This document shows positions 1-64,000 of a DNA stretch of 64,000 bases, piece after piece. Below the pieces are notes generated by a model, which was not told the origin of the DNA, did not search any database, and saw only the letters and a program-made list of their open reading frames with translations. A program made the position numbers and the translations under genes. This DNA is from a virus, in the UHGV virus genome UHGV-0178594; one strand, given 5' to 3'. How positions within the stretch are numbered: position 1 is the first letter of the stretch; each line of letters begins with the position of its first letter.

Positions 1-600
1 GATATTGGCGCTGCCATCAAATGACACTCCGCCGATTGTGCGTGCCGTCTGAAGTTTCGTTGCGGTTGCAGCATTACCTGTTGTGTTCTGGTTACCGGCA
101 ATGTTCACACCCGGCAGGTTGATATTGGCGCTGCCATCAAATGACACTCCGCCGATTGTGCGTGCCGTCTGAAGTTTCGTTGCGGTTGCAGCATTGCCGG
201 TAGTGCTCTGATTACCTGTTTTATTCACGCCTGGCAGGTCGATATTGGCGCTGCCATCAAATGACACTCCGCCGATTGTGCGTGCCGTCTGAAGTTTCGT
301 TGCGGTTGCAGCATTACCTGTTGTGTTCTGGTTACCGGCAATGTTCACACCCGGCAGGTTGATATTGGCGCTGCCATCAAATGACACTCCGCCGATTGTG
401 CGTGCCGTCTGAAGTTTCGTTGCGGTTGCAGCATTGCCGGTAGTGCTCTGATTACCTGTTTTATTCACGCCTGGCAGGTCGATATTGGCGCTGCCATCAA
501 ATGACACCCCGCCGATTGTGCGTGCCGTCTTGAGCTTTGTCGCAGTATCTGCGTTTCCCGTCAAATTACCTGTAATGCCACCACTAACTGTTACCCCATT
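1..600. repeat. Tandem coding repeats inside tail-fibre gene: 1-240 identical to 241-480, each made of two diverged 120-bp units; diverged copies continue to ~960
   Basis: Direct comparison of sequence lines 1-240 and 241-480 shows identity; unit starts GATATTGGCGCTGCCATCAAATGACAC. Confidence 0.9.
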
Positions 601-2262
601 ACCGATCGACACCAACCCAGTTCTTAAATTTATAGCAAAAGGTCTTAATGGGCCGATGTCACCATTTTCTCCCTCACCTTCATTTGTCGGGATAAGATGC
701 AGAGATTCCTCGGATCTCCTGAAGATAAGGCCAAAGTCCTGGTTAAATATTCGAAGGGCATTTATTGTGCCAATTTTTAGCTGCCCCCCCATTGTGTCGC
801 CAGAACGCTGAACTGCGTTACCAGCTTGAGAAGCAATATCCGTTAAGCCAAGATCTTCAGGGGTCAGAGTAATATCTGCCGACCCATCAAATGCCACACC
901 GTTAATCTTTCTGGCTGTTTTTAATTTCGTCGCAGTATCGGCGTTCCCGGTCAGCGTACCAGTGATCCCCGCGCTGAAAGTCTGGCGTGCACTCCAGGTA
1001 TTAGCTGTGCTCAACAGGGGGAGCTTTTCTCCGCTGGTTCCGAGTTCTCTTAAACCAAGGTATTGGATAACAGCCAGTGTGCTTGTTTTAGCAAGAATAT
1101 CGCGACCGACTGACGTTAAATCAGTCTGGGCTACAGTGTCTGTTCCGGTAAAGTACGGTAATTTATTTGCCCCCGTCGCCAGGCCAGCGAGCGCGGTTAA
1201 GGTTGCGTCGAGAGGCTGCTTACCTGCCAGGGCATTTGTCATTGTAGTCGCAAAGTTCGGGTCATTGCCCAGCGCCGCAGCAAGCTCATTAAGAGTATCA
1301 AGAGCTTCTGGTGATGAGCCGACCAATGCAGAAATAGCGGCACGAACATAAGCGGTTGTTGCAATCTGAGTGTTGTTCGTACCTTGTGACGCCGTAGGAG
1401 CTGTTGGAACCCCCGTAAATGCCGGGCTTAATAACGGCGCTTTAAGAGCTAAAGCATCATTAATCGTCTGGCTAAACTGGGGATCATTGTTTATTGCATC
1501 TGCAATTTTTTTCAGCGTATCCAACGCTGAAGGAGAACCATCAATAAGGGCGGTTATAGCGGCCTGAACAAAGGCAGCGTTTGCGATTTGTGTACTGTTT
1601 GTACCTTGTTCCGGAGTTGGAGATGTAGGGATACCTATAAATTCCGGGCTATCAACCGGAGCTTTAAGTTTATTTAACGTGCTGATAGCAAGGGGGGTTG
1701 CAGCTTTATATTCTTCGTCACTATCCAAAGCACTGGAGAACTCAACACCTACAGCACGATTAGCGCGATATTTAGTGCTAATCATATCTGCGGTAACGGC
1801 TTGAGCATTGTCAGGCACGATCACTCGGCATAGCTCAATCTGGTTAGATGCTATGCCCTCATCAACGAGAGCTATAATTCTCGCAGCACTAATATCCGAT
1901 GAACTATCTACCTGGCTGGTTTTCACTCCATGTTCGTAATTAGCTTCAAGAACGATGATTGTCGTTACACCTGCTTCTACAGGAACAACAACATCACTGA
2001 CTTGCTGCACGGATATCTGACATTTACCCACGTCAACTGAAGCCGCCCCTCTTCCCTCTGTTTTCTCGGATGTAATCCGCACAAACAGGCCATCCCCTGG
2101 CACCGGTTCAAACCCACAGTACACACCGGGCAGAACGATATTTTTCATCTTCCTGTTTAGAGCTTCGGTGCTATACAGCTCAAAGTATTGCATGTCTGCA
2201 ATTAGTGGAGCGGAAATGTCCGAAGATAAGGTGACAATGTTCTTTACTTTATCTGCGCACAT
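1..2262 (-). CDS. Tail fibre protein, partial (C-terminal end runs off the window); ~40-aa phage tail-fibre repeats
   Basis: Minus-strand ATG at 2262-2260; no complete minus ORF is listed here although the reverse translation reads through repeats of the type ..TGNADTATKLKTARTIGGVSFDGSANI..; plus-strand ORFs at 485-1567 are antisense artefacts. Confidence 0.6.
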   Translation of the reverse strand, partial: MCADKVKNIVTLSSDISAPLIADMQYFELYSTEALNRKMKNIVLPGVYCGFEPVPGDGLFVRITSEKTEGRGAASVDVGKCQISVQQVSDVVVPVEAGVTTIIVLEANYEHGVKTSQVDSSSDISAARIIALVDEGIASNQIELCRVIVPDNAQAVTADMISTKYRANRAVGVEFSSALDSDEEYKAATPLAISTLNKLKAPVDSPEFIGIPTSPTPEQGTNSTQIANAAFVQAAITALIDGSPSALDTLKKIADAINNDPQFSQTINDALALKAPLLSPAFTGVPTAPTASQGTNNTQIATTAYVRAAISALVGSSPEALDTLNELAAALGNDPNFATTMTNALAGKQPLDATLTALAGLATGANKLPYFTGTDTVAQTDLTSVGRDILAKTSTLAVIQYLGLRELGTSGEKLPLLSTANTWSARQTFSAGITGTLTGNADTATKLKTARKINGVAFDGSADITLTPEDLGLTDIASQAGNAVQRSGDTMGGQLKIGTINALRIFNQDFGLIFRRSEESLHLIPTNEGEGENGDIGPLRPFAINLRTGLVSIGNGVTVSGGITGNLTGNADTATKLKTARTIGGVSFDGSANIDLPGVNKTGNQSTTGNAATATKLQTARTIGGVSFDGSANINLPGVNIAGNQNTTGNAATATKLQTARTIGGVSFDGSANIDLPGVNKTGNQSTTGNAATATKLQTARTIGGVSFDGSANINLPGVNIAGNQNTTGNAATATKLQTARTIGGVSFDGSANI

Positions 2263-2264
2263 AA

Positions 2265-2711
2265 TTATCCCTCGACCTGTTCAATGGTCATGAGCAAGCT
2301 GTATCGCTTACCTTTGAATAAGGTGTCCTGTTGAGTACAAACAACCCCAAAAGCCTGATCCTCTGCATCTACGAGAACCAGCGTATTGAAATCGTAAGGT
2401 GTATCGTCCGGCATCGTTTCTTGTGGAAAAGCGGCATTAATCGTAATGACACCATCGAGGCTGGAAAGAATGAGATTGGATTCAGCAAAATGCTGTGCAT
2501 CACTTAACTTGAAGTCGAGCGGAATATCAGAAATAGTCCAGCCACCAGCACTATTTACCGTCACAAGATCGGACTTGCACCAATAAGCCTTTGTCATAAC
2601 AAAACGCTCACCTCTGCCGATTGCAGACTCTGCACGGCGAGAGTAGTAGTAAGAAAGGAGTTGCGCCTTGTAAATACTGGAATCGCTTTGGGATTTTAAA
2701 GTTTCAGCCAT
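2265..2711 (-). CDS. Tail-associated protein immediately upstream of tail-fibre gene
   Basis: 148-aa ORF in the baseplate/tail-fibre operon; no recognised motif. Confidence 0.3.
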   Translation of the reverse strand: MAETLKSQSDSSIYKAQLLSYYYSRRAESAIGRGERFVMTKAYWCKSDLVTVNSAGGWTISDIPLDFKLSDAQHFAESNLILSSLDGVITINAAFPQETMPDDTPYDFNTLVLVDAEDQAFGVVCTQQDTLFKGKRYSLLMTIEQVEG

Positions 2712-2827
2712 ACGAACATAGCCCCTTTAACAAGCAATAAATCGAAGGGCAGTATGTTCAGTTTGTGATTTCCAGTGGTTTTTTGTTTTGAGAAATGGCC
2801 CCACCCAGGTTGGCGGGGCCTGGTTTG

Positions 2828-3670
2828 CTAAGGTGCAAAATTATAATCCAGCGCCCAGGCGTCGAGCGGGAGTTCATCGAGATGAAGCACTCTTTCCGTC
2901 GTCCGGTCTGGCCTTCCTGCGAACTGGATGCCGCCTATTTGAATGATCGTATCGCTAATAGATAGCTCATCGACCATCTCTTGCGTCGTGTACACCCCCT
3001 CAATAAAGGACACTTCCGCAGATAAGCAATTCAGGATCTCCGCCATTTCCGGCAATGTTGCGCTTAACTGGAAAGAAACACCATCAAACACGATATGCAA
3101 TGGCAATAGCGGCGCTATAACCGTATCAAAATCAGCAAGTAGCTTCTGTACAGCAACGTCTCGGTCATCGCTATCATAAGCTCGATACAGCTTATTTTGG
3201 TTGACGACAACCAGCCCTCTGGATGTCAGGAAAAACTCACCATATTGTGCCTGAGCGGTCGGTATTTCATTTGCGGTCGCGAAGAATGAACCATAGGGAT
3301 GTTTTTCTGTATCGACAGGCGCATACAAAGGTTCCCATGAGACGGGGATTGTGCCAAATTCACGCCAGAACGTTTGCTCTATCGGCCTTACTGTTCCTTT
3401 GAAGTGCACCTCATCCAGTCGTTGAGCTAATAGCATTGGCCTGCGTGTTTTGTCCGTTTCTGTGATAACAAAGAAACGACCATATTCAGCAATGCGAGTG
3501 TCCATATCCTCCCTTGCCATTGTGAAAAACGATTTACGGTTGCTTATTCGCGTGAGAATAGGTTCAACCGATTCATTCCACACGTCCTGAATCGTATCAA
3601 CAAAGGCGGCCCACAATTTAGAATCCTGTTTAAATTGCGTCAGACGCTCTTTTAGCCAGTTATTCTGCAT
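2828..3670 (-). CDS. Baseplate/tail protein (gpI-like position)
   Basis: 280-aa ORF; gene order W-like, J-like, this ORF, tail fibre resembles P2-type baseplate wedge modules. Confidence 0.3.
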   Translation of the reverse strand: MQNNWLKERLTQFKQDSKLWAAFVDTIQDVWNESVEPILTRISNRKSFFTMAREDMDTRIAEYGRFFVITETDKTRRPMLLAQRLDEVHFKGTVRPIEQTFWREFGTIPVSWEPLYAPVDTEKHPYGSFFATANEIPTAQAQYGEFFLTSRGLVVVNQNKLYRAYDSDDRDVAVQKLLADFDTVIAPLLPLHIVFDGVSFQLSATLPEMAEILNCLSAEVSFIEGVYTTQEMVDELSISDTIIQIGGIQFAGRPDRTTERVLHLDELPLDAWALDYNFAP

Positions 3671-3679
3671 TGTGACCTC

Positions 3680-5110
3680 TTACGGATAGGTTATGCTGAA
3701 CGTTGATGATTCCACGTCCAGATAAACAAAATCATTAAAGTACACAGCTTCTTTCATGTTCTGCGTAGCCACGTCATAAGACAGGAACATATCCAGCGAT
3801 TCGATTACTCGCCAGATATCTTTTACTTTGACCTGTGCATAACATTGCTGTGAATCGTCATCACTCTGCAATAGCTGGCTAAATGACATGGAGTCTTTAC
3901 CGAAGTTCTCCTCCAGTGCCGCTTTAATTGCAGTTAGCGCGTCATCCACCAGCACACTCTTTTTTACGATACCGGTAAATTTGATGTTGAACGGCTGTTC
4001 ATTGGTGGCGACGTATTCGAACTTCTTATTCAGCTCATTAGGGATACTCTCAAGGGCTGATAATATCTCTGTTTTCAGAGCTTCCTGTGTTACGCCGGGC
4101 TTGTGCCCACAAAAGAAAATTTTGTTGATATTACGCACATCAAAGCCCGTGATTTTCTCCTGTAGCGCCTCCCCCCACACGTTAAGCCATGACGTGCCAC
4201 TGACCACGTTCTGAATGAACTGTCGGTAATCACCGCCCCAAACAACCTGCTCATCGTAGGCCACATAATACTGCGCCCTGTTTCGGGTTTCCTCGGTAGT
4301 TTCCATGCCACCACCGCCAGAAATGATCGAATCGGTTTTTACTTCCAGTGATTCGACATACCCGGAGATGTTCCCTGCTGGTTCAAGTTTCTGGCCTTCA
4401 GCCAGCGTGTAATCACCGAGGCTTGCCATAATATCAATGCGTACCTGACTCCCTGCCGCTGGCATCATCCCCATTGATCCATCACCGAAGCGCACGCCGA
4501 TCTGTTCTGTCGGCTTATAAACCAACACATAATGTTTACTGTTATCCCTGGACATGCGGAACAGGGGGTTATGTGTCCATTTTTCCTCGACACCATTAGT
4601 TATCACGACAACTTCCAGGCTGGCGACTTCTGCTGTTAACTCACGGGAAAGTAACAGCGTCAAGAATGGTGTTTCTTGCACCACGTCGAACGTTACGCTG
4701 ACTGCTTCATGCTGTTTTACTTCTATGCCGGGTACTGTTTCACCAGCAGGGATAACAACACTACTGCTGGTTGCAATTGGTGTCTGGTCACTTGTCAGTA
4801 ATTCAGCCCCTCCGGGTAGCGTAATATCCCTGTCGGTTTTGTTGGTGATGGAAACAGTGCCGTATGACGCATCGACCAAACGACCGACATAGCCACGGTC
4901 TTCCGCTGCCGCGAGAATACTTGCTCTACGCGTCGCGGTGGAAATGAATCCTTCTGTAAGTGCACGGCTTGCAAATGTACGCGCAATATAAACAATCTGC
5001 GCGCCCAAAACGGACTGCATTTGAATAAACTGGCTGTTTACAAATCGCGCCCACCAGGGGTTTTCGTTCAGCTTGGCATTAAACTTGTCCAGTAATTCGG
5101 TAATACTCAC
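3680..5110 (-). CDS. Baseplate protein (gpJ-like position)
   Basis: 476-aa ORF between a W-sized ORF and the tail-fibre block; call is by position and size only. Confidence 0.35.
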   Translation of the reverse strand: MSITELLDKFNAKLNENPWWARFVNSQFIQMQSVLGAQIVYIARTFASRALTEGFISTATRRASILAAAEDRGYVGRLVDASYGTVSITNKTDRDITLPGGAELLTSDQTPIATSSSVVIPAGETVPGIEVKQHEAVSVTFDVVQETPFLTLLLSRELTAEVASLEVVVITNGVEEKWTHNPLFRMSRDNSKHYVLVYKPTEQIGVRFGDGSMGMMPAAGSQVRIDIMASLGDYTLAEGQKLEPAGNISGYVESLEVKTDSIISGGGGMETTEETRNRAQYYVAYDEQVVWGGDYRQFIQNVVSGTSWLNVWGEALQEKITGFDVRNINKIFFCGHKPGVTQEALKTEILSALESIPNELNKKFEYVATNEQPFNIKFTGIVKKSVLVDDALTAIKAALEENFGKDSMSFSQLLQSDDDSQQCYAQVKVKDIWRVIESLDMFLSYDVATQNMKEAVYFNDFVYLDVESSTFSITYP

Positions 5111-5481
5111 GCTGTATCTCCGCTATCTTTCTGCATAACAACATTCACGGTGCCTCCTTTTGCCTGGAAGCTAATTAGTAACTGGTCTTCAGAGACAGTC
5201 GCGCAGCGGATCGCCTGGAGTCCAAGCCCTGGTAAGTCCTGCTGTAGCTTCGTCATCATTCGCGCTTCAATCGCCACTTCAACAATGTGTGACGTATCAG
5301 AACCGAAGGGTTCGTGTTTGAACTCCTCCATCGGATTCCCCCATGACGGCAATCCGTAAACGCTGCCATTTGGTGTCCGTAGCCATTCATCGAGTCGGGC
5401 TATCCAGGCGTTTGTGTCGCCTTCAGCGATCACCACCCCGCTCTCGTTTGTCTGAAGGCGGGCATCAATCTCATAAAGCAT
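5107..5481 (-). CDS. Baseplate wedge protein (gpW-like size/position)
   Basis: 124-aa ORF, 4-bp overlap with the downstream gene. Confidence 0.3.
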   Translation of the reverse strand: MLYEIDARLQTNESGVVIAEGDTNAWIARLDEWLRTPNGSVYGLPSWGNPMEEFKHEPFGSDTSHIVEVAIEARMMTKLQQDLPGLGLQAIRCATVSEDQLLISFQAKGGTVNVVMQKDSGDTA

Positions 5482-5486
5482 CAGTC

Positions 5487-8400
5487 TTAATCCTCCAGTA
5501 ATTTGTCAAGAGATGGGTCATTGATAGTCGTGCTGGCACGCTGACGAGGTTGTGGTTGTGATGTGTTCACAACTTTGTCCTGATCGCCTTTGCGGTTGTC
5601 TTTGCTTACGCCAAGAATCTCTTTGAGAACGGAATAAACGTTCTCCAGTGCTTTCAACATAGCCGGATCGTTATTTGCGGTATCTGTTGTTAGCATCTGC
5701 CTTATTCCGCTTCGTGCGAGGTCCGTGACGGTTGGTAGCTGAGGAGGCATTGCAAGGAACGGTTCTTTAGCAGCCACGCCCGAAGCAAACAGGCTTTGAT
5801 TGATTGCGCCAGTCGTGTCCCTGATCGTATCCGCCGTTTTCTGTATGCCACCATTCAGCCAACCGCCAACACTCCTTGTTAACGGACTAATAGCGCGAGC
5901 AACATCGGTATTCTGTCCAGAGGACTGCAATACAAAGTCATTTAACATTCCGGTGCTATCAATACCGCCCACAAGTCGCGAGAGGTTATCTCCAACGGCG
6001 GGGAGGACGGCGGAGCCTACCTGGTTAAGCCCTGACACAGTTGAATCAAATAGCGAGCCAAAGAAGCCCCTGTCCTCACCTTCAACCACCTTGTAGCCGT
6101 TGTCGTAAATCTGCACACCCGCCGGTGTCGATGTGGCACGCTTCTCGCTGATGGTTGCCGGACTCTCCGGAAGCAGGTCAATGGTTTCTGTATCGCGGTT
6201 AACGTTGCGCTTTTGCTGTATAGCCGTAGTGATATCGGCGATCGGTTCCGCCTTCTGGAAACTAAAGTTTTTGCCCGTTGCTCTGGATATTTTTTCAACA
6301 AGAAACTTATCCAATTGCTTGGCTTTTGCTGCTAACGAGGACATCTCTTCCGGAGAACTGGCAGGGCCGAGATTTAGCCCCATATTGGGATCTCCCCCAA
6401 CTATCCCGGCGATGACGCCCCCAACACCGTCTGCACTCATTAACCGCTCCGTCAATCCGGCTGCGGCGGAAGAATTGCCACTAGCTTTCGCGTGGCTGAT
6501 CGCTTGGGCATTTTCCTGTTGAGCTGCCTTCGGTTTTTTAGCTGCCTGTGCGTGTTGAACCACGTCAGTAGGGCTAGGCATTACAGCCTGGGCTACGCTT
6601 GACGCAGGAATAGCAGAAGATGAGCCGTTGGCGTATTTGACTTTGCTACCGACACTATATTGGGAGTTGCGAGCGATTAGAGGACCGCCCTTTTCCTTCT
6701 GGATTTTATTAATGTGTTCCAGCGTTTCATCATTGAATTGCCCTTCCCAACGCCCAGTTTTAGCGTTGAATGAACCAAGAGCTGTTTTGATGAAATTGTT
6801 GTTAACCGCCGGGTTACCCCCCTCCTTCGTCGCAATAGCGCGAACAAGGTGCGTCATAACTTCAGGGTTGCTAACGTCTATTTTATCGTTGGGGGATACC
6901 CCTAGATATTTGCTGACGTTTTCAATGTACTGATTGGTGTTGTTCTCTGTTGGTGGTGCCCATTTTGAAATGATGCTGGATACTGTTTGCAGCTTCTGAT
7001 ACCCAGCGGCAGCACTTGTACCGTTGTAATAACTCGATACCTGGTTTGCCAATGCCCGAATCCCTTCTTCGGGCGTATTAAACCGCGCAAAACGCTGTTC
7101 GCCTTTCGCGTTCGGCGCTTCCAGTACCGCCCCCTCCTGATTTGCAAAAACCAGGTTCCCCAGGTTGTTATTCCGGTAATTCCTGTTCTTGGCGTTGCTT
7201 CCGCCTATATTCAGATCAGTCGTTATTGTATTTTTTTCAGGCGCTTTAAATTCGTCTGGCGATTTGTAGCCGTGTTCACCCACGCCATCCTCACCTCTGC
7301 GCCCGCCCTGTAGCTGTCGGGACAGATCATTAATTGCGGCTACCGTTTGCTTGGTGCCATCTTCAACGGCTTTCTTAACCTGCGCAGTGCCTTCGCTGCT
7401 TGATGAGAACGATTCTTTTAGGCTGCTGAATGCGTTCTTCGACGCGTCGATAGAACTATTTATGCCGCGAGCAATATTGCTGGTATCAAGACTCTGAAGT
7501 TTTTGTCCGACACCTTCAAAGCCTAGCGCGGACATCCCCTCGCCAATGAGGTTAGCCGCTCCCGTCACCAGACCGCCCATATCCAGGACGTTAGCAGCGG
7601 CGTAGGCGCTCTTTTGCTGTGTTGTAACGTCCTGCCCTTCCTTCAGGTTATAAGTCGCCCTCTGCGCTTCTGTGTCGCTGTAGCCGTCTACGGCATCATA
7701 ACCAACCATAGCCACCTGGCCGATGACTGGAATCGCCCTGAATCCGGCCCTTGCGGCAACACCTCCGGCAGCTTTGAGAGCCACTTTTCCAGCTTCTTTT
7801 TTCGCGATGTTTTCACCAGTGGCAACGGCAACCTTACCCGCCTCTTTCCTGGTAAGGCTTTCCCCAGCGGAAGTTGCCGCTTTACCAGCGTCTTTCCCTG
7901 CCGCTCCACCAGCCGCCGTTTTGGCTACGCTTTCTTCAGTGACCTTACCTGCTCTGGTTTTAACTGAAGATTTATCACCCGATGATTTTGGTGAGGTACT
8001 ACCCTCGTTCCCACCAGCATTTTTTGTCCGATTTTTTTCCTCGCCCGCACTGTTGTTTTTGCCTGGCTGATTTTTTTTCCCCTCTTTGCCTTCCTGACTC
8101 CTGCCCGTCTCAGTAGGTTTGCTGGTGTTTTTTCCCTTCTTGCCCTTGTTTTCTTTACTGTCTCCAGTGCGGCCCGTGTTGCCACCACGTGCACTGCTAC
8201 GACCGCGTGTAGGGGATATTTTGGTACGTAATCTGCCACCGCCGAGGAGGTCGCTCAGTTTTAGCCCACTCTCCTGGGACTTTCGTAGCTTCCGGATCTC
8301 TTCGGATACAGTTTCCAGCTCATCAATTATCTGGCTGTCGTTGCGTTGAAGAACTTTCGTTTGTTCTTCGATCGCACGCACAGATTTTTCTTTAACGGCT

Positions 8401-9350
8401 TCAGTAAATGCCTTTGCTGAACCGGGCGCGTTATCTGGAGTCTTCCTTTCATTGTCAGGTGCCGGGTAAGTAATGGCGGGGGCTTTTGCGACCACCGGTG
8501 CGCCAGCCGCCTTGTCGTTGCCATTATCTATCCATTCTTTCAATGATTTAGCCTTACCAGTAATCTCGCGGCTGATATCAAATACGCCCCGTGCTGCCAT
8601 CCATAGTGGACCACCAGCCCCTACCCCGGCAGCATCGGTTACAGCTCCATCGTCGGCTTTCCCTGAACCATCAACCCCCATAATGGAACCGAGTTTTCGC
8701 AGGAACCCAACCTGTAGTTTTGCCTGTGCGCGTAGCTCATTCTGGCGTGCGAGATCCTCGTTTTTTTTCTGAGAGGCAAATCGTCCGTTGCTATCCCGTA
8801 ACGGTGCACCAGAGGTGCTCTGGCTTTCTCTAACTGGTTGTTCTTGCCTTGCAGGCTGAATGTCAGGAGTGAGCAACTGAATGCGCTCAGGCGATGACTT
8901 CGTGGCTTTGCCTTCAGCCAGCGGTGCTGTTTTTGATTCCGAATGAGCGGTGCGGTGATCTGCTGCTGCTTTTTGCGGATTATCTATCTCGCTAGTGTTG
9001 TTTATACGTAATCTCTGTTTCCTGGTAGGGAGCCGGTCTTTATACGGCCCCTGTGTGAAACTGTTGCGTTGCGCCCCTGCTTTCCCTGTTCGGGCCAGGC
9101 GACGACTTACGCGTCCTTGTGGTGCGTCGCTGGTATCAGGATTGCGTCCGTAAGACTCAAGTGCTTTTTTTATTTCTGAAAGCGCAGCTAGCTCTTTCGC
9201 GTTTGCCGTTTGTATTGCGTCGATTATCGCTATTCGGTCTTTTTTATCGTTCAAAATAACCTCACTTACATCGGCGGTGATCACCCTGTTTTTTTGGCGT
9301 GGGCTTTGTATTTCTCTTCCAGTGCTTTTTCCATATGGAGTGCCCGCCAC
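5487..9350 (-). CDS. Large tail protein, tape-measure / Sit-like (injection protein) candidate
   Basis: 1287-aa ORF with long K/G/A/E-rich low-complexity centre and a C-terminal globular part (..NYRNNNLGNLVF..WAPPTENNTNQY..); sits just upstream of the baseplate genes. Confidence 0.45.
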   Translation of the reverse strand: MAGTPYGKSTGREIQSPRQKNRVITADVSEVILNDKKDRIAIIDAIQTANAKELAALSEIKKALESYGRNPDTSDAPQGRVSRRLARTGKAGAQRNSFTQGPYKDRLPTRKQRLRINNTSEIDNPQKAAADHRTAHSESKTAPLAEGKATKSSPERIQLLTPDIQPARQEQPVRESQSTSGAPLRDSNGRFASQKKNEDLARQNELRAQAKLQVGFLRKLGSIMGVDGSGKADDGAVTDAAGVGAGGPLWMAARGVFDISREITGKAKSLKEWIDNGNDKAAGAPVVAKAPAITYPAPDNERKTPDNAPGSAKAFTEAVKEKSVRAIEEQTKVLQRNDSQIIDELETVSEEIRKLRKSQESGLKLSDLLGGGRLRTKISPTRGRSSARGGNTGRTGDSKENKGKKGKNTSKPTETGRSQEGKEGKKNQPGKNNSAGEEKNRTKNAGGNEGSTSPKSSGDKSSVKTRAGKVTEESVAKTAAGGAAGKDAGKAATSAGESLTRKEAGKVAVATGENIAKKEAGKVALKAAGGVAARAGFRAIPVIGQVAMVGYDAVDGYSDTEAQRATYNLKEGQDVTTQQKSAYAAANVLDMGGLVTGAANLIGEGMSALGFEGVGQKLQSLDTSNIARGINSSIDASKNAFSSLKESFSSSSEGTAQVKKAVEDGTKQTVAAINDLSRQLQGGRRGEDGVGEHGYKSPDEFKAPEKNTITTDLNIGGSNAKNRNYRNNNLGNLVFANQEGAVLEAPNAKGEQRFARFNTPEEGIRALANQVSSYYNGTSAAAGYQKLQTVSSIISKWAPPTENNTNQYIENVSKYLGVSPNDKIDVSNPEVMTHLVRAIATKEGGNPAVNNNFIKTALGSFNAKTGRWEGQFNDETLEHINKIQKEKGGPLIARNSQYSVGSKVKYANGSSSAIPASSVAQAVMPSPTDVVQHAQAAKKPKAAQQENAQAISHAKASGNSSAAAGLTERLMSADGVGGVIAGIVGGDPNMGLNLGPASSPEEMSSLAAKAKQLDKFLVEKISRATGKNFSFQKAEPIADITTAIQQKRNVNRDTETIDLLPESPATISEKRATSTPAGVQIYDNGYKVVEGEDRGFFGSLFDSTVSGLNQVGSAVLPAVGDNLSRLVGGIDSTGMLNDFVLQSSGQNTDVARAISPLTRSVGGWLNGGIQKTADTIRDTTGAINQSLFASGVAAKEPFLAMPPQLPTVTDLARSGIRQMLTTDTANNDPAMLKALENVYSVLKEILGVSKDNRKGDQDKVVNTSQPQPRQRASTTINDPSLDKLLED

Positions 9351-9401
9351 TGCGGTAATTGTTCAACGTCACTAACTGGCTGGTAGCCGTATAACGTCAG
9401 G

Positions 9402-10226
9402 TTATTGATAATGGTTAGCCATCCATTCAGATCTAATTGATGGGATAAACTCTCTATTGAGAAATGGGGCGTACAGCGTGGTAGTCACGTCTGCACCCTC
9501 CTTAGCGTTTTTGCAGCGTTGTGGCGGTAGGATCAGGCGGCTTGTGCCTCGTTCAATAGCCATTTTTAAGCCGTGGCGAAGGTCTTTCTGCATGAGCTGA
9601 ATGCGAGCTACCAGAGGGGTAAACTCGGTTTCCAGAGCCATGTTTTCAATGATATCGAATCGTCTGTTTGCAGCTTGTGTGAAGTCTTCTGGATCGTCGT
9701 TCAGAGATGTACACAAGGCCAACTCAGCTATGCGGAGACGAGCAACCTCAGCACTGTACTCTGGAGTTTTCATATCAGGCAAAGTGGCGCGCATACGCTC
9801 AAGCAATTCAGCTCCTTTCCCTGTTAGTGGTTTAAGCGTCCACTCGGTTGGTACTCCGTTTATAGGGACCATAGTTTTAATAAACGGCGGGACAGTCAGG
9901 ATTTCTACCGTTTCGGCAAGGTCTGAAAGGTTAATATCTGCGTGATGAACGTTTCCACAGTGACCACACTCGTATGAGTAAGTCATGACGGCATCAGGCC
10001 TGGAATTAACAAAGATCCACCAAAGCGCGGTTCTGCGATCCTGAACTGTCCAGTTTGAGCTGTCGTTAATTTCGCCGTCTTGCATAGCATTGAGGTATTC
10101 TGTTGTGGTTGCCTCGTCTTCTGCCGGATTGATGTCTGAATATTTCAGGGCATCTTTCACAGTAGGTGCATGAAACTGAATTTCTATTTCAGGCTGTGAA
10201 GGCAATGGGAATTTGGGAATGTTCAA
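9402..10226 (-). CDS. Hypothetical protein with CxxC..H motif (YECGHCGNVHH)
   Basis: 274-aa ORF; no family recognised. Confidence 0.3.
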   Translation of the reverse strand: MNIPKFPLPSQPEIEIQFHAPTVKDALKYSDINPAEDEATTTEYLNAMQDGEINDSSNWTVQDRRTALWWIFVNSRPDAVMTYSYECGHCGNVHHADINLSDLAETVEILTVPPFIKTMVPINGVPTEWTLKPLTGKGAELLERMRATLPDMKTPEYSAEVARLRIAELALCTSLNDDPEDFTQAANRRFDIIENMALETEFTPLVARIQLMQKDLRHGLKMAIERGTSRLILPPQRCKNAKEGADVTTTLYAPFLNREFIPSIRSEWMANHYQ

Positions 10227-10330
10227 GGATTCCTCCGAAAGCTAGGTTCAGTTAGTTTTTCAGAGGATAGGGAGTGTGTGATTTGTGGGAGTATTGAATA
10301 AGGATCTTTGTCGATCGAACAGCAACTATT

Positions 10331-10590
10331 GAGGGTGATTTTTACACCTTAAGTGACGCAATTCACATATCCACAGAGTATTTTTATAAACCTTTTTCTC
10401 TTTTTAATCCTTTTTAGATCCTTTTTAGGCATCGCGGAGGCCAGGGGTGGCGGGGCTTGTAGAGGACCAAGGTGTAAGATTTGCCCTCAATTAAGCTATT
10501 GAGGTGTAAGATTTGCCCTCAGCAGGTGTAAGATTTGCCCTCAAAAGGTGTAGTAATTGCCCTCAAAGTGATGTAAAAATTGCCCTCACC
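10331..10590. promoter_or_regulatory. Plasmid origin region: DnaA-box-like ATATCCACA (10367-10375), AT-rich tract, five ~22-bp-spaced iterons GGTGTAAGATTTGCCCTCA (10471, 10503, 10525, 10547, 10568)
   Basis: Repeats read directly; the last iteron overlaps the repA start region. Confidence 0.6.
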
Positions 10591-11368
10591 ATTTGAAGGA
10601 TCACACAGGGTTATGAACAGAGCGGAATTAACGGCAAAAGCCGTCAGTCTGATTGAATCAGCGACACCAATTAGCCGTAGCTTGGCGCAGGCCAATGAGA
10701 TCACAGAGGCGGCTTATCACCTGACACGCGACCAAAAGCGACTGTTGTTTATTGTGGTGGGAAGACTTCGCTATGCTTCTAAGGATGGCGTTCTTGGTTC
10801 AGGTGCCTGTGAGTTGACGGTCAACGAATATGCAGAGATGTATAATTTGCCCTCTGCTGAAGCCAGCAAGGATATTCGTAAAGCTATCTCCGGACTTAGT
10901 GAGAAGAAAGTCACGATATATAACCCTGATGAATCAACCGAATCAGAAGACAGTTATGAGTCTTATCCCTGGATGATTAAGGAGGCTTACTCACCACGCC
11001 GGGGGACTTACATTATTCATCTGAATCCATATCTCATGCCGTTTTTTACTCTGCTTGATAAGAGGTTCACGAGGCTGAATTTTACTGAAGTGTCTCGCCT
11101 GACAAACCCTTATTCTATGCGGCTTTATGAGTCCTTATGCCAGTATAGAAAGGATGATGGGAGCGGCTTCGCTATACTTGGCGTTGAATGGATGCGGGAG
11201 CGTTATGGTCTTCCCAAAAGCTATCAACGGTACGCCGAATTTAAGAGAAGCTTTCTGGCAAAAGCTGTAGCTGAAATCGAAAAAAACACAAAAATGAAAA
11301 TAGTTTTCTCAGAGGTTACAGAAGGTGGCAGAGTTACAAAAATAAAATTCACCTATCAGCAGTCTTAA
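10580..11368 (+). CDS. repA: Iteron-binding plasmid replication initiator
   Basis: 262-aa ORF flanked upstream and downstream by iterons of the same family; true start may be the internal ATG at 10613. Confidence 0.65.
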   Translation: MPSPFEGSHRVMNRAELTAKAVSLIESATPISRSLAQANEITEAAYHLTRDQKRLLFIVVGRLRYASKDGVLGSGACELTVNEYAEMYNLPSAEASKDIRKAISGLSEKKVTIYNPDESTESEDSYESYPWMIKEAYSPRRGTYIIHLNPYLMPFFTLLDKRFTRLNFTEVSRLTNPYSMRLYESLCQYRKDDGSGFAILGVEWMRERYGLPKSYQRYAEFKRSFLAKAVAEIEKNTKMKIVFSEVTEGGRVTKIKFTYQQS

Positions 11369-11660
11369 GGGCAATTTCTACACCTCTCTGTAGGTGTAGG
11401 ATTTGCCCTTAAAGATGGGAGATTGAGGGCAATTCTTACATCATTAGTTAGTTGGTTGGATCTTTAACGGCTAACATTATTTGTAATTTATTGATTAATA
11501 AGGAATGTGTAAAAATCACCCTCAGATGGCATCGTATGCTATAGCTATTTTTATCGCACTACTGTTGAATGTTTTATGGTTGTAACGCGTTGATTTTGTT
11601 GTGATGTGTAAAAAATGCCATCATTGACGTAAACAGCAGGTGTAGATATTGCCCTCAAGT
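11368..11660. repeat. Downstream iteron cluster (copy-control/incompatibility-like), both orientations
   Basis: AGGGCAATTTCTACACCT (11368), AGGTGTAGGATTTGCCCTT (11392), GAGGGCAATTCTTACATCA (11425), AGGTGTAGATATTGCCCTCA (11639). Confidence 0.5.
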
Positions 11661-11699
11661 TTGCCCCTTCCCCACCTTCTCGCACTTTAATACTGCATT

Positions 11700-12437
11700 T
11701 CAAAACTTGATCACGTTGCTGGCGGCGCTTTTAAGTGCGCTTGTTGCTAAACCAGCAGCTCCATTGACTAATGCGGACAGGCCGGAACCGGCAGATGTGT
11801 ATCGCTGGAACGTGATCGGATAGGACAAGAATTCGGACACCTGATCACGTGAGCGGCTGATCTCTCCTATCTGAGTCGGAAATACACGCATTTCCTCTTC
11901 CAGCTCTTTCCCGCCTTCCTGTGTAACGCGGTATAGCCTGATATTCATGAGATAATCTGGCGGCAGGTTTAGCGTACCATCGCTATTGGTTACACGAGCG
12001 CGGCGCTCTTTGAACCAATTCATTATTTTGCCGTCTTCTGTGTCTCTGACCGTCATTGTTACCGGCCCGGCGGTTACGTGCGTTGGCTTATTGAACTCGA
12101 CGCTACCAATGATTTTGCTTTCTGTTTCAATATTCCCGCTACTGTAAGTGATGTCCTTAACGAACATATCAAAGCCGCTTAATCCGTCTACGTCTACCGT
12201 CCACTGCCAGCCCTGGGCATAGCGGATACGCATAGCCGTAGCAACTACGTTCTTTCCGTAAGCGATGTCATTGCCGTAGCTCCCACTAACGCCACTGCCA
12301 GACACCGCTCTATCCAGAATGTCGCTGATAAGGTTGCTGGTGAACGATTTCGCGCTAAACGATACCGCACTGGATAGCGTTTGCGTTGCAGCACTAAAAA
12401 TACTCACGTAGCCCTCCGTGTTAAAAAATGGTGGCAC
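11700..12437 (-). CDS. Virion morphogenesis protein (unassigned)
   Basis: 245-aa ORF in a tightly packed minus-strand structural operon. Confidence 0.3.
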   Translation of the reverse strand: MPPFFNTEGYVSIFSAATQTLSSAVSFSAKSFTSNLISDILDRAVSGSGVSGSYGNDIAYGKNVVATAMRIRYAQGWQWTVDVDGLSGFDMFVKDITYSSGNIETESKIIGSVEFNKPTHVTAGPVTMTVRDTEDGKIMNWFKERRARVTNSDGTLNLPPDYLMNIRLYRVTQEGGKELEEEMRVFPTQIGEISRSRDQVSEFLSYPITFQRYTSAGSGLSALVNGAAGLATSALKSAASNVIKF

Positions 12438-12972
12438 CAGGGATAATGGCCCGGTTGGCTGCCATTTTTTCTTCTATCTCCTGAACACGCGCGTAGAGCG
12501 TCGCCTCATCAGGAAGATCGGAGTAATCAAACTTGCCATCAATTGACGCCCTTCGCTGGCGGGCAACGTTGCGGACATTGATTAGTGCTTCAAGATATTC
12601 CTCAAGCATTCCGATAATCGCAGGTGGAACTTGCCACTCATCCAGGTTGCGATCGCGGAGATTTACAAGGTATTGCATCTTGAAAGGCCAGCGTTCAGAA
12701 CCGGTAAGCTCAAGTTCGACAAAACCGGCAATCTCGTCGGCGTAAACCAGAAGTCCGTTGTGGTCAGTGACGTGGACCAGAGACAGATAATCATCCGGAA
12801 CAGGGATCGCCGTACCGTCTGCTTTCTCCAGCTTTAATGCCTTCACTACTCCCGCTCTGTCCTGGTAAGTAGTCAATGCTTTGATCAGGAATGCTTTCAG
12901 TGTCTCCTCTTCCCGTACAAGAAGAGGATTGAATCGCGCTTTAACGCTTTCTAATAGTTCAGAAGGTGTCAT
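12421..12972 (-). CDS. Virion morphogenesis protein (unassigned)
   Basis: 183-aa ORF overlapping its downstream neighbour. Confidence 0.3.
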   Translation of the reverse strand: MTPSELLESVKARFNPLLVREEETLKAFLIKALTTYQDRAGVVKALKLEKADGTAIPVPDDYLSLVHVTDHNGLLVYADEIAGFVELELTGSERWPFKMQYLVNLRDRNLDEWQVPPAIIGMLEEYLEALINVRNVARQRRASIDGKFDYSDLPDEATLYARVQEIEEKMAANRAIIPGATIF

Positions 12973-13023
12973 AAATACTCCGGACGGAGGGGGATAATCC
13001 CGCTCTTTTGAGCGGGATCGGTA

Positions 13024-13515
13024 TTACTCAACCCAGTTGTACACAATACGCAGGGTCGGTCTGACAACCGCCGTTACATCTTCTGATGAGAAATCAACGG
13101 CATCGGAATACACTTTGCAGTGTGAGTAAGTACGTGACAGACCTTTGCTGTCACCGCTGTTAGATTCAGCGGCAGCCTGGAAAGAGATATCCAGATATTT
13201 CTTCTGATAAACCATCTCTTTGACGGCAGCGAGTACAACACCTTCAATCGTCTCCGCACAGGTAACCTGAAATTCACCTGAGTTACGCAGCGGGCCGTGT
13301 TGGTTGAACTTCATACCGCCTGGAGCGTAATCTTCTACGTCTTCACGCGTCATTTCCGGTAACTGCGCGGTGCGGATCAGCACTGACAGATTTTCGTATC
13401 CCTTAATGGTCATCCAATATTCAGTGCCAATTAATTTTTCGCCTGCTGCCAGGTTCTTGTTGAATCTGGCTTTCAGGAAGGCGAGATCGGCTTTTGTGTT
13501 TGAAAAACCGGCCAT
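13024..13515 (-). CDS. Tail tube protein candidate
   Basis: 163-aa ORF downstream of the sheath-like gene; size only. Confidence 0.3.
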   Translation of the reverse strand: MAGFSNTKADLAFLKARFNKNLAAGEKLIGTEYWMTIKGYENLSVLIRTAQLPEMTREDVEDYAPGGMKFNQHGPLRNSGEFQVTCAETIEGVVLAAVKEMVYQKKYLDISFQAAAESNSGDSKGLSRTYSHCKVYSDAVDFSSEDVTAVVRPTLRIVYNWVE

Positions 13516-13523
13516 AATTACTC

Positions 13524-14141
13524 CTAAACAAAAACAGATGAGATATTGCTGCGGTTAATAGATGTGTTACCACTGCATTGCAGAGTGACCGTGTTGTGGG
13601 TGAAATAGCCTTCCGATGTGCGCGGGGCGTCAAGCTGATAGCTGACGCTTTTGATCACAACGTTCGTTAACATCACGTTCCTGCCGATATTTATAGTTAC
13701 GGCTTCCGGGATTCGACCAAAAAGAGCAACGTCGTTTAGTTCTGGCGATGCCATTTTCAGCAACGTCGTTATGGCGTCGTTTACCTCAGTTTTTGCGTTG
13801 GACATCGCTAAAAAATCCAGCACCAGGGTAAACTCCGGCGGCTGCTGCCCTTCCCACACAAGGGTGGAGTTGAGGCGGCTTTTGGTTGTGCGCCCGCTTA
13901 TCACCTGTGCCACGCCAGTAAGAGCTGACGTCGCCTCGCTGATAGCGCCTAACACACTGCCCATTGCCTTATCTTCGAACGGCGACTGCCACAGAGACGT
14001 TAATTCGGCAGAGGAACCTTCGCCGATATATCCGATGACCATATCCTCGCTTGATATGATGTATGCTTTCATTAGCGGACTGATTCCGTCCGCAACGTTA
14101 GCGCCGCAAATCACTGCTATTTCTCCCAAACAGGCCACCAT
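13524..14141 (-). CDS. Virion morphogenesis protein (unassigned)
   Basis: 205-aa ORF. Confidence 0.3.
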   Translation of the reverse strand: MVACLGEIAVICGANVADGISPLMKAYIISSEDMVIGYIGEGSSAELTSLWQSPFEDKAMGSVLGAISEATSALTGVAQVISGRTTKSRLNSTLVWEGQQPPEFTLVLDFLAMSNAKTEVNDAITTLLKMASPELNDVALFGRIPEAVTINIGRNVMLTNVVIKSVSYQLDAPRTSEGYFTHNTVTLQCSGNTSINRSNISSVFV

Positions 14142-14159
14142 TACAGGTGGCTTACATCA

Positions 14160-14906
14160 TTACAGACCGCGTTTTTTGCGAATGCGGATAGACTTGCGGC
14201 GGCGAGTGTTAGCTATCGACGTATGCGCCTTAAGGCGAGCTTTTTTCAGCGCCTGCTTTTGTAAGGACGTCATGCGACGCGGGCGCGGGCGTTTGCGGAT
14301 GATAGTAACCTTGCCATCACGAACGACTTTTTTGCTGACAGCTTCGAGCATTGCGGCATTGCCACCAGCAACGGTGTAAATCGCAATGGCTTCTTCCATC
14401 ATTTCGCTATCGCTTTCTGACAGTGCGTCAAATACGCGTTCTGCTGCCGCGTCATCTTCGTCATCGATCATCTCGGTGACGTCGTCCTGATCAGCGCCCA
14501 GGGCCACAGCCGCGTTAGCCAACGCCGCGAGTGCGTCGTTATATGCGTCAACCTGTTCGTCGGTCAGTTCTGTGTCGTCGTCAATGTCGGCCAGGCCAGC
14601 CATTGTGATTGCCAGCGCATCAAATGAATCCGCTTCAGGGTCGCCATCTTCTACCCAGCTCGCCAGCATTGAAGCTGCCAGACTGCGGATGTCACTTTGT
14701 GCACGGGATTCCACCGCTTCCATCATTGCGGCTTCGATATCCGCGCCATCGGTTCCATTCTTGGCACTTTCCAGGATGGCGTTATCGCCACTTTCAAAAC
14801 AACCAGAATCTTTGGCGCTTTCCAGTATGGCTGTATCTGCGTTATCGGCTGTTTTGCCTGCAAATAGCGCGCGCATGAATGGATCAACAACAGAATAGTT
14901 TTTCAT
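14160..14906 (-). CDS. Acidic protein with strongly basic C-terminal tail (scaffold or internal protein candidate)
   Basis: 248 aa; D/E-rich body, C-terminus ..RKRPRPRRMTSLQKQALKKARLKAHTSIANTRRRKSIRIRKKRGL. Confidence 0.3.
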   Translation of the reverse strand: MKNYSVVDPFMRALFAGKTADNADTAILESAKDSGCFESGDNAILESAKNGTDGADIEAAMMEAVESRAQSDIRSLAASMLASWVEDGDPEADSFDALAITMAGLADIDDDTELTDEQVDAYNDALAALANAAVALGADQDDVTEMIDDEDDAAAERVFDALSESDSEMMEEAIAIYTVAGGNAAMLEAVSKKVVRDGKVTIIRKRPRPRRMTSLQKQALKKARLKAHTSIANTRRRKSIRIRKKRGL

Positions 14907-14949
14907 TAGGAAACCTCATTCATCCCCGCGTTTCAGCGGGGAAGATAAA

Positions 14950-16605
14950 TCAACGCATCAGGATTGGTTTGCCGAGGATTCGACGGGCAGTGCCTGTTGG
15001 GCACACGGACCATTCCACTTCCCACAAGTCGATGTCTTTTTGAGTTACCTTGACCACATAAGGGTCAGAACCTTGAGATTCATCGCGTGGTGTAACCAGC
15101 GCACCAGCCGCATAAAAACGGTCCAGAAGATCTGTCAGTGCGTTAGTCAGACTTTCCTGCGTAACGCCATCAGGTTCATGCTTGATTGCCTGAGCAACTT
15201 CATAGAAATTGCGGGCAATTGCATTCATCAGTGATGAAACGTGCTGGAATCGCAGATAGTTATTTTTGCTGTATGTCGTCAGGGAGTCGTCGATGTAGAC
15301 AGAACCATCCGCTGCAACGCTTACAGGGTTAATACGAGCGGTCACATACGCTTCACGATCGATTGTGCCAATTCCGGAGAGTCTGGTGATGTTCTGGCGA
15401 TCAATGATTGCGCGAGACAGACCAGCCGGGGCGTAATGCCAGCCGCCTACATCAGACACAAGCGCAACGCCTTTCGCTTTTGCCACGAACGCATCACAAC
15501 TGATTCCGTAAACCACATTCATACCGCTGAAAGTGTCACGGCATGAGTACGGGAAGTGATAACGTGCAGCCTGGTGGGATTTGCCGAAACCATGTGATTT
15601 AGCTTCCGCGATAGCGTTATCACCAGTCTGAGCACATTTCAGGTCGTAGAACATATCCACGCGAACGTCTTCTGCCAGCGAATTAATTTTTGCCAGCACG
15701 GATGCGTCGTAGCAGCCCATAGAAAGCAGTGCGGTATAATTAACTTCTGACGCTTCGAGAACCTCTAACGCTTTCAGATAATCATCAGCGTCAATTGAGG
15801 ACAGATCGCCATCTGTACCGCCTTCAAACGCTACATCTTCGAAAGTCAGCAAGTGAGCGGAGTCTTCGGCACCATCAGCCAGTACAGCTCCAAGCCTGGA
15901 GGACTGACTTTCTAACAGCGCAGGAATCCATGCTGGCTGGCCCATATCGTTCGTTGCATCCGGATCGAAAGAAACCTGGTAGCTTTCCAGAGTTTCTACA
16001 GAACCATCGGTCTGTGTCTCTTTCAGTTCCAGAGTGAACAGGTCATTTTCTTCATCCTCACGGATCAGTGATAACGTGCGGTTGGTCGAAGCATCACCGT
16101 CCTTAATGTAGAAAATAGCCAGTTCACTGCCGGAAATTTCAGGTGTTTCGCTTGCAGCGAAAGTTACCGGAGAAGTGGCTCCGGAAATGGCGCGAATGGT
16201 CAGTGTATCGCCGATATTTACCGTTGCTTCGGTCGGAGCAATTTGCAGAGTTTTTGCAGACTTGGTGCTTTTAGACCTGGCCTGAACAGAAACGGCAATG
16301 CCCGGTACTTTCATGTCTTTTGCGCATACGCGAACTACATAACCGGTGCCGCCTTTTACTGCGCGTTCAACGTGGCGATATGGTTCAAATGCGGCCCCGG
16401 TGCGCGGGTGAAGAGGTGAACCTAACACGCTCTGATAGTTGGCTGCTGTAACCTGCAAAACCTTACCTGGCGCCCCTCTGCGGGAAATGACCAGCCCGGC
16501 AAAGACGGAAGCACCGCCAGATGTATTAGTCAGAGTAGCATCGGCATTAACGTCCGCTACCGCAACGCCCGCAGCCTGACCAACAGAAAAACCAATTTTA
16601 TTCAT
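14950..16605 (-). CDS. Contractile tail sheath protein candidate
   Basis: 551 aa; N-terminal segment ..SVFAGLVISRRGAPGKV..YVVRV and C-terminal ..GGWHYAPAGLS.. resemble conserved sheath regions (remembered pattern, not aligned). Confidence 0.45.
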   Translation of the reverse strand: MNKIGFSVGQAAGVAVADVNADATLTNTSGGASVFAGLVISRRGAPGKVLQVTAANYQSVLGSPLHPRTGAAFEPYRHVERAVKGGTGYVVRVCAKDMKVPGIAVSVQARSKSTKSAKTLQIAPTEATVNIGDTLTIRAISGATSPVTFAASETPEISGSELAIFYIKDGDASTNRTLSLIREDEENDLFTLELKETQTDGSVETLESYQVSFDPDATNDMGQPAWIPALLESQSSRLGAVLADGAEDSAHLLTFEDVAFEGGTDGDLSSIDADDYLKALEVLEASEVNYTALLSMGCYDASVLAKINSLAEDVRVDMFYDLKCAQTGDNAIAEAKSHGFGKSHQAARYHFPYSCRDTFSGMNVVYGISCDAFVAKAKGVALVSDVGGWHYAPAGLSRAIIDRQNITRLSGIGTIDREAYVTARINPVSVAADGSVYIDDSLTTYSKNNYLRFQHVSSLMNAIARNFYEVAQAIKHEPDGVTQESLTNALTDLLDRFYAAGALVTPRDESQGSDPYVVKVTQKDIDLWEVEWSVCPTGTARRILGKPILMR

Positions 16606-16670
16606 GCTGCTCTTTTCCTCTTTATCGAGCGGATGAGAGAAGCCTCCCCATTTGCATGGGGAGGCTTTTA

Positions 16671-16961
16671 TCAGGCTTCGCCGACCGTGAAGCTGTCACC
16701 TACCGTCACTTCTTTGGTTGACGGATCAACGCTGACAGAGTTGACACTTACTGCGGCTTCATTAACCGTTACAGTGCATGTTGCGGTTTTATTTCCATCT
16801 GTAGTTTTGATGGTTAGTACCGCAGTACCAGCAGATACTGCGGTGCATGTGGTTCCATCAACACTCACAATTTCCGGATGATCGGATTCGACAGTGAAAG
16901 TTTTATCTGTCGCATTTGATGGGGTAATAGTTACTTGGATATCAGCCATTTTTTCCTCCAT
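16671..16961 (-). CDS. Bacterial Ig-like (Big_2-type) domain protein
   Basis: 96 aa, T/V/S-rich beta-strand pattern ..TFTVESDHPEIVSVDGTTCTAVSAGTAVLTIKTTDGNKTATCTVTV.. Confidence 0.5.
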   Translation of the reverse strand: MEEKMADIQVTITPSNATDKTFTVESDHPEIVSVDGTTCTAVSAGTAVLTIKTTDGNKTATCTVTVNEAAVSVNSVSVDPSTKEVTVGDSFTVGEA

Positions 16962-17090
16962 ATAGCCCCTTATTCAGGGGCTGGTCTTACTTCTTTTTGG
17001 GTGTTTTTCGTGTCTTTGAAGTGCTCGCGGCGATAGTTTCACCTTCGTTTACTTCAATTGCCGTTGGTGAAACTGACACGTTCGCCACTG

Positions 17091-18788
17091 CTACTTTTTT
17101 TCGTTGATTTGCCCGCTCAACATGTCAATCGCACCTTCTTTCGAACGTGTCAGGCGAAGGCGAGTGAAATAGTTCTCACCGTTGCGCGGATGCACATCGT
17201 TGATTGCTGTACCCCAAAGAGTGGTGCGGTTTACCAGGGCTGGATTTGTTTCGTGGACATACGGAATAGCAGGCACGGCATCACCAGCGACCAGGCCAGC
17301 TTTACCAATGCCTTCGCCACGACCATAGAAGTAGATGTCGTCCAGGCCAAAGTCGTAGCCATGTTCCTGGAATTGTTTGCAGATAGGCTTCGGCACTTCG
17401 TAGATACGAATGGAACCAAACAGGGTGCCGATGTATTGAATGTACGGCGACTGTACATAGCCCGGTGCCAACTGGAAGTGCTGCGGCGGTAAGGAACGCA
17501 GGAAGTTAGCAGCATCGCCACCAGCAAAGCCACCACGGATACCGGTAGTCAGGGTGCGGTCAGCCATGTCCTGTGACAGCGCGTTCACTACATGGCGAAT
17601 TAAACCAACCCACGATTCGTAGTTCTGCGCTTCTGGCAGTGCCACATCAAATTCACGACCGTAAACTGTGTGGAATACCAGAGTGCGCAGGCGCATCATA
17701 TCGATTTCGTGGGAAATCCAGTTGCGCATTGCGGAGAATTGCAATGCTGCCAGTTCGAGTCCGTGTTCACGGCTCAGGTCAGATGCTGTCATAACCGTAT
17801 GTTCGGATGCGATCACGTACTGCGACGGGCGCAGGGCGTAATTGCGCATGGACTGGTTAATGACTGGTATCAGGCTCGGATTGCGTTCAATGTTGATTTC
17901 AACCTGAACAGCGATTTCTGTGCCTTCTGCTGGTGCTTCATTAAAGGTGATATCGATAACGCCGGTATCGTATCGAACCTTTGCCGTCACAGAGAAAGAG
18001 TTGCCGTTGACGTCTTTGTCGTTGAAATACAGGTTGCCGTCACCATCATCTACTTTGGACGGTTTGCGGTTAATCAGCAGTTTGTTGTAGCCCTGGCGCA
18101 GCGGGCAGGCCTGGCCTTCGAAGTTCTGGATATCAAACTGGAAGGTGGTTTTGCTGCCATCGCCTTTTTCGGTCAGGATGTACAGGCGTTTCATCTGCGA
18201 ATACACGCCAGCAGACTGCATGTTCAGTTCATCGCCCTGCTCGAATGTACCGAATTTTGTACCAGCAACGTTGGTCAGCTCGTAAATATTGGTTTCATCA
18301 CGATCACAAGGGATAAACGTACATGCGTCGCTGGTGGCTGCGCCGAGAGAAGCAGGCAGGATCAGTGCGGCATATTGTGCAACCTTCATTACACCATCGG
18401 AGGTGCGCATGTCCTTGGCTACTGATTCAAACATGGCTTTGCCAGCGCCTTCATGCGTCTCTTTAGCGGACTCCATCATCAGGCGCTCAAGTGCTACATG
18501 GGCGTTGGCTAATACATCGCTTGCCGGATAATGCCCATGCTGGCGTTTGTATTCATGAATAGACATGGCCCAGCTACCAATGATCTGGCGAGCTGCTTCT
18601 GGTCCAACGCCTTCAAACATTGGCTCTTTCTGGATAGCTTTTTCCAGGTTAGCCATCATCACTTCGTTGTCGGTAATCATGTTACCGGCAGCATCAGTGG
18701 TTGGATCGACGGTCATAGCCATGACGCTTGCCGCCCGATTCATAATCTCGCGCTCGCGCTTACGAGCTGGCTCAATGTTCTTGTTCAC
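17091..18788 (-). CDS. Major virion structural protein (major head protein candidate)
   Basis: 565 aa with helical N-terminal ~150 aa followed by a large globular domain; position upstream of the Ig-like and sheath-like genes. Confidence 0.3.
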   Translation of the reverse strand: MNKNIEPARKREREIMNRAASVMAMTVDPTTDAAGNMITDNEVMMANLEKAIQKEPMFEGVGPEAARQIIGSWAMSIHEYKRQHGHYPASDVLANAHVALERLMMESAKETHEGAGKAMFESVAKDMRTSDGVMKVAQYAALILPASLGAATSDACTFIPCDRDETNIYELTNVAGTKFGTFEQGDELNMQSAGVYSQMKRLYILTEKGDGSKTTFQFDIQNFEGQACPLRQGYNKLLINRKPSKVDDGDGNLYFNDKDVNGNSFSVTAKVRYDTGVIDITFNEAPAEGTEIAVQVEINIERNPSLIPVINQSMRNYALRPSQYVIASEHTVMTASDLSREHGLELAALQFSAMRNWISHEIDMMRLRTLVFHTVYGREFDVALPEAQNYESWVGLIRHVVNALSQDMADRTLTTGIRGGFAGGDAANFLRSLPPQHFQLAPGYVQSPYIQYIGTLFGSIRIYEVPKPICKQFQEHGYDFGLDDIYFYGRGEGIGKAGLVAGDAVPAIPYVHETNPALVNRTTLWGTAINDVHPRNGENYFTRLRLTRSKEGAIDMLSGQINEKK

Positions 18789-18869
18789 GGTTAAACCCTA
18801 AATTCGGGCGCGGCGTGAAGATTCTTTTGACGAGGTGACAATACTCACTTTGTTATTTAGTCAATAGCA

Positions 18870-18945
18870 TTAGAAAAATAATTTTCTTTAACAAAATCGT
18901 CATGGTGTGTTTTAATCTTAATTTTCTAACACATAACATTAGAAC
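18870..18945. promoter_or_regulatory. Two operator-like palindromes (TTAGAAAAATAATTTTCTTTA at 18870; TTCTAACACATAACATTAGAAC at 18924) upstream of the 18948 gene
   Basis: Members of the recurring GTGTTAGAAAAT-type motif family. Confidence 0.4.
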
Positions 18946-18947
18946 AA

Positions 18948-19340
18948 ATGGCGTACAAGATCTTCGTTTCATACAAAAATGGTGCTAAAAGCCATTCTCT
19001 GAACACAAGCAGCAGATGCCTTGTAGAAGCTCAACTGTCATCAATTCTTACCGAAAGAGATATTCTTTCCCTGGCTGAACGAGTCGTGATTCTGCATTCA
19101 GGAAAGGCTATTCTTGATGTTCCCGCGCTTACCCCGCCTTCTGACGTTTTGGCATCTGTTAAGTGGCCTCAAATGGGCACACCTGTAAGAGTGGAAGATC
19201 CTGTAACCACCACTCTTTATATGCCGAAGTCAGTAAGGGATTGGCTTGCTGCGGTTGGTAATGGGAAGGTCAGCGCGGGGCTTCGGAAGTTAGTGGAAAT
19301 GGCTGATATTCCGGAGCTGAAAAATGCATGGAGACAGTGA
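18948..19340 (+). CDS. Hypothetical protein (early, operator-controlled)
   Basis: 130-aa ORF with ATG at 18948 directly after the operator-like sites. Confidence 0.35.
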   Translation: MAYKIFVSYKNGAKSHSLNTSSRCLVEAQLSSILTERDILSLAERVVILHSGKAILDVPALTPPSDVLASVKWPQMGTPVRVEDPVTTTLYMPKSVRDWLAAVGNGKVSAGLRKLVEMADIPELKNAWRQ

Positions 19341-19810
19341 GTAGAGGAAACATGAGTCACGCGAACCCATCGAAAACACAATATCGTTTAATGCTGGCTA
19401 TCGCGTCAGCTATACCAACCAGCCTGAATCCACCCGCTGGCTATCCCGCTATTGTTGATGATTGTTTTCAGTATTACGGTGAAGACATCCTGAGTCAGTC
19501 TAAGGCACTCAAACAGTTATGCAAGGCAGGCATTCTTCACTGCATAGGCGATCCAGATGATTTTGTAGTCATGCTGGCAGATCGTGACTCTTTTCTGCTG
19601 TCCTGGAAAGCTGGGGCGCGCGAAGCGCGTTTGGGTAATGGTATTGGCTACATCGACTATAGCGATTGTCCGCTGGCATTTGCTGGTGGATATATGCATT
19701 GGCATGAGCGAAATAGAGGCCGTCAGCGCCAGTATCGCTTGAGTGACTTTAACGTCTGTCACGGTTTCGAAGAAGCTGACAGCCAGGACATCTGGCTTCA
19801 GGAGCCTTGA
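19328..19810 (+). CDS. Hypothetical protein
   Basis: 160-aa ORF overlapping the upstream gene end. Confidence 0.35.
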   Translation: METVSRGNMSHANPSKTQYRLMLAIASAIPTSLNPPAGYPAIVDDCFQYYGEDILSQSKALKQLCKAGILHCIGDPDDFVVMLADRDSFLLSWKAGAREARLGNGIGYIDYSDCPLAFAGGYMHWHERNRGRQRQYRLSDFNVCHGFEEADSQDIWLQEP

Positions 19811-20130
19811 TCCCCCTTCCCTTCCCAAATCTCCCTGTTTCTTTGGTTATTCAGTGCGTTTCTTTGGTTGCATTCATCGATAGTGCTGAATAACTGTTCA
19901 GTGTATGCCGGATACTTGTTTAACAGCACAGGCGTGTCCTCTGGCACTATGCAAGGGGTATAATCAATCAGATTTGCCTGCGGTTTGCTGGTGGCTTCTA
20001 CGGTAATTTTCACTGGCACGCTGATTGATTTCTTTTGCCCGTTCCCGCTGCATCCTGATAACGTCATCAGGCACACGCACATCATTAACCCCAGCATTGC
20101 GTAAAGCAGTTTCAAGACGAGTAATTTCAT
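19798..20130 (-). CDS. Outer-membrane lipoprotein, o-spanin candidate (overlapped architecture)
   Basis: Signal sequence ending in lipobox LSGC; reading frame overlaps the 3' half of the i-spanin candidate in another frame. Confidence 0.35.
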   Translation of the reverse strand: MKLLVLKLLYAMLGLMMCVCLMTLSGCSGNGQKKSISVPVKITVEATSKPQANLIDYTPCIVPEDTPVLLNKYPAYTEQLFSTIDECNQRNALNNQRNREIWEGKGDQGS

Positions 20131-20422
20131 TCTGGCTTTCCTCCCGTTGTTTGATCAGGCTGGTATTCAGTTCTGCTGTTTTGCGCTGGTACTCCTTCTC
20201 CAGTGTTTTAATTCTTTCGTTTTCAGCCATCATGGCAGATCGCGATTTTTCACTTAACTGCAATGCGGTAGAAAGCGTGTTGTTCTCGCTTTCAAGTTGT
20301 GATTTTGAGTCTTCCAGGGAACGGATATACCTGATGTGATCGATAACTGCCGCCGTAGTACGGTAAATTCCATAAATGGCTAAAAGCGCAACTACTATCA
20401 AAATTATCTTTTTCAAAACCAT
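19964..20422 (-). CDS. i-spanin (Rz-like) candidate: N-terminal TM anchor plus periplasmic coiled coil
   Basis: From internal ATG at 20422: MVLKKIILIVVALLAIYGIY then heptad-rich helix; ORF track gives a longer 19964..20527 version. Confidence 0.4.
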   Translation of the reverse strand: MVLKKIILIVVALLAIYGIYRTTAAVIDHIRYIRSLEDSKSQLESENNTLSTALQLSEKSRSAMMAENERIKTLEKEYQRKTAELNTSLIKQREESQNEITRLETALRNAGVNDVRVPDDVIRMQRERAKEINQRASENYRRSHQQTAGKSD

Positions 20423-20492
20423 CCTCTTCAGATTTTTTGTTGGTGTGATATGTGTACCAATTTGTAACCATTTATGGGCTAAAATGGTGTGG

Positions 20493-21287
20493 TTATGGTT
20501 CCTTTTTAGTGTTGCTTTGGAGCGCATCGATCACACCTTGTGGCATGATCAAACTGATTGCCGGACTCATTACTTCATCGCCCAGTAGAGAACCGGTTAA
20601 CGTAATAGCTACAGCATTCTCCAGTCCCTGTTTGGCTTTTCCGGTAGAGTCCTTAACTTGCTGTACAAGTGTTGAGAGACTACTGCTCGTGTTGTTTATT
20701 GCATTTATTTGTTCTGTTGCTGCTTCCACTGCGTCTTTTAGTGCTTTGATCTCTTCTTCTGTTAGTGCTGGTTGCTGTGTTGTTCCGGTGGAACTTCCGT
20801 TGCCTGAAGCCTCCCCGCTTGACGCCTGAACTTTTGCATTTATAGCGGTCATGGCTGAAGTGATTGGCACCAGTTCAAATGCTGCCAACGCGTCAATAAG
20901 CGATTGCGGATGCAGGGTATCTCCCATAACTGTTACGAGAGCAAATTCTGGCGCAGGAGATAACTCATTACCTTTGACGTAACATTCCCAGCCAATTTTC
21001 ATCTGAAGTAATTCAGTTGGCGAAGTATACGGAGACAGCGAGTCGGCTAAATTGGTTGCTTCTGCACTGACAGTTTTCAGTTGTTCTGAAAAGACAGAAA
21101 GCTGATTGACCCATGAAACCACCGACGCCGGGTATGCTTTATCCTTCAGGATAAGAGCCTGGATATTCTCTTCCAGAGAACTGGCATTGGATGACGCTGT
21201 TTTACTTAGCGTGATAGATGCAGGCGTAGTTGTGCCTGATGCATTTAGAATTTTGAATGCATTAACTTCAGCGATTGAATCAAGCAT
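20493..21287 (-). CDS. Hypothetical protein
   Basis: 264-aa ORF, S/T/A-rich. Confidence 0.3.
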   Translation of the reverse strand: MLDSIAEVNAFKILNASGTTTPASITLSKTASSNASSLEENIQALILKDKAYPASVVSWVNQLSVFSEQLKTVSAEATNLADSLSPYTSPTELLQMKIGWECYVKGNELSPAPEFALVTVMGDTLHPQSLIDALAAFELVPITSAMTAINAKVQASSGEASGNGSSTGTTQQPALTEEEIKALKDAVEAATEQINAINNTSSSLSTLVQQVKDSTGKAKQGLENAVAITLTGSLLGDEVMSPAISLIMPQGVIDALQSNTKKEP

Positions 21288-21571
21288 TATGACACCTGAA
21301 AAATTGCCTCACCATTGGCGATGACTGAGCCACAAGAAAGGGGATCTCCCACACAAACAACTCCTTTCCCGCCTATTGCAAACCATGAGCGCGTCGATAC
21401 GGCTGATCCGGGGTGCGCGCTATTTCCGTCTGTATGGCTGGGGAACGCTCCCCCATCTACAACTACTGGCTTTCCATTTACGGTAAACCAGGAAACTGTT
21501 TCTGCTACAGGTCGCGGAGGGAATCCTCCATGACCAGAACAAACTGTGTCACTGGTCGCTATTGCACTCAT
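21287..21571 (-). CDS. PAAR-like small Cys/His/Gly-rich protein (spike-tip candidate)
   Basis: 94 aa with repeated G-x-V / CxG / H motifs (..VCSGHGG..SHTDGNSAHPGS..VCVGDPLSCGSV..). Confidence 0.35.
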   Translation of the reverse strand: MSAIATSDTVCSGHGGFPPRPVAETVSWFTVNGKPVVVDGGAFPSHTDGNSAHPGSAVSTRSWFAIGGKGVVCVGDPLSCGSVIANGEAIFQVS

Positions 21572-21574
21572 CTA

Positions 21575-21815
21575 ACACCTCCTTTTTCTTAAATCTTCTC
21601 CACTTTGTGATTTTCACTCTTCAGATTTCTTACTTCTCATATTTGTCTCTGATTTGTCTCAAAAGGGTATCATGGGTACATCATGTATCATCTAAGTCTC
21701 TTCTTTGTCTCTCTTACGTCTCTAGTTTGATGCTTTTTACGCTATCTAACTTCTGGTCTTATTTTGTTTTCTCATATAAAATTCAATTCTTTCTCAAATG
21801 TGTCTCAGAAGTGGA
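21575..21815. promoter_or_regulatory. parC-like centromere/promoter: about six TGTCTC-type short repeats upstream of parM
   Basis: TTTGTCTCTGA, TTTGTCTCAAA, TAAGTCTCTTC, TTTGTCTCTCT, TACGTCTCTAG, TGTGTCTCAGA read directly. Confidence 0.45.
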
Positions 21816-21820
21816 GCAAT

Positions 21821-22780
21821 ATGATGCGCATTTTTATCGACGATGGTTCTACCAATATCAAAATGCTGTGGGAACAGGACGGGGAAACTCGAACCCATAT
21901 CTGTCCGAACAGTTTTAAACGTGGATGGTCCGCCACATTTGGCGCAGGAAAGCCGTTTAACTACATCATTGATGACGAAAAATATTCATATGACTTGATC
22001 TCGCCGGATGTGCTGCCGACGAATAACGTTGAATGGCAATACAGCCCGCTTAATGTGCTTGCTGTTCATCATGCCCTGCTTACAAGTGGCATTGAGCCTC
22101 AAGAAGTGGAAATAGTTGTCACGTTGCCACTGGCAGAGTTTTATGACGACGACGCACAATACAACATGAAAAATATTGAGCGGAAAAAGGCCAGCCTGAT
22201 GCGACCAGTCACCCTTAACAAAGGTCAGGTTTTTACTATCAAAAAAGTGACTGTGCGCCCGGAGTCAATACCCGCAGGGATCGGTCTGTGCGACAGCCTT
22301 GTGCCAGCGCATTCTGTGCTTATTGTTGATCTTGGTGGGACTACTCTGGATGTGTCGATGGTCGCCGGGCAAATGACCGCCGTTTCTCGCGTATTTGGCG
22401 ATTCTAATCTCGGCGTTTCGCTGGTAACTAAAGAGGTCAGACAGGCACTTGCAAAAGCGAATACCGAAACCTCTAATTATAATGTCGATCAATTAATCAT
22501 TAATCGTGATGATGAGGATTATTTGACCGACAATATTAACGATCCGTCTGCTATTGATGATGTTAAGAAAGCCATTTCGTCAAGCATAGAACGACTCCGT
22601 ACACGCGTACTGGATGTGATCAGTGATTTCAAAGGATACACGCATGTTATGGTCATTGGTGGCGGCGCGCCGCTTGTTGCTGATGCTATCCGTGAGCAGG
22701 TAAACATTCGTGACGATAGGTTTTTCGTTGCTGATGATCCACAACTTGCTCTTGTCTATGGTCTAAAATCTATCGGTTGA
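21821..22780 (+). CDS. parM: Actin-like plasmid segregation ATPase
   Basis: MMRIFIDDGSTNIKMLW.. with ..LAVHHALLTSG.., ..IVDLGGTTLD.., ..GYTHVMVIGGGA.. closely matching remembered R1 ParM/StbA; start taken at ATG 21821 after GGAG. Confidence 0.85.
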   Translation: MMRIFIDDGSTNIKMLWEQDGETRTHICPNSFKRGWSATFGAGKPFNYIIDDEKYSYDLISPDVLPTNNVEWQYSPLNVLAVHHALLTSGIEPQEVEIVVTLPLAEFYDDDAQYNMKNIERKKASLMRPVTLNKGQVFTIKKVTVRPESIPAGIGLCDSLVPAHSVLIVDLGGTTLDVSMVAGQMTAVSRVFGDSNLGVSLVTKEVRQALAKANTETSNYNVDQLIINRDDEDYLTDNINDPSAIDDVKKAISSSIERLRTRVLDVISDFKGYTHVMVIGGGAPLVADAIREQVNIRDDRFFVADDPQLALVYGLKSIG

Positions 22781-22790
22781 TGAGGTTGCC

Positions 22791-23156
22791 ATGTCTCAGG
22801 AACGTCGAAAAGTATTGTTTTATCTTCGTCCTGGTCTTAACGCCAGTGAGCAATATGCTGATGCAAAACTTGAGGGCCATCCATTAAGAGATCGCAATGA
22901 TATGGCGCGCACAGCGATGCTTGCAGGTATCGCTCTTGGCGAGGTTGATAGCAGATTACCTCCCATGTTGGCATCGCTTTTATCCGGTGATAATAGCCCT
23001 GAAGTGATCAGAAAAATGCTGGTTTCATTTCTTGAAATTTCGCCTGAAGTTCGGGAAAACCCTGAAGGAAACCCCTCAGCCTCAGCGGATGTTAAAAAAC
23101 CTGGCGTTTCGAAAAGCCGCTCTGCACAGAATTTGGCAAACTCACTCCCTGATTAA
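22791..23156 (+). CDS. parR: Centromere-binding adaptor
   Basis: 121-aa ORF directly after parM; N-terminal ..RKVLFYLRPGLN.. pattern like ParR. Confidence 0.6.
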   Translation: MSQERRKVLFYLRPGLNASEQYADAKLEGHPLRDRNDMARTAMLAGIALGEVDSRLPPMLASLLSGDNSPEVIRKMLVSFLEISPEVRENPEGNPSASADVKKPGVSKSRSAQNLANSLPD

Positions 23157-23171
23157 CAAATCTACATCTTC

Positions 23172-23197
23172 AAAGGCTGCAATTTGCAGCCTTTTTT
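23172..23197 (+). terminator. Rho-independent terminator after parR
   Basis: AAGGCTGCAATTTGCAGCCTT hairpin followed by TTTTTT. Confidence 0.55.
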
Positions 23198-23225
23198 ATA
23201 CTGTTATGGTTCTAATTTGGTGTTC

Positions 23226-23290
23226 TTTTAGTACCAAAACGGTGTTGTTATGGTGCTGTTTTGTGTCTGGTTCCACTTTGAGGCTGGTTT
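23226..23290. repeat. Centromere-like GGTGTT/TAGTACCA repeats upstream of the Walker ParA gene
   Basis: TTTTAGTACCAAAACGGTGTTGTTA; a near-identical copy lies downstream at 24420. Confidence 0.35.
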
Positions 23291-23441
23291 CGTGTTAAAC
23301 AGGATGCAACAGAGGGTAAATTTAGAGTGTTTAGTGTTATACTTTTGCAAAGCATAGTGACTCCACTATAGAGCCAAAACCGCATCAATAAGGCTTCTGT
23401 TTGGAACCAGTTTGATACCAAAATAACACCGAGGAACGGAT

Positions 23442-24083
23442 ATGATTATATTGGTAGTCAGCCAAAAAGGTGGCTGTGGAAAATCAACCACAAGCGTAAA
23501 CATCTGTGCGGAGCTTGCCCGCGAAAATAAGGATGTAGTGTTACTAGATGCAGACAAGCAAGGAACAGCTGCCCGCTGGGCAGCTGACCGTAACACGGCA
23601 GAGGTTTCTCCTGTAATTCATTGTGTCCAGAAGTTTGGTAATATTCGAGAAACACTTCTCGATCTGGATAAGCGTTATGAATTTGTAGTTGTTGATACAG
23701 CCGGGCGCGATAGCAAAGAGATGCGTACAGGCATAACCGCTGCAGATATTGTGTTGGTCCCATTTAGACCATCTCAACCAGATTTAGACACGCTGGCACA
23801 CTTTGTTGAAGTGTTTGAAGAGGCTTTGGACCTGATGCCTAATCCTAGCATTAAGGCGTTCGCAGTCTTAACAATGGCCCCATCCAATCCGGTTGTGAAT
23901 GAAACCAATGAGGCCAAAGAGTACCTGGCTGAATATCCGCAACTGAAGTTGCTGAAAACCATCATTCGTGATCGTAAGGTTTACCGCGATTGCATGGCTG
24001 AAGGGAAGGGCGTTGTTGAGATGGACAACGGGAAAGCTAAAGGTGAAATCCAGATGTTGGTTAAGGAGTTATTAAGTGATTAA
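23442..24083 (+). CDS. Small Walker-type (ParA/ParF/MinD-family) partition ATPase
   Basis: N-terminal deviant Walker A VSQKGGCGKSTTS, ..VVLLDADKQG.., ..VVVDTAG.. Confidence 0.8.
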   Translation: MIILVVSQKGGCGKSTTSVNICAELARENKDVVLLDADKQGTAARWAADRNTAEVSPVIHCVQKFGNIRETLLDLDKRYEFVVVDTAGRDSKEMRTGITAADIVLVPFRPSQPDLDTLAHFVEVFEEALDLMPNPSIKAFAVLTMAPSNPVVNETNEAKEYLAEYPQLKLLKTIIRDRKVYRDCMAEGKGVVEMDNGKAKGEIQMLVKELLSD

Positions 24084-24363
24084 GCCTCGTAAATCGGTAA
24101 AAGCCCCCGAAGTAAAAGACCCCGATCTTGAACGCCGAATTGAGGATTTTGCCAGTAAGGCTGATTTGGTGCCGGGTGAGCAACCAGAAGACAACAAAGT
24201 GCTCGATAAGGACGCCCCACGTGATTTTAAATCCATTCGTGTTGGCTTCAATGAATACGAGTACCAGGTACTTGATGCGTTAAGCAAAAAGCATAATCGC
24301 AGCAAATTGAATATGATCCGCCATGCTATCCTCATGCTTGCAGAGTCTGAGGATACAAAATGA
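24076..24363 (+). CDS. ParG-like small RHH partner protein
   Basis: 95-aa ORF overlapping the ParA stop; C-terminal ..SKLNMIRHAILMLAES.. ribbon-helix-helix-like. Confidence 0.45.
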   Translation: MIKPRKSVKAPEVKDPDLERRIEDFASKADLVPGEQPEDNKVLDKDAPRDFKSIRVGFNEYEYQVLDALSKKHNRSKLNMIRHAILMLAESEDTK

Positions 24364-24372
24364 CGCCGGAAT

Positions 24373-24444
24373 AACACCGTTTTGGTTCCATGTGGTGTTT
24401 TGATACTACCTTGATGCCTTTTTAGTACCAGAATGGTGTTATTA
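24373..24444. repeat. Centromere-like repeats downstream of the ParA/RHH pair
   Basis: AACACCGTTTTGGTTCC (inverted) and TTTTAGTACCAGAATGGTGTTATTA (direct) relative to the upstream set. Confidence 0.35.
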
Positions 24445-24497
24445 GTGTACCGTAATGGCGTTTATTTGATGTTATAAAGCCCCATATGGGGCTTTTC

Positions 24498-26912
24498 TTA
24501 ATTGAGCGTGGCTATAATGTCGTTAGCTATCATTCGGGTTGATGCTTTACAGGATACAGAGCGACGGGATGGCATAGGATACACCTTGAAGCCATTGCCA
24601 ACGTAAAGTTCGCGAATGTTAGGCGCACCACTGTTTGTTATCACAATTTTCGCTCCGCGTCTGTGGGCATCCACCAGCAGTGACACCAGCCGTTGTTGAT
24701 CTTCAAACCTAAAGCTATGCCCTGAGTAATTTGTAAATCCGGTAGTGTCGGGCAATGGTTCATAGGGGGGATCGCAGAAAATCACATCATCATTCCCTGC
24801 AGCCTCAATTACACCAGCAAAATCGCCGGACACAAATTCCGAATACTTTGAAATATCGTCAGCCAGGAACGCCTCCATTTCCGCGAGAGGGAAGTGGGGG
24901 GATTTCTGCTTTCCATATCCGACGTTGAACTCTCCTTTACGGTTATAGCGAGTGACGCCATTAAAACAATGACGATTGAGATACAGGAACGCCGCTGCAT
25001 GGTGAAGGGAATCATAAGCACCATTGTTGAATGCATTGCGAACATTCAAAAATGCATCAGCAGAGTTGTAATCCTGAAAAAAACGATATGCCAGTGTGAT
25101 AAGAGAATGCCCTTCACGCTGCAATGTCTGATAGAAGTTAATCAGGTCACCGTTAATATCATTAAGCAGGTTGTGGCGAAAACCTGCATTCGTAAATACG
25201 GAACCGCCACCAACGAATGGTTCTATTAACCGCTTGCCGTGTGGCAGATGCTCAAGCACTGTAGGCAACCCTGAGAATTTACCGCCTACCCATTTGAATA
25301 TTGGGCGCTCATATTCATCCGGAGTCCGGAGTTTTCTTGTGTAGGTAATGGTATTTATTGTTTTTTGCTGTTTATCCGCCACGGTCGCAAGAATGCGACA
25401 CCCAATCCATTGCATAACAGGAACTGCCATGCTGTTGCCGATCGCTTTGTAACGCGGTCCGTCAGCAGCGAGCATCGCGGCCTCTTCTTCGCTTAAATCT
25501 GGATAGTGATTGCGAAGATATGCCAGTTCATCTGAATTAACTTTTTTACGCTTTTCCGTCGGGATCAACGTATGCCCATCAGGAAAACCTTGCAGCCTTT
25601 CACATTCGACAGGGGTAAGACGGCGGACAGCTACTTCTGCGTTTCTTACTTCATAGCAAACAGCTGTTGGATTTTTAGCCATTAGAGATGGTGAAGTATT
25701 CTTAGTTGCAGCATGTTGTGTACCGCTCATACGCTCAGGAAAAGCCAATGTAACAAGATGCTCATGGCTTTCTTGCTCACGTGCCCGCAATGTACCATGC
25801 CCTTCTGACCAAAAACCTGCTCCTGTGCTGCTAAAAACGGCAAGGTCAGTGGCATCTTTAAAATCTCTTGCCTTTACTGTCGATGCGGTTTCATCGTCAA
25901 TATATTCCCCAAATGCTGCCATCCTGAAAGCGTTTACGGCTTTCGTCGATTTCATACCGGGTGGCATGTCAGCGTGTAGGCATGGATTTAGGCTTTCGCC
26001 ACTGATTGCAGCGCCATTTGCAATAATGGCGGAAGCGATTTCCTTCTTTTTTCGGCTCGGCGCAATATTCCGGCGCACGCCTTCGAACTCAAAAAGTACC
26101 GTTGCGGGATCGAGGTCTGTTCGAGCACTTGCGACAACAAACACGCGTCGGCGTCGTTGCGCCACTCCGAAGTATTGGGCATCAAGGATTCTCCAGGCCA
26201 CTTTTCGCTGCGGTCCATAAATACAACCACACTGCGGCCACTTTGGAGCATGGCAACCGGTTTTGACATCCCACCGCCAGAACGAGTTACTTTTTCCTGA
26301 TTCAGGTCGATCACCTGGTTCGAATGGCGCATCTTCTCCAGCCAATCCGGCAAGGAAACATCCGAAGGCGTTATCTGCCGATGACAGGACTCCTGGGACA
26401 TTTTCCCAGACGATAACTGTCGGTTTGAGGAAGGACTCAGACCGTTTGTCGTCAATTGCATTTGCAAGCTCCACATACTTCAAAGTTAGCGCGCCGCGTT
26501 CATCATCAAGCCCACCACGTAAGCCCGCGATACTGAATGCCTGACAAGGGGTTCCTCCGACGAGGACATCCGGGGCTTCAATTTTTCCAGCCCGGACCTT
26601 CTTAGCAAGTTTTGTCATGTCGCCAAGGTTGGTAACATGAGGCCAGTGGTGCGCAAGAACGGCAGACGGAAAAGGCTCAATTTCAGCAAACCAAGCCGGA
26701 CGCATACCCAACGGTTCCCAGGCAATGCTTGCGGCTTCAATTCCACTGCAAACCGAACCATATCGAAGATTAATGCTTTGCTTCACCGCCAATGGCCTCC
26801 ACCAGCGAGCTAAACATCGCGGATAATTCGCTTGTGAACAGAATGAAGTCAGCATCAAATCGCTGGGCAACATCTTCACGGTCGATGTCATCGTTCTGGT
26901 CATAGAGATCAT
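24498..26912 (-). CDS. dmt: Bifunctional DNA methyltransferase: N-terminal C5-cytosine MTase fused to C-terminal Dam-like N6-adenine MTase
   Basis: C5 motifs ..YGSVCSGIEAA.., ..GGTPCQAFSIAG.., ..VIVWENVPG..; Dam motifs ..FKWVGGKF.., ..FLYLNRHCFNG.., ..FCDPPY..; 5' end uncertain (143-bp overlap with rdgC as listed). Confidence 0.8.
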   Translation of the reverse strand: MISMTRTMTSTVKMLPSDLMLTSFCSQANYPRCLARWWRPLAVKQSINLRYGSVCSGIEAASIAWEPLGMRPAWFAEIEPFPSAVLAHHWPHVTNLGDMTKLAKKVRAGKIEAPDVLVGGTPCQAFSIAGLRGGLDDERGALTLKYVELANAIDDKRSESFLKPTVIVWENVPGVLSSADNAFGCFLAGLAGEDAPFEPGDRPESGKSNSFWRWDVKTGCHAPKWPQCGCIYGPQRKVAWRILDAQYFGVAQRRRRVFVVASARTDLDPATVLFEFEGVRRNIAPSRKKKEIASAIIANGAAISGESLNPCLHADMPPGMKSTKAVNAFRMAAFGEYIDDETASTVKARDFKDATDLAVFSSTGAGFWSEGHGTLRAREQESHEHLVTLAFPERMSGTQHAATKNTSPSLMAKNPTAVCYEVRNAEVAVRRLTPVECERLQGFPDGHTLIPTEKRKKVNSDELAYLRNHYPDLSEEEAAMLAADGPRYKAIGNSMAVPVMQWIGCRILATVADKQQKTINTITYTRKLRTPDEYERPIFKWVGGKFSGLPTVLEHLPHGKRLIEPFVGGGSVFTNAGFRHNLLNDINGDLINFYQTLQREGHSLITLAYRFFQDYNSADAFLNVRNAFNNGAYDSLHHAAAFLYLNRHCFNGVTRYNRKGEFNVGYGKQKSPHFPLAEMEAFLADDISKYSEFVSGDFAGVIEAAGNDDVIFCDPPYEPLPDTTGFTNYSGHSFRFEDQQRLVSLLVDAHRRGAKIVITNSGAPNIRELYVGNGFKVYPMPSRRSVSCKASTRMIANDIIATLN

Positions 26913-27675
26913 CGCAAAACGTCAGTGCTTTGATGCTCATGTCATCGTTTAACCTGAAGGTCGCGCGGTCCTGCCAGTTGATTGCAACTGTTGTTGCAAC
27001 TTTTCCGGCTTCAATATGAGTCATTATTTCCTCTGACTGTAGGTCTACTTTCTTGCAACGAACTGCGCCGCCGTCATCGAACAGAGATTTCAATATGGCT
27101 TCTTCGCCTGCTTTAAAGCCTTGAGGAAATGTTGACTTGAACCATTCGGTCATAGTCATTTCGAGCGGTTCTATCGGCGTGAATGGAATCACTGGCAGGC
27201 TGCCAAGTGATTTACGTAAGAGCGCCAGCATTTCTTCAGCTTTTCTGGCGCTGGAAGCTTCTACGAAGACCAGATAGTTGTCGCGATCAATAAGGATTCG
27301 CGACAATGATTTGCGAGTGAATGCGCGAGGCAACAAAGAGTGGAGAACTTCATCCTTCAGGGTGTTTTTTTCCGACTTCTTCAGCTTACGAGATTGCTCA
27401 TTTTCGAGCTTTTCCACTTTTTTCTGCACTTCCTCCTTAATGACATGAGAGGGCAGGAGCTTAATTTCTCGCTGTTGCTGGAGAAGTAGAAAACCGTGGT
27501 ATTCATGGATCAGGTTGTCAGCCAGAACCGGCACCCATCCGACTTTTGCCATTTCTTGTGATGCGCATGGAGTGAATGTGAATTGGCTTAAGGCATCACT
27601 AACGGTGGTTGAGTCCAGTTTAATTTCGCGGGCAAGGCGATAGACGTATATGTTTTTAAAGGCGACTAATCTCAT
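26770..27675 (-). CDS. rdgC: Recombination-associated protein RdgC homologue
   Basis: Near-collinear similarity to remembered E. coli RdgC (..FKNIYVYRL.., ..LLPRAFTR.., ..LRKSLGSLPV.., ..DREDVAQRFDADFIL..); start set at internal ATG 27675. Confidence 0.85.
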   Translation of the reverse strand: MRLVAFKNIYVYRLAREIKLDSTTVSDALSQFTFTPCASQEMAKVGWVPVLADNLIHEYHGFLLLQQQREIKLLPSHVIKEEVQKKVEKLENEQSRKLKKSEKNTLKDEVLHSLLPRAFTRKSLSRILIDRDNYLVFVEASSARKAEEMLALLRKSLGSLPVIPFTPIEPLEMTMTEWFKSTFPQGFKAGEEAILKSLFDDGGAVRCKKVDLQSEEIMTHIEAGKVATTVAINWQDRATFRLNDDMSIKALTFCDDLYDQNDDIDREDVAQRFDADFILFTSELSAMFSSLVEAIGGEAKH

Positions 27676-27688
27676 GTTTCGCAAAACT

Positions 27689-27720
27689 GTGTTAGAAAAT
27701 AAAACTCAATTATCTAACAC
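27689..27720. promoter_or_regulatory. Operator-like palindrome GTGTTAGAAAAT..TATCTAACAC immediately upstream of rdgC-dmt
   Basis: Member of the recurring motif family; 14 bp from the rdgC start. Confidence 0.45.
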
Positions 27721-27734
27721 AGTTATGTATTTTG

Positions 27735-28412
27735 CTATCCCTTCACAAAGGAGAAATTGCTCGCTGTTGCTTTTAGCGCGCCACCAGCTTTCAGGGCTAT
27801 ATCACCATCAGCGGCGACGGTTACATTGCTGCCTTTTACATTAACGTCTCCATCTGAGGATACATTGGTTTTGCTGCTTGATTTGACGTTAACTTCACCT
27901 CCAGCATTAAGCACTATATTCGCTGGGCCAATTATGTAAATCTGGCCGGATTCGTTCATCCCTATCCTTGATCCTGCGGCGGTGTTTGCTATTTCATAGC
28001 CACCGCCAGCCGTTCTGACCTCAAGGATATTGTTTCGGTGAATAACAAAATCTTCAGTCGCCGAAAACTGGGGGCGGGCAGGGGCACCATCAACTTCTTC
28101 TGGCGACCATCCACTTCCTTGTCCGGAGGCTTCCGGAGGCACATTTGGTACGCCTCCTGGGGCATCCTGCGCCGCACCAACGATTAAAGGTCGGCGCGTG
28201 TCTATCCTGCCTTTAGCATCCAGATAAGGAAATTCGACCCAGACTAAATCGCCGCTGACTGTAGGTGTAAAGGCGTTACCGATAGGCATTTGATACTCTG
28301 CCCATGGGAGGTCTTCATCCGGTACACCGTTCCAGTCAGGCAGTATGCGGACCTGCGCTCGCATAAGTCCGGCAGGGTGTTTGGTCCCTACGATTTGCGC
28401 TCTGCGTTTCAC
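27735..28412 (-). CDS. Baseplate spike/hub protein (gpV / gp5-like) candidate
   Basis: 225 aa; N-terminal OB-fold-like ..PTVSGDLVWVEFPYLD.. then G/N/V-rich beta-helix-like C-terminus. Confidence 0.4.
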   Translation of the reverse strand: MKRRAQIVGTKHPAGLMRAQVRILPDWNGVPDEDLPWAEYQMPIGNAFTPTVSGDLVWVEFPYLDAKGRIDTRRPLIVGAAQDAPGGVPNVPPEASGQGSGWSPEEVDGAPARPQFSATEDFVIHRNNILEVRTAGGGYEIANTAAGSRIGMNESGQIYIIGPANIVLNAGGEVNVKSSSKTNVSSDGDVNVKGSNVTVAADGDIALKAGGALKATASNFSFVKG

Positions 28413-29389
28413 TGGTTGGGTACTCCTAATATCATTCGTGTTGTATAGCCGATCCGGTCCTCAAAATGGGCTACGTTTTTCACCAACAGCTTACGAGGCA
28501 ACGATTCGTCCAGCTTATTTTCCTGGTCGTAACGATACACGAGGATCTCAATAACCATTCCCGGCGTGATGTCGGGATTACCCGCGACCTCAATATCCAT
28601 TTTGGGTACGAGCGACAATTGCATATTGCGCAGAGTTTCCATATCCGGATCGGATATATAGCGTATTGGAAGTGAGCTATCGCCATATTCGACATAGCCT
28701 TCAGTCATTGAATAGCCGGTAAATCGATACTGAGTATTTGCCGTAACGGCATACTCTTGCTGTATAAGCCTCATTTTTGAAATCGTGTATTCCGCCCTGG
28801 GGTTGTTCCCTTCATAGGTGAATGATGGTTTGGCTTTCATAAGGTCAGCTAATGTATAAAAGTTAAACTGACCACGGCAGGCCCAGCATAAAGCGCCTTT
28901 ATCGCGGGCCATTTCAGATAGCATTTTGGAGGGTTTTTCCCCGGCGGAAAGATGGTACGTACAGCTTCGTTTCAATGCGCTGGAGGCGATTTTCAGTGTA
29001 CCGGTATACGTCTTGAAAATGGTATCAGGCGTTTTATTTGTATGCAGGTTAGCCCGTATGGCGGGGATCTTAAATATCCGAACGTCTTCACTGACTGCAA
29101 TGACCGTGATGACATCACCAGCCAGCACCGCAGATGTTACGAAAAAAGTTGTTTTAAACGTGCCTGAATTGCCTTGTGGATCTCCCATCTCTGCAACCAG
29201 TGCTGCGCCGTATTTTGTTTTCCAGTCATCAATTATGGTGCCGGTAATGTCGTGAATTTCCAGTTTCAGCAATGGTGCACGCAGGTTTGCCTTTTCCACA
29301 TATACGGAAGTGAATATCCACTCCCTGGGTACTTTGTTTCCGTTGATGGTAACGGACTGTAGAAAGTATTGCTGTAGCTCCTGGGACAT
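28409..29389 (-). CDS. Baseplate/tail protein (unassigned)
   Basis: 326-aa ORF in the same operon. Confidence 0.3.
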   Translation of the reverse strand: MSQELQQYFLQSVTINGNKVPREWIFTSVYVEKANLRAPLLKLEIHDITGTIIDDWKTKYGAALVAEMGDPQGNSGTFKTTFFVTSAVLAGDVITVIAVSEDVRIFKIPAIRANLHTNKTPDTIFKTYTGTLKIASSALKRSCTYHLSAGEKPSKMLSEMARDKGALCWACRGQFNFYTLADLMKAKPSFTYEGNNPRAEYTISKMRLIQQEYAVTANTQYRFTGYSMTEGYVEYGDSSLPIRYISDPDMETLRNMQLSLVPKMDIEVAGNPDITPGMVIEILVYRYDQENKLDESLPRKLLVKNVAHFEDRIGYTTRMILGVPNQ

Positions 29390-29392
29390 GGC

Positions 29393-30160
29393 TTACCCCA
29401 TTCTCAGAGAGGTTTCAGTAATAATTCGTTTCGCGTCCAGCTCCCAGGCGGTGATCACGTCTGCTATAACACTAATTGCCGTTTGTGCAGCATAAATACG
29501 CTCTTCCCCAATTGGGGCTGAAACATCAGTAAAACTGATGTCTTTAGCATCCTGAATCGCGCAAATTAGCGGGACGGGTACTCGTACCAGCGGGGTTGTT
29601 GCTTCAAACTGCGTTCCTGCCATCAAGCGAAGACGTGCTCCTAGCGAGTTACACATCAGACTCATGGTCGCCTTATCCGTCGCCATTAATGTAACGTCAT
29701 ACGTCAGATTTGCCTGGGTGTATTCCAGGGCTACTAAAGGCATACCGCTGCCAGGTTCGCAGAAGTGATCACATCTTTTGCGGTCTATCTGCTGGTCATT
29801 GTTGATATAGCTGATATCCATTGAGCGCGAGATATTAATCAGAGGGAGTGCATCGCGATTAATGTTCGGATTCTCTGGCTTTCTCCCTTGCCCGGCATTA
29901 GCACGGCGAACCGCTTTAAGGAACTCGACCGCGTTATCAAAACGGGCAACATAAACACGCTCCGCTGGTGGGCGACTCAGGAATGATGCAAAGCGCCTTT
30001 CTTCTTTTGCTGGTTCCACCAGCGTTACGTCAGAAAAAATGTCACTGATTAGCGTAGCAAAAGCGTTATCCACTCTTTCCAGACCAGTTGTCTGGAATTT
30101 TCCAGTACGCGTTGTCTGCCACTCGCCAATGCGGGACAGGAGAGTTTTGTTGGGTGTCAT
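29393..30160 (-). CDS. Baseplate/tail protein (unassigned)
   Basis: 255-aa ORF. Confidence 0.3.
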   Translation of the reverse strand: MTPNKTLLSRIGEWQTTRTGKFQTTGLERVDNAFATLISDIFSDVTLVEPAKEERRFASFLSRPPAERVYVARFDNAVEFLKAVRRANAGQGRKPENPNINRDALPLINISRSMDISYINNDQQIDRKRCDHFCEPGSGMPLVALEYTQANLTYDVTLMATDKATMSLMCNSLGARLRLMAGTQFEATTPLVRVPVPLICAIQDAKDISFTDVSAPIGEERIYAAQTAISVIADVITAWELDAKRIITETSLRMG

Positions 30161-30960
30161 TCGATCACTCCGTTTTGAGTGGTATCAAAGTTCCTGGCCG
30201 GGATGCAGTAATAAAGGGAGCCGACGTGTTGTGTTCCGTAGCTGAAGATTCGATGCACGTACCACCAGCGGCGGGCGAGGCCATTCGCCATTTCTTCGTT
30301 CCATTCCAGGATTGAACCAACAGGTACGTTGTTTGCAGCAATACGCAGGATTAGCACTTCATCAGCAAGACCATCCTGTTCTCCATCGGCATCAATGGCA
30401 TGAAACGAATCCCTTCCGTCCGGGTTATCCAGGACGTATACGATTTCCGGTTCCAGATAGGTAAGCTCACGCTGGTTGTTGTCCAGTTGCGTGAAAGACT
30501 CTTCACCTGTTTCATCGTTTACGACGCCATAGGTGCCATCAGCCGGGCGGTATAAAAGCGCCTCGAACGCGTCAGGGCTTGATTCAATAATGAGCATCCA
30601 ATCGGCGCGGATCTGGTCGTTGAACGCTTTATGTCCGTTATATCGGGTTTTAAGCTGCTGGTTTGGTTCTCTGTTAGCGAGCGATGCCGGTAGGGGAGCG
30701 ATGTCAGGTTCAATCACTTCCGTAACAGAGTCACCAGCATTATCAGGCCAATTATCATGGCTATTAGATTGGGTGGCGGCGTGCTCTTCCAGAATACTGA
30801 ATGGCCCTGCACTGACATTCCCATTTTCCGTTGTGCTTCCTTCATTCGCTTCAACCGTCGTTGTCTCTTCTCTCTGCGTGCTGTCATGTTCTGTTCCCTT
30901 TCTCATCAGGCTTGCATCATCAGCAAGCCATTCATCAAAACGGCCCATAAGCGTCCTCAA
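30157..30960 (-). CDS. Tail/baseplate-operon protein (unassigned)
   Basis: 267-aa ORF, first gene of this minus-strand block. Confidence 0.3.
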   Translation of the reverse strand: MRTLMGRFDEWLADDASLMRKGTEHDSTQREETTTVEANEGSTTENGNVSAGPFSILEEHAATQSNSHDNWPDNAGDSVTEVIEPDIAPLPASLANREPNQQLKTRYNGHKAFNDQIRADWMLIIESSPDAFEALLYRPADGTYGVVNDETGEESFTQLDNNQRELTYLEPEIVYVLDNPDGRDSFHAIDADGEQDGLADEVLILRIAANNVPVGSILEWNEEMANGLARRWWYVHRIFSYGTQHVGSLYYCIPARNFDTTQNGVIE

Positions 30961-31111
30961 AGGTCGATTTATCAGGTATCGAAAGGAAGATTTTCGGGAG
31001 ATTGTGATTTTGGATGGAGGAGGGGAATTGTTATAATATGCACTTGCGCACGGTGCAACGGTGCGCTATCATTATGACATTCATTAATAATCATGGAGGA
31101 TAAAATGATCG

Positions 31112-31414
31112 ATGAACAAAAAGATTAACATAAAGAATTTCAGGGATGAGTGGCTTGATGATTTTTTTGAATTTTCAATACCACACAAAAAGATACCTTC
31201 TGATATTCAGATTACATTGTTGCGGAAGCTGGATATTATCAATGCTGCAACTACTTGGAAGGACTTGAGATCACCACCAGGTAATCGGTATGAGGAATTG
31301 TCAGGGAAGCTAAACGGCTATTCATCAATAAGGGTGAATAAGCAATACAGGTTAATTTTTAAGTGGGTTAACGGAAAGGCCGAGGACTTGTATCTCGACC
31401 CTCACAAATACTAA
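31112..31414 (+). CDS. higB: HigB-family (RelE/ParE superfamily) toxin, 'plasmid maintenance system killer'
   Basis: ..NFRDEWLDDFF..KKIP..LLRKL..LRSPPGNRYEELSGKLNGYSSIRVNKQYRLIF.. matches the remembered HigB pattern; TTGTTATAAT -10-like element upstream. Confidence 0.7.
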   Translation: MNKKINIKNFRDEWLDDFFEFSIPHKKIPSDIQITLLRKLDIINAATTWKDLRSPPGNRYEELSGKLNGYSSIRVNKQYRLIFKWVNGKAEDLYLDPHKY

Positions 31415-31485
31415 AACAAATACCCGGCGGATGGGCCGGGTACTGACCAGAGTCCACTTAATACGCACGCTAGTAAGGGCAAAAA

Positions 31486-31824
31486 ATGAAACAGGCAACC
31501 AGAAAACCGACGACTGTAGGTGATATCCTGCTGTACGAATACCTGGAGCCGTTAGAGCTTAAGATCAACGAGTTAGCAGAAATACTTCATGTTCATCGTA
31601 ACACCGTAAGTGCTCTTGTTAATAACAATCGTAAGCTAACGATGGATATGGCATATCGCCTGGCAAAAGCATTCGATACTTCTGTAGATTTTTGGATTAA
31701 TCTTCAGACCGCAGTAGACCTGTGGGAAGTCGAAAATGATATGCGCGTTCAGGAAGAGTTAAGTCGTATCAATACTGCTGAAAAATTTATTTCTCAGCGG
31801 AACCTGAATAAAAAAGCAGCCTGA
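31486..31824 (+). CDS. higA: HigA-family HTH antitoxin
   Basis: ..TVGDILLYEYLEPLELKINELAEILHVHRNTVSALVNNNRKLTMDMAYRLAKAFDTSVDFWINLQ.. typical HigA HTH. Confidence 0.7.
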   Translation: MKQATRKPTTVGDILLYEYLEPLELKINELAEILHVHRNTVSALVNNNRKLTMDMAYRLAKAFDTSVDFWINLQTAVDLWEVENDMRVQEELSRINTAEKFISQRNLNKKAA

Positions 31825-31843
31825 TATAGTTAAACACATACAA

Positions 31844-31868
31844 AAAGCCCACTTAACAAGTGGGCTTT
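31844..31868 (+). terminator. Hairpin AAAGCCCACTTAACAAGTGGGCTTT after higA (weak U-tract)
   Basis: Perfect 9-bp stem read directly; followed by CCTTTGG. Confidence 0.3.
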
Positions 31869-31880
31869 CCTTTGGAATTA

Positions 31881-32240
31881 ATGAACATTAAACCTATCCG
31901 TACAGAACAAGATTATGAGGCCGCACTGCGTGAAGTCGAACCGATGTTCGATAACGAACCGGAAATGAATACTCCGGAAGGTGATTTCTTTGAGGTTATG
32001 AGTCTTCTCATTGAGGAGTACGAGAAGAAACATTACCCAATTCAGCCACCATCACCTATTGAGGCCATTAAGTTCCGCATGGAACAGCAAGGGCTGACCG
32101 TGAAGGATCTGGAACCGGCTATTGGTAAATCAAATCGTGTTTACGAGGTGCTAAATGGGACACGAAATTTGACGTTACCTATGATTCGTCGTTTACATTC
32201 CCAGTTTGGCATTCCTCTTGAAAGCCTGGTTGGTGTTTGA
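31881..32240 (+). CDS. Orphan YgjM/HigA-type antitoxin-like protein with C-terminal HTH
   Basis: ..IGKSNRVYEVLNGTRNLTLPMIRRLHSQFGIPLESL.. resembles the C-terminal HTH of E. coli HigA (YgjM); no cognate small toxin ORF directly upstream; start set at ATG 31881. Confidence 0.5.
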   Translation: MNIKPIRTEQDYEAALREVEPMFDNEPEMNTPEGDFFEVMSLLIEEYEKKHYPIQPPSPIEAIKFRMEQQGLTVKDLEPAIGKSNRVYEVLNGTRNLTLPMIRRLHSQFGIPLESLVGV

Positions 32241-32289
32241 GTTTGGCGGTCTGGAAGACCGCCTTCACCAAAAATAAAGATAAGAAGGT

Positions 32290-33039
32290 TTGAATTTTTA
32301 TATGAGCAAAGATTCATCATTAGAAAATAAAGATGAAAATGTCACAGTCAGGAACACAATAGAAGAAGCCATAAGAGACAAGTTATTTAATAAGTTGTTT
32401 GCATATGTTGTGGTTTCTTTTTTAGTCGTTAACTGGCAGGATATTATTATATTATTTAAATCAAAGTACGATATATATACAACATTGTCTATAGTATGGG
32501 TTGGTGAGAAATATCACTTTCCTTATGTTGGCCCCATCATTGTATCTCCGTTTGTGGCTCATTTTGTTATGCCATTTATATATGGAACCACTGCGTCAGT
32601 GGTAATGCCTTATATAACAATGTATATATCAAAAGCAACAGGCAGGAACTATGCAAGAATTAGATACATTGACTATGAGTTTGATTTAGAAGAGAGGGCA
32701 AGAATAAAAGAGTTGCAGATCAACTTGAAGCAAAAAGAGAGCAAGCTTTTAAGTCTAGAAAAGCAAACAGAAGATCAATATAAATTATTGTCTGCAATTG
32801 AAGAGAAGAAGAGAGAGACTGAGAGTGCCAGAGTGGCTCTGTATCACGGCATAAAAGTAATTGTCGATGTATATAAAGCAAAAAAGAAAAGAATTTCCAC
32901 CCAAGAAGATTTTGCCGATTTATTAAAAGCAATTGAAGAAAGCGATTTTTATAAAGACACTGGATTGTGGGGTATTAATAAACTAATAGATGACGTAGAG
33001 AAAATATATGAGTCTCAATCGACAACAAAGGACAAGTAA
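32290..33039 (+). CDS. AT-rich membrane protein with N-terminal TM helices and C-terminal coiled coil
   Basis: 249 aa; hydrophobic stretches (FAYVVVSFLVVNW, IVSPFVAHFVMPFIYGTTASVVMPYI) then K/E-rich heptads; local GC visibly lower than its flanks. Confidence 0.4.
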   Translation: MNFYMSKDSSLENKDENVTVRNTIEEAIRDKLFNKLFAYVVVSFLVVNWQDIIILFKSKYDIYTTLSIVWVGEKYHFPYVGPIIVSPFVAHFVMPFIYGTTASVVMPYITMYISKATGRNYARIRYIDYEFDLEERARIKELQINLKQKESKLLSLEKQTEDQYKLLSAIEEKKRETESARVALYHGIKVIVDVYKAKKKRISTQEDFADLLKAIEESDFYKDTGLWGINKLIDDVEKIYESQSTTKDK

Positions 33040-33072
33040 TATAAAAGGCGGGATAACCGCCTTTGTTGTAAA

Positions 33073-34269
33073 TTAAGAACCTTTCTTCACATACTCCATA
33101 AACATTTTTTCAGCTTGCTCAGGTGACGTTCCTGTCATGACCAGCGCATCAATGAACGCTTGCTTCTTCAGTGCGAATTGATCGGCAAGGCGTTGCTGAA
33201 GCTCCTTGTTTTTCTGTTTCTCACGTTGCAAGGCTGCTTCTTTTGCTGCTGCCCGTTTTTTCTGTGCATCGGACAACTTTCTGGCCCTGGTCAGCTGGTC
33301 ACGTAGCTTGTCAATCTTGCCGTTGTCCTTTGCCAGTTTTGTGCTTAAAGCGGCCTGGCGTTTCTGATAGAGCTTCCATTCACGTTTAGCTGCCTCAACA
33401 TTCGTTTTGCTGCTACGGTTTCGATTGAACGCCTTCTCGTCTTCTTTTGTGAAGTGTTTTGTCGTGCGGCGGCGATCGTCACCAAAGGCAACTTGCGTTG
33501 CAGCTTTTTGCAGGGCGCGAGCAATACTCATCTGCCAACTGGCAGACTGTAGTCGTGTCATTGAGTGGATCACATGTTTACAGGCGACGCCTTGCAGCTT
33601 AGGGTTGCGAACTTTTGGATAGGCGTATTCTTTTGGCGGGGCCAGGGCAAAGTTACCTGCAGTGGCGATGTAGCGATACCAGTATTGATGGCGACCGCAG
33701 TCACAATCGAAAGACACTCGCCCGGCACACAGTGATTTTGTGACTTTCAGGGCTGATTTATCGTCTTCTGCGATGTCATCGACCATCTGATCCCATTCTT
33801 CAAAACGTACCCGGACAATGTGGTGCTGGTGAACGGATATATCGGACGCTTCCACGCGGATATTAATCACATTGTGACGAAGAGATACGGGCGTAGCTCT
33901 TTTGATACCAGAACCGTCGTCTACGGCGTTATTTGCTCGCTTAATATCGATAGCCTGGCTGGACGCTACCAGTTGTGCGTATGTAATGCCAGCCGTCTTG
34001 CTGTCGTATTTTTCGCGAGCTTTGCTTCGCAGCTTTTCGAAGCCTTTCAGATCGTCACGCGTAAAGAACGTGCCGCCTTTCTTTTTCCCCAGCTTAAGAA
34101 TGTCTTCGGCTGATTTATTCCTAAGCCTGCCCGGCGTGAGTGTCCTGTTCGCCTGGCGGCGTTTGCGGTTTTGCTCTTTCCTGATGAGTTCAAATACGCG
34201 TGTGAAATCCTTAGAGGACAGGCCGTCAGTGATATATCGCCCGTCCTGATTTTTCAGGAAGTCAGGCAT
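33073..34269 (-). CDS. SWIM zinc-finger protein with basic coiled-coil C-terminus
   Basis: CxC..CxH signature ..FDCDCGRHQYW..GVACKHVIH..; K/R/Q-rich C-terminal third. Confidence 0.45.
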   Translation of the reverse strand: MPDFLKNQDGRYITDGLSSKDFTRVFELIRKEQNRKRRQANRTLTPGRLRNKSAEDILKLGKKKGGTFFTRDDLKGFEKLRSKAREKYDSKTAGITYAQLVASSQAIDIKRANNAVDDGSGIKRATPVSLRHNVINIRVEASDISVHQHHIVRVRFEEWDQMVDDIAEDDKSALKVTKSLCAGRVSFDCDCGRHQYWYRYIATAGNFALAPPKEYAYPKVRNPKLQGVACKHVIHSMTRLQSASWQMSIARALQKAATQVAFGDDRRRTTKHFTKEDEKAFNRNRSSKTNVEAAKREWKLYQKRQAALSTKLAKDNGKIDKLRDQLTRARKLSDAQKKRAAAKEAALQREKQKNKELQQRLADQFALKKQAFIDALVMTGTSPEQAEKMFMEYVKKGS

Positions 34270-34591
34270 TTTCTATCTCCGGTGCCGAGCCAGCGTAATC
34301 GCGAATCTTGTTTCTTAGCCATGCTGCGTCAGGAAGAGTTAACGTTGTCCCTACCGGCATTTCTTCCATTTCTGACTCATGGCCCACCAGCACGCGAAAT
34401 ACCCAGCGCAAATCAGCGTTGCCATAGGCGCGATAGGCCGCCAGGTCTGAGCGATAAACCTCATCAATTTTTATCGTGTACTGGAAATTATCGGAGTGAT
34501 ACTCCGATACCCGCTTGATCATCTCCTGATGGAATAGTGCGCGCAGCACATCGTCTTCAATGCATCGATCGTCGAGCCTGCTGTAACTCAT
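34262..34591 (-). CDS. Hypothetical protein
   Basis: 109-aa ORF overlapping the SWIM gene start. Confidence 0.3.
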   Translation of the reverse strand: MSYSRLDDRCIEDDVLRALFHQEMIKRVSEYHSDNFQYTIKIDEVYRSDLAAYRAYGNADLRWVFRVLVGHESEMEEMPVGTTLTLPDAAWLRNKIRDYAGSAPEIENA

Positions 34592-34787
34592 AACAGTTCC
34601 TCACAGTCATAACCTGGGGGGAACTGTATGCAGGGTGTGAAATGCGAGAAACAGACAGGCCACCAGTTCAGGGGGATGTGGTTCATAAATCCCCTCACTG
34701 GTGACAAGTGACTTTCATTAATCTTTATGCGGGGGCCAGCTTCATTGTTTGCTGGCTGTAGATTAAAAATTAAATAGTGTGAATGAC

Positions 34788-34922
34788 ATGGACGTTATTC
34801 TCGAATTGTTAAAGCTAATTGTTCTGTTTATGAACGCCTCGTTGACCACGCAAATACTGGCGTTAGTATTTTTGTTACTCTTCTACCTGGTATTAAGGGA
34901 GTTAACAAAGCTACTGAGTTGA
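34788..34922 (+). CDS. Small hydrophobic peptide (44 aa) MDVILELLKLIVLFMNASLTTQILALVFLLLFYLVLRELTKLLS
   Basis: ATG at 34788 to TGA 34920-34922, hand-translated; below the ORF-track size cutoff; weak RBS. Confidence 0.2.
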   Translation: MDVILELLKLIVLFMNASLTTQILALVFLLLFYLVLRELTKLLS

Positions 34923-35576
34923 TTAAAGTATCACCGTATCTTCATCAATTACTTGCCCGGCCAGCGATTTTGGTTGGGTATTTCCTGCTTTAGCTTTTTG
35001 ATCGCTGATAATGGACAGGAACGAGGCCATTATCCCTGCTTTGTTTTCTTTCTCTACCGCTCCTGTCATTTGTTTCAGGTAATCCGCGCTGGCAACATTA
35101 TGGTATACCGTTGCATAGCAGCACAGAATCATCAGGATGTGCTCTGGTCGGATATCTTGCCAGTTAACTCGATAAACCTCTTCACCGTTGCCGTTGTATT
35201 CGGTATCGACGATAGAGTCGGGGATCTCAAATGCCCCTTTGTTCTTGTCAGGCAGGGATAGCAGCCTTTGTAGTTTCAGCTCCCGGTATCTCTCCATGCC
35301 GACAATGATCGCTGCTCTGCCGTCGGCGTGCCGTGTTTTTAATGTTACCTGGCTGGCACCTGTACCGGCTGAAATGGTTGGCGTGATTTCGTCAACCAGC
35401 ACCTTAAATTCACTTTTACGCAGCTCGGCAATTGCTGGTGGAATTTTTCGTTTTTGTTCAATAGCAGATGCAGGGAGCGGCTTTACTTTGTCAATTACAA
35501 GCGCGCCGTCTTTCAGGACTGCCGTAGCCATCAGCGGCTTGTTAGTAGAAAGACTGAATATTGCGATCTTTTGCAT
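34923..35576 (-). CDS. Hypothetical protein
   Basis: 217-aa ORF. Confidence 0.35.
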   Translation of the reverse strand: MQKIAIFSLSTNKPLMATAVLKDGALVIDKVKPLPASAIEQKRKIPPAIAELRKSEFKVLVDEITPTISAGTGASQVTLKTRHADGRAAIIVGMERYRELKLQRLLSLPDKNKGAFEIPDSIVDTEYNGNGEEVYRVNWQDIRPEHILMILCCYATVYHNVASADYLKQMTGAVEKENKAGIMASFLSIISDQKAKAGNTQPKSLAGQVIDEDTVIL

Positions 35577-35847
35577 GGCTTTTACTCCACGATAGCAGGC
35601 ACAAAAAAAGGCCGCACATGGCGGCCTGCTTTGGCGTTATGACTCCCTACCGCGCATCGGCTGAAAGTTAGTCGTCAAAAGAACCTTCAACGGGAGCCGT
35701 TTGCGCAATGGATTTTGTCCAGATTGTGATTTCCAGAATAGTGTCAACAATTTTTTTGAATTTTTTATTCGCGCTGAATTTGGCCTAGGTCATTTTGGCG
35801 TAGATGTTTGCTTTTGTAACATAAAACTTCAGTTTTTTTACATGAAG

Positions 35848-36465
35848 GATGGTTTTGTGAAGTTAAGGGTTTTGGGAGCAGTGCTCGCGGTTATATTGGG
35901 GGGAGTTTCTCTTAATGCTGCCTATGCAGGCGCATTACCTGCAAAGTATGAGGCTGGGCTGAAGGTGTTGCGAAACGCCAAAACAAACTATACGCCTGAT
36001 GAAGTTTCAAACTATTGCCAAAAAGAAAATATCCCACTGAAACCTGTAGAGCCATTCTTTAAAAGCAACATTGAGTTCTGTGTATTTGCGTATGCAGCAG
36101 ATGAAACAGGAAAGGCCATACAAAAGACAGGGTATTCCACCAAAGACACAATGTCGGTGTTAAGTAACGGCGTGTTGCAGTTTGAGCTTTATCGTCAGCA
36201 AGGAATGGGAGATCTATTGCAGCCTTTGTATGGTCTAGCATTGGTGCCGGAAGGTCAGCAGTTTCTGATCAAAAAAGGCCTCATGAGGCAGGAAGATGTA
36301 GCTGGTTTCGATGCCATCGTTGCCTATGAAAAACAACTCAAGGAACAGCGCAATAAAAAACCATCTGCCTCATGCGTGCAAAGCAAAACAGCAGAATACA
36401 GCGCAGTGGCTGGGCCTTTAGCCCCACAAATGGCAGAGCAATGGTGTAAACAATACGGGCAATAA
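35848..36465 (+). CDS. Secreted/periplasmic protein with signal peptide
   Basis: From ATG 35848: MKDGFVKLRVLGAVLAVILGGVSLNAAYAG; the ORF track gives a longer 35701 start. Confidence 0.4.
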   Translation, partial: DGFVKLRVLGAVLAVILGGVSLNAAYAGALPAKYEAGLKVLRNAKTNYTPDEVSNYCQKENIPLKPVEPFFKSNIEFCVFAYAADETGKAIQKTGYSTKDTMSVLSNGVLQFELYRQQGMGDLLQPLYGLALVPEGQQFLIKKGLMRQEDVAGFDAIVAYEKQLKEQRNKKPSASCVQSKTAEYSAVAGPLAPQMAEQWCKQYGQ

Positions 36466-36485
36466 GTTACGCAGCGGAGGCAGAA

Positions 36486-36878
36486 TTGAAAAGATTAGCT
36501 ATTGCTTTATTGGCAGCTTTCCCTTTGATCGCTCACGCCGGGAATTTACAAGTGAAGTGCGGTAGGTTTGATATAAAAATCTATCCGAACGCCATATTTC
36601 TGAATGGGAATAAGGTCGATAACGCGCACCGGAAAACTGAATCTGACGTAATGAGCTATGTGTTCCAGGAGTATGCCGAGATGGGGGGAACTTACACGTT
36701 GTACTCGCTGGATGTTCCTTCTCGCGGTGATATGACGTTATCTCATCAATGGCAGAACGCCGATGGCGAAGCTCTGCGCGAGGTTAAAACAGAAAAATGT
36801 GGCACTTTCCATTCTTTTAAAGGGAAAGCGCCCAATGTTAAATCTACGCTTGAAAAACAGCGTGCTGGTGAGCTTTAA
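36486..36878 (+). CDS. Secreted/periplasmic protein with signal peptide
   Basis: MKRLAIALLAAFPLIAHAGN.. classic Sec signal with AHA cleavage site. Confidence 0.45.
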   Translation: MKRLAIALLAAFPLIAHAGNLQVKCGRFDIKIYPNAIFLNGNKVDNAHRKTESDVMSYVFQEYAEMGGTYTLYSLDVPSRGDMTLSHQWQNADGEALREVKTEKCGTFHSFKGKAPNVKSTLEKQRAGEL

Positions 36879-37213
36879 GCCCCTTTAATCACGGAGATTT
36901 CGTTTCCCGCACGATAGCGGCGGGGAACGGAACTCTCCATCAGGTCACGAATTACTCCCGCTTCACGCAGTTCCTCTGTCTCCCAGTATCTGTTTGTCAC
37001 CAGGTCAAGGCTGGCAATGACTTTATGCCGGTCATTCGGCATTGCTTCTTTTTCAGCCATTATCATCAGTGAGAACTCTTCATCCAGTAGAATTTGATAC
37101 CAGACTTTTGACAGTTCCAACTCTCTAATGAGGGTGAAGCGCCGCTCAATTGTGGCGGAAGAATAAGTGAAATCAATTTTTTTCGTGACATACATTTTGC
37201 TGTGTCCGGTCAC
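36875..37213 (-). CDS. Hypothetical protein
   Basis: 112-aa ORF. Confidence 0.3.
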   Translation of the reverse strand: MTGHSKMYVTKKIDFTYSSATIERRFTLIRELELSKVWYQILLDEEFSLMIMAEKEAMPNDRHKVIASLDLVTNRYWETEELREAGVIRDLMESSVPRRYRAGNEISVIKGA

Positions 37214-37251
37214 TTAGTAGTTAAAGCCCCGGCATGACCGGGGCAAATCTA

Positions 37252-38178
37252 TTAACTAACAATCCAGTCGGTCGCTGCTACATCTTCTGGCTGTAAATCA
37301 ATCGCACAGATCTTGCCGTCGCGAAAGGTGCGCCAGTTTTTCCGTGAGCCTCTTTCGGGCCATACCCAGACACTTTCAGGCCAGGATGCTCGACGGCATA
37401 CGGTTGCATACCCTGTTTTAATCTTCTCTCTGGCGGTATGCAACGACAGGTTTGCCTTTGGACTTTCAGGCACAGGATGGTGAATGGCCTGAAATAGCCC
37501 CATCCTGGGATGATACCAGCGTTTGTTGCGTGGTTCAGCCTCCGACATAACCTGCTTAAAGGCTTTCCGGAAGGGGGCCAGGGCCACAATGGAGCGTCTC
37601 GCAAGCAAACCATCGGGAGTTAAAAACTCATGCGTATCTGTGGGGATCCGGTAAGCGTTGACCAGGTTGCGGCATTTGGCTTCAGTCAGGCCGCATTTCG
37701 CCGCTAACTGGCGATAGCCAATGTAGCCTTCCGGAATATTGCCTTTCTTTATTTGCTCGACGGTTTCAGCGACTTTGGTCACTTGTGCCGATACTTCGGC
37801 TACCTGGGCATTAACGGCGTTGATCCGGCGTTCATGCTCAAGATGCATTTGCGCCATTTCGGCCAGAATTTCGGCTTTTGATTTTAACGGTCCTCTGGCA
37901 TTCTCCAGTTCGCGCCAGCGGTCCACCAGCCGGGCGGTGAATTCGGGAGAGAGCTGCGCGACGACGATAATGCTATCGCGCTTGCCTTGTTCGCCTTCGA
38001 AGACGTAATAGCTCGCCGGGCGGCCTGCAGTGGGCTTTTCCTCAATTTGAGGAAAAGTTATTACGCCCCGTTCCGCCAGGTGTTCAATGGTGCGTTTAAC
38101 GTTGTCAGGACGCTTACCCACCAGCTCCGCGATCTCAATACTGGTCATTGTCGCTTTTTGAGAGATGGACAGATTCAT
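37252..38178 (-). CDS. Rha-family regulatory protein / antirepressor candidate
   Basis: N-terminal ..MTSIEIAELVGKRPDNVKRTIEHL.. resembles the Rha/antirepressor N-terminal domain; coiled-coil middle. Confidence 0.5.
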   Translation of the reverse strand: MNLSISQKATMTSIEIAELVGKRPDNVKRTIEHLAERGVITFPQIEEKPTAGRPASYYVFEGEQGKRDSIIVVAQLSPEFTARLVDRWRELENARGPLKSKAEILAEMAQMHLEHERRINAVNAQVAEVSAQVTKVAETVEQIKKGNIPEGYIGYRQLAAKCGLTEAKCRNLVNAYRIPTDTHEFLTPDGLLARRSIVALAPFRKAFKQVMSEAEPRNKRWYHPRMGLFQAIHHPVPESPKANLSLHTAREKIKTGYATVCRRASWPESVWVWPERGSRKNWRTFRDGKICAIDLQPEDVAATDWIVS

Positions 38179-38393
38179 CAGTGCACCTCCACGCAGTTCA
38201 TTGGCAGATTCCAGTAATTGAGGATCTCCATCGCATCAAGAGTGAAGCGAGCAGCAAAAATGCAGGGTTCTTCGGGAAGGTATGAGCGCGCTTCTGCTTC
38301 GGTTGCAGCCATGACGCAGATATACAGGTGTTTTTGGCAGGAATAGAAACGCCAGATAAATTCAGAATGAGTTGGGGTAGGGATAGTAGCCAT
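38178..38393 (-). CDS. Small protein upstream of and overlapping the antirepressor gene (icd-like position)
   Basis: 71-aa ORF with strong RBS AAGGAGG; 1-bp overlap with the antirepressor start. Confidence 0.3.
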   Translation of the reverse strand: MATIPTPTHSEFIWRFYSCQKHLYICVMAATEAEARSYLPEEPCIFAARFTLDAMEILNYWNLPMNCVEVH

Positions 38394-38399
38394 ATTGGC

Positions 38400-38640
38400 A
38401 GCCTCCTTTGACTAAGTTAAGGAGCTACCGCGTGAGGTTCCAATCTCAATGGCGGTAGCACTGACTGGGTTGGAACTACCGGCGTCAAAGGGAACCGGCC
38501 TGCCTTTCGGCAGCCCAGCCAGCACTACCATTGATCTCTGAGCTAAACGCTAAGTATGGCTGTGCGATGGCATGACACAAAAAAAGACGCGTTCGGCGTC
38601 TGTGTCGCCTTTGACATTATCCGGGGTTCCAATCCCGGCA
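38400..38640 (-). ncRNA. Structured leader / candidate c4-like antisense regulatory RNA region
   Basis: Hairpins GCTACCGC..GCGGTAGC and CTGCCtttcGGCAG; GGTTCCAATC occurs twice (38427, 38619) with its complement TTGGAAC at 38466. Confidence 0.25.
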
Positions 38641-38706
38641 CCCGTTTTTCTAAGGTGCCGTAGAAATATACCCCACGATAATGCCAGGGCGCAACTGTGT
38701 GTTTTC

Positions 38707-38874
38707 TTATGCTTTTCTTTTCTTCTTTTGGGCTTGCTTGCAGGCGTAGGCCATTGCTTTAGCTTTCACTTCATCCAGCTTTCCGGTGATCACTTCTTTT
38801 CCGAGAGTGACAAACCAGTCATAGCAACCGCCAGTGATGTTCTGGATTTGAAAGTTGAGGTAGCGAACGGTCAT
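38707..38874 (-). CDS. Small basic protein (55 aa) MTVRYLNFQIQNITGGCYDWFVTLGKEVITGKLDEVKAKAMAYACKQAQKKKRKA
   Basis: Hand-translated; below the ORF-track cutoff. Confidence 0.25.
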   Translation of the reverse strand: MTVRYLNFQIQNITGGCYDWFVTLGKEVITGKLDEVKAKAMAYACKQAQKKKRKA

Positions 38875-39195
38875 TTTGACACCCCCAGCGCGAGTAAAGA
38901 ATGCAGATTATCGCGTGAGTGGCGGACAACGAGTGATGGGAAAAGACAGTAGCTGTTCATAGTGTAGTGACTCCTTGCTTTCGGAGCCGCCATCGACTGT
39001 TCCACGGTCTGGTGGCGGCGCAATAAAGGTTGGAACACCGTGAGTCAACGGGGGCTTTTCAGCCACCTATATTGCACCGCCATTGGTATGGCGGCGGCAA
39101 TCATACGAAAAACCAAACGGTTTGTCTCAAAAAGTTGACCGGTGTACCAATCGGTTGTGAATGTACAACGGCGAATCTCACAATTCAACTTAAAA

Positions 39196-39218
39196 TGTTA
39201 GAAAATTAATTTATCAAT
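39196..39218. promoter_or_regulatory. Operator-like element TGTTAGAAAATTAATTTATCAAT overlapping the ref stop codon
   Basis: Nearly identical to the element overlapping the dre stop codon at 58095. Confidence 0.4.
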
Positions 39219-39823
39219 TCAGTCACCATCTGATACAACGTCATTTCATCAGCATTGTGCCGCCTGAAATCTGCTTTGCCGCCTATTTTTCCATCAGCAT
39301 GAACAGGAACCAACCAGGGGTATTGCTCGCGGATCTCTGCTGGCGCTGCGTGTTGATGGTGCCATTTACACAAAGGGAGGACGTATTTATGCGCGTTCTC
39401 TGCTGTTCTCCCGAAGATGTGGTGCAGGGATACCACAGGGCTATGCTGTCCGTGCATATGGCAGGCAATGCAGGGGAGAGCACCGATGGCAGTTTGTATC
39501 CGGCGCTCATCTGCTGTGAGTGTTCTGCCTTTCAGGCCGCGTGACGCGCGAGTTTTTTTGACAGGAGCAGAAGCGGCCTTCTCTTTTCTTCGCTGTTCAT
39601 ATTGCTTCGCTTTTTCAATTTTCTTTTGCCGATATTCAGGCGATGCGGCTTTTTCTCGCGCACGCTGCTGCTGGCGTTGAGCTTGCTGAAGACGCTTTGC
39701 CCTTTGTTCCTCCCGCCATTTCGGATCAGCCAGTTTTTGCAGGGCTTTTTGTGTCTGTTTCTCCCAATAGCTTTGCTTCATAGAAATACCCGGTTTGTCT
39801 ACATCGCCGCTATGGTTGATCAA
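39206..39823 (-). CDS. ref: Ref-like HNH endonuclease (recombination enhancement function)
   Basis: K/R/Q-rich disordered N-terminal ~80 aa followed by HNH-type core ..CIACHMHG..HHIFGR..CKWHH..; matches the described architecture of P1 Ref. Confidence 0.6.
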   Translation of the reverse strand: MINHSGDVDKPGISMKQSYWEKQTQKALQKLADPKWREEQRAKRLQQAQRQQQRAREKAASPEYRQKKIEKAKQYEQRRKEKAASAPVKKTRASRGLKGRTLTADERRIQTAIGALPCIACHMHGQHSPVVSLHHIFGRTAENAHKYVLPLCKWHHQHAAPAEIREQYPWLVPVHADGKIGGKADFRRHNADEMTLYQMVTELIN

Positions 39824-39825
39824 AT

Positions 39826-39857
39826 GTGTTAGAAAATCAAAATTGATTTTCTAACAC
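39826..39857. promoter_or_regulatory. Near-perfect 32-bp palindrome GTGTTAGAAAATCAAAATTGATTTTCTAACAC directly upstream of ref
   Basis: 15-bp arms are exact reverse complements; 3 bp from the ref start. Confidence 0.55.
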
Positions 39858-39898
39858 AAAATGAAGATACTTTTTTTCAGACGCTATATCAGGAGGTC

Positions 39899-40054
39899 AT
39901 GATGCTTGTCGCAATAAGTGCAATCCACCAGCAATCCGGTACAGAAATTGGGTTGCTATATGCCCTGTTTTTCACTGTCCTGGCGTTGTTTGAGCTGGGC
40001 ATTGAACTCTTTGCTCTCATCAACTTTTGCGTAACGTTCCTGGGGAAACTTTGA
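39899..40054 (+). CDS. Small hydrophobic peptide (51 aa), translationally coupled to the next gene
   Basis: AGGAGG RBS at 39891, ATGATG start, TGATG stop/start overlap at 40052-40056; hand-translated MMLVAISAIHQQSGTEIGLLYALFFTVLALFELGIELFALINFCVTFLGKL. Confidence 0.3.
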   Translation: MMLVAISAIHQQSGTEIGLLYALFFTVLALFELGIELFALINFCVTFLGKL

Positions 40055-40665
40055 TGTCAAAACGCATTATGAAAATTTACATCGCGGGTCCGATGACTGG
40101 TTATCCCGACTACAACCGCACAGCGTTTTTTTCGAAAGCAAAAGAGCTGATGGAGGTAGGGCATATTGTTCTGAATCCGGCGCTGTTACCTGCTGGCCTC
40201 TGCGAGAGCGAATACATGGATATTTGCCTTGCAATGGTGCGTTCGGCTAATGCGGTCTATTTGCTCAAGGGGTGGGAGGAATCAGTTGGCGCTCGTGCAG
40301 AGCACGAGCTGGCTCAAAAGCTGGGGCTGAATGTAATTTATGAGTCACCAACCAACATTGAATGCCAGGTTGCTCCGCATATTTACCGGGAACTGGTCAA
40401 TGCACTGCGTGATATCGCTGCTGTATATCACGGCACAGAACAGCTTCGTGAGCGTTTAGCCCATACCATTTCCTATTACCTGTCTGCATCTCATGAGCAC
40501 AAGCTCCGTCAGAAGGTAATGATCAAATTTATCATGAGGTTATCGAAATCCCTGGCAAACGCCGATCCAAAGAATCCATTACCGAAAGTGGCAATGAATT
40601 ACCTGAAGTCCTGCAACATTGTTTCTGAAGATGGCGTTCTTTTGGTTAGAAGGAGTTCTGCGTGA
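40054..40665 (+). CDS. DUF4406-like (nucleoside 2-deoxyribosyltransferase-like fold) protein
   Basis: N-terminal ..KIYIAGPMTGYPDYNRTAFF..GHIVLNPA.. motif; C-terminal half unassigned. Confidence 0.45.
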   Translation: MSKRIMKIYIAGPMTGYPDYNRTAFFSKAKELMEVGHIVLNPALLPAGLCESEYMDICLAMVRSANAVYLLKGWEESVGARAEHELAQKLGLNVIYESPTNIECQVAPHIYRELVNALRDIAAVYHGTEQLRERLAHTISYYLSASHEHKLRQKVMIKFIMRLSKSLANADPKNPLPKVAMNYLKSCNIVSEDGVLLVRRSSA

Positions 40666-41012
40666 GCTGGCGGGGATGGGGAAGGGCAGAAATCATGATA
40701 CTCCGCCAGTGCGCCGGGACTATGACAGTCGAGGGTATTGGGAGACTGATCGGGCGTACCGGTGGTGCTGTCAGGACTAAAGCGCGGCAATTGCGGATCA
40801 GCATGATTCTGAAAGGTGACTTTCACCAGTCAGCCAAATACCGGCAGAGCGATATAGAGCTGGCGCGGCAGCTTCATCAGTGTGGCGTTCCCCGCCGTGA
40901 GATCGCAGAAAAACTCGAAATGCCCCTGGGCATGATTAATCAGTACGTTTATTTCGAAAGGAGAGTGCATGAAGTCAGAAGGTTTAACGCCCGCACAACT
41001 GGCAGAGCGTAA
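40662..41012 (+). CDS. Hypothetical protein with HTH-like segments
   Basis: 116-aa ORF. Confidence 0.3.
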   Translation: MSWRGWGRAEIMILRQCAGTMTVEGIGRLIGRTGGAVRTKARQLRISMILKGDFHQSAKYRQSDIELARQLHQCGVPRREIAEKLEMPLGMINQYVYFERRVHEVRRFNARTTGRA

Positions 41013-41478
41013 CGCTGAGTATGTAACGGAAATTTCCCGACTTGAGAAAGAGCGCGCGGCGCTGGCGGCAGAGAATGCGACACTGAAGGCGATATGTGAG
41101 GACCGCCGCACGTTCATCATGAATGGCGTGCTGCTTGGTTTTATCCAGATGCCAACAGCGGAAATAGATCCAGCTCTTGAAACAATTCGTGTCGCCCTAT
41201 CACCACAAAATCCTACCCCTGCGACCGACGCTTTCTTGGATGAAATGAAGACTGAAGCACGCAAGGAAGGGGCTTACTTTGTGGCGAACAGAATGTTGGC
41301 TGCCTGGAAAGCTGGTTTTATTGATGATACTGCGAAGAACGCCGCGGATATTGCCCGGATGATTCTTACCTCTACTGATTTTATGGCTAATGCGCCGGAA
41401 GGAGATTTTGACCGCTCATTCTCTGATGGCGTTCTCGAAGATATCGCTGAACAGCTTCGTAAAGGAGTCATCCAGTGA
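40969..41478 (+). CDS. Modular coiled-coil protein, family member 1 (Ea22-like?)
   Basis: Coiled coil ..LEKERAALAAENATLKA..; C-terminus ..[10 protein letters not shown] shared with paralogs. Confidence 0.4.
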   Translation: MKSEGLTPAQLAERNAEYVTEISRLEKERAALAAENATLKAICEDRRTFIMNGVLLGFIQMPTAEIDPALETIRVALSPQNPTPATDAFLDEMKTEARKEGAYFVANRMLAAWKAGFIDDTAKNAADIARMILTSTDFMANAPEGDFDRSFSDGVLEDIAEQLRKGVIQ

Positions 41479-42197
41479 GCGAAATTAATTACCAGGCACT
41501 GCGTGAGGCGGCGGAACGTGCAATTCCAGCAATGGAACGCCTGTTAATGTTGCCAGCTGATGATGATTTGTTAAGTGAACAGGAACTTAAAGATTACGGT
41601 GTGGATATTGATGCGCTCAACGCCTTCAAATTTCTGGCCGGACCAGAAACCGTGCTGGCACTACTGGATGAACGGGAAAGAAACCAGCAATACATCAAAT
41701 CTCGCGACCAGGAGAACGAGGATATTGCGCTAACGGTAGGGAAGCTGTTAATCGAAAACGGTCAGCTTGTTGCCGATACGCTACGCCACTTAGCTGATAA
41801 CGAAATCGACTCTGATTATTTTGCTATCACCTCAACTAATGAGAACGGTACTGAAATTGATCATGAGATGTCTATTACCGATTACGCACTGCAAGCTGCC
41901 GGAACTGTAGACGAATTGGTTGCGGCGCTGGAAGCCGCAAAATCAAAACTCAACGAGCAGCGTGAATATTACGAGGGAGTAATCGCGGATGGAAGTAAGC
42001 GCATAGCAGAGTTAGAAAGTGGTTCTCAGGCACAAAAGTTAGTTGAAGCAATCATTGTTGCGATAGAAAACGAACAGGAACGTCTTTTTGATGAAGATTA
42101 CCTAATGGATTCGAAAGAATGCATTGACGTAATTCGTGAAGAAGTAAAGCGATGGAATGATTCCCGCGCCGCTGGCATTCGCATCAAAGGAGAGTGA
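41475..42197 (+). CDS. Modular coiled-coil protein, family member 2
   Basis: GTG start inside the GTGA junction; N-terminus [13 protein letters not shown] shared with 47610. Confidence 0.4.
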
Positions 42198-42198
42198 G

Positions 42199-42522
42199 AT
42201 GACCACATCGCATTCTGCAATCACCCAGGAAAAAGTATTTCGCTTGCTCGAACGTCTGGAGGCGCTCGCCACGGAGGAGGATATATCCCCGGAGATGCTG
42301 GTCGAGTGCAGCCGTGTGATATTGCGTCGCAAGAACGACATCGCGCGGCTGACATCTGGCGCACAATCCGTATCAGCCAGTCCAACGCTTTATTGCAGCT
42401 TCTGCAACAAATCCCAGCACACCGTTAAAAAGTTAATTGCCGGGGACAACGTTTTCATCTGCAACGAGTGCGTGAAAGATTGCAACAACATTATCCAGGA
42501 AGAGCAAAGGGAATCAGCATGA
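42199..42522 (+). CDS. Small protein with C-terminal ClpX-type C4 zinc-binding domain
   Basis: ..[39 protein letters not shown].. closely matches the remembered N-terminal zinc-binding domain of E. coli ClpX; no AAA+ module follows. Confidence 0.55.
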
Positions 42523-43229
42523 AATTTTCCAAATTCTCGGAGTTGGTGAATCGTATTTTGTCCAACAACCACAGCCATCGTCGCGATATGGATGTAACGA
42601 TCGTTGTTCATTCGCCTGGTCGCATCGGTTCAACACCATCAGTTGAGGTTCAGTCAATTCAGGTGGGTTTTGATTGGGATGCCGGGAAAGTGCTGATTTT
42701 CCCAGCACAGCCACTGACCACGCTAACACCAGAACAGATTACTGATATTACGGATAGTGTGCGCAAAGGTCAGTCTTGGCACGCATATCAGGAATACAAG
42801 AAGCATAAAGAGCAGTTGGAAAAATTGTCGATTGAACTGGATGCTGCAAGACGGCGCATTACAGAACTGGAGAGCGAACGCGCGGTGCTGGCGGCGGAGA
42901 ATGCGGAGCTGAAGTCTGTGCACCCTCAACCATTCGGAGCTGAGATGATGAAGGCTCTTGATGCGTATGAGAAGCATCAGGATGAAGTGCCAGAGACTGG
43001 AATGCTCAATGCATTTTTCATCTTGCGCGACAGTATCCGTGTTGACACCCCAGCCACCGATGCTTTCCTGGCTGAAGTACGTGCGCAGGGCGTGGATATG
43101 GCTCGTAACGCGATGATTGATTTTGTCGATGGTGAAGTTGGGCCAAACAAGAACGTTCCGGGGCTGATTAGAGGCGCAGAGATATGCGTAAGTATTGCTG
43201 AACAGCTTCGCAAAGGAGGCAGCCAGTGA
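42519..43229 (+). CDS. Modular coiled-coil protein, family member 3
   Basis: ..[18 protein letters not shown]..; C-terminus ..[10 protein letters not shown]; ATGA overlap with the previous gene. Confidence 0.4.
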
Positions 43230-43501
43230 ATATCGACACGACAATAACGATCGATACGCTCCTAAATACCGGTCTGGCACTTCTCGGTTGGCTTTACATC
43301 ATGTCCCGTACATGGCGATGGCTGGGTTCCATTTTCCTAAAACAGTGGAAAAAACGGCGCAAACAGGAACTACGTCAGAAGGCATTAGAAGCGTTCTATG
43401 ACGCATTTGAGCTTAGCCGCATTGAACCAGGTACAACAGCCAGGATAGCGACAAAAGGCGACCTGATGATAGTGATGTTCAGACAGGAGAAAACAAAATG
43501 A
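43226..43501 (+). CDS. Small membrane protein
   Basis: 91 aa with one TM segment (LALLGWLYIM); GTGA junction start. Confidence 0.3.
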   Translation: MNIDTTITIDTLLNTGLALLGWLYIMSRTWRWLGSIFLKQWKKRRKQELRQKALEAFYDAFELSRIEPGTTARIATKGDLMIVMFRQEKTK

Positions 43502-43722
43502 CAGAACAGACGATGACAAATCGCGAACTTGTTGATGCCGCGATTGAACTTGCTGGCGATTTTTATTCCATGTTGGGTTACGAGCATCGACCTGGTTTTA
43601 AGTATTGGGAGTCACCGCATCCGCAAGAACAACAGGTGTTTGAAATGGCCTGCCGTGCTTTTGAGGTTATTCGCGGTTCTGATGTGATGGAGGCCGTTGC
43701 CGACTTGGAGGATGAAGAGTGA
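43498..43722 (+). CDS. Hypothetical protein
   Basis: 74-aa ORF, 4-bp overlaps on both sides. Confidence 0.3.
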   Translation: MTEQTMTNRELVDAAIELAGDFYSMLGYEHRPGFKYWESPHPQEQQVFEMACRAFEVIRGSDVMEAVADLEDEE

Positions 43723-44030
43723 GCATCATTAAAGAAATGCCGGTAGAACGTGATGAATATGGCTGCTGGACACATCCGGAGTATGAAAAGTTTTGCGCAG
43801 GTCGTGAATATATATCCACTGAGGAATTTGACGCCTGGATGAAGGAAAATAATCTTCAGTGGACTATTCGCAGTATGGATGAAGATCATTTTAATCTGGA
43901 CGCAGATGGTCCCGATATTGCCGCCTGGGAACCAGAGCGACCAGAGGGCGAAGGATGGTTTGTTGGCTCTATTCATGACACTGAAGATGGCCCGGTTTGT
44001 ATCTGGCTGCGGGAGAAGGTTGCCGCATGA
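43719..44030 (+). CDS. Hypothetical protein
   Basis: 103-aa ORF. Confidence 0.3.
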
Positions 44031-44713
44031 CCCAGGCGCTGCATGAAGTGAATTTATATAGCCGTATTGATGGTTCAGGCTACAGAAACATATGGGTTGT
44101 TGGTGATCTGCATGGTTGCTACACCAGATTGATGTCTGAACTTCATCGTGTGGACTTTGACCCGACACAGGATTTACTGATATCGGTTGGCGACCTTATC
44201 GATCGCGGCACCGAAAATGTTGAATGCCTGGAGCTATTGCAGATGCCCTGGTTTCGGTCGGTTATGGGAAACCACGAGCGATTAATGATCGATGCGTTAA
44301 GCCCCGCAGGCAACGTGAATAACTGGCTAATGAATGGCGGCCAATGGTTCTTCATGCTGGACGCTGATCGGGAAATATTAGCCAGGGCGCTGGTGGAGCT
44401 GGTAAAGCGTCTGCCCTATATCATTGAGTTGAACACCGGGCATGAAACTATCGTTATAGCCCATGCCGACTATCCTGATAACGAATACCAGTTTGGTAAA
44501 CCTGTTAGCGATCTCAATGTTACCTGGCGGCGTGAGCGATTTTATGACGCGGTTGATGGTGTTGGTGGAATGATCACTGGTGCAGATAGCTTTATTTTCG
44601 GGCATACGCCAGTAAACAGCCCGAAATCTTTCTGGAACCAGCACTACATAGACACTGGCGCGGTTTTTTGCGGAAATCTGACGCTAAAGCAGGTGAAGGG
44701 AGGCCAGCCGTAA
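44027..44713 (+). CDS. Ser/Thr protein phosphatase (calcineurin-like metallophosphatase, lambda PPase-like)
   Basis: Motifs ..VVGDLHGC.., ..GDLIDRG.., ..GNHE..; start at ATG 44027 inside the listed 43997 ORF. Confidence 0.75.
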
Positions 44714-44744
44714 TCCTGAACACATCGTTTATGCACTCAAAACC

Positions 44745-44775
44745 GTGTTAGAATATTGATTTTAATTTTCTAACA
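44745..44775. promoter_or_regulatory. Operator-like palindrome GTGTTAGAATATTGATTTTAATTTTCTAACA upstream of the 44818 gene
   Basis: Member of the recurring motif family. Confidence 0.45.
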
Positions 44776-44817
44776 TATTATTTTACCGCTCGGAACAAAA
44801 CAGAGTCGGTATACATT

Positions 44818-45813
44818 ATGAGTGCAATAATCACACCTCATTTCGTAAACGGAGCTGGTGTGGCTGTCTTTCCGGTAGACAAGCCCACCAGCAACTACAT
44901 TGGCGCAGGTCGCCGTTTCATTATCTCTCCACTTCCGCGCGAACAGGCTGAAAACACGCCAGATGGCGTAGTGGATCTGAACTATTCGCTGGTTGCCAAC
45001 CAGTCTCTGAAAGCATTTTTTCAAAGCGAGCGCGTATTTAACGCATTAGGCGGTGAAGATTCGCTTGTTCATTGGGTAAGTTCCAATATCCACGATTGCC
45101 AGGCGCACGATAAGCGCGATTGCAGCCACCAGCTAACCACTCATTTCTATAACGGCTCTGCCGTTCGCCTGTGCTGGAAGCATGATGCGGAATACATGAT
45201 GAAGGGGTACGGCAAGCTGGATGACCAGTTATCCCTAAATCGTGCCAACTGGGTTATGAACTGGGCTGCGAGCGAGTTAAAACTACCGCCAGAACGCGAT
45301 CTGAGCATGGTTGAACTCACTTTTTGGGCCATTCGCCGGAATCTGAAAGACGAGCTGCCAGATGAAGCCGGTCGCATTGCATTTTGTCAGCCAAAACAGG
45401 AAATCCCTACCGGCACACTGAAAGAATCGGATATCACCTGGGAGCACAGCACCCGTGAGCTGGTGGACATAACCGCAGAGCAGATCGTCAACCTGTCTGT
45501 AGATGAGGATTCCGGCCTGCTGTATATGCGCCGACCAAAAGCGGTTCTCGGTAAAAGCCCGGCTTATCTCCGGTTTGTGATTTCTCGTCCGTGCATCGGA
45601 TGCGGAGGCAAAGTTAATCACCCGTTCATGTACCGCGCCCGCTCGTTAAACGAACACGATCGCTGGGCCGTTCCTCTTTGCGATGAATGCGCCAGAAGCG
45701 CAGAAAACGATGTCCGGGCATGGGAAAAAGCACATGGCATACGCCTTTACGTAGCCGCCAACCAGCTTTTCGACTTCGCCATCGAGCGCGGAGTGATCAC
45801 GTTCAATAACTGA
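44818..45813 (+). CDS. Hypothetical protein with C-terminal Cys cluster
   Basis: 331 aa; ..RPCIGCGGKVNH..VPLCDEC.. Confidence 0.35.
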   Translation: MSAIITPHFVNGAGVAVFPVDKPTSNYIGAGRRFIISPLPREQAENTPDGVVDLNYSLVANQSLKAFFQSERVFNALGGEDSLVHWVSSNIHDCQAHDKRDCSHQLTTHFYNGSAVRLCWKHDAEYMMKGYGKLDDQLSLNRANWVMNWAASELKLPPERDLSMVELTFWAIRRNLKDELPDEAGRIAFCQPKQEIPTGTLKESDITWEHSTRELVDITAEQIVNLSVDEDSGLLYMRRPKAVLGKSPAYLRFVISRPCIGCGGKVNHPFMYRARSLNEHDRWAVPLCDECARSAENDVRAWEKAHGIRLYVAANQLFDFAIERGVITFNN

Positions 45814-45817
45814 TGGA

Positions 45818-46396
45818 GTGGATCAAAAAATGAAAGAACGCGGGATGATTTTTAACGATGAGATGGTCCGGGCAATTCTTGGCGGGAATAAAACACAGAC
45901 TCGCAGGATTGTTGAAGAAAAATTCTATGGACGAGCAGTTGCCGCAGAGTTGCTTGCCAAGCATTGTCCATATGGTCAACCGGGCGATCGTATTTGGGTT
46001 CGCGAAACCTACCGGGTACATGGCAAAGCGACGGACGTCGCAACGCTGGTTTATCGCGCAAGCGTGCGTAACTCCTGGACAGAACAAACGCACCGGGTTC
46101 CGGTCGATGTTTGTAATAAACCAGTATCAGAAAAGTGGACGCCATCAATTCACATGCCGCGCTGGGCATCGCGCATTCTTCTGGAAATTACCGACGTGCG
46201 TGTGGAACGGCTGCATGACATGAGCGAGGCAGATGCTAAAGCAGAAGGCGCAACTCCGGCGACGTACAAGATTACGCCACCTGAAGCTGTTTATCGCGTT
46301 GGTTTTGGTGATATCTGGCGCAGTATTTACGGGCAGGATAACTGGCTATCTAACCCGTGGGTATGGGTAATCGAGTTTAAGCGCATTCAGGAATAA
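45818..46396 (+). CDS. ASCH-like prophage protein
   Basis: N-terminal ..MIFNDEMVRAILGGNKTQTRR.. signature common in enterobacterial prophage proteins. Confidence 0.4.
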   Translation: MDQKMKERGMIFNDEMVRAILGGNKTQTRRIVEEKFYGRAVAAELLAKHCPYGQPGDRIWVRETYRVHGKATDVATLVYRASVRNSWTEQTHRVPVDVCNKPVSEKWTPSIHMPRWASRILLEITDVRVERLHDMSEADAKAEGATPATYKITPPEAVYRVGFGDIWRSIYGQDNWLSNPWVWVIEFKRIQE

Positions 46397-46479
46397 ACCG
46401 TGAGTATGCATCAAATCGTCAGTTTTTCAGGTGGACGAGCATCGGCCTGTCTCGTTCATCTGTTCGAAGAGGTAGTGGA

Positions 46480-46683
46480 ATGACAATCGTAAAAACCCAT
46501 ACCGGTACCGTGATCACCAAAGATGGCCCGCAGGTAAAAAAACTGCACCAAACAGAGCGGATGTGGGTCGTTGGCAAAAACGAGTTTTACCACAAAGAAA
46601 CTGGACGCCGCCATTTTGCAGAAAATACGCGCCGCCGACTGCTGTTAGACACCATCAAGCCTATCGAGGTGAAGCATGTTTAA
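46480..46683 (+). CDS. Hypothetical small protein
   Basis: 67-aa ORF. Confidence 0.3.
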   Translation: MTIVKTHTGTVITKDGPQVKKLHQTERMWVVGKNEFYHKETGRRHFAENTRRRLLLDTIKPIEVKHV

Positions 46684-46915
46684 ACAGAACGAAAAAGCTA
46701 TCGCTCAAATTGCTGATTATATCCCGCGTGCGTGCCGAGGTATGCAGTTGCAGGAAGCCAAAGCGCGCCTGGAGAAAAAAATTGCGCTCTATATTGATGA
46801 CGGCTGTGATGCCGCCGTTCTTAACGCGGCGTTCGCACCAGCTCTTAACCGTCATACTCGGGAGTCTTTTTTTTCGTGCATCGCAGCGCAACTCCGCAAA
46901 GGAGGCAACCAGTGA
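46676..46915 (+). CDS. Small protein sharing the family C-terminus ..AAQLRKGGNQ
   Basis: 79 aa; ends in the GTGA junction. Confidence 0.35.
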   Translation: MFKQNEKAIAQIADYIPRACRGMQLQEAKARLEKKIALYIDDGCDAAVLNAAFAPALNRHTRESFFSCIAAQLRKGGNQ

Positions 46916-47178
46916 GTGAGTCAAAATGCCAAATTAATGGCAACAAGATAGAACCGTGCGCGGCGTTGACGCAATCCCTGGAACATGACGCTGAATACAC
47001 GACGCGAAAAGGTCTGCTGAAATACAAAATCTATAACCATGCATTAATTCATTCACAAGACCTGATCATGCTGCGGTCAGGCGAGTTTTCTAAATCGCCG
47101 ATTCGAATTTCATTTTGCCCGTTCTGTGGTGAAAGTCTGAAAACGTGGGAAGCGGAGGCAACCAGTGATCAAAATTAA
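46912..47178 (+). CDS. Small protein with CPFCG zinc-ribbon-like motif
   Basis: GTG start in the GTGA junction. Confidence 0.3.
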   Translation: MSESKCQINGNKIEPCAALTQSLEHDAEYTTRKGLLKYKIYNHALIHSQDLIMLRSGEFSKSPIRISFCPFCGESLKTWEAEATSDQN

Positions 47179-47623
47179 CTATCAAGAACTGCGCGAGGCG
47201 GCGGAACAGGCAACGCAAGATGAATGGGTAGCATATATTTTGCCGGGTCATAACGGCATTTATCCTGCGCGCACGTCTGAGGGTAGGCATTGCGGATACT
47301 TTATTGACTGGCCTGGTATTGATGGGCTGAGAAACGCTGGTGCCAATGCCCGTTATATCGCGGCTATCCCACCAAAAGTTGCTCTGGCGCTACTGGGCGA
47401 AATTAAGCGCCTGGAAGACGCAAATATTGATGCCATGTGCCGAATTGCAGAACTGGAGAGCAATCGCGCGACGCTGGCGGCGGAGCAGCGTATTCAGATT
47501 GCAATAAATGAACTGGTTGCTCTGGCCCCGCGCCTGGATAAACGAGCGATGGATGCACTCTCTGTGACTGTGGTGCACCTGTATAAACTGATTAATAAGG
47601 AGGCAACCAGTGAGCGAAATTAA
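47165..47623 (+). CDS. Modular coiled-coil protein, family member 4
   Basis: N-terminus IKINYQELREAAEQ; ..ELESNRATLAAEQ.. Confidence 0.4.
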   Translation: MIKINYQELREAAEQATQDEWVAYILPGHNGIYPARTSEGRHCGYFIDWPGIDGLRNAGANARYIAAIPPKVALALLGEIKRLEDANIDAMCRIAELESNRATLAAEQRIQIAINELVALAPRLDKRAMDALSVTVVHLYKLINKEATSERN

Positions 47624-48308
47624 TTACCAGGCACTGCGTGAGGCGGCAGTGAAAGCAACGTGGGGAGACTGGGACTCATATAAACCACACCGTGGCGCAC
47701 GTGGTTATGAGGTCCGACTAAGTAGTCAGGCCATTGCGCAACACGTTCTGAAAAACAACGCTGAATTTATTGCTGCCTTTAATCCCAAGGTTGCTTTGGC
47801 ACTACTGGATGAGATCAACGCATTAGAGGAAACGCGTATCAACGATGTTTGCCGTATTGTGGAACTAACAAAACAACTGGAGTCGGCAAAATCAAAACTC
47901 AACGAGCAGCGCGAGCATTACGAGGGAGTAATCGCGGATGGAGGTAAGCGCATAGCAGAACTGGAAAAACAATGCGCTGAATCGGAGCGAAAAGCATTAA
48001 GCAACTTTGAAGAGTGTGCTGCGATGGCTGAACGTATCGAAGAGTTGGAGCAGGCCAACACAAGACAGGACGCCAATATAAACCACCAGCAGGAGGGCGT
48101 GACTCAATCAGTCACCCGATACATATATCACTACAACGCAGTGAATGGTTCTGACTCTATGTCTGGAATTGCGCGGTTAACTTTCATGATCAAATCACAA
48201 TCTGACCTTGACGCACTTAAAAGCGCACTTAGCAAGGTTGGTGGTTTCCGTGCAAAAGCAATTACATCTCTTTCATATCTTGGGTGTGAGGAAGATAGCA
48301 AACGATGA
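47610..48308 (+). CDS. Modular coiled-coil protein, family member 5
   Basis: N-terminus [12 protein letters not shown]; ..[27 protein letters not shown].. nearly identical to a segment in 41475-42197. Confidence 0.4.
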   Translation: MSEINYQALREAAVKATWGDWDSYKPHRGARGYEVRLSSQAIAQHVLKNNAEFIAAFNPKVALALLDEINALEETRINDVCRIVELTKQLESAKSKLNEQREHYEGVIADGGKRIAELEKQCAESERKALSNFEECAAMAERIEELEQANTRQDANINHQQEGVTQSVTRYIYHYNAVNGSDSMSGIARLTFMIKSQSDLDALKSALSKVGGFRAKAITSLSYLGCEEDSKR

Positions 48309-48838
48309 AAGAAGGATTTAAAGATAATTCAGGTGCAGCGCAAAACACTGGAGAAATCATTGAGGCATTTAATGGGGAGGAAATGCCCACTTTATTCAGA
48401 AAAGAATATCCGCGAAAGAGTAGAGCACTAGAATTGCTGTTTATCATTCTGTTTTTCGTGTTGCTGATACCAATAGCCTCAATATTAGTGACTGTTCTAA
48501 TGGGGAAAGTATTTGAACCGTTAGTTGAACTGTATATCGATATAGTGTGGACCCCATTCAGGAAGCTACACAATAAAATTAACCCACATAAGGAAACAGA
48601 TATGGCAACTTTGAAAAAAGAAGATCGTTTTACCAAAAAACAAATCGCCGAGGCAAAAATCCTCGATAACAACGGAACCTACTTCATCAACGGTTCCATT
48701 CTTCCTGTTTATATCAATGAAGATGGAGACACTTACCTTATTGAAGAGTACGAAAAAGGCGAGCCGAGCGAACACCTCATTAAAGATTTGTTCGCGGATG
48801 GCGTTATTGTTGCTGTTAATCCGATTGGCTACAACTAA
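48305..48838 (+). CDS. AT-rich membrane protein
   Basis: 177 aa; TM stretch ALELLFIILFFVLLIPIASILVTVLMG. Confidence 0.3.
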   Translation: MKEGFKDNSGAAQNTGEIIEAFNGEEMPTLFRKEYPRKSRALELLFIILFFVLLIPIASILVTVLMGKVFEPLVELYIDIVWTPFRKLHNKINPHKETDMATLKKEDRFTKKQIAEAKILDNNGTYFINGSILPVYINEDGDTYLIEEYEKGEPSEHLIKDLFADGVIVAVNPIGYN

Positions 48839-48848
48839 AGCATAAATT

Positions 48849-49361
48849 ATGACCAGTATTACCAGAGAACAGGCCAAGAAAATTATTGAAGCTGCCGATG
48901 AGGTTATTAGTGCGCTTGCCGGAACTAACGAGGATGTTCACCCTGGTAGCGATAACATGCTACGTCTGTGGGATGACCTGAATGACCGTTACGCGCCGCC
49001 GGAAGTTGTGCGTGAGCTGGCGCGTATCGTGCTGGCATCGCTGGAAGCGGAGCCTGTAGCGTGGCGATATCGCTACGTGAAAAAAGGCGTTACGGACTCT
49101 CAGGGGGAGCCGTGGGTTGGTGACTGGAAATATGTACCGACAAAAGAGGATTGCAACGACAGGCCGAGCTATGAGATTCAGGCCTTATTCACTGCCCCGC
49201 CAGTCCCGGTGACATCAGAAGGACTGGTTAAAGCCGTGCGTTTCTATGAACAAGTTAAGCGTGAAAATCCGCCAGTCGAAACCGGAGCATGGAAAGACGC
49301 GATTGACTGGGTGCTCAAAGAGGCCTGCCAGGTTGTAAACACTGGCATCAAAGGAGACTGA
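48849..49361 (+). CDS. Hypothetical protein (shares ASLEAEPVA / APPVPVT segments with 49569)
   Basis: 170-aa ORF. Confidence 0.35.
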   Translation: MTSITREQAKKIIEAADEVISALAGTNEDVHPGSDNMLRLWDDLNDRYAPPEVVRELARIVLASLEAEPVAWRYRYVKKGVTDSQGEPWVGDWKYVPTKEDCNDRPSYEIQALFTAPPVPVTSEGLVKAVRFYEQVKRENPPVETGAWKDAIDWVLKEACQVVNTGIKGD

Positions 49362-49362
49362 T

Positions 49363-49572
49363 ATGGCTATTGCCGCAAGTTACACCATGCATCTCTATTG
49401 TGATTGCCTCCAGTGTACAGATGGCAAATATAAGTCGCCAGACTTCGGTGAGTATATCGGTACGTCATGGGCTGGCTGTGCAAAAGAGGCGCGCAAAGAT
49501 GGCTGGCGAATAAGCAAAGACAAAACGCGTGCTTTTGCGCCCGGGCATAAAGTTTTGAGGATTAACAAATGA
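49363..49572 (+). CDS. Small Cys-rich protein
   Basis: 69 aa; ..YCDCLQCTDGKYKSPDFG.. Confidence 0.3.
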   Translation: MAIAASYTMHLYCDCLQCTDGKYKSPDFGEYIGTSWAGCAKEARKDGWRISKDKTRAFAPGHKVLRINK

Positions 49573-50633
49573 CCACTTTAACCGACAAAGAACTGATTAA
49601 AGAAATCAAAGAGCGAATCGGCAGCCTGGACGTGCGAGACAATATTGAGCGCCGTGCTTATGAAATTGCTCTGGCATCGCTGGAGGCAGAGCCAGTGGCA
49701 AAAATTATAGCTCACTACCCATTAGGAATTGACGTAGGCAAACAAAAGTTCGTACAGGCCATTGGAGAGCTTCCTGACTTTGGAGGATATCTATTCGCCG
49801 CTCCACCTGTGCCGGTAACACAGGCTAATGTCGCGCAAGCAATTGAAAATCTTAAGCAGAAGTTAGTGGAATGCAATCGCTATAACTACTGCGCAGATGC
49901 AGTTAAAGATGTTGAGGATGCCAGCCGCGTCTTGGCACTCCAAAATCAAAATATGTCAGCACCGATAACGCAGGAGGCCATTGAAAACGCAATTGAATAT
50001 ATCCGCAGTATTGCTTTTCACATCGATGAAGACGATTACCACGGCAAGCATATTGCGTATTTCATGCGACAAGCACTGGTCTGGCTGGAAGGGCATTCAT
50101 GCAGCGACGACAGACAGGATAAAGCCGAGAATCAACCAGTACGCGGTAACCAGGCTGCCGAATCCAATCGCGGTAATGAGTGGACCGGCAATCCTGATAT
50201 TGATAACGCCATCATCATGCTTGACCGCATAGATACGGCGGAAAGTTACGATGATGACCGTATTGAGGCTGTTAAGGCTGTTTTGCGTAGACTGGCAGGC
50301 AACTCTCCGGTAATTCCGGATGGTTTATCCACGGTATGCGCTGAGGCTTATCAGGTTGTAGGAGTTATGGCAGATGCGCTTGGTGTATTCGGTGATGCAG
50401 CAGTACAGAAAGTTCTGGATAACCTGTCACAGCAAAAACTTGTTCACAGAGATGTGCTGCCGTTCTCGCTTCCGGTAACTCCGGATGGTTGGGTTATGGT
50501 TCCTAAACAGGTAACGCCGGAAATCAGCAACGCGATAAACGTTGTGGGTCAACGCTGTACATGCGGAAATTGCTCTCAGCGGTTGTGGGATTTATTACTC
50601 GACGCCACACAGCAAGGAGTTAACCGTGGCTAA
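49569..50633 (+). CDS. Hypothetical protein
   Basis: 354-aa ORF. Confidence 0.35.
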   Translation: MTTLTDKELIKEIKERIGSLDVRDNIERRAYEIALASLEAEPVAKIIAHYPLGIDVGKQKFVQAIGELPDFGGYLFAAPPVPVTQANVAQAIENLKQKLVECNRYNYCADAVKDVEDASRVLALQNQNMSAPITQEAIENAIEYIRSIAFHIDEDDYHGKHIAYFMRQALVWLEGHSCSDDRQDKAENQPVRGNQAAESNRGNEWTGNPDIDNAIIMLDRIDTAESYDDDRIEAVKAVLRRLAGNSPVIPDGLSTVCAEAYQVVGVMADALGVFGDAAVQKVLDNLSQQKLVHRDVLPFSLPVTPDGWVMVPKQVTPEISNAINVVGQRCTCGNCSQRLWDLLLDATQQGVNRG

Positions 50634-50809
50634 CCTGCAACTTATCCTCAAAGGTGAAAAGATTTGAGGATTCGCATCATTAATAACACCGACAAGCATC
50701 CGGATGATTATTTGGATTGCTCGTTAGCAGAGCGCGTGGAATTGATATAAGAGAATCTCCGCGCATCGGCAACACACAGCTAAATATGTTCGCAATAAAG
50801 GGTAAATCA

Positions 50810-51211
50810 ATGGCTAAATTTCGGAGAACTATTATTTTTCTGGCAATGTTATCTGCCTGCCATTTATCACATGCATCGGTTATTGTTGCAACCGCCGCAA
50901 CAACGGCAGCAATTAGCGCCTCAGCCGCAAGCGAGCAGGAGCAACGCACTGCAATCAATGCATCCGCAAATACTACCACTGTAGCAGTCACGCAAGATAA
51001 GCCAAATATAGGCTTTGTTACTTGCGGAAAACGGTATGGAGAGACGGTCGGTTCTCTTGGTTGCGCAGTGTGGCATGACGAACGAGCAGAAATTCCGTGG
51101 AAATCATGGCCTGGTTACATTCTTGGCGAAAAGATACCCACCAGCTATGAAGTAAATGCTATTTCGTTCGACCAATATAACAGAGTCGCAACGGTCTACT
51201 TTTCTTATTAA
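50810..51211 (+). CDS. Lipoprotein candidate
   Basis: From ATG 50810: MAKFRRTIIFLAMLSAC.. (lipobox-like LSAC). Confidence 0.35.
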   Translation: MAKFRRTIIFLAMLSACHLSHASVIVATAATTAAISASAASEQEQRTAINASANTTTVAVTQDKPNIGFVTCGKRYGETVGSLGCAVWHDERAEIPWKSWPGYILGEKIPTSYEVNAISFDQYNRVATVYFSY

Positions 51212-51217
51212 CACGGA

Positions 51218-51517
51218 GTGATTATGTGGCGCGGTAATAATCATGGCAGAAGCCATATGATACTTACCGAATATAAGCTAGACCACAAAACCAATAAATC
51301 ACGCTCAGTATATTTGCTCCGGCACAATAGCCGCGTAAGGAATACCGTGCTGGAGCAATATCTGACCGTTGAAATGGATAATTTCGGGAATTTCAAGCCA
51401 ACAATATCGCTTGATGATTTCCCTCGTGGTTTAAGCGAAAGAGAAGCAATGCTGAAATTAGCAGAATGGCTACAAAGATTGAGCATTGTTATTGAAGATA
51501 ACTGGAGTCAACCATAA
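51218..51517 (+). CDS. Hypothetical protein
   Basis: 99-aa ORF. Confidence 0.3.
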   Translation: MIMWRGNNHGRSHMILTEYKLDHKTNKSRSVYLLRHNSRVRNTVLEQYLTVEMDNFGNFKPTISLDDFPRGLSEREAMLKLAEWLQRLSIVIEDNWSQP

Positions 51518-51693
51518 TGAAAAACAGAAAGAAATTTTGGATTACTTTTTTGTTTGTATGCCTTTGCGGTTCATTTGTTTTGTTGGCTGGTGGTGTTGAA
51601 TGGGGAACGATGGGATGTGGAGTTGGGAGTGGCTTTACGCTTCTTGCAGCCTGGGTTATCGCTGGCGTTCAGTCTGGAGGAGGGTATTACTAA
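51517..51693 (+). CDS. Small membrane protein (58 aa)
   Basis: TAATG overlap with the previous gene; MKNRKKFWITFLFVCLCGSFVLLAGG.. hand-translated. Confidence 0.25.
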   Translation: MKNRKKFWITFLFVCLCGSFVLLAGGVEWGTMGCGVGSGFTLLAAWVIAGVQSGGGYY

Positions 51694-51713
51694 GTAATTT
51701 TATTACCCCCTTC

Positions 51714-51765
51714 ATAACGGATATCACTCTCGTGATAACGGATATTCCAATTTTGATAACGGATA
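51714..51765. promoter_or_regulatory. Three direct repeats ATAACGGATA spaced 21 bp upstream of the 51773 gene
   Basis: Copies at 51714, 51735, 51756. Confidence 0.45.
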
Positions 51766-51772
51766 AAGCCAA

Positions 51773-51982
51773 ATGAGGCATTTTTTAAGGCTGGCATTTG
51801 TTCTGGCGCTATTTGCTCCTCCGGCTGCGATGGCTGGAGAACAGCAGCACTGTGTAACTGAATCAGAGAATCTTGTAATAGTCACTCAATGCGATGACGG
51901 AACGGTGACCGTGGTTAATGTACGAGATAACCGTGTAGCCGTGTGTCGTAAAGGCGAATCATGCAAGGAGATAAAGCTATGA
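51773..51982 (+). CDS. Small secreted Cys-containing protein
   Basis: Signal-peptide-like MRHFLRLAFVLALFAPPAAMA. Confidence 0.3.
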   Translation: MRHFLRLAFVLALFAPPAAMAGEQQHCVTESENLVIVTQCDDGTVTVVNVRDNRVAVCRKGESCKEIKL

Positions 51983-52743
51983 CCAAAATCACTAAAGAGC
52001 GTATATCAGAGATTATTTCCCGTATCGAAATGTATGGTCACGGTGCTGGATATACGGCAGATGAAGTATTGGCGCTTGCCAAAATAGCGTTAGCGCCTTG
52101 CAAGGATGGTAACGGAATGACACTGATTGACTTTTTAGTGAAGGAATTATCTAAGGGAGCTGGATGGCCTGATGGAAAAGATTTTTGCTATCTACCCATT
52201 CCGCTGGCAGGTTGTAGTTGGGCTACGGTTCGTTTTGATACGCGCCATAAAAATTACCAATCATCAAAGAATTATTCCTTTGATGGCATTATTTGCGATA
52301 TCAGTGACCTTGATCGCAGTGCGTTTACATCGGTTGTCACTCGTGAACAATATGAAGCAGCTCGCATAGCGTCTCAGAAAGTCGAGTTCAATGGTGATGA
52401 ACTTGAAAGTAAGGCTTACAAGTTAGATTTTGAGCAATGGCTGGAACAGCAACGCGGGAAAATCGATGTGGACTGCGGTTGTGTGTCTGCGGAAACATTC
52501 ATGCACTGGTTGCGGGTAGCTTATGAGGCTGGCAACCATCCGGATTTTCCGGATAGTTCCCAACAATCGCCCAAGAAAAGCGTAAAAACCTCTCTGGAAA
52601 GAGGCTATCTTGAGGCCGCATTAAAGATTAAGCCGGGCCATACGCTAGGCGTCATTGATGCCATGTTGGTTCATGAAATGGCTAAGGCTTTATTGCCACT
52701 GGTAGCAGATCAACATGAGGCGAGTCATGCCAACGAAAGCTGA
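51961..52743 (+). CDS. Hypothetical protein
   Basis: 260-aa ORF. Confidence 0.3.
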   Translation: MQGDKAMTKITKERISEIISRIEMYGHGAGYTADEVLALAKIALAPCKDGNGMTLIDFLVKELSKGAGWPDGKDFCYLPIPLAGCSWATVRFDTRHKNYQSSKNYSFDGIICDISDLDRSAFTSVVTREQYEAARIASQKVEFNGDELESKAYKLDFEQWLEQQRGKIDVDCGCVSAETFMHWLRVAYEAGNHPDFPDSSQQSPKKSVKTSLERGYLEAALKIKPGHTLGVIDAMLVHEMAKALLPLVADQHEASHANES

Positions 52744-53011
52744 ACTACAGACGCGTGTAGAGGAACTTGAAAAAGAGAACACTGGCCTCAAAAAAATGCT
52801 GGCACGGGCAGAAAGGGAGTTATCTGGCAAACTTCTGCCAGAAGAACTGCCACCAGCAGATATACCAAAGCGAGTGTCTCGGTGGATGAAGTCTTTTTGT
52901 TTGCCGTGGGAGGCGTTTTGGTGCTACGACCATCGCAGATGGTGTGATGAACTTGATAGCAGTTTTCCCTACTTTGCGGAAGGTAACACCTGCCCTCAAT
53001 GCAGGGGATAG
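52715..53011 (+). CDS. Hypothetical protein with coiled coil and Cys-rich C-terminus
   Basis: 98-aa ORF. Confidence 0.3.
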   Translation: MRRVMPTKAELQTRVEELEKENTGLKKMLARAERELSGKLLPEELPPADIPKRVSRWMKSFCLPWEAFWCYDHRRWCDELDSSFPYFAEGNTCPQCRG

Positions 53012-53346
53012 CATTTAACGAAATCGATCACCCTATCCTGAACTTCGGAAAGAAGGTATTTTTCACGAGCCAGGACGTCAGGATATTGACGTTCTGGCCT
53101 TACCAGATGCCGGAGCTTCCCATTAAGCAGAATGGCCTCAGAAAACACTTTTACGCTGTGCTTTATCCCCTCTGTTTCACTTTTCAGCGTCAAAATAAAG
53201 CGCAATTGCTTGTTAGCCTGATTCAGATTCAATACCCGAATTTGCAGTTCGTCTATGCTATTTCGCAATGGGATTGATGCCACCACACTGGTGCAGTCTC
53301 TGATTGTCTGAATTGAACGGCTAACATTGAGAACGTTATTGTGCAT
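52996..53346 (-). CDS. Paralog of the lxr-position protein, encoded on the opposite strand
   Basis: 116 aa; shares ..RS.QTIR..T.VV.S.P.. pattern and length with 53654-54004. Confidence 0.3.
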   Translation of the reverse strand: MHNNVLNVSRSIQTIRDCTSVVASIPLRNSIDELQIRVLNLNQANKQLRFILTLKSETEGIKHSVKVFSEAILLNGKLRHLVRPERQYPDVLAREKYLLSEVQDRVIDFVKCYPLH

Positions 53347-53378
53347 GTGCCTGATCCACTAACTCCGGGAGGTTTCTT

Positions 53379-53651
53379 GTGTCAGATCGAAATATAGCAG
53401 CTAAAAGCAAGGAAGAGCGAGACAAGGTGAACGTAGACCTTGCCGCCAGCGGCGTTGCTTACAAAGAACGGCTGAATATACCTGTGATTGCAGAGCAGGT
53501 GGCCCGTGAGCAACCGGAAAACCTGCGCGCCTATTTCATGGAACGGCTACGGCACTACCGGCTGTTAAGCCTCCAGTTGCCAAAAGGGAGCGATCCGGTG
53601 TATCAGAACGAGGATGCGAAAAAAAATAACGGCAAGATGGGGGAGACTTAA
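53379..53651 (+). CDS. hot: DNA polymerase III theta-subunit homologue
   Basis: ..[43 protein letters not shown].. closely matches remembered E. coli HolE. Confidence 0.8.
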
Positions 53652-53653
53652 AC

Positions 53654-54004
53654 ATGCTTAACTATCACGACAACACGCGTTCTATGCAGACAATCCGCAC
53701 CAATACAGCGGTGGTCGATAGCTTTCCTGTACATACTCAAGGCCGTGAAGATACCGTGGAAGTGCGACGCATGTTGTGTCGCCGGTCACCGGGCCACCAG
53801 CACTTCATCGTAACGTTTAAAAGCGATGTAGAGCGCGCCGAGAAAATCTCTAACTCCACATCTCTGGTTAAGCCGTTAGCGGAGGTTATTGTGCGCAACA
53901 ATAAGGCGCGCTTTGTCCTTGAGGAGCATCATTCTGATTTTAATGAAAAAATCGAGTCAAGCATTTTGCAATATATGAATGGCACGTTCACGCCACCAAT
54001 GTGA
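53654..54004 (+). CDS. Hypothetical protein at the position of P1 lxr (between hot and humD)
   Basis: 116-aa ORF; assignment by position only. Confidence 0.35.
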   Translation: MLNYHDNTRSMQTIRTNTAVVDSFPVHTQGREDTVEVRRMLCRRSPGHQHFIVTFKSDVERAEKISNSTSLVKPLAEVIVRNNKARFVLEEHHSDFNEKIESSILQYMNGTFTPPM

Positions 54005-54067
54005 TTAGCCCCCAGCGTGGCGCGCGTACAAACCCCGCTTTCACAAACTATGCCTTTTCAATGTATA

Positions 54068-54083
54068 CTGTATGAATAAACAG
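54068..54083. promoter_or_regulatory. LexA box CTGTATGAATAAACAG upstream of humD
   Basis: Exact CTGT-N8-ACAG SOS-box architecture 21 bp upstream of the humD ATG. Confidence 0.6.
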
Positions 54084-54103
54084 TATTATTGAGGTAAAAC
54101 GCT

Positions 54104-54493
54104 ATGGGCTTCCCTTCTCCTGCGGCGGATTATGCAGAGAGCCGTATTTCTCTTGATCAGCAACTAATCAGACATCCTTCTGCGACCTACTTCATGCGGG
54201 CGGCAGACAGCCATCACCGTGAGGGAATATTGCAAGGTGCTTTGCTGGTGGTTGATTCCTCACTTACTCCGGTTGATGGTTCACTGCTTATATGCGCTAT
54301 GGAGGGTGAATATCGCATAAAGAGATACAGGAAGTATCCGCGCCAGCACCTGGAGGATTTAAGCACCGGGAAGAAAGAGGCGTTACCAGTGGATGACGAT
54401 GGATACACGGGCAGTAATGCTGTTTTTGGTGTGATCACTCATGTCATCAATGATGCCCGAAGTGGGGAATTTGATGATTGTCCGGTTATTTAA
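54104..54493 (+). CDS. humD: UmuD'-like protein
   Basis: MGFPSPAADY..LIRHPSATYF.. and ..VFGVITHV.. collinear with the C-terminal part of UmuD, lacking the cleavable N-terminus. Confidence 0.85.
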   Translation: MGFPSPAADYAESRISLDQQLIRHPSATYFMRAADSHHREGILQGALLVVDSSLTPVDGSLLICAMEGEYRIKRYRKYPRQHLEDLSTGKKEALPVDDDGYTGSNAVFGVITHVINDARSGEFDDCPVI

Positions 54494-54565
54494 GCTGCAA
54501 AGTGCTGGTGCTTTATGCCTGTGAAGTTTATAATTGTGTACACATAACGAGTACACGAGGTGTTT

Positions 54566-54787
54566 ATGCAATCCATTAACTTCCGTACCGCGCGCGGCAA
54601 CCTTTCTGAAGTGCTCAACAATGTTGAAGCCGGGGAAGAGGTTGAAATCACCCGCAGAGGCCGTGAGCCAGCAGTAATTGTCAGCAAGGCTACTTTCGAA
54701 GCCTACAAAAAAGCGGCGCTGGATGCTGAATTTGCATCCCTGTTTGACACCCTGGACTCCACCAACAAGGAACTGGTTAACCGATAA
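54566..54787 (+). CDS. phd: Phd antitoxin
   Basis: [39 protein letters not shown].. matches remembered P1 Phd; TAATG overlap with doc. Confidence 0.9.
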
Positions 54788-55167
54788 TGAGGCATATATC
54801 ACCGGAAGAACTTATTGCGCTTCATGATGCGAATATAAACCGCTACGGCGGCCTGCCGGGAATGTCAGATCCGGGTAGGGCAGAGGCCATTATCGGGAGA
54901 GTTCAGGCAAGAGTTGCCTACGAAGAGATCACCGACCTTTTCGAAGTCTCCGCAACCTACCTGGTGGCTACAGCGAGAGGGCATATATTCAATGATGCCA
55001 ATAAGCGTACCGCGCTAAACAGTGCGCTGCTATTTCTACGCCGTAACGGTATACAGGTATATGATTCTCCCGTGCTGGTGGAACTTGCGGTGGGGGCTGC
55101 AACTGGTGAAATCCCCGTATCTTCAGTAGCGGAAAAACTACGTGAACTATATGGTTCCAATATTTGA
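54787..55167 (+). CDS. doc: Doc toxin (Fic-fold kinase)
   Basis: [38 protein letters not shown].. matches remembered P1 Doc. Confidence 0.9.
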
Positions 55168-55247
55168 AAAGAAGCCCGCTCAACCAAGCGGGCTTCCTAC
55201 TATCACTCAATGATTTTTTCTGCTGTCAGCCAGCTAATTTCTTGCTT

Positions 55248-56045
55248 TTAGGCGTCAGCATCAGCATCCTCTGCTTCCACATCTGCCGCGACTTCATCGG
55301 ACTGTTCTTCTTTGGCCTGTTCTGCAATCGCCGCACGGCATTTCGCCCTGGCTGTAGCGATGGCCTCAACTTTCACGTCATTAGGAATACTTGAGGTGAC
55401 ATACATATCCAGTTCTTCAGCACGGAATACTGTTTTGTCCAGGAATTCATCAAGCATCCAGGTTAAGGAAAAGTCGCAGGAAATCAGCTCTACTTCGCCT
55501 TCCGCGCCGTTTGGGAAATGGATAAACATCTGCTTGCCCAAGCCAAGCACGCGACAAGCAGCCATCATTACTGCAAGTTCCAGGTCTTTGTTTTCACCTG
55601 CTACTGGTTGATCCACACCAGTAATAGTGCCGTTCAAATGGATATTATATGGCTGATATTTAGAGATGCGTTCTACACGCCATGTGCCGGTTAAGGTTCC
55701 CTGGCGGAAGATTATTGGCGTGACCGAAAGCGACAGCTCTCGAATGAGTTGTTGTGCTATGGCTGGGTCATACAGGGGATCTAACGCGATGCATCCATAA
55801 GACTGCGCCAGTTCAAACAATTCTTCCTGTGTGCACTGAATGTCTCTTGCCGTAATAAAACGTCTGACTCCCGTTTTTCCGTCACGCCAGATAGCAATGC
55901 CATTCTCACTATCTAACTCTTCGTCTAAACCCAGGTATGTAAGGATGGTTCGCTCAATGGTGGCAAAGGGCAGGGACATATCATCGTTTACATCCACCAG
56001 CAGGCCGTTACGCAGGCGATATTGAATGTTTTTGGTATTTTCCAC
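55248..56045 (-). CDS. Hypothetical protein with poly-acidic C-terminal tail
   Basis: 265 aa ending ..EEQSDEVAADVEAEDADADA. Confidence 0.3.
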   Translation of the reverse strand: MENTKNIQYRLRNGLLVDVNDDMSLPFATIERTILTYLGLDEELDSENGIAIWRDGKTGVRRFITARDIQCTQEELFELAQSYGCIALDPLYDPAIAQQLIRELSLSVTPIIFRQGTLTGTWRVERISKYQPYNIHLNGTITGVDQPVAGENKDLELAVMMAACRVLGLGKQMFIHFPNGAEGEVELISCDFSLTWMLDEFLDKTVFRAEELDMYVTSSIPNDVKVEAIATARAKCRAAIAEQAKEEQSDEVAADVEAEDADADA

Positions 56046-56051
56046 GTTAAA

Positions 56052-56702
56052 TCACTCCACAACAAACCAGTCACAGGCCAGTAAATCATCCACAGACGGC
56101 AACCAAACGCTGTCCATATTTTGTGCATCTTTCAATACAAAATGGTCACCATAAGGAACGTGAATGCCGTGTAAATTGACGCTTCCAGCGAGAACTAACC
56201 AGCAGAATTGCTTTTCGCCTTTCCACTCGCGTCGGGCAACTTTCTTGCCTTCCTTCAACCACATTAGCGCATCAGAGAAGTCGGCTGCTTCAAGGTCGAT
56301 TTCTTCTTGCTGGGTGGTGATGCCACCAGCAGAAATAGTTACGCTCCCAGTAAGATTAATCATTACGCCGTTGTCATCCGTAATGATGACCGTGGTTCCA
56401 TTTTTGGAGGCGTCGTTAACCAGGCCATAGCATTCCTCAAATGGTTTCTCCGGGGCATAGAACAGATAACCGTTTTCATAAACGATCAGATACCCGCCAG
56501 TTTTTGGTCGGTGTTTTTGTAAAAACATTGCGTCAACACAAACTGTTGCCCCTTTTGGTTCAACGAGTTCGATGCAGCCCCAAAGTGGGGCATCAGTTAC
56601 TCCGAAAATAACAACATTTTTGATTTTCGATGCACTAACGTTTTTGTGAGCTTTGTATTTGGGAAGGAACTTAAAAAGCTCTTTCGTTGGCATGTTATTC
56701 AT
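56052..56702 (-). CDS. Protein with C-terminal DUF2829-like domain
   Basis: ..FSDALMWLKEGKKVARREWKG..WLP..DLLACDWFV.. resembles the DUF2829 phage domain (from memory). Confidence 0.4.
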   Translation of the reverse strand: MNNMPTKELFKFLPKYKAHKNVSASKIKNVVIFGVTDAPLWGCIELVEPKGATVCVDAMFLQKHRPKTGGYLIVYENGYLFYAPEKPFEECYGLVNDASKNGTTVIITDDNGVMINLTGSVTISAGGITTQQEEIDLEAADFSDALMWLKEGKKVARREWKGEKQFCWLVLAGSVNLHGIHVPYGDHFVLKDAQNMDSVWLPSVDDLLACDWFVVE

Positions 56703-56716
56703 AGCCTTTCCTCTAC

Positions 56717-57211
56717 TTAAAACTTTGCGTACTGAAGCGGTGTACGCTTGATTTCAATGCGGTCTTCCGATGTGCTACCAAAGCCACCAGCACCTCGCTC
56801 TGTTTCATCGAGTTCATCAACTTCTACCAGCGATACCGGTTCAACACGCTCAAAAATGCCTTGCATGACCGCCATTCCTGGCTTGAGGCAAACGCCTTCA
56901 CCACCGGGATCTGTAATCAGTTTTGCTTTGATTTCACCGCGATAATCGGAGTCGATAATTCCTACGCAGTTAGCCAGGCGCGTATGCTTTTTGCAGCCCA
57001 ATCCGGAACGAGGATAAAGTTTCAGACACCAGCCAGGAGGGATCGCCATAGCGAGGCCGGTATGCACCCACCAGCTTGAGGAAATAGCGCCGTTGCTATT
57101 GATACCTGGCGTTATTTCAACAGCAATAAAATCCATCGCCGCCGATCCGGCGGTGGCGTAAACGGGGAGTCTTGCCGCCGGATGAAGGCGTTTCACTTTC
57201 ACGTTAATCAT
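56717..57211 (-). CDS. dut: dUTP pyrophosphatase
   Basis: dUTPase motifs ..ATAGSAAMDF.., ..PRSGLG.., ..GIIDSDYRGE.., ..GGFGSTS.. Confidence 0.85.
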   Translation of the reverse strand: MINVKVKRLHPAARLPVYATAGSAAMDFIAVEITPGINSNGAISSSWWVHTGLAMAIPPGWCLKLYPRSGLGCKKHTRLANCVGIIDSDYRGEIKAKLITDPGGEGVCLKPGMAVMQGIFERVEPVSLVEVDELDETERGAGGFGSTSEDRIEIKRTPLQYAKF

Positions 57212-57696
57212 TGCTTTTTAGCTCTCCGGGTAAATGTATAAATCCGGCGTTTGATATGCGGAGCGGTCGGAACGGAGACGCAGGTATTCTCGATAACACC
57301 TTGTTCCTCCAGCGATCGCACAGCACGCAAGAACTGTGATGCATCACCACCGCCAGACAGCCAGAATTTGCGGGCATAGACGCTGCCATTACGGATAATT
57401 TCTGCGATCACCCGCGCTTGCGTCTGGCTTTCTCGATAGCCAAAGAGTTCTCTTGCCTCTCCTTGTGGGATAGCCAACTGATAGCCTTTCCCGCTACGGT
57501 GACGGACAAAACCGTGAGCAATGAGGTTCTTCAGCTCATTTCGGGTGCGGATACACCCGTACTCAGGGAACTGTGTGTTGATATCACCAGGCTTATGCCA
57601 TTCATCAGGACTATCAGCCAGGAGGGACAGAAGTTTCCCTGACAGCTCAGGATTAGTGGTTGGATAGCAGTTCAGGGATGGGTAGTAAGTTTTCAT
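57208..57696 (-). CDS. Hypothetical protein
   Basis: 162-aa ORF with 4-bp overlaps on both sides. Confidence 0.3.
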   Translation of the reverse strand: MKTYYPSLNCYPTTNPELSGKLLSLLADSPDEWHKPGDINTQFPEYGCIRTRNELKNLIAHGFVRHRSGKGYQLAIPQGEARELFGYRESQTQARVIAEIIRNGSVYARKFWLSGGGDASQFLRAVRSLEEQGVIENTCVSVPTAPHIKRRIYTFTRRAKKQ

Positions 57697-58037
57697 TTGC
57701 GCCCCCTTGCCGGATAGCGCCCGGCATTTGCATCAGGAGCAATGAAGCCGCTGGTGGGGCGAGTGAAAACATGGTTAATTTTCTCGGTCATAGCGCGATA
57801 ATTTTCCTGATAGTGGGCCAGGAGTTTTTCAGCAGCAATGACGGTTACTTTCCGGACGTAGCGTTCAGCTTCCTCCAGATTTCGCCAGTTTTTTTCGAGG
57901 GTAAACACGGGAACGGCATCAAGTCCGGTCATAACACCGAACACCACGACCGCCTGGTCGCGCTTAACGCCCGCAGTGAAGGTTATGGTGTAACCGTCAA
58001 CAGTGAAGCGTTTTGATTCCGTAATACGATTGTGCAA
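57693..58037 (-). CDS. Hypothetical protein downstream of the recombinase gene (cra-like position)
   Basis: 114-aa ORF. Confidence 0.3.
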   Translation of the reverse strand: MHNRITESKRFTVDGYTITFTAGVKRDQAVVVFGVMTGLDAVPVFTLEKNWRNLEEAERYVRKVTVIAAEKLLAHYQENYRAMTEKINHVFTRPTSGFIAPDANAGRYPARGRK

Positions 58038-58094
58038 AGTACCCTCCGCAATAGGCGAGGGTACTTTACATTAAAATGCACTGTCTAAAAAGAT

Positions 58095-58117
58095 TGTTAG
58101 AAAATTAATTTATGAAT
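58095..58117. promoter_or_regulatory. Operator-like element TGTTAGAAAATTAATTTATGAAT overlapping the dre stop codon
   Basis: 19 of 23 positions identical, in one run, to the element at 39196. Confidence 0.4.
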
Positions 58118-59138
58118 CCATCAGGCGACTATTTGCACCAACGGATGCCCCGCTACGGCGCAAATATCGCATAAGTGTTTCGGGCTTTTTCCATGTGCCT
58201 TCCTGCATGATCTCGACCATTGACACCTGTTTCTCAGCCATATCAATTGCCGCACCAACACGCGCACTATGGCCTGTCCACGTCCGGTATCTTCCTTTGT
58301 TCGGCGTGGCATCTCGTTTGTTCAGCAACCCCCAGGCATCGCTGAATATTTTCTCCATTGCAGGTGCAGTAAGGGGAGTTGTCGTGATTCTGGCCTTATT
58401 ACTGCGGTGTATTGGCGGGAATAGCACCGCGTCCGGATGTTGACGAAGTCCGGACACCTCCAGCCAGTCGTTCAGTACGGCGGTAGTGCAACGAGAAAGC
58501 ACCTTATCAAGTCCGGCGGCGGTCGTGATGGTCTTCGTGTGCGAAATATGCAGCGTTACAGTGTCACCTGTTTGGTCCAGATCTCCGACGCGGATGCGCG
58601 AGATTTCTGACATACGCATCAGGGTATTGTATGCCACGAAGAGAAACGCCCGATTGCGCAGGTCCACCAGCCGCTCGGAACGGGACAGCAATACGTCGAG
58701 CAATTTCAGATCATCCCACCGCAACGGTATAGCCTGGCCTGTTCGCTCGCCTTTTTCCGTTGCCGCTTCGCGCCGGATGCGCCGCATGGCCAGAGACACA
58801 CTTTTATCGTCCGACAGCGGCGGGAGGCCACATTGCGAAAGCAGCATGTTAAGCATGGCATAGTGCTTATCAATGGTGGTCGAAGCCAGATCGGCCTCAT
58901 GCAACTGGAGAAGATACTCGCGGGCCATTTCCGACGTAATCGGGAACCAGGGGCGCTGGCGCGAGTTACACCACCGCGCCCAGGAATGAAACACCAGACG
59001 GAGATCACGAAGTGTATTTGGGGCATAAGCTCCCTGGTCGTTCATGAACTGCATAAAGTTTTTTGCAGCTTCCTGGTATTCGGTGCCAATATCGCGCAGA
59101 AAACCACCAGAACCGCCGGAGATAACTAGTTCACCCAT
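58110..59138 (-). CDS. dre: Cre-family tyrosine recombinase (Dre-type)
   Basis: Collinear with remembered Cre (..WFP..DVR.YLL.LQ..GLA..TI..H...LNML.., ..RNLAF..AYNTL.R..EI.RIRV.D.., ..WSGHSARVGAA.DMA..GVS..EIMQ.G.W..); adjacent exact rox site. Confidence 0.85.
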   Translation of the reverse strand: MGELVISGGSGGFLRDIGTEYQEAAKNFMQFMNDQGAYAPNTLRDLRLVFHSWARWCNSRQRPWFPITSEMAREYLLQLHEADLASTTIDKHYAMLNMLLSQCGLPPLSDDKSVSLAMRRIRREAATEKGERTGQAIPLRWDDLKLLDVLLSRSERLVDLRNRAFLFVAYNTLMRMSEISRIRVGDLDQTGDTVTLHISHTKTITTAAGLDKVLSRCTTAVLNDWLEVSGLRQHPDAVLFPPIHRSNKARITTTPLTAPAMEKIFSDAWGLLNKRDATPNKGRYRTWTGHSARVGAAIDMAEKQVSMVEIMQEGTWKKPETLMRYLRRSGASVGANSRLMDS

Positions 59139-59290
59139 GAAACTATTAAACCTCTATATACAGATAACGCTACGTGAAAAATAGAAAACTGACAGGGTAG
59201 TTATAAGTTAATTTTCAAAATTCAAGCCTTTGATTCGAGGCATGATTTTTCATCCTTGTCAATACTGCCAGTTTACTGGAGATTATAGCC

Positions 59291-59322
59291 TAACTTTAAA
59301 TAATGCCAATTATTTAAAGTTA
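59291..59322. other. rox: rox recombination site TAACTTTAAATAATGCCAATTATTTAAAGTTA (14-bp inverted arms, 4-bp spacer)
   Basis: Perfect inverted arms read directly; sequence matches the rox site as I remember it from the Dre/rox system. Confidence 0.85.
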
Positions 59323-59403
59323 GAAATCGGAACTTTTTTCCCAAAAAAACACCGACCAGATCACTTCGCAAATCCGTCAGCCATGCGGTAGCCGCTCCTG
59401 GTT

Positions 59404-59506
59404 ACATTTTCTAATAGGAACAATCAAAAAAAAGCGGTTTTATCCTTTACTCACCTTGTTATTCAGCATAAATTTGTCACAGGACTTTTATGTTAGAAAA
59501 CTAAAT
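59404..59506. promoter_or_regulatory. Two operator-like sites (ACATTTTCTAATAGG at 59404; ATGTTAGAAAACTAAAT at 59490) upstream of the c1-position gene
   Basis: Half-site variants of the recurring motif. Confidence 0.4.
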
Positions 59507-59518
59507 CGAGTAGGAATA

Positions 59519-60556
59519 ATGAGTAAGAAGTCGATCGAGAATGAGTACAAACGGTTCCTGCAAACCGCTGAACGGTGGAAAGAGCTGGTGGTCGCAAACT
59601 CTGTTTTCCATGATACCAGTTATGTTGGCGAGGAATTTCGCCATGTTGCATTAACACATGATCCGGCTGTATTAGAAGAAGCTGAAAAATGCATAGCCGA
59701 ATGGAAAGCCTTTGTTGATCTGTGTCGCAAGGATGATGACAAAGCCTCAAACATTGTTGAGTCGGTTTATTTACCGATCCCATTCATTGTTGAGGATACT
59801 AATCAGAGTACGCACATCGTTATGCAAAGCGCAACCACAACGAGAACATTTACGCGCGAAGACCTGCTGAAAAAATACGATAAAACTATAAAGAAAAGCA
59901 TGAAAAACAGGATATTTTCACAGGTTGTCGGTGCGCTTGAAGAAGAACGCAGATTCTTCGCCGCTGAACGTGAGGGCGAGGTATACCGCGCAAGAAAAGA
60001 AGGTTATACCGATGTGGTGATTACCACCAATATTGAGGGCAACAATGGACTTTCACGCTTCAGAGTGGGTACGCACGGTGCGCTGATCTTTGCAAAAAAA
60101 GCAAACACAGAGATTCCCGTTGTTAACAACGTTGGTGAGCGCCGCACCCTTACCATTTACACTGGCATTAAACCGCTTCCGTGCGGACTTCTCGGCGAAT
60201 TTGACCTTTATCGGGTTCGTGATCTGGAAAAGCAGCAGCCAAGCTACGTCGTGAAGTCATATATCCTGAGAAACATTGATATCCGCAATCAGAGTTTAAA
60301 AAACAAATCAGATAAAATGCTGGCCGAAGCCGATCCAGCCATACACCAGATCGTAAGCCGGAAAATTCAAGAGGCTAAAGATGCAATGGCAAGGCTGGAT
60401 AAAATGGACCTGGAACTACTGGAAGTTATGATTGCCTCCGGCGATGACCTGACAGGCATCCGCCTTACTGAAGCCAGGAAAAAATACGGTAAAAGCGTTG
60501 AAGAACGCTATGGGTACACATTCACACAAACGATGTACGCGGCAAAACTCTGGTAA
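59519..60556 (+). CDS. Immunity repressor candidate by position (c1 locus between rox and pacB); family not recognised
   Basis: 345 aa from ATG 59519 (track lists a TTG-initiated 59456 start); convergent with pacB as c1 is in P1; longer than P1 C1, so identity unproven. Confidence 0.35.
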   Translation: MSKKSIENEYKRFLQTAERWKELVVANSVFHDTSYVGEEFRHVALTHDPAVLEEAEKCIAEWKAFVDLCRKDDDKASNIVESVYLPIPFIVEDTNQSTHIVMQSATTTRTFTREDLLKKYDKTIKKSMKNRIFSQVVGALEEERRFFAAEREGEVYRARKEGYTDVVITTNIEGNNGLSRFRVGTHGALIFAKKANTEIPVVNNVGERRTLTIYTGIKPLPCGLLGEFDLYRVRDLEKQQPSYVVKSYILRNIDIRNQSLKNKSDKMLAEADPAIHQIVSRKIQEAKDAMARLDKMDLELLEVMIASGDDLTGIRLTEARKKYGKSVEERYGYTFTQTMYAAKLW

Positions 60557-60593
60557 TCGCAAGCCACCCACAAGCCCCGAATCGCCGGGGCTT

Positions 60594-62102
60594 TTAAATG
60601 TCAATATCAGGAATATCCACTTCTGCCAACACCTGATCGCGGAATGTTGCGAGTTCTGCGCCAATGTCTTCATTAGCAGGCACGTAATCCACCAGCATAG
60701 TGAAGCAGTAGGTATCCCATCTGTCCGGTGACTTGATGTTTAACTTCTGCCGCATGTGCTCCTTGCGCATCATCGCTACCTTCCCTTCTTCGTTAAGCAT
60801 ATACGGGATTTTTGATGCCTGATCTGCGGTTTTGGGGTCACTATCGATACGCATACGCCCGGATTTAATGGCATCCCCTGCCATAATATTGGCGTAAGCA
60901 CGCTGATTGACAAAGCGTTCTCTGTCTCTTAGCGCAAACATAGGCTTACCCCAACGGATGCGAACGGGATTAGCACCACGGCGGACAAGCTGCGCACACG
61001 TATCTGAACCAAAGCCATCAGCATCCACAGCAATGGTGATGTTCGGGTATTTATCAGGAGTGCATTCGTTATAGATAAAGTCGGCAAAAGCCAACGGGTC
61101 CATAGTGCCTGGCATCTCCAGTATCTTAAAGTTCACAACGCGTCGTTTCTCACGATAACCGGATACTTTGCATATATTGAGCACCGATTTATCGCGACCA
61201 TTACCGACGTCAGCGGTCGCTACCCAGCCCCAATCTTTCTCCAGCAACACTTTACGCCGTGCGGCGCGGTCGCACTCATCACGACCAAGCAAATACCCGT
61301 TAATTGCACGCGGGAACTGGCCCAGCACCTTAACCATGTACTCCAGCGAATCCCTGCCGCCGTACTCCAGCAATTTCTCACGAATAAAGCTCGGTTCAAC
61401 GAATGGTGATTCTTCAGAGTTAAGGACTATTGCCGTCCAGACACCTTCCGGATTGCCTTCTGCCTTTGCCCTTGAATGGTGAGATTCATAAAAGTAACCG
61501 CTTGGACGCGTAGGCTGGGAAAGCATGAGCATACGGTTATCTTTCTGCGTTAACGCCCCCGTCATGACGTTAATCGCCTTATCGGATATGCCCGATGCTT
61601 CATCAAGAATTAGCAGTAAATGCTCCGCGTGCTCCCCCGCCAGTGCCTCTTCGTTACCGAGTCGATAACCTTTACAGAGCACTTCCCATATCCCTTTACG
61701 GGAACGCTCATAAAACATGGTGTCAGACAGGACAAAATAGGTCTGTAACCAGCCGTGGCGCTTAACAGCATTCGCCCAAAACTGTTTCACGTATTTGAAT
61801 ACGCCTGTTTTTACCTGGCCTATTTTGTTCGCAACAATAATGACGCGGGCGTCGGGGAACAGGATCATAAAAATTAGTAGCAACATCGCGGTAAGGGACG
61901 ACTTACCCGTTCCGTGTCCGGACGTAACGGTCGTCCTGCTTCCCGTCTCCTGCACTGACTGAATGATCTGCTGCTGCTGGTGGGAGGGGAACATCCCAAA
62001 AATATCGACAACCGCCTGGGTAAAGTTGTATCGATACCTGATAACCATATCGCGCCAACGTGGATCACTGGTGACGCACTTAATCTTACGACCACCAGCC
62101 AT
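60594..62102 (-). CDS. Terminase large subunit (PacB-like)
   Basis: P-loop ..TSGHGTGKSS.. near the N-terminus, 502 aa, immediately downstream of the small-subunit gene. Confidence 0.6.
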   Translation of the reverse strand: MAGGRKIKCVTSDPRWRDMVIRYRYNFTQAVVDIFGMFPSHQQQQIIQSVQETGSRTTVTSGHGTGKSSLTAMLLLIFMILFPDARVIIVANKIGQVKTGVFKYVKQFWANAVKRHGWLQTYFVLSDTMFYERSRKGIWEVLCKGYRLGNEEALAGEHAEHLLLILDEASGISDKAINVMTGALTQKDNRMLMLSQPTRPSGYFYESHHSRAKAEGNPEGVWTAIVLNSEESPFVEPSFIREKLLEYGGRDSLEYMVKVLGQFPRAINGYLLGRDECDRAARRKVLLEKDWGWVATADVGNGRDKSVLNICKVSGYREKRRVVNFKILEMPGTMDPLAFADFIYNECTPDKYPNITIAVDADGFGSDTCAQLVRRGANPVRIRWGKPMFALRDRERFVNQRAYANIMAGDAIKSGRMRIDSDPKTADQASKIPYMLNEEGKVAMMRKEHMRQKLNIKSPDRWDTYCFTMLVDYVPANEDIGAELATFRDQVLAEVDIPDIDI

Positions 62103-63466
62103 TAGTCATCCTCCGGCTGGTCTATCGCAATCTCGTCATCTACAGCATCAAAACCGGTATCCCCCGCGTCATAATCACCGTAGATATCAGCCGTGGCGTA
62201 AGGGTCTATATTCAGGTCTTCATCATTGGCCTCAAATTCACCGGCTTTACGTTCTCCGTTCCGGTCGTAATCCCCCATCCCAAGCCTATCAACGATTTTC
62301 GCTACTTCAGCCCGGCGTTGTGCAAGCCATTGTGGGAGTCCAGCTTGTTGCTCGGCAAACTGCTTCGCCTCTTTATCCAGTTGCTCATCATCAACATCGT
62401 TAACGTCAGAAACCGGAGGCTCCAGAAGTGAGATCGCTTTTGCCGCTCGTGCCGCCAGGATAGCCGGGACACTGACGCCCTGCCGCTCGATATATTCAGC
62501 AACACCTATATCATCCAGCTCCTCGCGCTCACGCATACGTATAGCGGCGGCGATAACCCTGGCGGCGCGTGCGTCAGCGCCAATGCGATACTCAATCTCC
62601 TTGCCACGCTGCTCGGCTTGTAGGCGGGCAATCGCCAGTTTTTCTCTGGCCTCAGCCTCCCTGAATGCCTGCTGACGCGCGCCCTGCGCAAGTTTTTCAT
62701 CCCCCTGGCGTAGCTTCTGCTCGTTCTGATAGATGGCTGCCAGCCTGGTGATAAAGTCATTCATGTAGTAGGCCGCATCGCTGATCAGTCCGAGAAGACG
62801 CTGCCCTGGGTGCATCCCCTCTGGCTGTGTATCACCGAGGGCGTCAATCTCTTCCTGTAGTCGCTCCGCTTCCTGGTCAACGATAGCCTGATACTGAATT
62901 GCTCGTTCCTGCGCCATCTGAATCGCAAGTCGTAAATGTTCAGTCGCGCCGTTCTTCATCATCTCACGGGCGACGTTGGTGGCAGGCAAAGTGGTGCTTT
63001 GAGCTGATGAATCAGGGATCATTTGCAATGATCCCTTGTTTCGTTGGGCTTTATCGCTGCTTTTAGGGATCATTTCTCCCATTTCATCACAAAATGATCC
63101 CTTCACATCCTTGTGTATCTTGTTGTTATTACTTGGCTTTTCTTTGTGATCCGCATTTTGTTTTTGCGGCATGGCGCGGAACCGTCCACCAGCCAAAGAT
63201 TTGTCAGTTTTTGTAAATTCTGTGCTTTTATTAGCCTTTTTTTGCTCTTTTTTTGAGCCGGTGGCGCTGCTTTTTGCGCGCTGTTTTGTACTTTTCCCGG
63301 TAGCCTTAGCTTTCGCCTTAACCTCATTTTTTTTCATATTGAGATGCTTTCTGGCGGTGTTAAAGCTGAGGTCATGCTGCTCGCAATATTCTTTTATGGT
63401 GATCCCGGTTTCTTCTCTTAACTCCAGGAACTTAGCTCGATGCGCTTCCCAGTTAATTAACGTCAT
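62102..63466 (-). CDS. Terminase small subunit / pac-recognition protein (PacA-like)
   Basis: N-terminal HTH-like ..ITIKEYCEQHDLSFNTARKHL.., basic linker, GATC-rich pac-like cluster inside the 5' part of the gene. Confidence 0.5.
   Translation of the reverse strand: MTLINWEAHRAKFLELREETGITIKEYCEQHDLSFNTARKHLNMKKNEVKAKAKATGKSTKQRAKSSATGSKKEQKKANKSTEFTKTDKSLAGGRFRAMPQKQNADHKEKPSNNNKIHKDVKGSFCDEMGEMIPKSSDKAQRNKGSLQMIPDSSAQSTTLPATNVAREMMKNGATEHLRLAIQMAQERAIQYQAIVDQEAERLQEEIDALGDTQPEGMHPGQRLLGLISDAAYYMNDFITRLAAIYQNEQKLRQGDEKLAQGARQQAFREAEAREKLAIARLQAEQRGKEIEYRIGADARAARVIAAAIRMREREELDDIGVAEYIERQGVSVPAILAARAAKAISLLEPPVSDVNDVDDEQLDKEAKQFAEQQAGLPQWLAQRRAEVAKIVDRLGMGDYDRNGERKAGEFEANDEDLNIDPYATADIYGDYDAGDTGFDAVDDEIAIDQPEDD
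63014..63102. other. pac-like cluster: four GGGATCATT / AATGATCCC elements with GATC sites at 63017, 63030, 63068, 63096
   Basis: Read directly; resembles the Dam-sensitive hexamer organisation of the P1 pac site. Confidence 0.4.
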
Positions 63467-63855
63467 AGGGAAGCCTCACGTTTTTTCACAGCGGCGTTCC
63501 ATAGCTGGTTAGTCATCGCCACCAACTGACGCTGCTCCTTTCGTAATTGAGCTTCTATCTTTCGGTTGGTGTTTTTCACCAACAGCCGACCGAATTCAGG
63601 AGTGCGCCCGCGCACCTTGAACTGGTATCCATTCAGGCCATGTAACCAATATTTCCGGGGGTATACGCGGTCGTCTATTTCGCAAATGGCACGACTGGAA
63701 CGAACAAAAAAACGTATGATGTTATTTACGTTTACGCGCGACACATGAAGGTGAGGATATTGTGCTTTTGCACGGCTGGTGATTTCGGTGACCGTCAGAT
63801 AGCAGTTAGCCCTGATCATGATATCCGCTATTTCGGCGCTACTGATTTGCTCCAT
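63463..63855 (-). CDS. Hypothetical protein upstream of pacA (position of P1 lpa)
   Basis: 130-aa ORF; positional inference only. Confidence 0.25.
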   Translation of the reverse strand: MEQISSAEIADIMIRANCYLTVTEITSRAKAQYPHLHVSRVNVNNIIRFFVRSSRAICEIDDRVYPRKYWLHGLNGYQFKVRGRTPEFGRLLVKNTNRKIEAQLRKEQRQLVAMTNQLWNAAVKKREASL

Positions 63856-63934
63856 TTATCCCCCGGATAGAAAAAGACCGAGGGGATGATAATCAGCTTG
63901 TTAATACTGAGAAGACTGTCAAAAACACGATCTA

Positions 63935-63963
63935 TTAGAAAATTAATATCAATTTGCTAACAC
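63935..63963. promoter_or_regulatory. Operator-like site TTAGAAAATTAATATCAATTTGCTAACAC upstream of the pac operon
   Basis: Member of the recurring motif family. Confidence 0.4.
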
Positions 63964-64000
63964 TACCAGCGGGATAAACGAACAACATGCTTAACTTTTG

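What the first reader, a model, noticed from the sequence alone, without database searches (positions are those of the whole stretch)
33073..35576. SWIM zinc-finger protein operon with a small hydrophobic peptide gene in the adjacent intergenic region
A 398-aa protein with a clear CxC..CxH SWIM signature and a basic coiled-coil tail is co-oriented with two unassigned ORFs. The 330-bp gap at 34592-34922 contains a 44-codon highly hydrophobic ORF on the opposite strand that ends exactly where the 217-aa gene ends. I do not recognise the operon.
Basis: partly seen in the sequence, partly recalled or inferred. Interest (0 to 1): 0.45.

Follow-up and report, generated by a model that had tools for sequence, protein, structure and literature searches.

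The report
Known P1-type tail genes plus a small membrane-protein gene
The "unrecognised operon" is the well-known mat-26-25 virion-assembly gene block of a D6/P1-type phage-plasmid of E. coli; the only modestly new points are that the poorly understood "tail stability" protein gp25 carries a SWIM-like zinc-binding module, and that the small hydrophobic ORF in the gap is very probably a real, lineage-specific gene.

Summary
The interpretation as an unrecognised operon fails. The window is a D6-like, P1-family phage-plasmid (about 100% identical to E. coli plasmid NZ_CP104667.1, 85% to phage D6).

- **The three genes.** They are homologues of P1 gene 25 ("tail stability"), gene 26 (baseplate plug, solved in P1 cryo-EM) and mat ("maturation control"). 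In Leclercia and Yersinia relatives they form one contiguous run, mat-26-25-7-24-6-5.
- **The CxC…CxH motif of gp25.** It is invariant in 35 diverse homologues. Fold searches point to SWIM-type proteins (ZSWIM8, small phage SWIM proteins). Pfam SWIM is not reached, and the 38-residue spacer is atypical.
- **The role of gp25.** It remains unknown. It is absent from both P1 virion atlases and was only weakly detected by mass spectrometry.
- **The 330-bp gap.** It is a D6-lineage insertion and a hotspot, holding HigBA or an IS element in other relatives.
- **The 44-codon ORF (D6 orf77).** It is kept intact in lineages with dS above 1, with dN/dS 0.03-0.45. It sits behind a perfect P1-type late-promoter box and a conserved 5' hairpin. 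It is probably a small membrane protein of unknown role.

Overall the locus is ordinary and already annotated, with two small unresolved questions.

The parts
33044..33064 (-). Terminator-like hairpin with T-run directly after the gp25 stop. It lies between the convergent gp25 gene and the + strand 249-aa gene.
   Evidence: 8-bp stem, 5 GC pairs, AAAGGCGGTTATCCCGCCTTT followed by TATATTACTT.
33073..34269 (-). Homologue of P1 gene 25 ('tail stability'; D6 orf74). 398 aa, pI 10. Layout: basic helical N-terminus, central beta plus SWIM-like zinc module, basic coiled-coil C-terminus.
   Evidence: phrog_1722, E 3e-195; 56.7% identical to P1 gp25, E 1e-112.
33574..33705 (-). Codons 189-232 of gp25: C189-D-C191, a 38-residue insert (…WYRY…PKxRNP…), then C230-K-H232. 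Putative zinc site.
34262..34591 (-). Homologue of P1 gene 26, the baseplate plug (T4 gp53-like; D6 orf75). Its stop overlaps the gp25 start by 8 nt.
   Evidence: PDB 9ay5_S/9vzk 'Gp26', E 2.4e-18; phrog_1269, E 1e-35; junction sequence ATGCCTGA.
34652..34703 (.). Imperfect ~15-bp inverted repeat forming a long hairpin on either strand. On the - strand it precedes …UGUCUGUUUCUCGC. Possibly an attenuator or terminator between mat and gene 26.
   Evidence: Fold energy about -25 kcal/mol. It is 100% identical in D6-type relatives whose flanking genes are 75-90% identical. In L007/L008 it is replaced by higBA plus that cassette's own terminator hairpin.
34704..34724 (+). P1-type late-promoter-like site: ACAAGTGACTT (-22 box), tcat, TAATCT (-10). 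It points at the small ORF.
   Evidence: P1's annotated LPmat, LP26, LPpro, LPlyz, LPdar, LPs and LPsit define AAGTNACTT-N4-(-10). This is the only perfect match in the window. The 11-mer is invariant in all D6-like variants.
34734..34757 (+). Stem-loop (GGCCAGC…GCUGGCC-like) in the predicted 5' leader of the small ORF.
   Evidence: The CCAGC/GCTGG core is invariant. In L007/L008 the stem is extended by different, mutually complementary bases.
34788..34922 (+). 44-codon gene for a small hydrophobic protein, MDVILELLKLIVLFMNASLTTQILALVFLLLFYLVLRELTKLLS (D6 orf77; phrog_38362). It is convergent with mat and abuts it.
   Evidence: dN/dS is 0.03-0.45 with dS up to 1.7. The Shine-Dalgarno GGAG present in D6 is weakened to AGTG in this window.
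34923..35576 (-). Homologue of P1 mat ('maturation control'; D6 orf78). 217 aa, no recognisable domain.
   Evidence: phrog_1837, E 4.5e-90; 31% identical to P1 Mat, E 4e-33. No Pfam, NCBIfam, PADLOC or PDB match.
35609..35627 (-). GC-rich hairpin with T7 run immediately upstream of the mat ribosome-binding site (leader terminator or attenuator).
   Evidence: Equivalent hairpin plus T-run sits before mat in Leclercia, Yersinia and P1.
35665..35675 (-). Degenerate counterpart (ACGACTAACTT) of the P1 LPmat -22 box, upstream of the leader hairpin. No convincing -10 element.
   Evidence: Compared with P1 LPmat and Leclercia.

Best explanation
This is the mat-26-25 part of the late virion-morphogenesis gene block of a D6-like, P1-family phage-plasmid.

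**gp26.** It is the hexameric baseplate 'plug' that ties the hub to the wedges. This is shown for P1.

**gp25.**
- It is translated from a start codon that overlaps the gp26 stop.
- It is a basic three-part protein. Its central module binds zinc through an invariant CxC…CxH set, in a SWIM-like fold with a family-specific 38-residue insert. Zinc binding is inferred, not shown.
- P1 gp25 is missing from both P1 virion reconstructions and gave only two peptides in virion proteomics.
- I therefore infer that it is a transient or low-copy, flexible morphogenesis factor. It would use the zinc module and coiled coil to hold a partner (gp26, the baseplate, or the neck, or DNA) during tail completion or head-tail joining. 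It would not be a stoichiometric building block.

**Mat.** It is the first gene of this block in relatives. Its biochemical role is unknown.

**The 330-bp gap.** It is a D6-lineage insertion of 'moron' type. It holds a real 44-codon gene for a small, probably membrane-inserted protein, read in the opposite direction. A consensus P1-type late-promoter box and a conserved 5' stem-loop lie upstream of the gene, and a long hairpin lies next to the promoter. Late, Lpa-dependent expression is inferred. The protein's function (lysis timing, exclusion, or toxin) is not known.
For: **Identity of the element.**
- About 100% identity to plasmid NZ_CP104667.1 and 85% to phage D6.
- The D6 annotation names the genes as P1 25, 26 and mat.
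- P1 proteins map onto the window by tblastn.

**gp26.** PDB 9ay5_S/9vzk, E 2.4e-18. The baseplate plug role is described in PMC12810830 and bioRxiv 10.1101/2025.07.21.665459.

**gp25.**
- phrog_1722, E 3e-195; 56.7% identical to P1 gp25.
- Ligand residues invariant and kept in the Acinetobacter and Xanthomonas phage homologues.
- AlphaFold model with pLDDT 82.5.
- Foldseek BFVD hits at probability 1.0 include two 'SWIM-type domain-containing' phage proteins.
- No PDB chain matches by sequence, and gp25 is absent from the lists of modelled P1 proteins.
- Weak LC-MS/MS signal, and HHpred found no role (PMC9024508).
- Adjacency of the 26 and 25 genes is kept in Acinetobacter phage ABMM1.

**Operon ancestry.** In Leclercia and Yersinia relatives mat-26-25-7-24-6-5 is contiguous, with a 4-nt overlap between mat and 26.

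**Small ORF.**
- Intact in the window, D6, L003-L005, and in diverged form in L007/L008.
- dN/dS 0.03-0.45.
- Late-promoter box invariant.
- 5' hairpin conserved.
Against: **gp25.**
- Its role is inferred from absence of evidence: it was not modelled, and the MS signal was weak. Flexible or symmetry-breaking structural proteins are also missed by cryo-EM.
- Pfam SWIM is not significant (best E 2.8 in close members, 0.28 in distant ones).

**Late-promoter reading.**
- No other P1-type box occurs in the 64-kb window, not even upstream of the R-S tail-fibre genes or gene 7. This phage's late activator may recognise something else.
- A position-weight-matrix score as high as this site arises about once per shuffled window.

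**Small ORF.**
- Its Shine-Dalgarno sequence is weak in this particular window.
- An IS-disrupted allele exists (L009), so the gene is dispensable for plasmid carriage.
- No promoter for 26-25 was identified.
Confidence: 0.8

Rival explanations
1. gp25 is a genuine structural component present in few copies. Examples would be a DNA-end or neck-associated head-completion protein (functionally like T4 gp2/gp4), or a flexible baseplate appendage. It would be invisible in symmetrised maps.
For: - Two peptides were found in purified P1 virions (PMC9024508).
- The protein is very basic with a zinc module, which is compatible with nucleic-acid binding.
- P1 gp7, which shares the 'tail stability' phenotype label, turned out to be the head-side stopper (PMC12810830). 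That phenotype class therefore includes head-completion defects.
- In ABMM1 and Rb1 the homologue lies just upstream of the capsid gene region.
Against: - There is no density or model in either atlas.
- MS coverage was only 8.4%.
- The conserved coupling is to the baseplate plug gene 26.
- No DNA-binding fold was identified.
Confidence: 0.3
2. The small hydrophobic ORF is the toxin of a type I toxin-antitoxin (post-segregational killing) module. Transcripts reading from mat toward gene 26 would act as antisense RNA.
For: - It is a 44-aa hydrophobic peptide on a low-copy plasmid prophage.
- The arrangement is convergent with zero spacing to mat, so - strand readthrough would be fully complementary.
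- It has a structured 5' leader.
- The same gap hosts HigBA addiction modules in relatives.
Against: - No match to any Rfam family in the gap.
- No match to Pfam, NCBIfam or PADLOC.
- No dedicated antisense promoter or small RNA was found.
- The upstream promoter looks like a lytic late promoter, not a constitutive one.
- An IS-disrupted allele persists.
- The family is confined to 26 near-identical clusters.
Confidence: 0.15
3. The small ORF is not translated. Its conservation would reflect RNA or DNA elements in the mat 3' region or the leader of genes 26-25: terminator, processing site, or promoter.
For: - An ORF of this length is expected by chance in 29% of shuffled gaps.
- The Shine-Dalgarno sequence is weak in this window.
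- The most conserved parts of the gap are non-coding (IR 100%, box plus hairpin 98%), whereas the ORF is 88-91% identical.
- RefSeq (PGAP) does not call it in NZ_CP104667.1.
Against: - The frame is open at exactly 44 codons in lineages with dS about 1-1.7, and dN/dS is consistently below 0.5.
- The N-terminal half has diverged in DNA beyond blastn detection, yet keeps the same residue pattern: LIxLL…FxxASLTxQ.
- D6-type alleles have a good GGAG at 8 nt from the ATG.
Confidence: 0.15
4. One reading: a novel, unassigned SWIM zinc-finger operon with its own peptide toxin, unrelated to virion or replication functions.
For: - No Pfam, NCBIfam or PADLOC domain is found in gp25, gp26 or Mat.
- The biochemical roles of gp25 and Mat are still unknown.
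Against: - There is direct homology to named P1 and D6 morphogenesis genes.
- The genes are embedded in the 26-25-7-24-6-5 neck and baseplate block.
Confidence: 0.02

Closest known systems
Phage P1 genes 26-25 (operon 26-25-7-24-6-5) and D6 orf75/orf74
   Same: - Sequence homology: gp25 is 56.7% identical to P1 and 96% to D6; gp26 matches the solved P1 Gp26 chain.
- Same gene order, 26 then 25.
- Same basic coiled-coil C-terminus, which is also noted in the P1 annotation.
   Different: - Here, and in D6, gene 25 is followed by a terminator and an inserted + strand cassette (HigBA-like pair, HTH protein, 249-aa protein) before gene 7.
- There is no C1 operator or LP26-type late promoter in front of gene 26, unlike P1.
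P1 Mat ('maturation control', gene next to ref)
   Same: 31% identity over residues 40-242 of annotated P1 Mat. The conserved motifs are FKVLVDE, DGR…ERY and NW…RPEH…LCC. The leader hairpin plus T-run before the start codon is shared.
   Different: - In P1, mat lies at a separate locus between ref and res, with LPmat and Omat upstream.
- Here it lies directly upstream of 26-25, as in Leclercia and Yersinia relatives, but separated from them by the inserted small gene.
- The LPmat box is degenerate here.
SWIM zinc finger (Pfam PF04434; ZSWIM8; small phage 'SWIM-type domain-containing' proteins)
   Same: - CxC…CxH ligand set, with the C-K-H-(V/I) helix.
   Different: - There are 38 residues between CxC and CxH, with a conserved WYRY…PKxRNP insert.
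- The Pfam model matches only the CxH half, at E 0.3-2.8.
- The module is embedded in a ~400-aa basic coiled-coil protein.
P1 Lpa-dependent late promoters (LPs, LPsit, LPmat, and others)
   Same: An exact 9-bp palindromic -22 box with the usual preceding AC, a 4-nt spacer, and a -10 element with A2 and T6.
   Different: It drives a tiny accessory gene that runs against the flanking morphogenesis genes. It is the only such box in 64 kb of this element.
Phage morons and type I toxin genes (e.g. hok, ldr, tisB)
   Same: A short hydrophobic-protein gene with its own promoter and flanking hairpins, inserted between conserved late genes. It is absent from sister lineages.
   Different: - It is oriented against the surrounding operon.
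- It has no sequence or Rfam similarity to known type I systems.
- No antitoxin RNA was identified.

Membership tests
P1 gp25 'tail stability' protein family (phrog_1722) | Full-length sequence homology to P1 gp25 | tested here: met
   phrog_1722 E 3.3e-195 over residues 2-396. tblastn to P1 gene 25 gives 56.7% identity, E 1e-112. The family has 645 representative clusters.
P1 gp25 'tail stability' protein family (phrog_1722) | Gene lies immediately downstream of the gene 26 homologue | tested here: met
   8-nt overlap here. The same adjacency holds in P1, D6, Leclercia and Yersinia and Acinetobacter phage ABMM1. It does not hold in Xanthomonas phage Rb1.
P1 gp25 'tail stability' protein family (phrog_1722) | Loss of function gives unstable or defective tails | not testable with these tools
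   Known only from P1 amber genetics, as cited in PMC9024508.
P1 gp26 / T4 gp53-like baseplate plug | Sequence homology to the solved P1 Gp26 chain | tested here: met
   PDB 9ay5_S/9vzk, E 2.4e-18, residues 3-100. phrog_1269 E 1e-35.
P1 Mat | Sequence homology to P1 Mat | tested here: met
   tblastn 31% identity, E 3.7e-33. phrog_1837 E 4.5e-90. Sources name the cluster 'maturation control protein'.
SWIM zinc finger (Pfam PF04434) | CxCxnCxH ligand pattern, conserved | tested here: met
   C189, C191, C230 and H232 are invariant in 35 sequences. They are kept in ABMM1 and Rb1.
SWIM zinc finger (Pfam PF04434) | Profile match above the Pfam gathering score (19.6 bits) | tested here: not met
   No hit at E<=0.01. 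Only 3 of 35 members match, best E 2.8. In 4 of 10 distant members the score is 9.7-11.2 bits and mostly covers only the CxH half.
SWIM zinc finger (Pfam PF04434) | Short spacer between CxC and CxH (about 6-25 residues in the original description; recalled from memory) | tested here: not met
   The spacer is 38 residues and carries a conserved insert.
SWIM zinc finger (Pfam PF04434) | Fold similarity to proteins with an accepted SWIM domain | tested here: inconclusive
SWIM zinc finger (Pfam PF04434) | Binds zinc | not testable with these tools
   Needs metal analysis of purified protein.
P1-type Lpa-dependent late promoter | 9-bp palindromic -22 box AAGTNACTT, 4-nt spacer, -10 hexamer with A2 and T6 | tested here: met
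   34706-34724 reads AAGTGACTT tcat TAATCT, compared with eight annotated P1 late promoters. The box is invariant in all D6-like variants.
P1-type Lpa-dependent late promoter | The same box recurs in front of the element's other late operons | tested here: not met
   No other exact or high-scoring site in 64 kb, including upstream of R-S and gene 7.
P1-type Lpa-dependent late promoter | Transcription depends on Lpa and is late | not testable with these tools
   Needs transcript mapping or reporter assays.
Type I toxin-antitoxin system | Small hydrophobic toxin peptide | tested here: met
   44 aa, GRAVY 1.64, with hydrophobic segment ~22-36.
Type I toxin-antitoxin system | Similarity to a described toxin or antitoxin-RNA family | tested here: not met
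   Rfam found nothing relevant in 34400-35100. Pfam, NCBIfam and PADLOC gave no hit.
Type I toxin-antitoxin system | Dedicated antisense RNA with its own promoter; toxicity on expression | not tested
   No such promoter was recognised. Toxicity needs an experiment.
Moron (lineage-specific accessory gene inserted in a late operon) | Absent from sister lineages in which the flanking genes are contiguous | tested here: met
   mat and 26 overlap by 4 nt in Leclercia and Yersinia relatives. The peptide family is limited to 26 D6-like clusters.
Moron (lineage-specific accessory gene inserted in a late operon) | Own promoter and terminator | tested here: inconclusive
   Promoter-like box and hairpins are present. 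No clear terminator lies downstream of the ORF, apart from a weak one inside mat at 34961-34977.

The most novel reading that the evidence does not exclude
gp25 founds a large (several hundred clusters), so far undescribed family of phage morphogenesis proteins. In them, a SWIM-derived zinc module with a conserved insert, plus a basic coiled coil, acts as a low-copy DNA-end or neck and baseplate assembly factor coupled to the gp53-like plug. Separately, the D6 lineage has acquired a late-promoter-driven 44-aa membrane peptide, convergent with mat, that tunes lysis, exclusion, or expression of genes 26-25 by transcriptional collision.
Probability: 0.2. Interest if true: 0.5.

Novelty: already known. 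Interest (0 to 1): 0.22.

Why it matters
For genome annotation the result is mostly corrective. The locus is the standard P1/D6 neck and baseplate gene block, not a new system.

Two points could interest phage structural biologists.

1. **P1 gp25.** It is one of the last essential-region morphogenesis proteins of a classic model phage without a place in the virion atlas. A conserved zinc-ligand set and a SWIM-like fold give a concrete handle: ligand mutants, metal analysis, and partner search with gp26 and gp7.
2. **The gap between mat and gene 26.** It is an insertion hotspot that carries either a conserved small membrane-protein gene, HigBA, or an IS element. It is a small example of how accessory genes colonise late operons of phage-plasmids.

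Neither point changes current concepts.

Tried and rejected
**Domain and family searches that found nothing.**
- Pfam, NCBIfam and PADLOC scans of gp25, gp26, Mat and the peptide gave no significant domain.
- phmmer and profile searches of gp25 and Mat against PDB sequences gave only coiled-coil noise or nothing.
- Foldseek of the gp25 model against the PDB found nothing.
- The afdb50 library was not available.
- Rfam on the gap gave only a 13-bit chance hit.

**Searches limited by the tools.**
- tblastn of the peptide against plasmids was crippled by the low-complexity filter and matched only its first 18 residues. I replaced it with DNA alignment of relatives.
- The P1 genome paper (PMC523184, an id recalled from memory) and the D6 genome paper are not held in the library.
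- I found no paper describing a SWIM finger in P1 gp25. That search was limited.

**Promoter questions left open.**
- A sigma-70 scan of the region gave no more sites than chance.
- I tried to define this element's late-promoter consensus with a matrix built from eight P1 late promoters. It found no other convincing site, so the late-promoter reading for the small ORF stays unconfirmed.
- I looked for a promoter for genes 26-25 in the 60 nt between the hairpin and gene 26 and found none I would defend.

**Ideas tested and dropped.**
- That the protein after gp25 in ABMM1 (phrog_4597) is a gp7 homologue. BLASTP shows no similarity.
- That the promoter box is specifically homologous to P1 LPmat. 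It simply equals the general late-promoter consensus, and a separate degenerate LPmat counterpart lies upstream of mat.


Full report
**What the window is.**

The 5-kb stretch around the finding is about 100% identical to E. coli plasmid NZ_CP104667.1 (91.7 kb, non-mobilizable). It is 85% identical to phage D6 and matches 128 P1/D6-type plasmid prophages of Escherichia, Salmonella and Shigella. The D6 record annotates the same genes as "similar to P1 gene 25" (orf74), "gene 26" (orf75), a 44-aa orf77, and "similar to P1 gene mat" (orf78). P1 proteins map onto the window as expected. On the - strand the window carries S, R, 16, bplA, pmgA, sit, tub and pmgC. It then carries 25 (56.7% identical to P1), 26 (42.7%) and mat (30.9%), followed by icd and ref.

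**Check of the observation.**

- The gp26 stop overlaps the gp25 start by 8 nt. The small + strand ORF's TGA (34920-34922) touches the reverse-strand stop of mat (34923-34925).
- gp25 has only four cysteines. C189, C191, C230 and H232 are invariant in 35 homologues down to 45% identity.
- The protein has pI 10.07 and predicted long C-terminal helices.
- The small ORF is strongly hydrophobic. An ORF of that length is not unusual for a 330-bp gap, since 29% of shuffles contain one. Its reality has to be judged by comparison with relatives.

**gp26.**

The 109-aa protein matches the solved chain "Gp26" of PDB 9ay5/9vzk at E 2.4e-18. Two independent P1 cryo-EM studies place six copies of gp26 between hub and wedges. 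One calls it the "plug". Both these studies and an earlier HHpred analysis relate it to T4 gp53 (bioRxiv 10.1101/2025.07.21.665459; PMC12810830; PMC9024508). This gene is therefore fully assigned.

**gp25.**

*Family and what is known about its role.*
- It belongs to phrog_1722, "tail protein" (E 3e-195).
- The family is large: 645 clusters at 50% identity with E<=1e-3.
- For P1, gp25 is known only as "tail stability" from amber genetics. Two peptides (8.4% coverage) were seen in virions, and HHpred gave no role. The authors left open whether it is structural or a cofactor (PMC9024508).
- It is not among the proteins modelled in either P1 atlas, and no PDB chain matches it by sequence.

*Structure and the SWIM question.*
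- My AlphaFold model (35-sequence alignment, pLDDT 82.5, pTM 0.72) shows three parts. There is a basic helical N-terminus, then a central beta-sheet followed by CxC, helix, long loop and CxH-helix, and finally long basic helices.
- Foldseek against the PDB found nothing.
- Foldseek against predicted viral structures gave probability-1.0 hits to small phage proteins. Two of them are named SWIM-type domain-containing proteins (Achromobacter phage Motura, Burkholderia phage BcepSauron).
- Pfam's SWIM model is never significant. Only 3 of 35 close members match, with best E 2.8. In 4 of 10 distant members it reaches 9.7-11.2 bits against a cutoff of 19.6, and mostly over the CxH half only.
- The 38-residue spacer with its conserved WYRY…PKxRNP insert explains that failure.
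- My reading is a SWIM-derived zinc module, supported at fold level but not a Pfam-level member.

*Genomic context in distant phages.*
- Distant homologues in Acinetobacter phage ABMM1 and Xanthomonas phage Rb1 keep the ligands and the insert. The Rb1 gene is annotated there as "MvaT".
- In ABMM1 the gene again directly follows a gp26-like gene (phrog_1269). In both phages it precedes a phrog_4597 protein and the capsid gene region.

*Mechanism.*
The mechanism is inferred, not shown. Coupled synthesis with the plug, absence from the maps and a weak MS signal point to a transient or low-copy factor. It would use the zinc module and coiled coil to hold a partner during tail completion or head-tail joining. 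A low-copy structural role remains a live rival, for example one that is DNA-end or neck associated. The reason is that P1 gp7, which carries the same "tail stability" label, turned out to be the head-side stopper.

**Mat.**

- The 217-aa protein is phrog_1837, of unknown function. It is 31% identical to P1 Mat.
- It has no hit in Pfam, NCBIfam, PADLOC or PDB, whether searched singly or as a profile.
- The conserved motifs are FKVLVDE, DGR…ERY and NW…RPEH…LCC.
- In Leclercia and Yersinia relatives the order is ref, mat, 26, 25, 7, 24, 6, 5, with mat and 26 overlapping by 4 nt. P1 itself has mat at a separate locus.
- A GC-rich hairpin plus T-run sits immediately before the mat ribosome-binding site. 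It is present here (35627-35609), in Leclercia, in Yersinia and in P1. A degenerate counterpart of the P1 LPmat box lies upstream of it at 35665-35675.

**The gap and the small ORF.**

*The gap is an insertion and a hotspot.*
- It exists only in the D6 lineage.
- Some relatives carry a HigB/HigA pair there (L007, L008). One carries an IS element that cuts the small ORF (L009).

*Evidence that the ORF is a gene.*
- It is intact in the window, D6, L003, L004 and L005.
- In the HigBA-type plasmids a 44-codon ORF persists. Its N-terminal half has diverged beyond blastn detection, but the residue pattern is kept: MNTFNKLIDLLNKFISASLTKQVSTSVFLLLFYLVLRELTKLLM.
- Pairwise dN/dS is 0.03-0.45, with dS up to 1.7.
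- One record (L006) has frameshifts, but that record looks error-prone throughout.
- The protein family comprises only 26 clusters, all D6-like.
- I conclude it is very probably a real gene for a small membrane protein. It would have one hydrophobic segment at roughly residues 22-36, after an amphipathic N-terminus.

*Upstream elements.*
- I derived the P1 late-promoter architecture from eight annotated P1 promoters: (A/G)AC-AAGTNACTT, 4 nt, then a -10 element.
- The sequence 34704-34724, ACAAGTGACTT-tcat-TAATCT, fits it perfectly. It is the only perfect match in the window. It is invariant across all variants while its surroundings diverge.
- A stem-loop follows at 34734-34757. Its core is invariant, and its upper stem is rebuilt with different complementary bases in the HigBA-type plasmids.
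- This suggests late, Lpa-type transcription toward the small ORF and into the 3' end of mat.

*Caveats.*
- No second P1-type box exists in 64 kb, not even before R-S or gene 7.
- A matrix score this high is expected about once per shuffled window.
- The Shine-Dalgarno GGAG of the D6-type alleles is weakened to AGTG in this window.

*The long hairpin.*
- An imperfect inverted repeat lies between the box and gene 26 at 34652-34703, with a fold energy of about -25 kcal/mol.
- It is 100% conserved where the flanking genes are only 75-90% identical.
- In the HigBA variants it is replaced by that cassette's own terminator, placed in front of the same …TTTCTCGCATTTCAC tract.
- It may attenuate transcription from mat into 26.
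- I could not identify a promoter for 26-25.

**Comparison and verdict.**

The locus is a known, annotated part of P1/D6-type phage-plasmids. What is left is modest:
- gp25's SWIM-like zinc module, for which I found no description in the searchable literature;
- a lineage-specific small membrane-protein gene of unknown role.

I rate interest at about 0.2. The most novel reading still allowed by the evidence is a new family of zinc-module morphogenesis factors, plus a late-expressed convergent membrane peptide with a regulatory or lysis role. I put that at about 0.2 probability.

Noticed in passing
window 18868-18931, 27690-27719, 39196-39212, 39827-39856, 44746-44775, 58095-58111, 59491-59507, 63933-63962: A 17-mer, AAATTAATTTTCTAACA, occurs 13 times at up to 3 mismatches (0.39 expected). 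Several copies form overlapping, oppositely oriented pairs. It looks like this element's counterpart of the asymmetric P1 C1-repressor operators. None lies in 33000-35700, unlike P1, which has Omat and O26 (P1 features).
   Followed up: partly
window 31112-33039 (+ strand): A + strand cassette is inserted between gene 25 and gene 7. It holds a HigB-like toxin (31112-31414) and a HigA-like antitoxin (31486-31824). It also holds a 126-aa HTH protein (31860-32240) that matches the N-terminal 119 positions of PADLOC PD-Lambda-2_B (E 2.5e-43). The last gene encodes a 249-aa protein of unknown function (32290-33039; phrog_8191, weak DUF6947).
   Followed up: partly
window 35609-35627(-); L013 1283-1316 (P1); L015 2985-3010; L016 2985-3010: A conserved GC-rich hairpin plus T-run sits directly upstream of the mat ribosome-binding site in P1, D6-like, Leclercia and Yersinia elements. 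In P1 it lies inside the annotated mat ORF, so the annotated P1 Mat start (MDPFS…) is probably 37 codons too early. The likely start is MDKKIC.
   Followed up: partly
L007 1655-2226 and L008 1655-2226 (HigA/HigB); L009 2902-4110 (transposase): The gap between gene 26 and mat is an insertion hotspot. Some D6-like plasmids carry a HigBA pair there, and one carries an IS element that interrupts the small ORF. The truncated and fused peptide clusters P0144-P0146 may be such disrupted alleles.
   Followed up: yes
L010 5800-6879 (Xanthomonas phage Rb1) and L011 4579-5709 (Acinetobacter phage ABMM1): These distant gp25 homologues (phrog_4315) are annotated as 'transcriptional regulator MvaT' and 'tail protein'. 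The MvaT label is probably an artefact of the basic coiled coil. Both genes are followed by a phrog_4597 gene and the capsid gene region.
   Followed up: partly
L016 2650-2700 (Yersinia ruckeri relative): A tandem run of about eight copies of TTTGTACC lies in the 450-bp spacer between ref and mat. It might be iteron-like or a binding array. I did not examine it.
   Followed up: no
L006 (NZ_MK356558.1, Salmonella pSa1423-160k) 1-3371: This record shows many single-base indels relative to all other D6-like plasmids, and its morphogenesis genes are annotated only as fragments. This is probably sequencing error, so its frameshifted small ORF should not be counted as gene loss.
   Followed up: partly
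window 35701-36878 (+ strand): Two + strand genes diverge from mat. One encodes 254 aa (phrog_12786), with a likely shorter true start giving a signal-peptide-like N-terminus. The other encodes 130 aa (phrog_13864) with a signal-peptide-like start, MKRLAIALLAAFPLIAHA. D6 has a simB-like gene at this position instead.
   Followed up: no

Follow-up and report, generated by a model that had tools for sequence, protein, structure and literature searches.

Two tandem genes for predicted periplasmic proteins in a D6-like phage-plasmid: candidates for superinfection exclusion

Two small tandem genes, each with an apparent export signal, lie beside the immunity region of a viral genome (UHGV-0178594), and they raise the question of what their products do in the envelope of the host. 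A preliminary description of the locus, made from the sequence alone, took the genes as candidates for superinfection exclusion by reference to the periplasmic Sim proteins of P1-family phages. To answer the question, we analysed the whole stretch of 64,000 nucleotides in which the genes lie (the window), together with related plasmids. D6/P1-like phage-plasmids are common in Escherichia coli, Shigella and Salmonella, and to our knowledge the exclusion of competitors by these elements is almost unstudied.

Two predicted exported proteins between mat and the icd/ant operon

The window is identical to the E. coli plasmid NZ_CP104667.1 (91.7 kb; 100% identity over the 1.5 kb compared), and the match to phage D6 is limited to the first ~290 bp of the same 1.5-kb stretch. 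Gene order and annotation (tail genes 24/7/25/26, mat, the two genes, here called ORF1 and ORF2, a 112-aa gene, the anti-repressor gene, icd and ref) mark the element as a D6-like phage-plasmid and not as P1, which does not support the P1-family framing of the preliminary description. ORF1 and ORF2 have mat on one side and, on the other, the 3' end of an operon of the immI type (C4-icd-ant). They lie on the strand opposite to the flanking late genes, and the stop codon of ORF2 overlaps that of the convergent 112-aa gene (Table 1). The two genes are best explained as an accessory operon of the D6-like phage-plasmid. In the immI-like region an isrK-like RNA was also found just upstream of the C4 RNA (38580-38658, minus strand; Rfam, 61 bits), as was a second, weaker C4-like element (39008-39087, minus strand; Rfam, 42 bits, just under the gathering score), and in the rest of the plasmid a second icd/Rha module adjoins the lytic replication gene (L019).

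Both reading frames are real and co-oriented, and the end given previously for the pair, 36878, is exact, while no start codon stands at 35848, the position from which the pair had been said to begin. The ORF1 frame is open from TTG 35701, which is the PGAP start, and ATG 35842 is an alternative start. The PGAP start adds 52 residues absent from the homologues, whose N-termini begin at MKLR, and is probably too long. Both proteins carry the Sec signal peptides that had been claimed for them: a basic n-region leads into 13-15 hydrophobic residues, and an A-x-A cleavage site follows (AYA↓G in ORF1, AHA↓G in ORF2). In ORF1 the MKLR n-region is followed by the h-region VLGAVLAVILGGVSL and by NAAYA↓GALP, and in the ORF1 family a [LM]P[AP] motif comes directly after the cleavage site; the N-terminus of ORF2 reads MKR-LAIALLAAFPLIA-HA↓GNLQ. 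Every ORF1 and ORF2 homologue, down to ~30% identity, has a signal peptide that differs in sequence and is alike in design. Since this design is kept across the homologues, since a natural fusion of the two proteins (described below) keeps only the first signal peptide, and since both genes are under purifying selection, the signal peptides are more than a chance resemblance. Neither cleavage region has a lipobox Cys at +1, and a second hydrophobic segment was found in the sequence of neither protein. The mature proteins have invariant Cys residues, four in ORF1 and two in ORF2, and the conserved Cys pairs suggest disulfide-stabilised periplasmic proteins. These features strongly indicate that both products are exported by Sec, cleaved by signal peptidase I and soluble in the periplasm.

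A crude signal-peptide screen of the 64 kb, which took ATG-started ORFs of at least 60 aa (a set outside which the TTG-started ORF2 falls), flagged nine ORFs including ORF1 and a spanin-like lipoprotein ORF. Signal-peptide-like N-termini were also seen in this screen for ORFs of 141 aa (50786-51211, plus strand) and 69 aa (51773-51982, plus strand), which may encode additional secreted accessory proteins.

Table 1. Features of the locus in the 64-kb window, and related type VI cargo modules in other records (coordinates of the records named).
Feature	Coordinates	Strand	Remarks
Candidate sigma-70 promoter (weak) for ORF1 and ORF2	35795..35822	+	TTGGCG, 16 nt spacer, TAACAT
ORF1 Shine-Dalgarno	35845..35849	+	AAGGA, 7 nt upstream of GTG 35857
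ORF1	35857..36465	+	202-aa secreted precursor (predicted); start GTG 35857 most likely
ORF1 Sec (SPase I) signal peptide	35857..35928	+	predicted cleavage AYA↓GA; design conserved across family
ORF2 Shine-Dalgarno	36476..36480	+	GGAGG, 5 nt upstream of TTG 36486
ORF2	36486..36878	+	130-aa secreted precursor (predicted); start TTG 36486
ORF2 Sec (SPase I) signal peptide	36486..36539	+	predicted cleavage AHA↓GN
112-aa gene	36875-37213	minus	last gene of icd/ant operon; convergent with ORF2
ant	37252-38178		
icd	38178-38393		
C4 antisense RNA	38448-38535	minus	Rfam, 77 bits
Matches to TTAATTTTCTAACAC	18918, 27689/27706, 39195, 39826/39843, 44745/44762, 58094, 59490, 63932/63949		putative repressor operator
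Type VI cargo modules	L023 4001-5711; L022 4001-5227; L024 2531-4318; L017 4929-6159		Enterobacter-group phage-plasmids and a chromosomal contig

The candidate promoter of the operon scores 8/12, which is below the threshold of the scan tool, and its TAACAT hexamer and a TTGnnn -35 element are kept in D6 and L007. In the window the 15-mer TTAATTTTCTAACAC has 15 matches with up to three mismatches, compared with 2.3 expected. The matches often stand as divergent pairs ahead of genes, ref among them, and the repeat probably serves the C1-type repressor of D6-like phage-plasmids as operator; the P1 C1 operator ATTGCTCTAATAAATTT is absent from the 64-kb window. The interval between mat and ORF1 has no such match. 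As the operon would thus escape the putative repressor, we infer that it is plausibly, and probably, expressed in the lysogen. P1-type late promoters were not found in the window, and late transcription of the operon is possible too, because a D6-like late-promoter motif is not definable. On the minus strand (35598-35747), D6 and the Enterobacter plasmid share with the window ~115 strongly conserved nt that come after a perfect -35 hexamer, TTGACA (35747-35742). A canonical intrinsic terminator (stem 35627-35609 and seven consecutive T) closes this conserved stretch, leaving only ~25 nt to the start codon of mat. The stretch has no Rfam match and a fold z-score of -2.2; it may be a small RNA, or else a terminator or attenuator leader by which mat is controlled.

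Protein families, joint action and cassette exchange

The statement of the preliminary description that the two proteins have no further recognisable domain was confirmed, as Pfam hits remained far below the gathering scores and NCBIfam and PADLOC gave none. Homology to unrelated periplasmic enzymes, which had been named there as a result that would speak against exclusion, was looked for and not found, and searches of PDB sequence profiles with ORF1 and ORF2 gave a best E of 0.92, which is not meaningful. Full-length matches were obtained in PHROGs, with ORF1 belonging to family 12786 and ORF2 to family 13864, both annotated as 'unknown function'. Since tblastn of both proteins against 50,697 phage records gave no match, the members of these PHROG families must derive from prophages or plasmids. 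Both families are tiny: the ORF1 family comprises 7 clusters at 90% identity and 21 representatives at 50% (1.84 billion proteins searched) and the ORF2 family 35 clusters (5.8 billion proteins); members with a named organism are nearly all from Enterobacteriaceae, many of them on plasmids or contigs of 40-110 kb. AlphaFold2 models of moderate confidence depict the mature domain of ORF1 (~178 aa) as all-helical (pLDDT 79, pTM 0.68) and that of ORF2 (~112 aa) as beta-rich with one helix (pLDDT 75, pTM 0.66). For the ORF2 model, Foldseek against viral models (BFVD) returned no match at E <0.05 or at a TM-score of at least 0.45. An enzymatic role of the conserved ORF1 motif GYS[TY]KDT was considered and rejected, as the motif is by eye not of the SxxK/SLT kind and the fold search gave no lysozyme-like match.

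Both genes are under purifying selection, with dN/dS of 0.10-0.41 for ORF1 and ~0.05 for mature ORF2. The dN of ORF1 is ~3 times that of mat, and several records have an ORF2 with a frameshift or a truncation. In one pair of plasmid lineages dS was 0.22 for ORF2 versus 2.3 for mat and 1.7 for ORF1; the low value for ORF2 suggests a recent spread, sweep or exchange, or an extra constraint on its DNA. Any transcript that read through from the ant operon would be antisense to ORF2. Outside the D6-like locus, ORF2 was found alone between IS1 and IS21 on the conjugative multi-replicon plasmid pEcFELIX724.1 (L004, 5974-6393), an IncF plasmid (L011, 5001-5606) was found to carry a solitary ORF1 homologue (45% identity) close to sslE, and ORF2 fragments of 81-90 bp are present on several other large plasmids. 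These lone copies and fragments indicate that ORF1 and ORF2 also travel outside phage-plasmids.

ORF1 and ORF2 are adjacent in all plasmids of this cassette type (type B) that were inspected, i.e. in the present stretch and in L012, L013, L015, L016 and L071. In pLH214-1, a record labelled Vibrio, an ORF1 homologue (31% identity) has an ORF2-like sequence directly downstream, which is detected by tblastn as two pieces and probably represents a disrupted gene. In the Enterobacter hormaechei plasmid p60214CZ_1 the same slot holds one fusion gene of 277 aa, in which residues 1-169, with the signal peptide, resemble ORF1 (37% identity) and residues 164-276 resemble mature ORF2 (69% identity); the last ~30 residues of ORF1 and the signal peptide of ORF2 are missing, and only the first signal peptide is kept. 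A second, far more divergent fusion of 281 aa is present in P0051, so that secreted fusions of 277-281 aa occur in two divergent lineages (L008/P0048 and P0051). Gene fusion is classical evidence that two proteins belong to one complex or pathway. Because they are fused in Enterobacter plasmids, ORF1 and ORF2 would act together, probably as a complex, and the fusion proteins lead to the direct prediction that ORF1 binds ORF2.

The slot that the pair occupies is not constant among D6-like plasmids. In phage D6 the position between mat and the C4/icd/ant operon is taken by orf79, the N-domain of which is 52% identical to SimB of P1. By tblastn, ~59 D6-like plasmids carry a SimB-like gene in the slot and ~65 carry ORF1 and ORF2 (over all plasmids, 67 contain ORF1 and 87 ORF2, with 65 of each at full length). 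The ORF1 upstream region and the first ~17 codons of ORF1 persist in the SimB-type cassettes, where these codons run in frame into the SimB-like gene, before the signal peptide that this gene itself encodes. Moreover, three plasmids (pS143-4 and two others) are hybrids with an intact ORF1 directly upstream of the SimB-like gene, and the variant L006 combines a different N-domain with the same orf79-type C-domain. The cassette type differs between L013 and L014 even though their mat genes are 99% identical (dS 0.085). Within ORF1 itself, comparison with a plasmid sharing 96% identity with the window over the whole locus revealed a replaced patch of ~100 codons, with mat and ORF2 nearly identical. 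The patch is recombinant and the cassettes have been swapped between backbones, which gives the slot an accessory, fast-changing character. If the cassette worked by recognition of the injected transglycosylase Sit, its type might be expected to follow the variants of sit; no such linkage was found, as the same variable segment of sit (at least 99% identical) occurs with both cassette types. For the plasmids pSL26_91 and pYU39_89, divergence of both the slot region and sit was reported in 2019 (PMC6799933); in our comparison of the two, the differences lie mainly in the slot with its right-hand flank and inside sit.

Superinfection exclusion weighed against other functions

Superinfection exclusion is our best single guess for the function of ORF1 and ORF2, a tentative one that is drawn by analogy from their position, operon association and architecture. 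The operon would be read in the lysogen from its own weak sigma-70-type promoter (predicted), and in the periplasm the pair would stop a related phage that has adsorbed to the cell but whose DNA has not yet arrived in the cytoplasm, possibly by binding of ORF1 and ORF2 to a component of the ejection machinery that crosses the periplasm. Superinfecting D6/P1-like phages would in this way be excluded by proteins unrelated to Sim. The proposal is plausible because a SimB relative holds the same slot in sister plasmids, and the alternation with the SimB-like gene, the hybrids of ORF1 with that gene, the upstream DNA shared by the cassettes and the absence of a Sim homologue from the plasmid all argue for it. 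It is weakened by the lack of similarity of the two proteins to Sim and by the fact that SimB, the sole Sim relative linked to the slot, has no demonstrated role, and furthermore by a cassette type that does not co-vary with sit, by distant ORF2 relatives that adjoin type VI cargo and by the broken ORF2 copies in several records. A bolder form of the exclusion proposal appears doubtful, namely that the pair forms an unrecognised two-component periplasmic exclusion (or immunity) complex, with folds that have no solved relative, unrelated to Sim and interchangeable with the SimB-type cassette, in a slot that acts as a swappable 'specificity locus'. If it is true, this 'specificity locus' decides which related phage-plasmids superinfect a lysogen.

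The position of distant ORF2 relatives beside type VI cargo points to a different kind of envelope defence, in which the pair, or ORF2 alone, would be a periplasmic immunity or inhibitor module that binds and neutralises an envelope toxin delivered by competitors, for instance a colicin, a lysozyme-like enzyme or a type VI effector that attacks peptidoglycan, and so would serve the host as 'orphan immunity'. Small soluble periplasmic proteins with conserved Cys pairs are typical of immunity proteins, and members of the ORF2 family (27-31% identity) head a type VI module in other P1-like phage-plasmids. In L023 this module consists of the ORF2-like gene, a peptidoglycan effector with a Tlde1 domain, which begins after a gap of 2 nt, a ~90-aa protein with two transmembrane segments, and Hcp; L022 and L017 have no effector, and the same 2.1-kb module is present in a chromosomal contig of Pseudenterobacter (L024). 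At 45 Tlde1 loci of different species, however, an intact ORF2-like neighbour was found at only one and a degraded one at only one other, and the ~90-aa protein lies downstream of the effector at nearly all of them and is the likelier Tlde1 immunity protein; the idea that the ORF2 family provides the cognate immunity was thus rejected, as it is not a conserved neighbour. In addition, neither the window nor the D6-like plasmids examined have an effector, Hcp or other toxin gene near ORF1 and ORF2, and ORF1 has no type VI association. Fold comparison gave no match with Ivy or MliC/PliC or among the solved immunity proteins, and the characteristic Ivy, MliC/PliC or PliG fold is absent. Taken with these results, a toxin-immunity function is unlikely.

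A role in lysogenic conversion of the envelope that concerns neither phages nor toxins, for instance a change in envelope stress responses, in adhesion or in how well the host survives in the gut or urinary tract, is rather unlikely. It agrees with the position of the operon as accessory cargo that is present only in some plasmids, with its own putative promoter and no putative operator upstream, with the confinement of the families to plasmids of host-associated Enterobacteriaceae, and with the occasional presence of ORF1 or ORF2 alone on non-phage plasmids; nothing specific points there, however, and the alternation with the SimB-like gene and the mosaicism of ORF1 fit a conflict with other mobile elements better. 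Much less probable still is a periplasmic role in the lytic cycle under late expression, in the timing of lysis or in entry or release of the phage's own DNA, to which the neighbouring morphogenetic or late genes mat, 26 and 25 and the possibility of late transcription would lend themselves. Here an unrelated cassette fills the slot in about half of the sister plasmids, and because it does so even in the functional phage D6, ORF1 and ORF2 cannot be needed for growth; the lysis genes are elsewhere, with spanin-like ORFs at ~19.8-20.4 kb, and the pair is transcribed opposite to the flanking late genes.

Two or three interchangeable secreted cassettes behind one shared upstream region would offer a convenient handle for studies of exclusion at the level of entry, and the slot could bear on the incompatibility and spread of phage-plasmids. 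If the pair confers immunity to toxins instead, the locus provides an example of phage-plasmids with orphan immunity genes. Either way, the findings add incrementally to the knowledge of accessory genes and do not introduce a new principle.

Comparison with Sim and other envelope proteins

By BLASTP, profile-profile comparison (hhalign probability of at most 0.3%) and PHROG family membership, ORF1 and ORF2 are not homologous to SimA, SimB or SimC. For SimC, BLASTP against ORF1 and ORF2 gave E of at least 4 and hhalign a probability of 0.3% with both profiles, and SimC belongs to PHROG 14355 as opposed to 12786 and 13864; for SimB the BLASTP E was at least 0.8 and the hhalign probability 0.3%, and the C-domain of orf79 did not match either protein. 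When SimA, SimB, SimC and orf79 were compared by tblastn with the whole plasmid, the best E was 0.35 and no Sim homologue was found. By these comparisons the two proteins are not members of the Sim family.

Several phage and prophage envelope proteins block entry, among them Sp and Imm of T4, Cor of phi80 and N15, Llp of T5 and gp15 of HK97. These are membrane proteins or lipoproteins, in contrast to ORF1 and ORF2, which have neither a lipobox nor a second hydrophobic segment, and searches of PHROGs and BFVD gave no similarity to any of them. Immunity proteins of the Tldi1 type are likewise small, Sec-exported and periplasmic, and a distant subgroup of the ORF2 family stands directly upstream of a Tlde1 effector and Hcp; for this type, no Pfam or NCBIfam model was matched. 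Tldi1a of Salmonella has a Sec signal (PMC9638812). The D6 orf79 family (PHROG 13054), which joins a SimB-like N-domain to a C-domain of ~130 aa, shares with ORF1 and ORF2 both the slot and the predicted secretion, and differs from them in being unrelated in sequence, in consisting of a single gene and in having a homologue in SimB of P1.

The closest parallel in layout is the sim operon of P1. Maillou and Dreiseikelmann are said to have placed the site of action of Sim in the periplasm in 1990; SimB is regarded as a 'putative accessory' protein only, and we know of no mechanism for P1 Sim. The sim genes are dispensable for plaque formation by P1 (PMC10695390), and simC is the gene that is cited for exclusion (PMC2409434). 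The P1 operon encodes three tandem proteins, each with a signal peptide, beside c4-icd-ant, compared with the two genes found here, and it diverges from the c4 promoter, whereas ORF1 and ORF2 converge on the 3' end of the ant operon. The cleavable Sec signal peptides and the periplasmic location predicted for ORF1 and ORF2 recall SimC. Both elements thus place a tandem of small proteins with Sec signals beside the immI (C4 RNA-icd-ant) region, and by this analogy ORF1 and ORF2 may do the same job as Sim.

What the first reader, a model, noticed from the sequence alone, without database searches (positions are those of the whole stretch)
37252..38640. Candidate immI-type module: structured leader RNA, small ORF and antirepressor
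Upstream of a small ORF that overlaps a Rha-type antirepressor gene lies ~240 bp of non-coding sequence with strong hairpins and a 10-nt element (GGTTCCAATC) present twice plus its complement once. This is the kind of self-complementary arrangement used by the c4 antisense RNA of P1 immI (c4-icd-ant) to occlude a downstream ribosome-binding site.
Basis: inference. Interest (0 to 1): 0.55.

Follow-up and report, generated by a model that had tools for sequence, protein, structure and literature searches.

The report
P1-type immI antirepressor control module

Summary
All genes lie on the minus strand.

- **RNAs.** Rfam places a C4 antisense RNA at 38448-38535 (77.1 bits, threshold 45) and an isrK RNA at 38580-38658 (61.3 bits, threshold 50).
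- **Genes.** Downstream lie an Icd-like gene (38178-38393, 63% identical to P1 Icd) and a Rha-family antirepressor (37252-38178).
- **Complementary sites.** C4 exposes two unpaired elements, b' CCUUUGAC and a' GUUCCAA. Each has an exact complement upstream in isrK (a1, b1) and downstream (a2, b2). Site b2 overlaps the icd Shine-Dalgarno sequence. P1 immI has the same layout.
- **Covariation.** In 104 distinct related sequences these sites change together: 47 address combinations, about 98% of cells paired, against 25-48% in slid controls.
- **Origin.** The window is a D6-like phage-plasmid, 92% identical to phage D6. The immI-related c4-icd-antirepressor region of this group is already described.

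It missed the 'b' set, the isrK terminator, and a second, weaker C4-like module just upstream (39008-39087). The antirepressor is not homologous to P1 Ant1.

Novelty: already known. Interest is low.

The parts
38665..38694 (-). Candidate sigma-70 promoter of the module: -35 TTGCGC (38694-38689), 18-nt spacer, -10 TATATT (38670-38665), 6 nt before the first base of isrK.
   Evidence: Read from the sequence. In alignment A1 the -10 hexamers of the other subfamilies (TACACT, TATAGT) fall at the same columns. The consensus scan did not list it. Inferred, not shown.
38580..38658 (-). isrK-type leader RNA carrying the upstream C4 target sites and ending in an intrinsic terminator.
   Evidence: Rfam RF01394, 61.3 bits against gathering 50, full length. 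Hairpins 1 and 2 are 99.5% paired with compensatory changes across 104 sequences.
38626..38632 (-). a1 site UUGGAAC, displayed in the loop of isrK hairpin 2.
   Evidence: Exact complement of a'. It covaries with a'.
38608..38615 (-). b1 site GUCAAAGG, in the spacer just upstream of the isrK terminator.
   Evidence: Exact complement of b'. It covaries with b'.
38578..38601 (-). Intrinsic terminator of isrK: stem-loop AGACGCCGAACGCGUCU (38601-38585) followed by seven U.
   Evidence: Terminator scan. It is part of the Rfam isrK consensus structure.
38448..38535 (-). C4 antisense RNA gene: a Y-shaped fold with a 16-bp closing stem and two hairpins.
   Evidence: Rfam RF01695, 77.1 bits against gathering 45, E 2.4e-13. 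Fold -46.5 kcal/mol, z -5.0. Its three helices are 98.2-99.9% paired, and 18 of their 27 pairs show compensatory changes.
38484..38491 (-). b' element CCUUUGAC in the loop of C4 hairpin 2.
   Evidence: It pairs with b1 and b2, with covariation.
38470..38476 (-). a' element GUUCCAA in the single-stranded junction of C4.
   Evidence: It pairs with a1 and a2, with covariation.
38434..38447 (-). Small hairpin GAG-AUUGGAAC-CUC that displays the a2 site (UUGGAAC, 38437-38443) in its loop.
   Evidence: The 3-bp stem is 96.3% paired, all three pairs with compensatory changes.
38424..38431 (-). Segment GCGGUAGC, which can pair with the 3' strand of the C4 closing stem (38452-38459). This helix is mutually exclusive with the C4 fold.
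   Evidence: RNAalifold consensus. 96% paired, 6 of 8 pairs with compensatory changes, slid controls 32-54%.
38402..38412 (-). b2 site GUCAAAGG (38412-38405) overlapping the Shine-Dalgarno GGAGG (38406-38402) of the icd-like gene.
   Evidence: The last two G of b2 are the first two of GGAGG in all 104 sequences. Covariation with b'.
38178..38393 (-). Icd-like gene, 71 aa.
   Evidence: 63% identity to P1 Icd over 59 aa, E 6e-28. NCBIfam NF033153 phage_ICD_like, 49.4 bits against cut-off 25. Annotated as Icd-like in phage D6 and in plasmids.
37252..38178 (-). Rha-family antirepressor gene, 308 aa. Its start overlaps the icd stop by one base (UGAUG) and it has its own GGAGG 8 nt upstream.
   Evidence: PHROG 63 'anti-repressor Ant', E 5.9e-62. 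Pfam Phage_pRha 30.5 bits. Annotated 'anti-repressor Ant' in D6. Not homologous to P1 Ant1.
37221..37244 (-). Hairpin GCCCCGG-UCAUG-CCGGGGC followed by UUUAA, directly after the ant stop codon. A possible terminator of the operon.
   Evidence: Read from the sequence. The terminator scan did not list it because the U-run is short. Inferred.
39008..39087 (-). Second, divergent C4-like RNA (C4-2), with a' GUUCCAA (39030-39036) and loop UGACUC (39042-39047).
   Evidence: Rfam C4, 42.3 bits, just below gathering 45, E 1.1e-4 on the whole window. Same Y-shaped fold, -36.5 kcal/mol, z -5.3. Conserved in D6 and in 119 plasmid records.
38968..39004 (-). Putative targets of C4-2: UGGAAC(A) at 39004-38998, and GAGUCA at 38973-38968 inside the Shine-Dalgarno AAGGAG of the next small ORF.
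   Evidence: The sites are invariant in the relatives examined, so there is no covariation test. Inferred.
38707..38960 (-). Cargo of the second module: a 29-codon ORF (38960-38871), apparently an icd gene with an internal deletion, joined by an AUGA overlap to a 55-aa ORF (38874-38707).
   Evidence: In E. fergusonii and S. dysenteriae D6-like plasmids the same position holds a 61-aa Icd-like gene followed by the same 55-aa ORF. The 55-aa ORF matches PHROG 7786, E 9e-42.

Best explanation
The region is the immI-type immunity module of a D6-like (P1-related) phage-plasmid.

One minus-strand transcription unit starts at about 38658 and contains, in order:
1. an isrK-type leader with target sites a1 and b1 and an intrinsic terminator;
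2. the C4 antisense RNA;
3. target sites a2 and b2;
4. an icd-like gene;
5. an overlapping antirepressor gene.

**Proposed mechanism.**
- C4 is cut out of the leader of read-through transcripts. In P1, P7 and P4 this is done by RNase P.
- C4 then acts on the same kind of transcript. Its junction element a' (GUUCCAA) pairs with a2, which is displayed in a hairpin loop. Its loop element b' (CCUUUGAC) pairs with b2, which covers the first bases of the icd Shine-Dalgarno sequence.
- icd is therefore not translated. Because ant starts on the icd stop codon, ant is not expressed either, and the prophage repressor stays active.
- The upstream a1/b1 copies bind the same C4 elements. They do so either in cis, giving a conformation of the precursor that competes with the C4 fold, or in trans as the short terminated isrK RNA. 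Either way they set how much free C4 is available.
- The 7-nt and 8-nt elements act as address labels, so only a matching C4 represses a given element.

**Shown here:** the identity and fold of the RNAs, the positions of all six sites, their covariation, and Icd homology.

**Inferred from P1, P4 and Gifsy-1:** processing of C4, translational block and coupling, antirepressor activity, and the role of a1/b1.
For: - **RNA identity.** Rfam C4 at 77.1 bits and isrK at 61.3 bits, both above their gathering scores.
- **Layout.** The order of sites is the same as in the annotated P1 immI region: operator/promoters, a1, b1, c4, a2, b2, icd, ant1.
- **Complementarity.** Exact 7-nt and 8-nt complements lie on both sides of C4. 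All four together never arose in 200,000 shuffles.
- **Covariation.** Across 104 distinct sequences with 47 address combinations:
  - a'/a2 and b'/b2 are 97.6% paired, with 12 of 15 pairs showing compensatory changes, against 25-48% for slid controls;
  - a1/a' and b1/b' are 97.8% paired, 13 of 15;
  - C4 helices are 98-99.9% paired.
- **Overlap with the ribosome-binding site.** b2 overlaps GGAGG in every sequence.
- **Proteins.** Icd is 63% identical to P1 Icd. The downstream gene matches the Ant PHROG at E 5.9e-62.
- **Close relatives.** The window is 92% identical to phage D6, which annotates the Icd-like and Ant genes. The D6-like plasmid pYU39_89 is described as having an ImmI-related c4, icd and antirepressor (PMC6799933).
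- **Experimental precedent for a1 pairing.** In Gifsy-1, compensatory mutations showed that the middle of IsrK pairs with the downstream RNA and controls translation of the antirepressor-like gene (PMC4825925).
Against: - No expression, processing or binding data exist for this element.
- The antirepressor is not homologous to P1 Ant1/Ant2, so its target and activity are assumed from family annotation.
- No P1-type C1 operator was found anywhere in the window with up to 3 mismatches, so the link to the main repressor is unknown.
- The isrK terminator directly after a1/b1, and the P4 precedent, leave open that control is largely at the level of transcription termination.
- The promoter is a modest consensus match that the scan did not report.
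Confidence: 0.88

Rival explanations
1. P4-type control. C4 works mainly by causing premature transcription termination, not by blocking the ribosome-binding site. Pairing with a1/b1 next to the isrK terminator, and with a2/b2 further on, stops transcription before icd-ant. This is how CI RNA acts with seqA and seqC in satellite phage P4.
For: - An intrinsic terminator (38601-38585 plus seven U) lies 6 nt after b1.
- The Rfam C4 and isrK models also detect relatives of P4 CI and seqA (PMC10111431).
- IsrK is called a structural homologue of SeqA (PMC4825925).
- a1/b1 covary with C4 as strongly as a2/b2 do, so the upstream sites are under selection.
Against: - b2 overlaps the Shine-Dalgarno sequence in all 104 sequences. 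Termination control alone would not require this.
- The closest characterised relative by gene content (icd plus antirepressor) is P1, where translational repression is the established mechanism.
- The two modes are not exclusive. In P1, blocked icd translation is held to cause polar loss of ant transcription.
Confidence: 0.3
2. Gifsy-1 IsrK-type activation is the dominant logic. The full-length transcript is locked in an inactive fold in which a1/b1 pair in cis with the C4 region. The short terminated isrK RNA acts in trans as an activator, or C4 sponge, that opens the leader and switches icd-ant translation on.
For: - The minimum-energy fold of the whole precursor (38658-38380) pairs a1/b1 with a'/b' in cis and pairs the C4 3' strand with the downstream segment.
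- That alternative helix is conserved with compensatory changes.
- The Gifsy-1 experiments demonstrate such a switch (PMC4825925).
Against: - In Gifsy-1 the regulated upstream ORF (orf45) overlaps the C4-like RNA itself. Here a separate icd gene follows with its own strong Shine-Dalgarno sequence, and the ORF inside C4 is closed by a stop codon in this window.
- This reading complements C4 repression rather than replacing it.
- No data exist for this element.
Confidence: 0.35
3. The conserved stretch encodes a small protein of the 'Ash' family rather than, or as well as, an RNA. The repeats would then be incidental to coding sequence.
For: - ORF 38412-38531 (39 aa, same strand as C4) matches Pfam Phage_ASH at 32.2 bits against cut-off 26.
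- NCBI's annotation calls it an 'ash family protein' in the closest plasmid.
- In 91 of 104 relatives this frame stays open into the downstream start codon.
- orf45 of Gifsy-1 was detected as a tagged protein (PMC4825925).
Against: - Variation is the same at all three codon positions: entropy 0.76, 0.76 and 0.79.
- Substitutions are compensatory for RNA helices, which are 98-99.9% paired.
- The AUG lies inside the closing stem with no good Shine-Dalgarno sequence.
- In this window and its D6-like relatives the frame is closed by a stop.
- Coding cannot explain the three-way covariation of the a and b sites.
Confidence: 0.07

Closest known systems
Phage P1/P7 immI region (c4-icd-ant1/ant2)
   Same: - Same order on one strand: promoter, a1, b1, a terminator-like hairpin, C4 RNA, a2, b2 at the icd ribosome-binding site, icd, and an overlapping antirepressor gene.
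- Same C4 fold, with a' in the junction and b' in the hairpin-2 loop.
- Icd is 63% identical.
- Both are plasmid prophages of enterobacteria.
   Different: - The address sequences differ: a is UUGGAAC here and UUGACAG in P1; b is GUCAAAGG here and GUUAGUGA in P1.
- The antirepressor is a Rha-family protein with no significant similarity to Ant1/Ant2, and there is no internal second start.
- No P1-type C1 operator was found.
- kilA-repL do not follow.
- A second C4-like module precedes it.
Phage D6 and D6-like plasmid prophages (for example pYU39_89)
   Same: - 92-94% nucleotide identity across the module, and 97% to E. marmotae plasmids.
- Same genes, the same second C4-like element, and the same neighbours (ref, simB-like).
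- The ImmI-related c4, icd and antirepressor, and a second antisense-RNA/icd region, are already noted in PMC6799933.
   Different: Both address elements differ from D6. D6 has a = UUGAGAC and b = GCAAAAGG, changed consistently at a1, a', a2 and at b1, b', b2. The window's element is therefore predicted to be insensitive to D6 C4, and D6 to the window's C4.
isrK-orf45-anrP locus of Salmonella prophage Gifsy-1 (IsrK with STnc1160)
   Same: - An isrK RNA with its own terminator, a processed C4-like RNA downstream, then an antirepressor-like gene whose translation depends on an upstream ORF.
- Pairing between the middle of IsrK and the downstream RNA.
   Different: - In Gifsy-1 the coupling ORF (orf45) overlaps the C4-like RNA. 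Here a separate Icd-like gene is the coupling ORF.
- Gifsy-1 is an integrated lambdoid prophage, and its output is the antiterminator AntQ.
Satellite phage P4 immunity (CI RNA with seqA, seqB, seqC)
   Same: - An RNA of the same Rfam family, cut from the leader of the transcript it controls, with complementary sites on both sides.
- isrK corresponds to the seqA region.
   Different: - P4 CI acts by premature transcription termination on replication genes.
- P4 has no icd-antirepressor cargo.
- The site at the ribosome-binding site is not the key feature there.
Rfam RF03163 c4-a1b1 (a1, b1 targets of C4 antisense RNA; clan CL00128)
   Same: A curated family for the upstream target region. It overlaps isrK hits in related loci.
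   Different: It did not reach E 0.1 in this window, where the same region is detected by the isrK model instead.

Membership tests
P1-type immI module (c4-icd-ant) | A C4 antisense RNA gene with the family's Y-shaped fold. | tested here: met
   RF01695, 77.1 bits against gathering 45, full length. z -5.0. Helices 98-99.9% paired across 104 sequences.
P1-type immI module (c4-icd-ant) | Unpaired elements a' and b' in C4 are complementary to a2 and b2 downstream on the same strand, with b2 at the ribosome-binding site of the next ORF. | tested here: met
   7-nt and 8-nt exact complements. b2 overlaps GGAGG. 97.6% paired with compensatory changes.
P1-type immI module (c4-icd-ant) | A second copy of the targets (a1, b1) upstream of C4. 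| tested here: met
   a1 at 38626-38632 and b1 at 38608-38615. 97.8% paired across 104 sequences.
P1-type immI module (c4-icd-ant) | An icd homologue as the first ORF after C4. | tested here: met
   63% identity to P1 Icd, E 6e-28. NF033153, 49.4 bits.
P1-type immI module (c4-icd-ant) | The antirepressor gene overlaps the end of icd, allowing translational coupling. | tested here: met
   The stop UGA (38180-38178) and the start AUG (38178-38176) share one base. The coupling itself was not tested.
P1-type immI module (c4-icd-ant) | The antirepressor is homologous to P1 Ant1/Ant2. | tested here: not met
   BLASTP best E 0.014 over a 67-aa stretch. The protein is Rha-family / PHROG 63.
P1-type immI module (c4-icd-ant) | A C1-controlled operator at the c4 promoter (Op51/Oc4). 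| tested here: inconclusive
   The P1 operator consensus has no match in the window with up to 3 mismatches. The operator sequence of the D6-type repressor is not known to me, so absence of control cannot be concluded.
P1-type immI module (c4-icd-ant) | C4 is matured from the precursor by RNase P and represses icd/ant in vivo. | not testable with these tools
   The conserved CNCCA-like 3' end (invariant C253, C255, C256) is compatible, but no processing data exist.
isrK (Rfam RF01394) | Three-hairpin RNA ending in an intrinsic terminator, scoring above the family threshold. | tested here: met
   61.3 bits against gathering 50. Terminator found. Hairpins 1-2 are 99.5% paired.
isrK (Rfam RF01394) | Hfq binding and trans-activation of the downstream ORF. 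| not testable with these tools
   Known only for Gifsy-1 (PMC4825925).
P4-type CI immunity | The antisense RNA causes premature transcription termination. | not testable with these tools
   A terminator follows a1/b1, but its dependence on C4 cannot be computed.
Pfam Phage_ASH protein family | A translated protein under coding constraint. | tested here: not met
   The Pfam hit is 32.2 bits, but there is no excess variation at third codon positions (0.76, 0.76, 0.79), and the frame is closed in this window. The sequence is explained by the C4 RNA.

The most novel reading that the evidence does not exclude
The a and b elements may form a two-part address code that reassorts freely.

- Among 104 sequences there are 47 combinations.
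- Among close D6-like and P1-like relatives, all four combinations of two a alleles (UUGGAAC, UUGAGAC) and two b alleles (GUCAAAGG, GCAAAAGG) occur.
- The window differs from phage D6 at both elements despite about 94% identity.

If a matching a and b are both needed, this region would be a fast-evolving determinant of which co-resident or superinfecting phage-plasmids can keep each other's antirepressor silent.

The window also carries a second C4-like RNA. Its a' (GUUCCAA) matches the a sites of the main module in this window but not in D6. This raises the possibility of cross-talk between the two tandem modules. None of this is tested.
Probability: 0.3. Interest if true: 0.4.

Novelty: already known. 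Interest (0 to 1): 0.2.

Why it matters
The result mainly corrects annotation.

- It identifies two RNA genes and six regulatory sites in a stretch where public records place only a doubtful 'ash family protein' ORF or nothing.
- It shows that the first-stage reader can recognise an antisense-RNA module from raw sequence.
- For phage-plasmid biology, the practical point is that this element carries C4 address sequences different from those of phage D6. The two should therefore not cross-repress each other's antirepressor, as is already known for P1 and P7.
- It does not reveal a new kind of system.

Tried and rejected
- **Chance repeat.** Rejected. All four exact complements together never arose in 200,000 shuffles, and they covary.
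- **tRNA or tmRNA.** None in the window.
- **Second copy of the leader elsewhere in the window.** A self-BLAST found none. The second C4-like element was seen only by the covariance model at relaxed threshold.
- **P1-type C1 operator.** No match with up to 3 mismatches.
- **Homology of the antirepressor to P1 Ant1.** Not supported.
- **Second icd homologue in the window.** tblastn found nothing. The 29-codon ORF after C4-2 was linked to icd only through synteny with E. fergusonii and S. dysenteriae plasmids.
- **Protein-coding reading of the C4 region (Pfam Phage_ASH).** Rejected on codon-position variability and RNA covariation.
- **The isrK terminator helix in alignment A1.** It scored only 39% paired. 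This is an alignment offset between subfamilies, not evidence against the terminator.
- **The D6 genome paper (PMC5800970).** It could not be read.
- **RNAduplex energies.** They overstate the binding, because they let bases of the C4 stems pair. I do not rely on them.
- **An antiterminator hairpin competing with the isrK terminator.** I considered this from the sequence. It was too weak and too poorly conserved to claim.
Full report
**What is in the sequence.** All relevant genes lie on the minus strand. A 308-aa ORF (37252-38178) has a Phage_pRha N-terminus. It matches the antirepressor family PHROG 63 over its whole length, E 5.9e-62. A 71-aa ORF (38178-38393) ends on its start codon; the two share one base (UGAUG). 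Upstream, no convincing ORF occurs until 38707.

Its exact complement is absent. Only the 7-nt core is found, at 38470-38476, and again at 39030-39036.

**Identification.** A scan of the whole window against Rfam gave exactly two matches above the curated thresholds:
- C4 antisense RNA (RF01695) at 38448-38535, minus strand, 77.1 bits (threshold 45);
- isrK (RF01394) at 38580-38658, minus strand, 61.3 bits (threshold 50).

The C4 stretch folds into the family's Y shape at -46.5 kcal/mol (z -5.0). The opposite strand does not (z -1.1). The small ORF is an Icd homologue: 63% identity to P1 Icd and NCBIfam phage_ICD_like at 49.4 bits.

The window is about 92% identical to Escherichia phage D6, a P1-related plasmid prophage. 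It is 97% identical to Escherichia marmotae plasmids, and 449 plasmid records match. D6 annotates the two genes as 'Icd-like, similar to P1 icd' and 'anti-repressor Ant'.

**Anatomy compared with P1.** The GenBank record of P1 annotates, in order: operator Oc4, promoters, a1, b1, the c4 RNA, a2, b2, icd, ant1. Reading the window in the same direction gives the same series:
1. A candidate promoter: -35 TTGCGC at 38694, -10 TATATT at 38670.
2. isrK, with a1 UUGGAAC (38632-38626) in the loop of its second hairpin and b1 GUCAAAGG (38615-38608). It ends in an intrinsic terminator (38601-38585 plus seven U).
3. C4, with b' CCUUUGAC (38491-38484) in the loop of hairpin 2 and a' GUUCCAA (38476-38470) in the single-stranded junction.
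4. a2 UUGGAAC (38443-38437), in the loop of a 3-bp hairpin.
5. b2 GUCAAAGG (38412-38405). Its last two G are the first two of the Shine-Dalgarno GGAGG.
6. The icd start at 38393.

The b set, which is the one that covers the ribosome-binding site, was not noticed. In 200,000 shuffles of the flanks the four exact complements never arose together.

Ten annotated phage loci already showed a1/a'/a2 and b1/b'/b2 changing together:

| Element | a | b |
|---|---|---|
| window | UUGGAAC | GUCAAAGG |
| D6 | UUGAGAC | GCAAAAGG |
| RCS47 | UUGAGAC | GUCAAAGG |
| P1 | UUGACAG | GUUAGUGA |

Several Stx phages carry other variants.

A pattern scan of viral contigs for the conserved Shine-Dalgarno/start region brought in more loci. 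Together they gave 104 distinct leader sequences with 47 different a/b combinations. Counting pairs on that alignment gave:

| Pairing | Cells paired | Pairs with compensatory change | Slid controls |
|---|---|---|---|
| a'/a2 and b'/b2 | 97.6% | 12 of 15 | 25-48% |
| a1/a' and b1/b' | 97.8% | 13 of 15 | 33-44% |
| C4 helices | 98.2-99.9% | 18 of 27 | not separated |
| isrK hairpins 1-2 | 99.5% | 9 of 10 | not separated |

For the first two rows the covariation score was about 0.81, against about 0.17 in shuffles. One search ran one set of slid controls on the whole 43-pair structure, terminator helix included: 91.2% of cells paired, against 33-53% when slid. The criterion for refutation is clearly not met.

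**Mechanism.** The established model for P1 and P7, recalled from the literature on c4 and matching the notes in the P1 record, runs as follows:
- C4 is processed from the leader of the same transcript.
- It pairs with a2 and b2 and blocks icd translation.
- ant expression depends on icd translation.

The anatomy and covariation here fit that model at every point that sequence can test.

The upstream sites are as strongly constrained as the downstream ones, so they are functional, not vestigial. Rfam already curates them as family c4-a1b1 in the C4 clan.

Two published relatives suggest what they do. In P4, pairing of CI RNA with seqA promotes termination. In Gifsy-1, the middle of IsrK pairs in cis with the downstream RNA to give an inactive fold, and short IsrK in trans relieves it (PMC4825925).

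Consistent with the Gifsy-1 picture:
- The minimum-energy fold of the whole precursor pairs a1/b1 with a'/b'.
- The 3' strand of the C4 closing stem (38452-38459) has a conserved alternative partner downstream (38424-38431). This helix is 96% paired, with 6 of 8 pairs showing compensatory changes.

I therefore rank P1-type translational repression first. Termination control and isrK-mediated relief are likely additional layers, not true alternatives.

**Differences from P1.**
- The antirepressor is not homologous to Ant1/Ant2.
- No P1-type C1 operator is found.
- The address sequences are different.
- A second module lies directly upstream.

**The second module.** At relaxed threshold Rfam reports a second C4-like RNA at 39008-39087, 42.3 bits, just under the threshold of 45. 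It has the same Y-shaped fold (z -5.3).

Its loop UGACUC is complementary to GAGUCA inside the Shine-Dalgarno sequence of a 29-codon ORF starting at 38960. Its a' is complementary to UGGAAC(A) at 39004-38998. It also has the alternative downstream partner for its 3' strand.

It is conserved in D6 and in 119 plasmid records. In E. fergusonii and S. dysenteriae plasmids the same RNA is followed by a full 61-aa Icd-like gene and the same 55-aa ORF. The window's 29-codon ORF therefore looks like an icd gene with an internal deletion.

[quoted passage not shown] Its sites are invariant in the relatives found, so no covariation test was possible.

**The 'ash' ORF.** Public annotation of the closest plasmid places an 'ash family protein' CDS at the position of ORF 38412-38531, inside C4 on the same strand. 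It matches Pfam Phage_ASH.

In 91 of 104 relatives that frame runs open into the downstream start codon. However, variation is equal at all three codon positions, and the substitutions are those expected for RNA helices. I regard the protein call as most likely a by-product of the conserved RNA. One caveat: orf45 of Gifsy-1 was detected experimentally.

**Verdict.** The module is a known kind in a known phage-plasmid lineage. Both of its RNAs are in Rfam, and its presence in D6-like elements is already published. Interest is low. The only mildly new points are the allele difference from D6, the scale of the a/b reassortment, and the anatomy of the second module.

Noticed in passing
window 38968-39190 (minus strand): A second, divergent C4-like RNA lies at 39008-39087 (42.3 bits, just below Rfam's threshold). 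It has its own putative targets and a candidate promoter (-35 TTGAAT 39188-39183, -10 TACATT 39165-39160). An a1-like UUGGUAC sits in a hairpin loop at 39150-39144. No isrK or c4-a1b1 model hit covers this leader.
   Followed up: partly
window 38707-38960 (minus strand); L132 1364-1777; L133 1364-1777: The 29-codon ORF after the second C4-like RNA appears to be an icd gene with an internal deletion. E. fergusonii and S. dysenteriae D6-like plasmids have a 61-aa Icd-like gene there, followed by the same 55-aa ORF (PHROG 7786, function unknown).
   Followed up: partly
window 38412-38531 (minus strand): A 39-aa ORF inside the C4 RNA gene matches Pfam Phage_ASH and is annotated 'ash family protein' in the closest plasmid. 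The family profile seems to be built at least partly on translated C4 RNA. The frame is open into the downstream ATG in 91 of 104 relatives, yet shows no codon-position signal.
   Followed up: partly
window 38452-38459 with 38424-38431 (minus strand): A conserved alternative helix joins the 3' strand of the C4 closing stem to a downstream segment, enclosing the a2 hairpin. It is mutually exclusive with the C4 fold, 96% paired, with 6 of 8 pairs showing compensatory changes. A similar pairing is possible for the second C4-like RNA, and roughly so in P1.
   Followed up: partly
window 38405-38632 versus L001 (phage D6) 5195-5518: At about 94% overall identity, the window and D6 differ at both address elements, consistently at all three copies of each. 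RCS47 combines D6's a with the window's b, and other contigs carry the fourth combination. This predicts immI heteroimmunity within the D6-like and P1-like groups.
   Followed up: partly
L099 1007-2117; also L115, L123, L023: Some viral contigs carry two or three complete isrK-C4 modules in tandem, about 385 nt apart in L099. Each has a different a/b address and is followed by the same short conserved start region (MATTPTPKHP...).
   Followed up: no
L005 2544-2627 and L010 2523-2606 (Stx-type phages): An sRNA-Xcc1 (RF02221) match at 79.6 bits lies about 0.9 kb downstream of the isrK-C4 pair, next to an antB-like gene and the antiterminator gene.
   Followed up: no
window 37221-37244 (minus strand): A G+C-rich hairpin (GCCCCGG-UCAUG-CCGGGGC) followed by UUUAA lies directly after the antirepressor stop codon. 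It may be the operon's terminator, but the consensus scan did not report it.
   Followed up: no
window 39206-39823 (minus strand): The gene upstream of the two modules is a Ref-type RecA-dependent nuclease (Pfam RecA_dep_nuc, E 6.2e-36), as in D6. In P1 the sim genes occupy the position upstream of c4.
   Followed up: no
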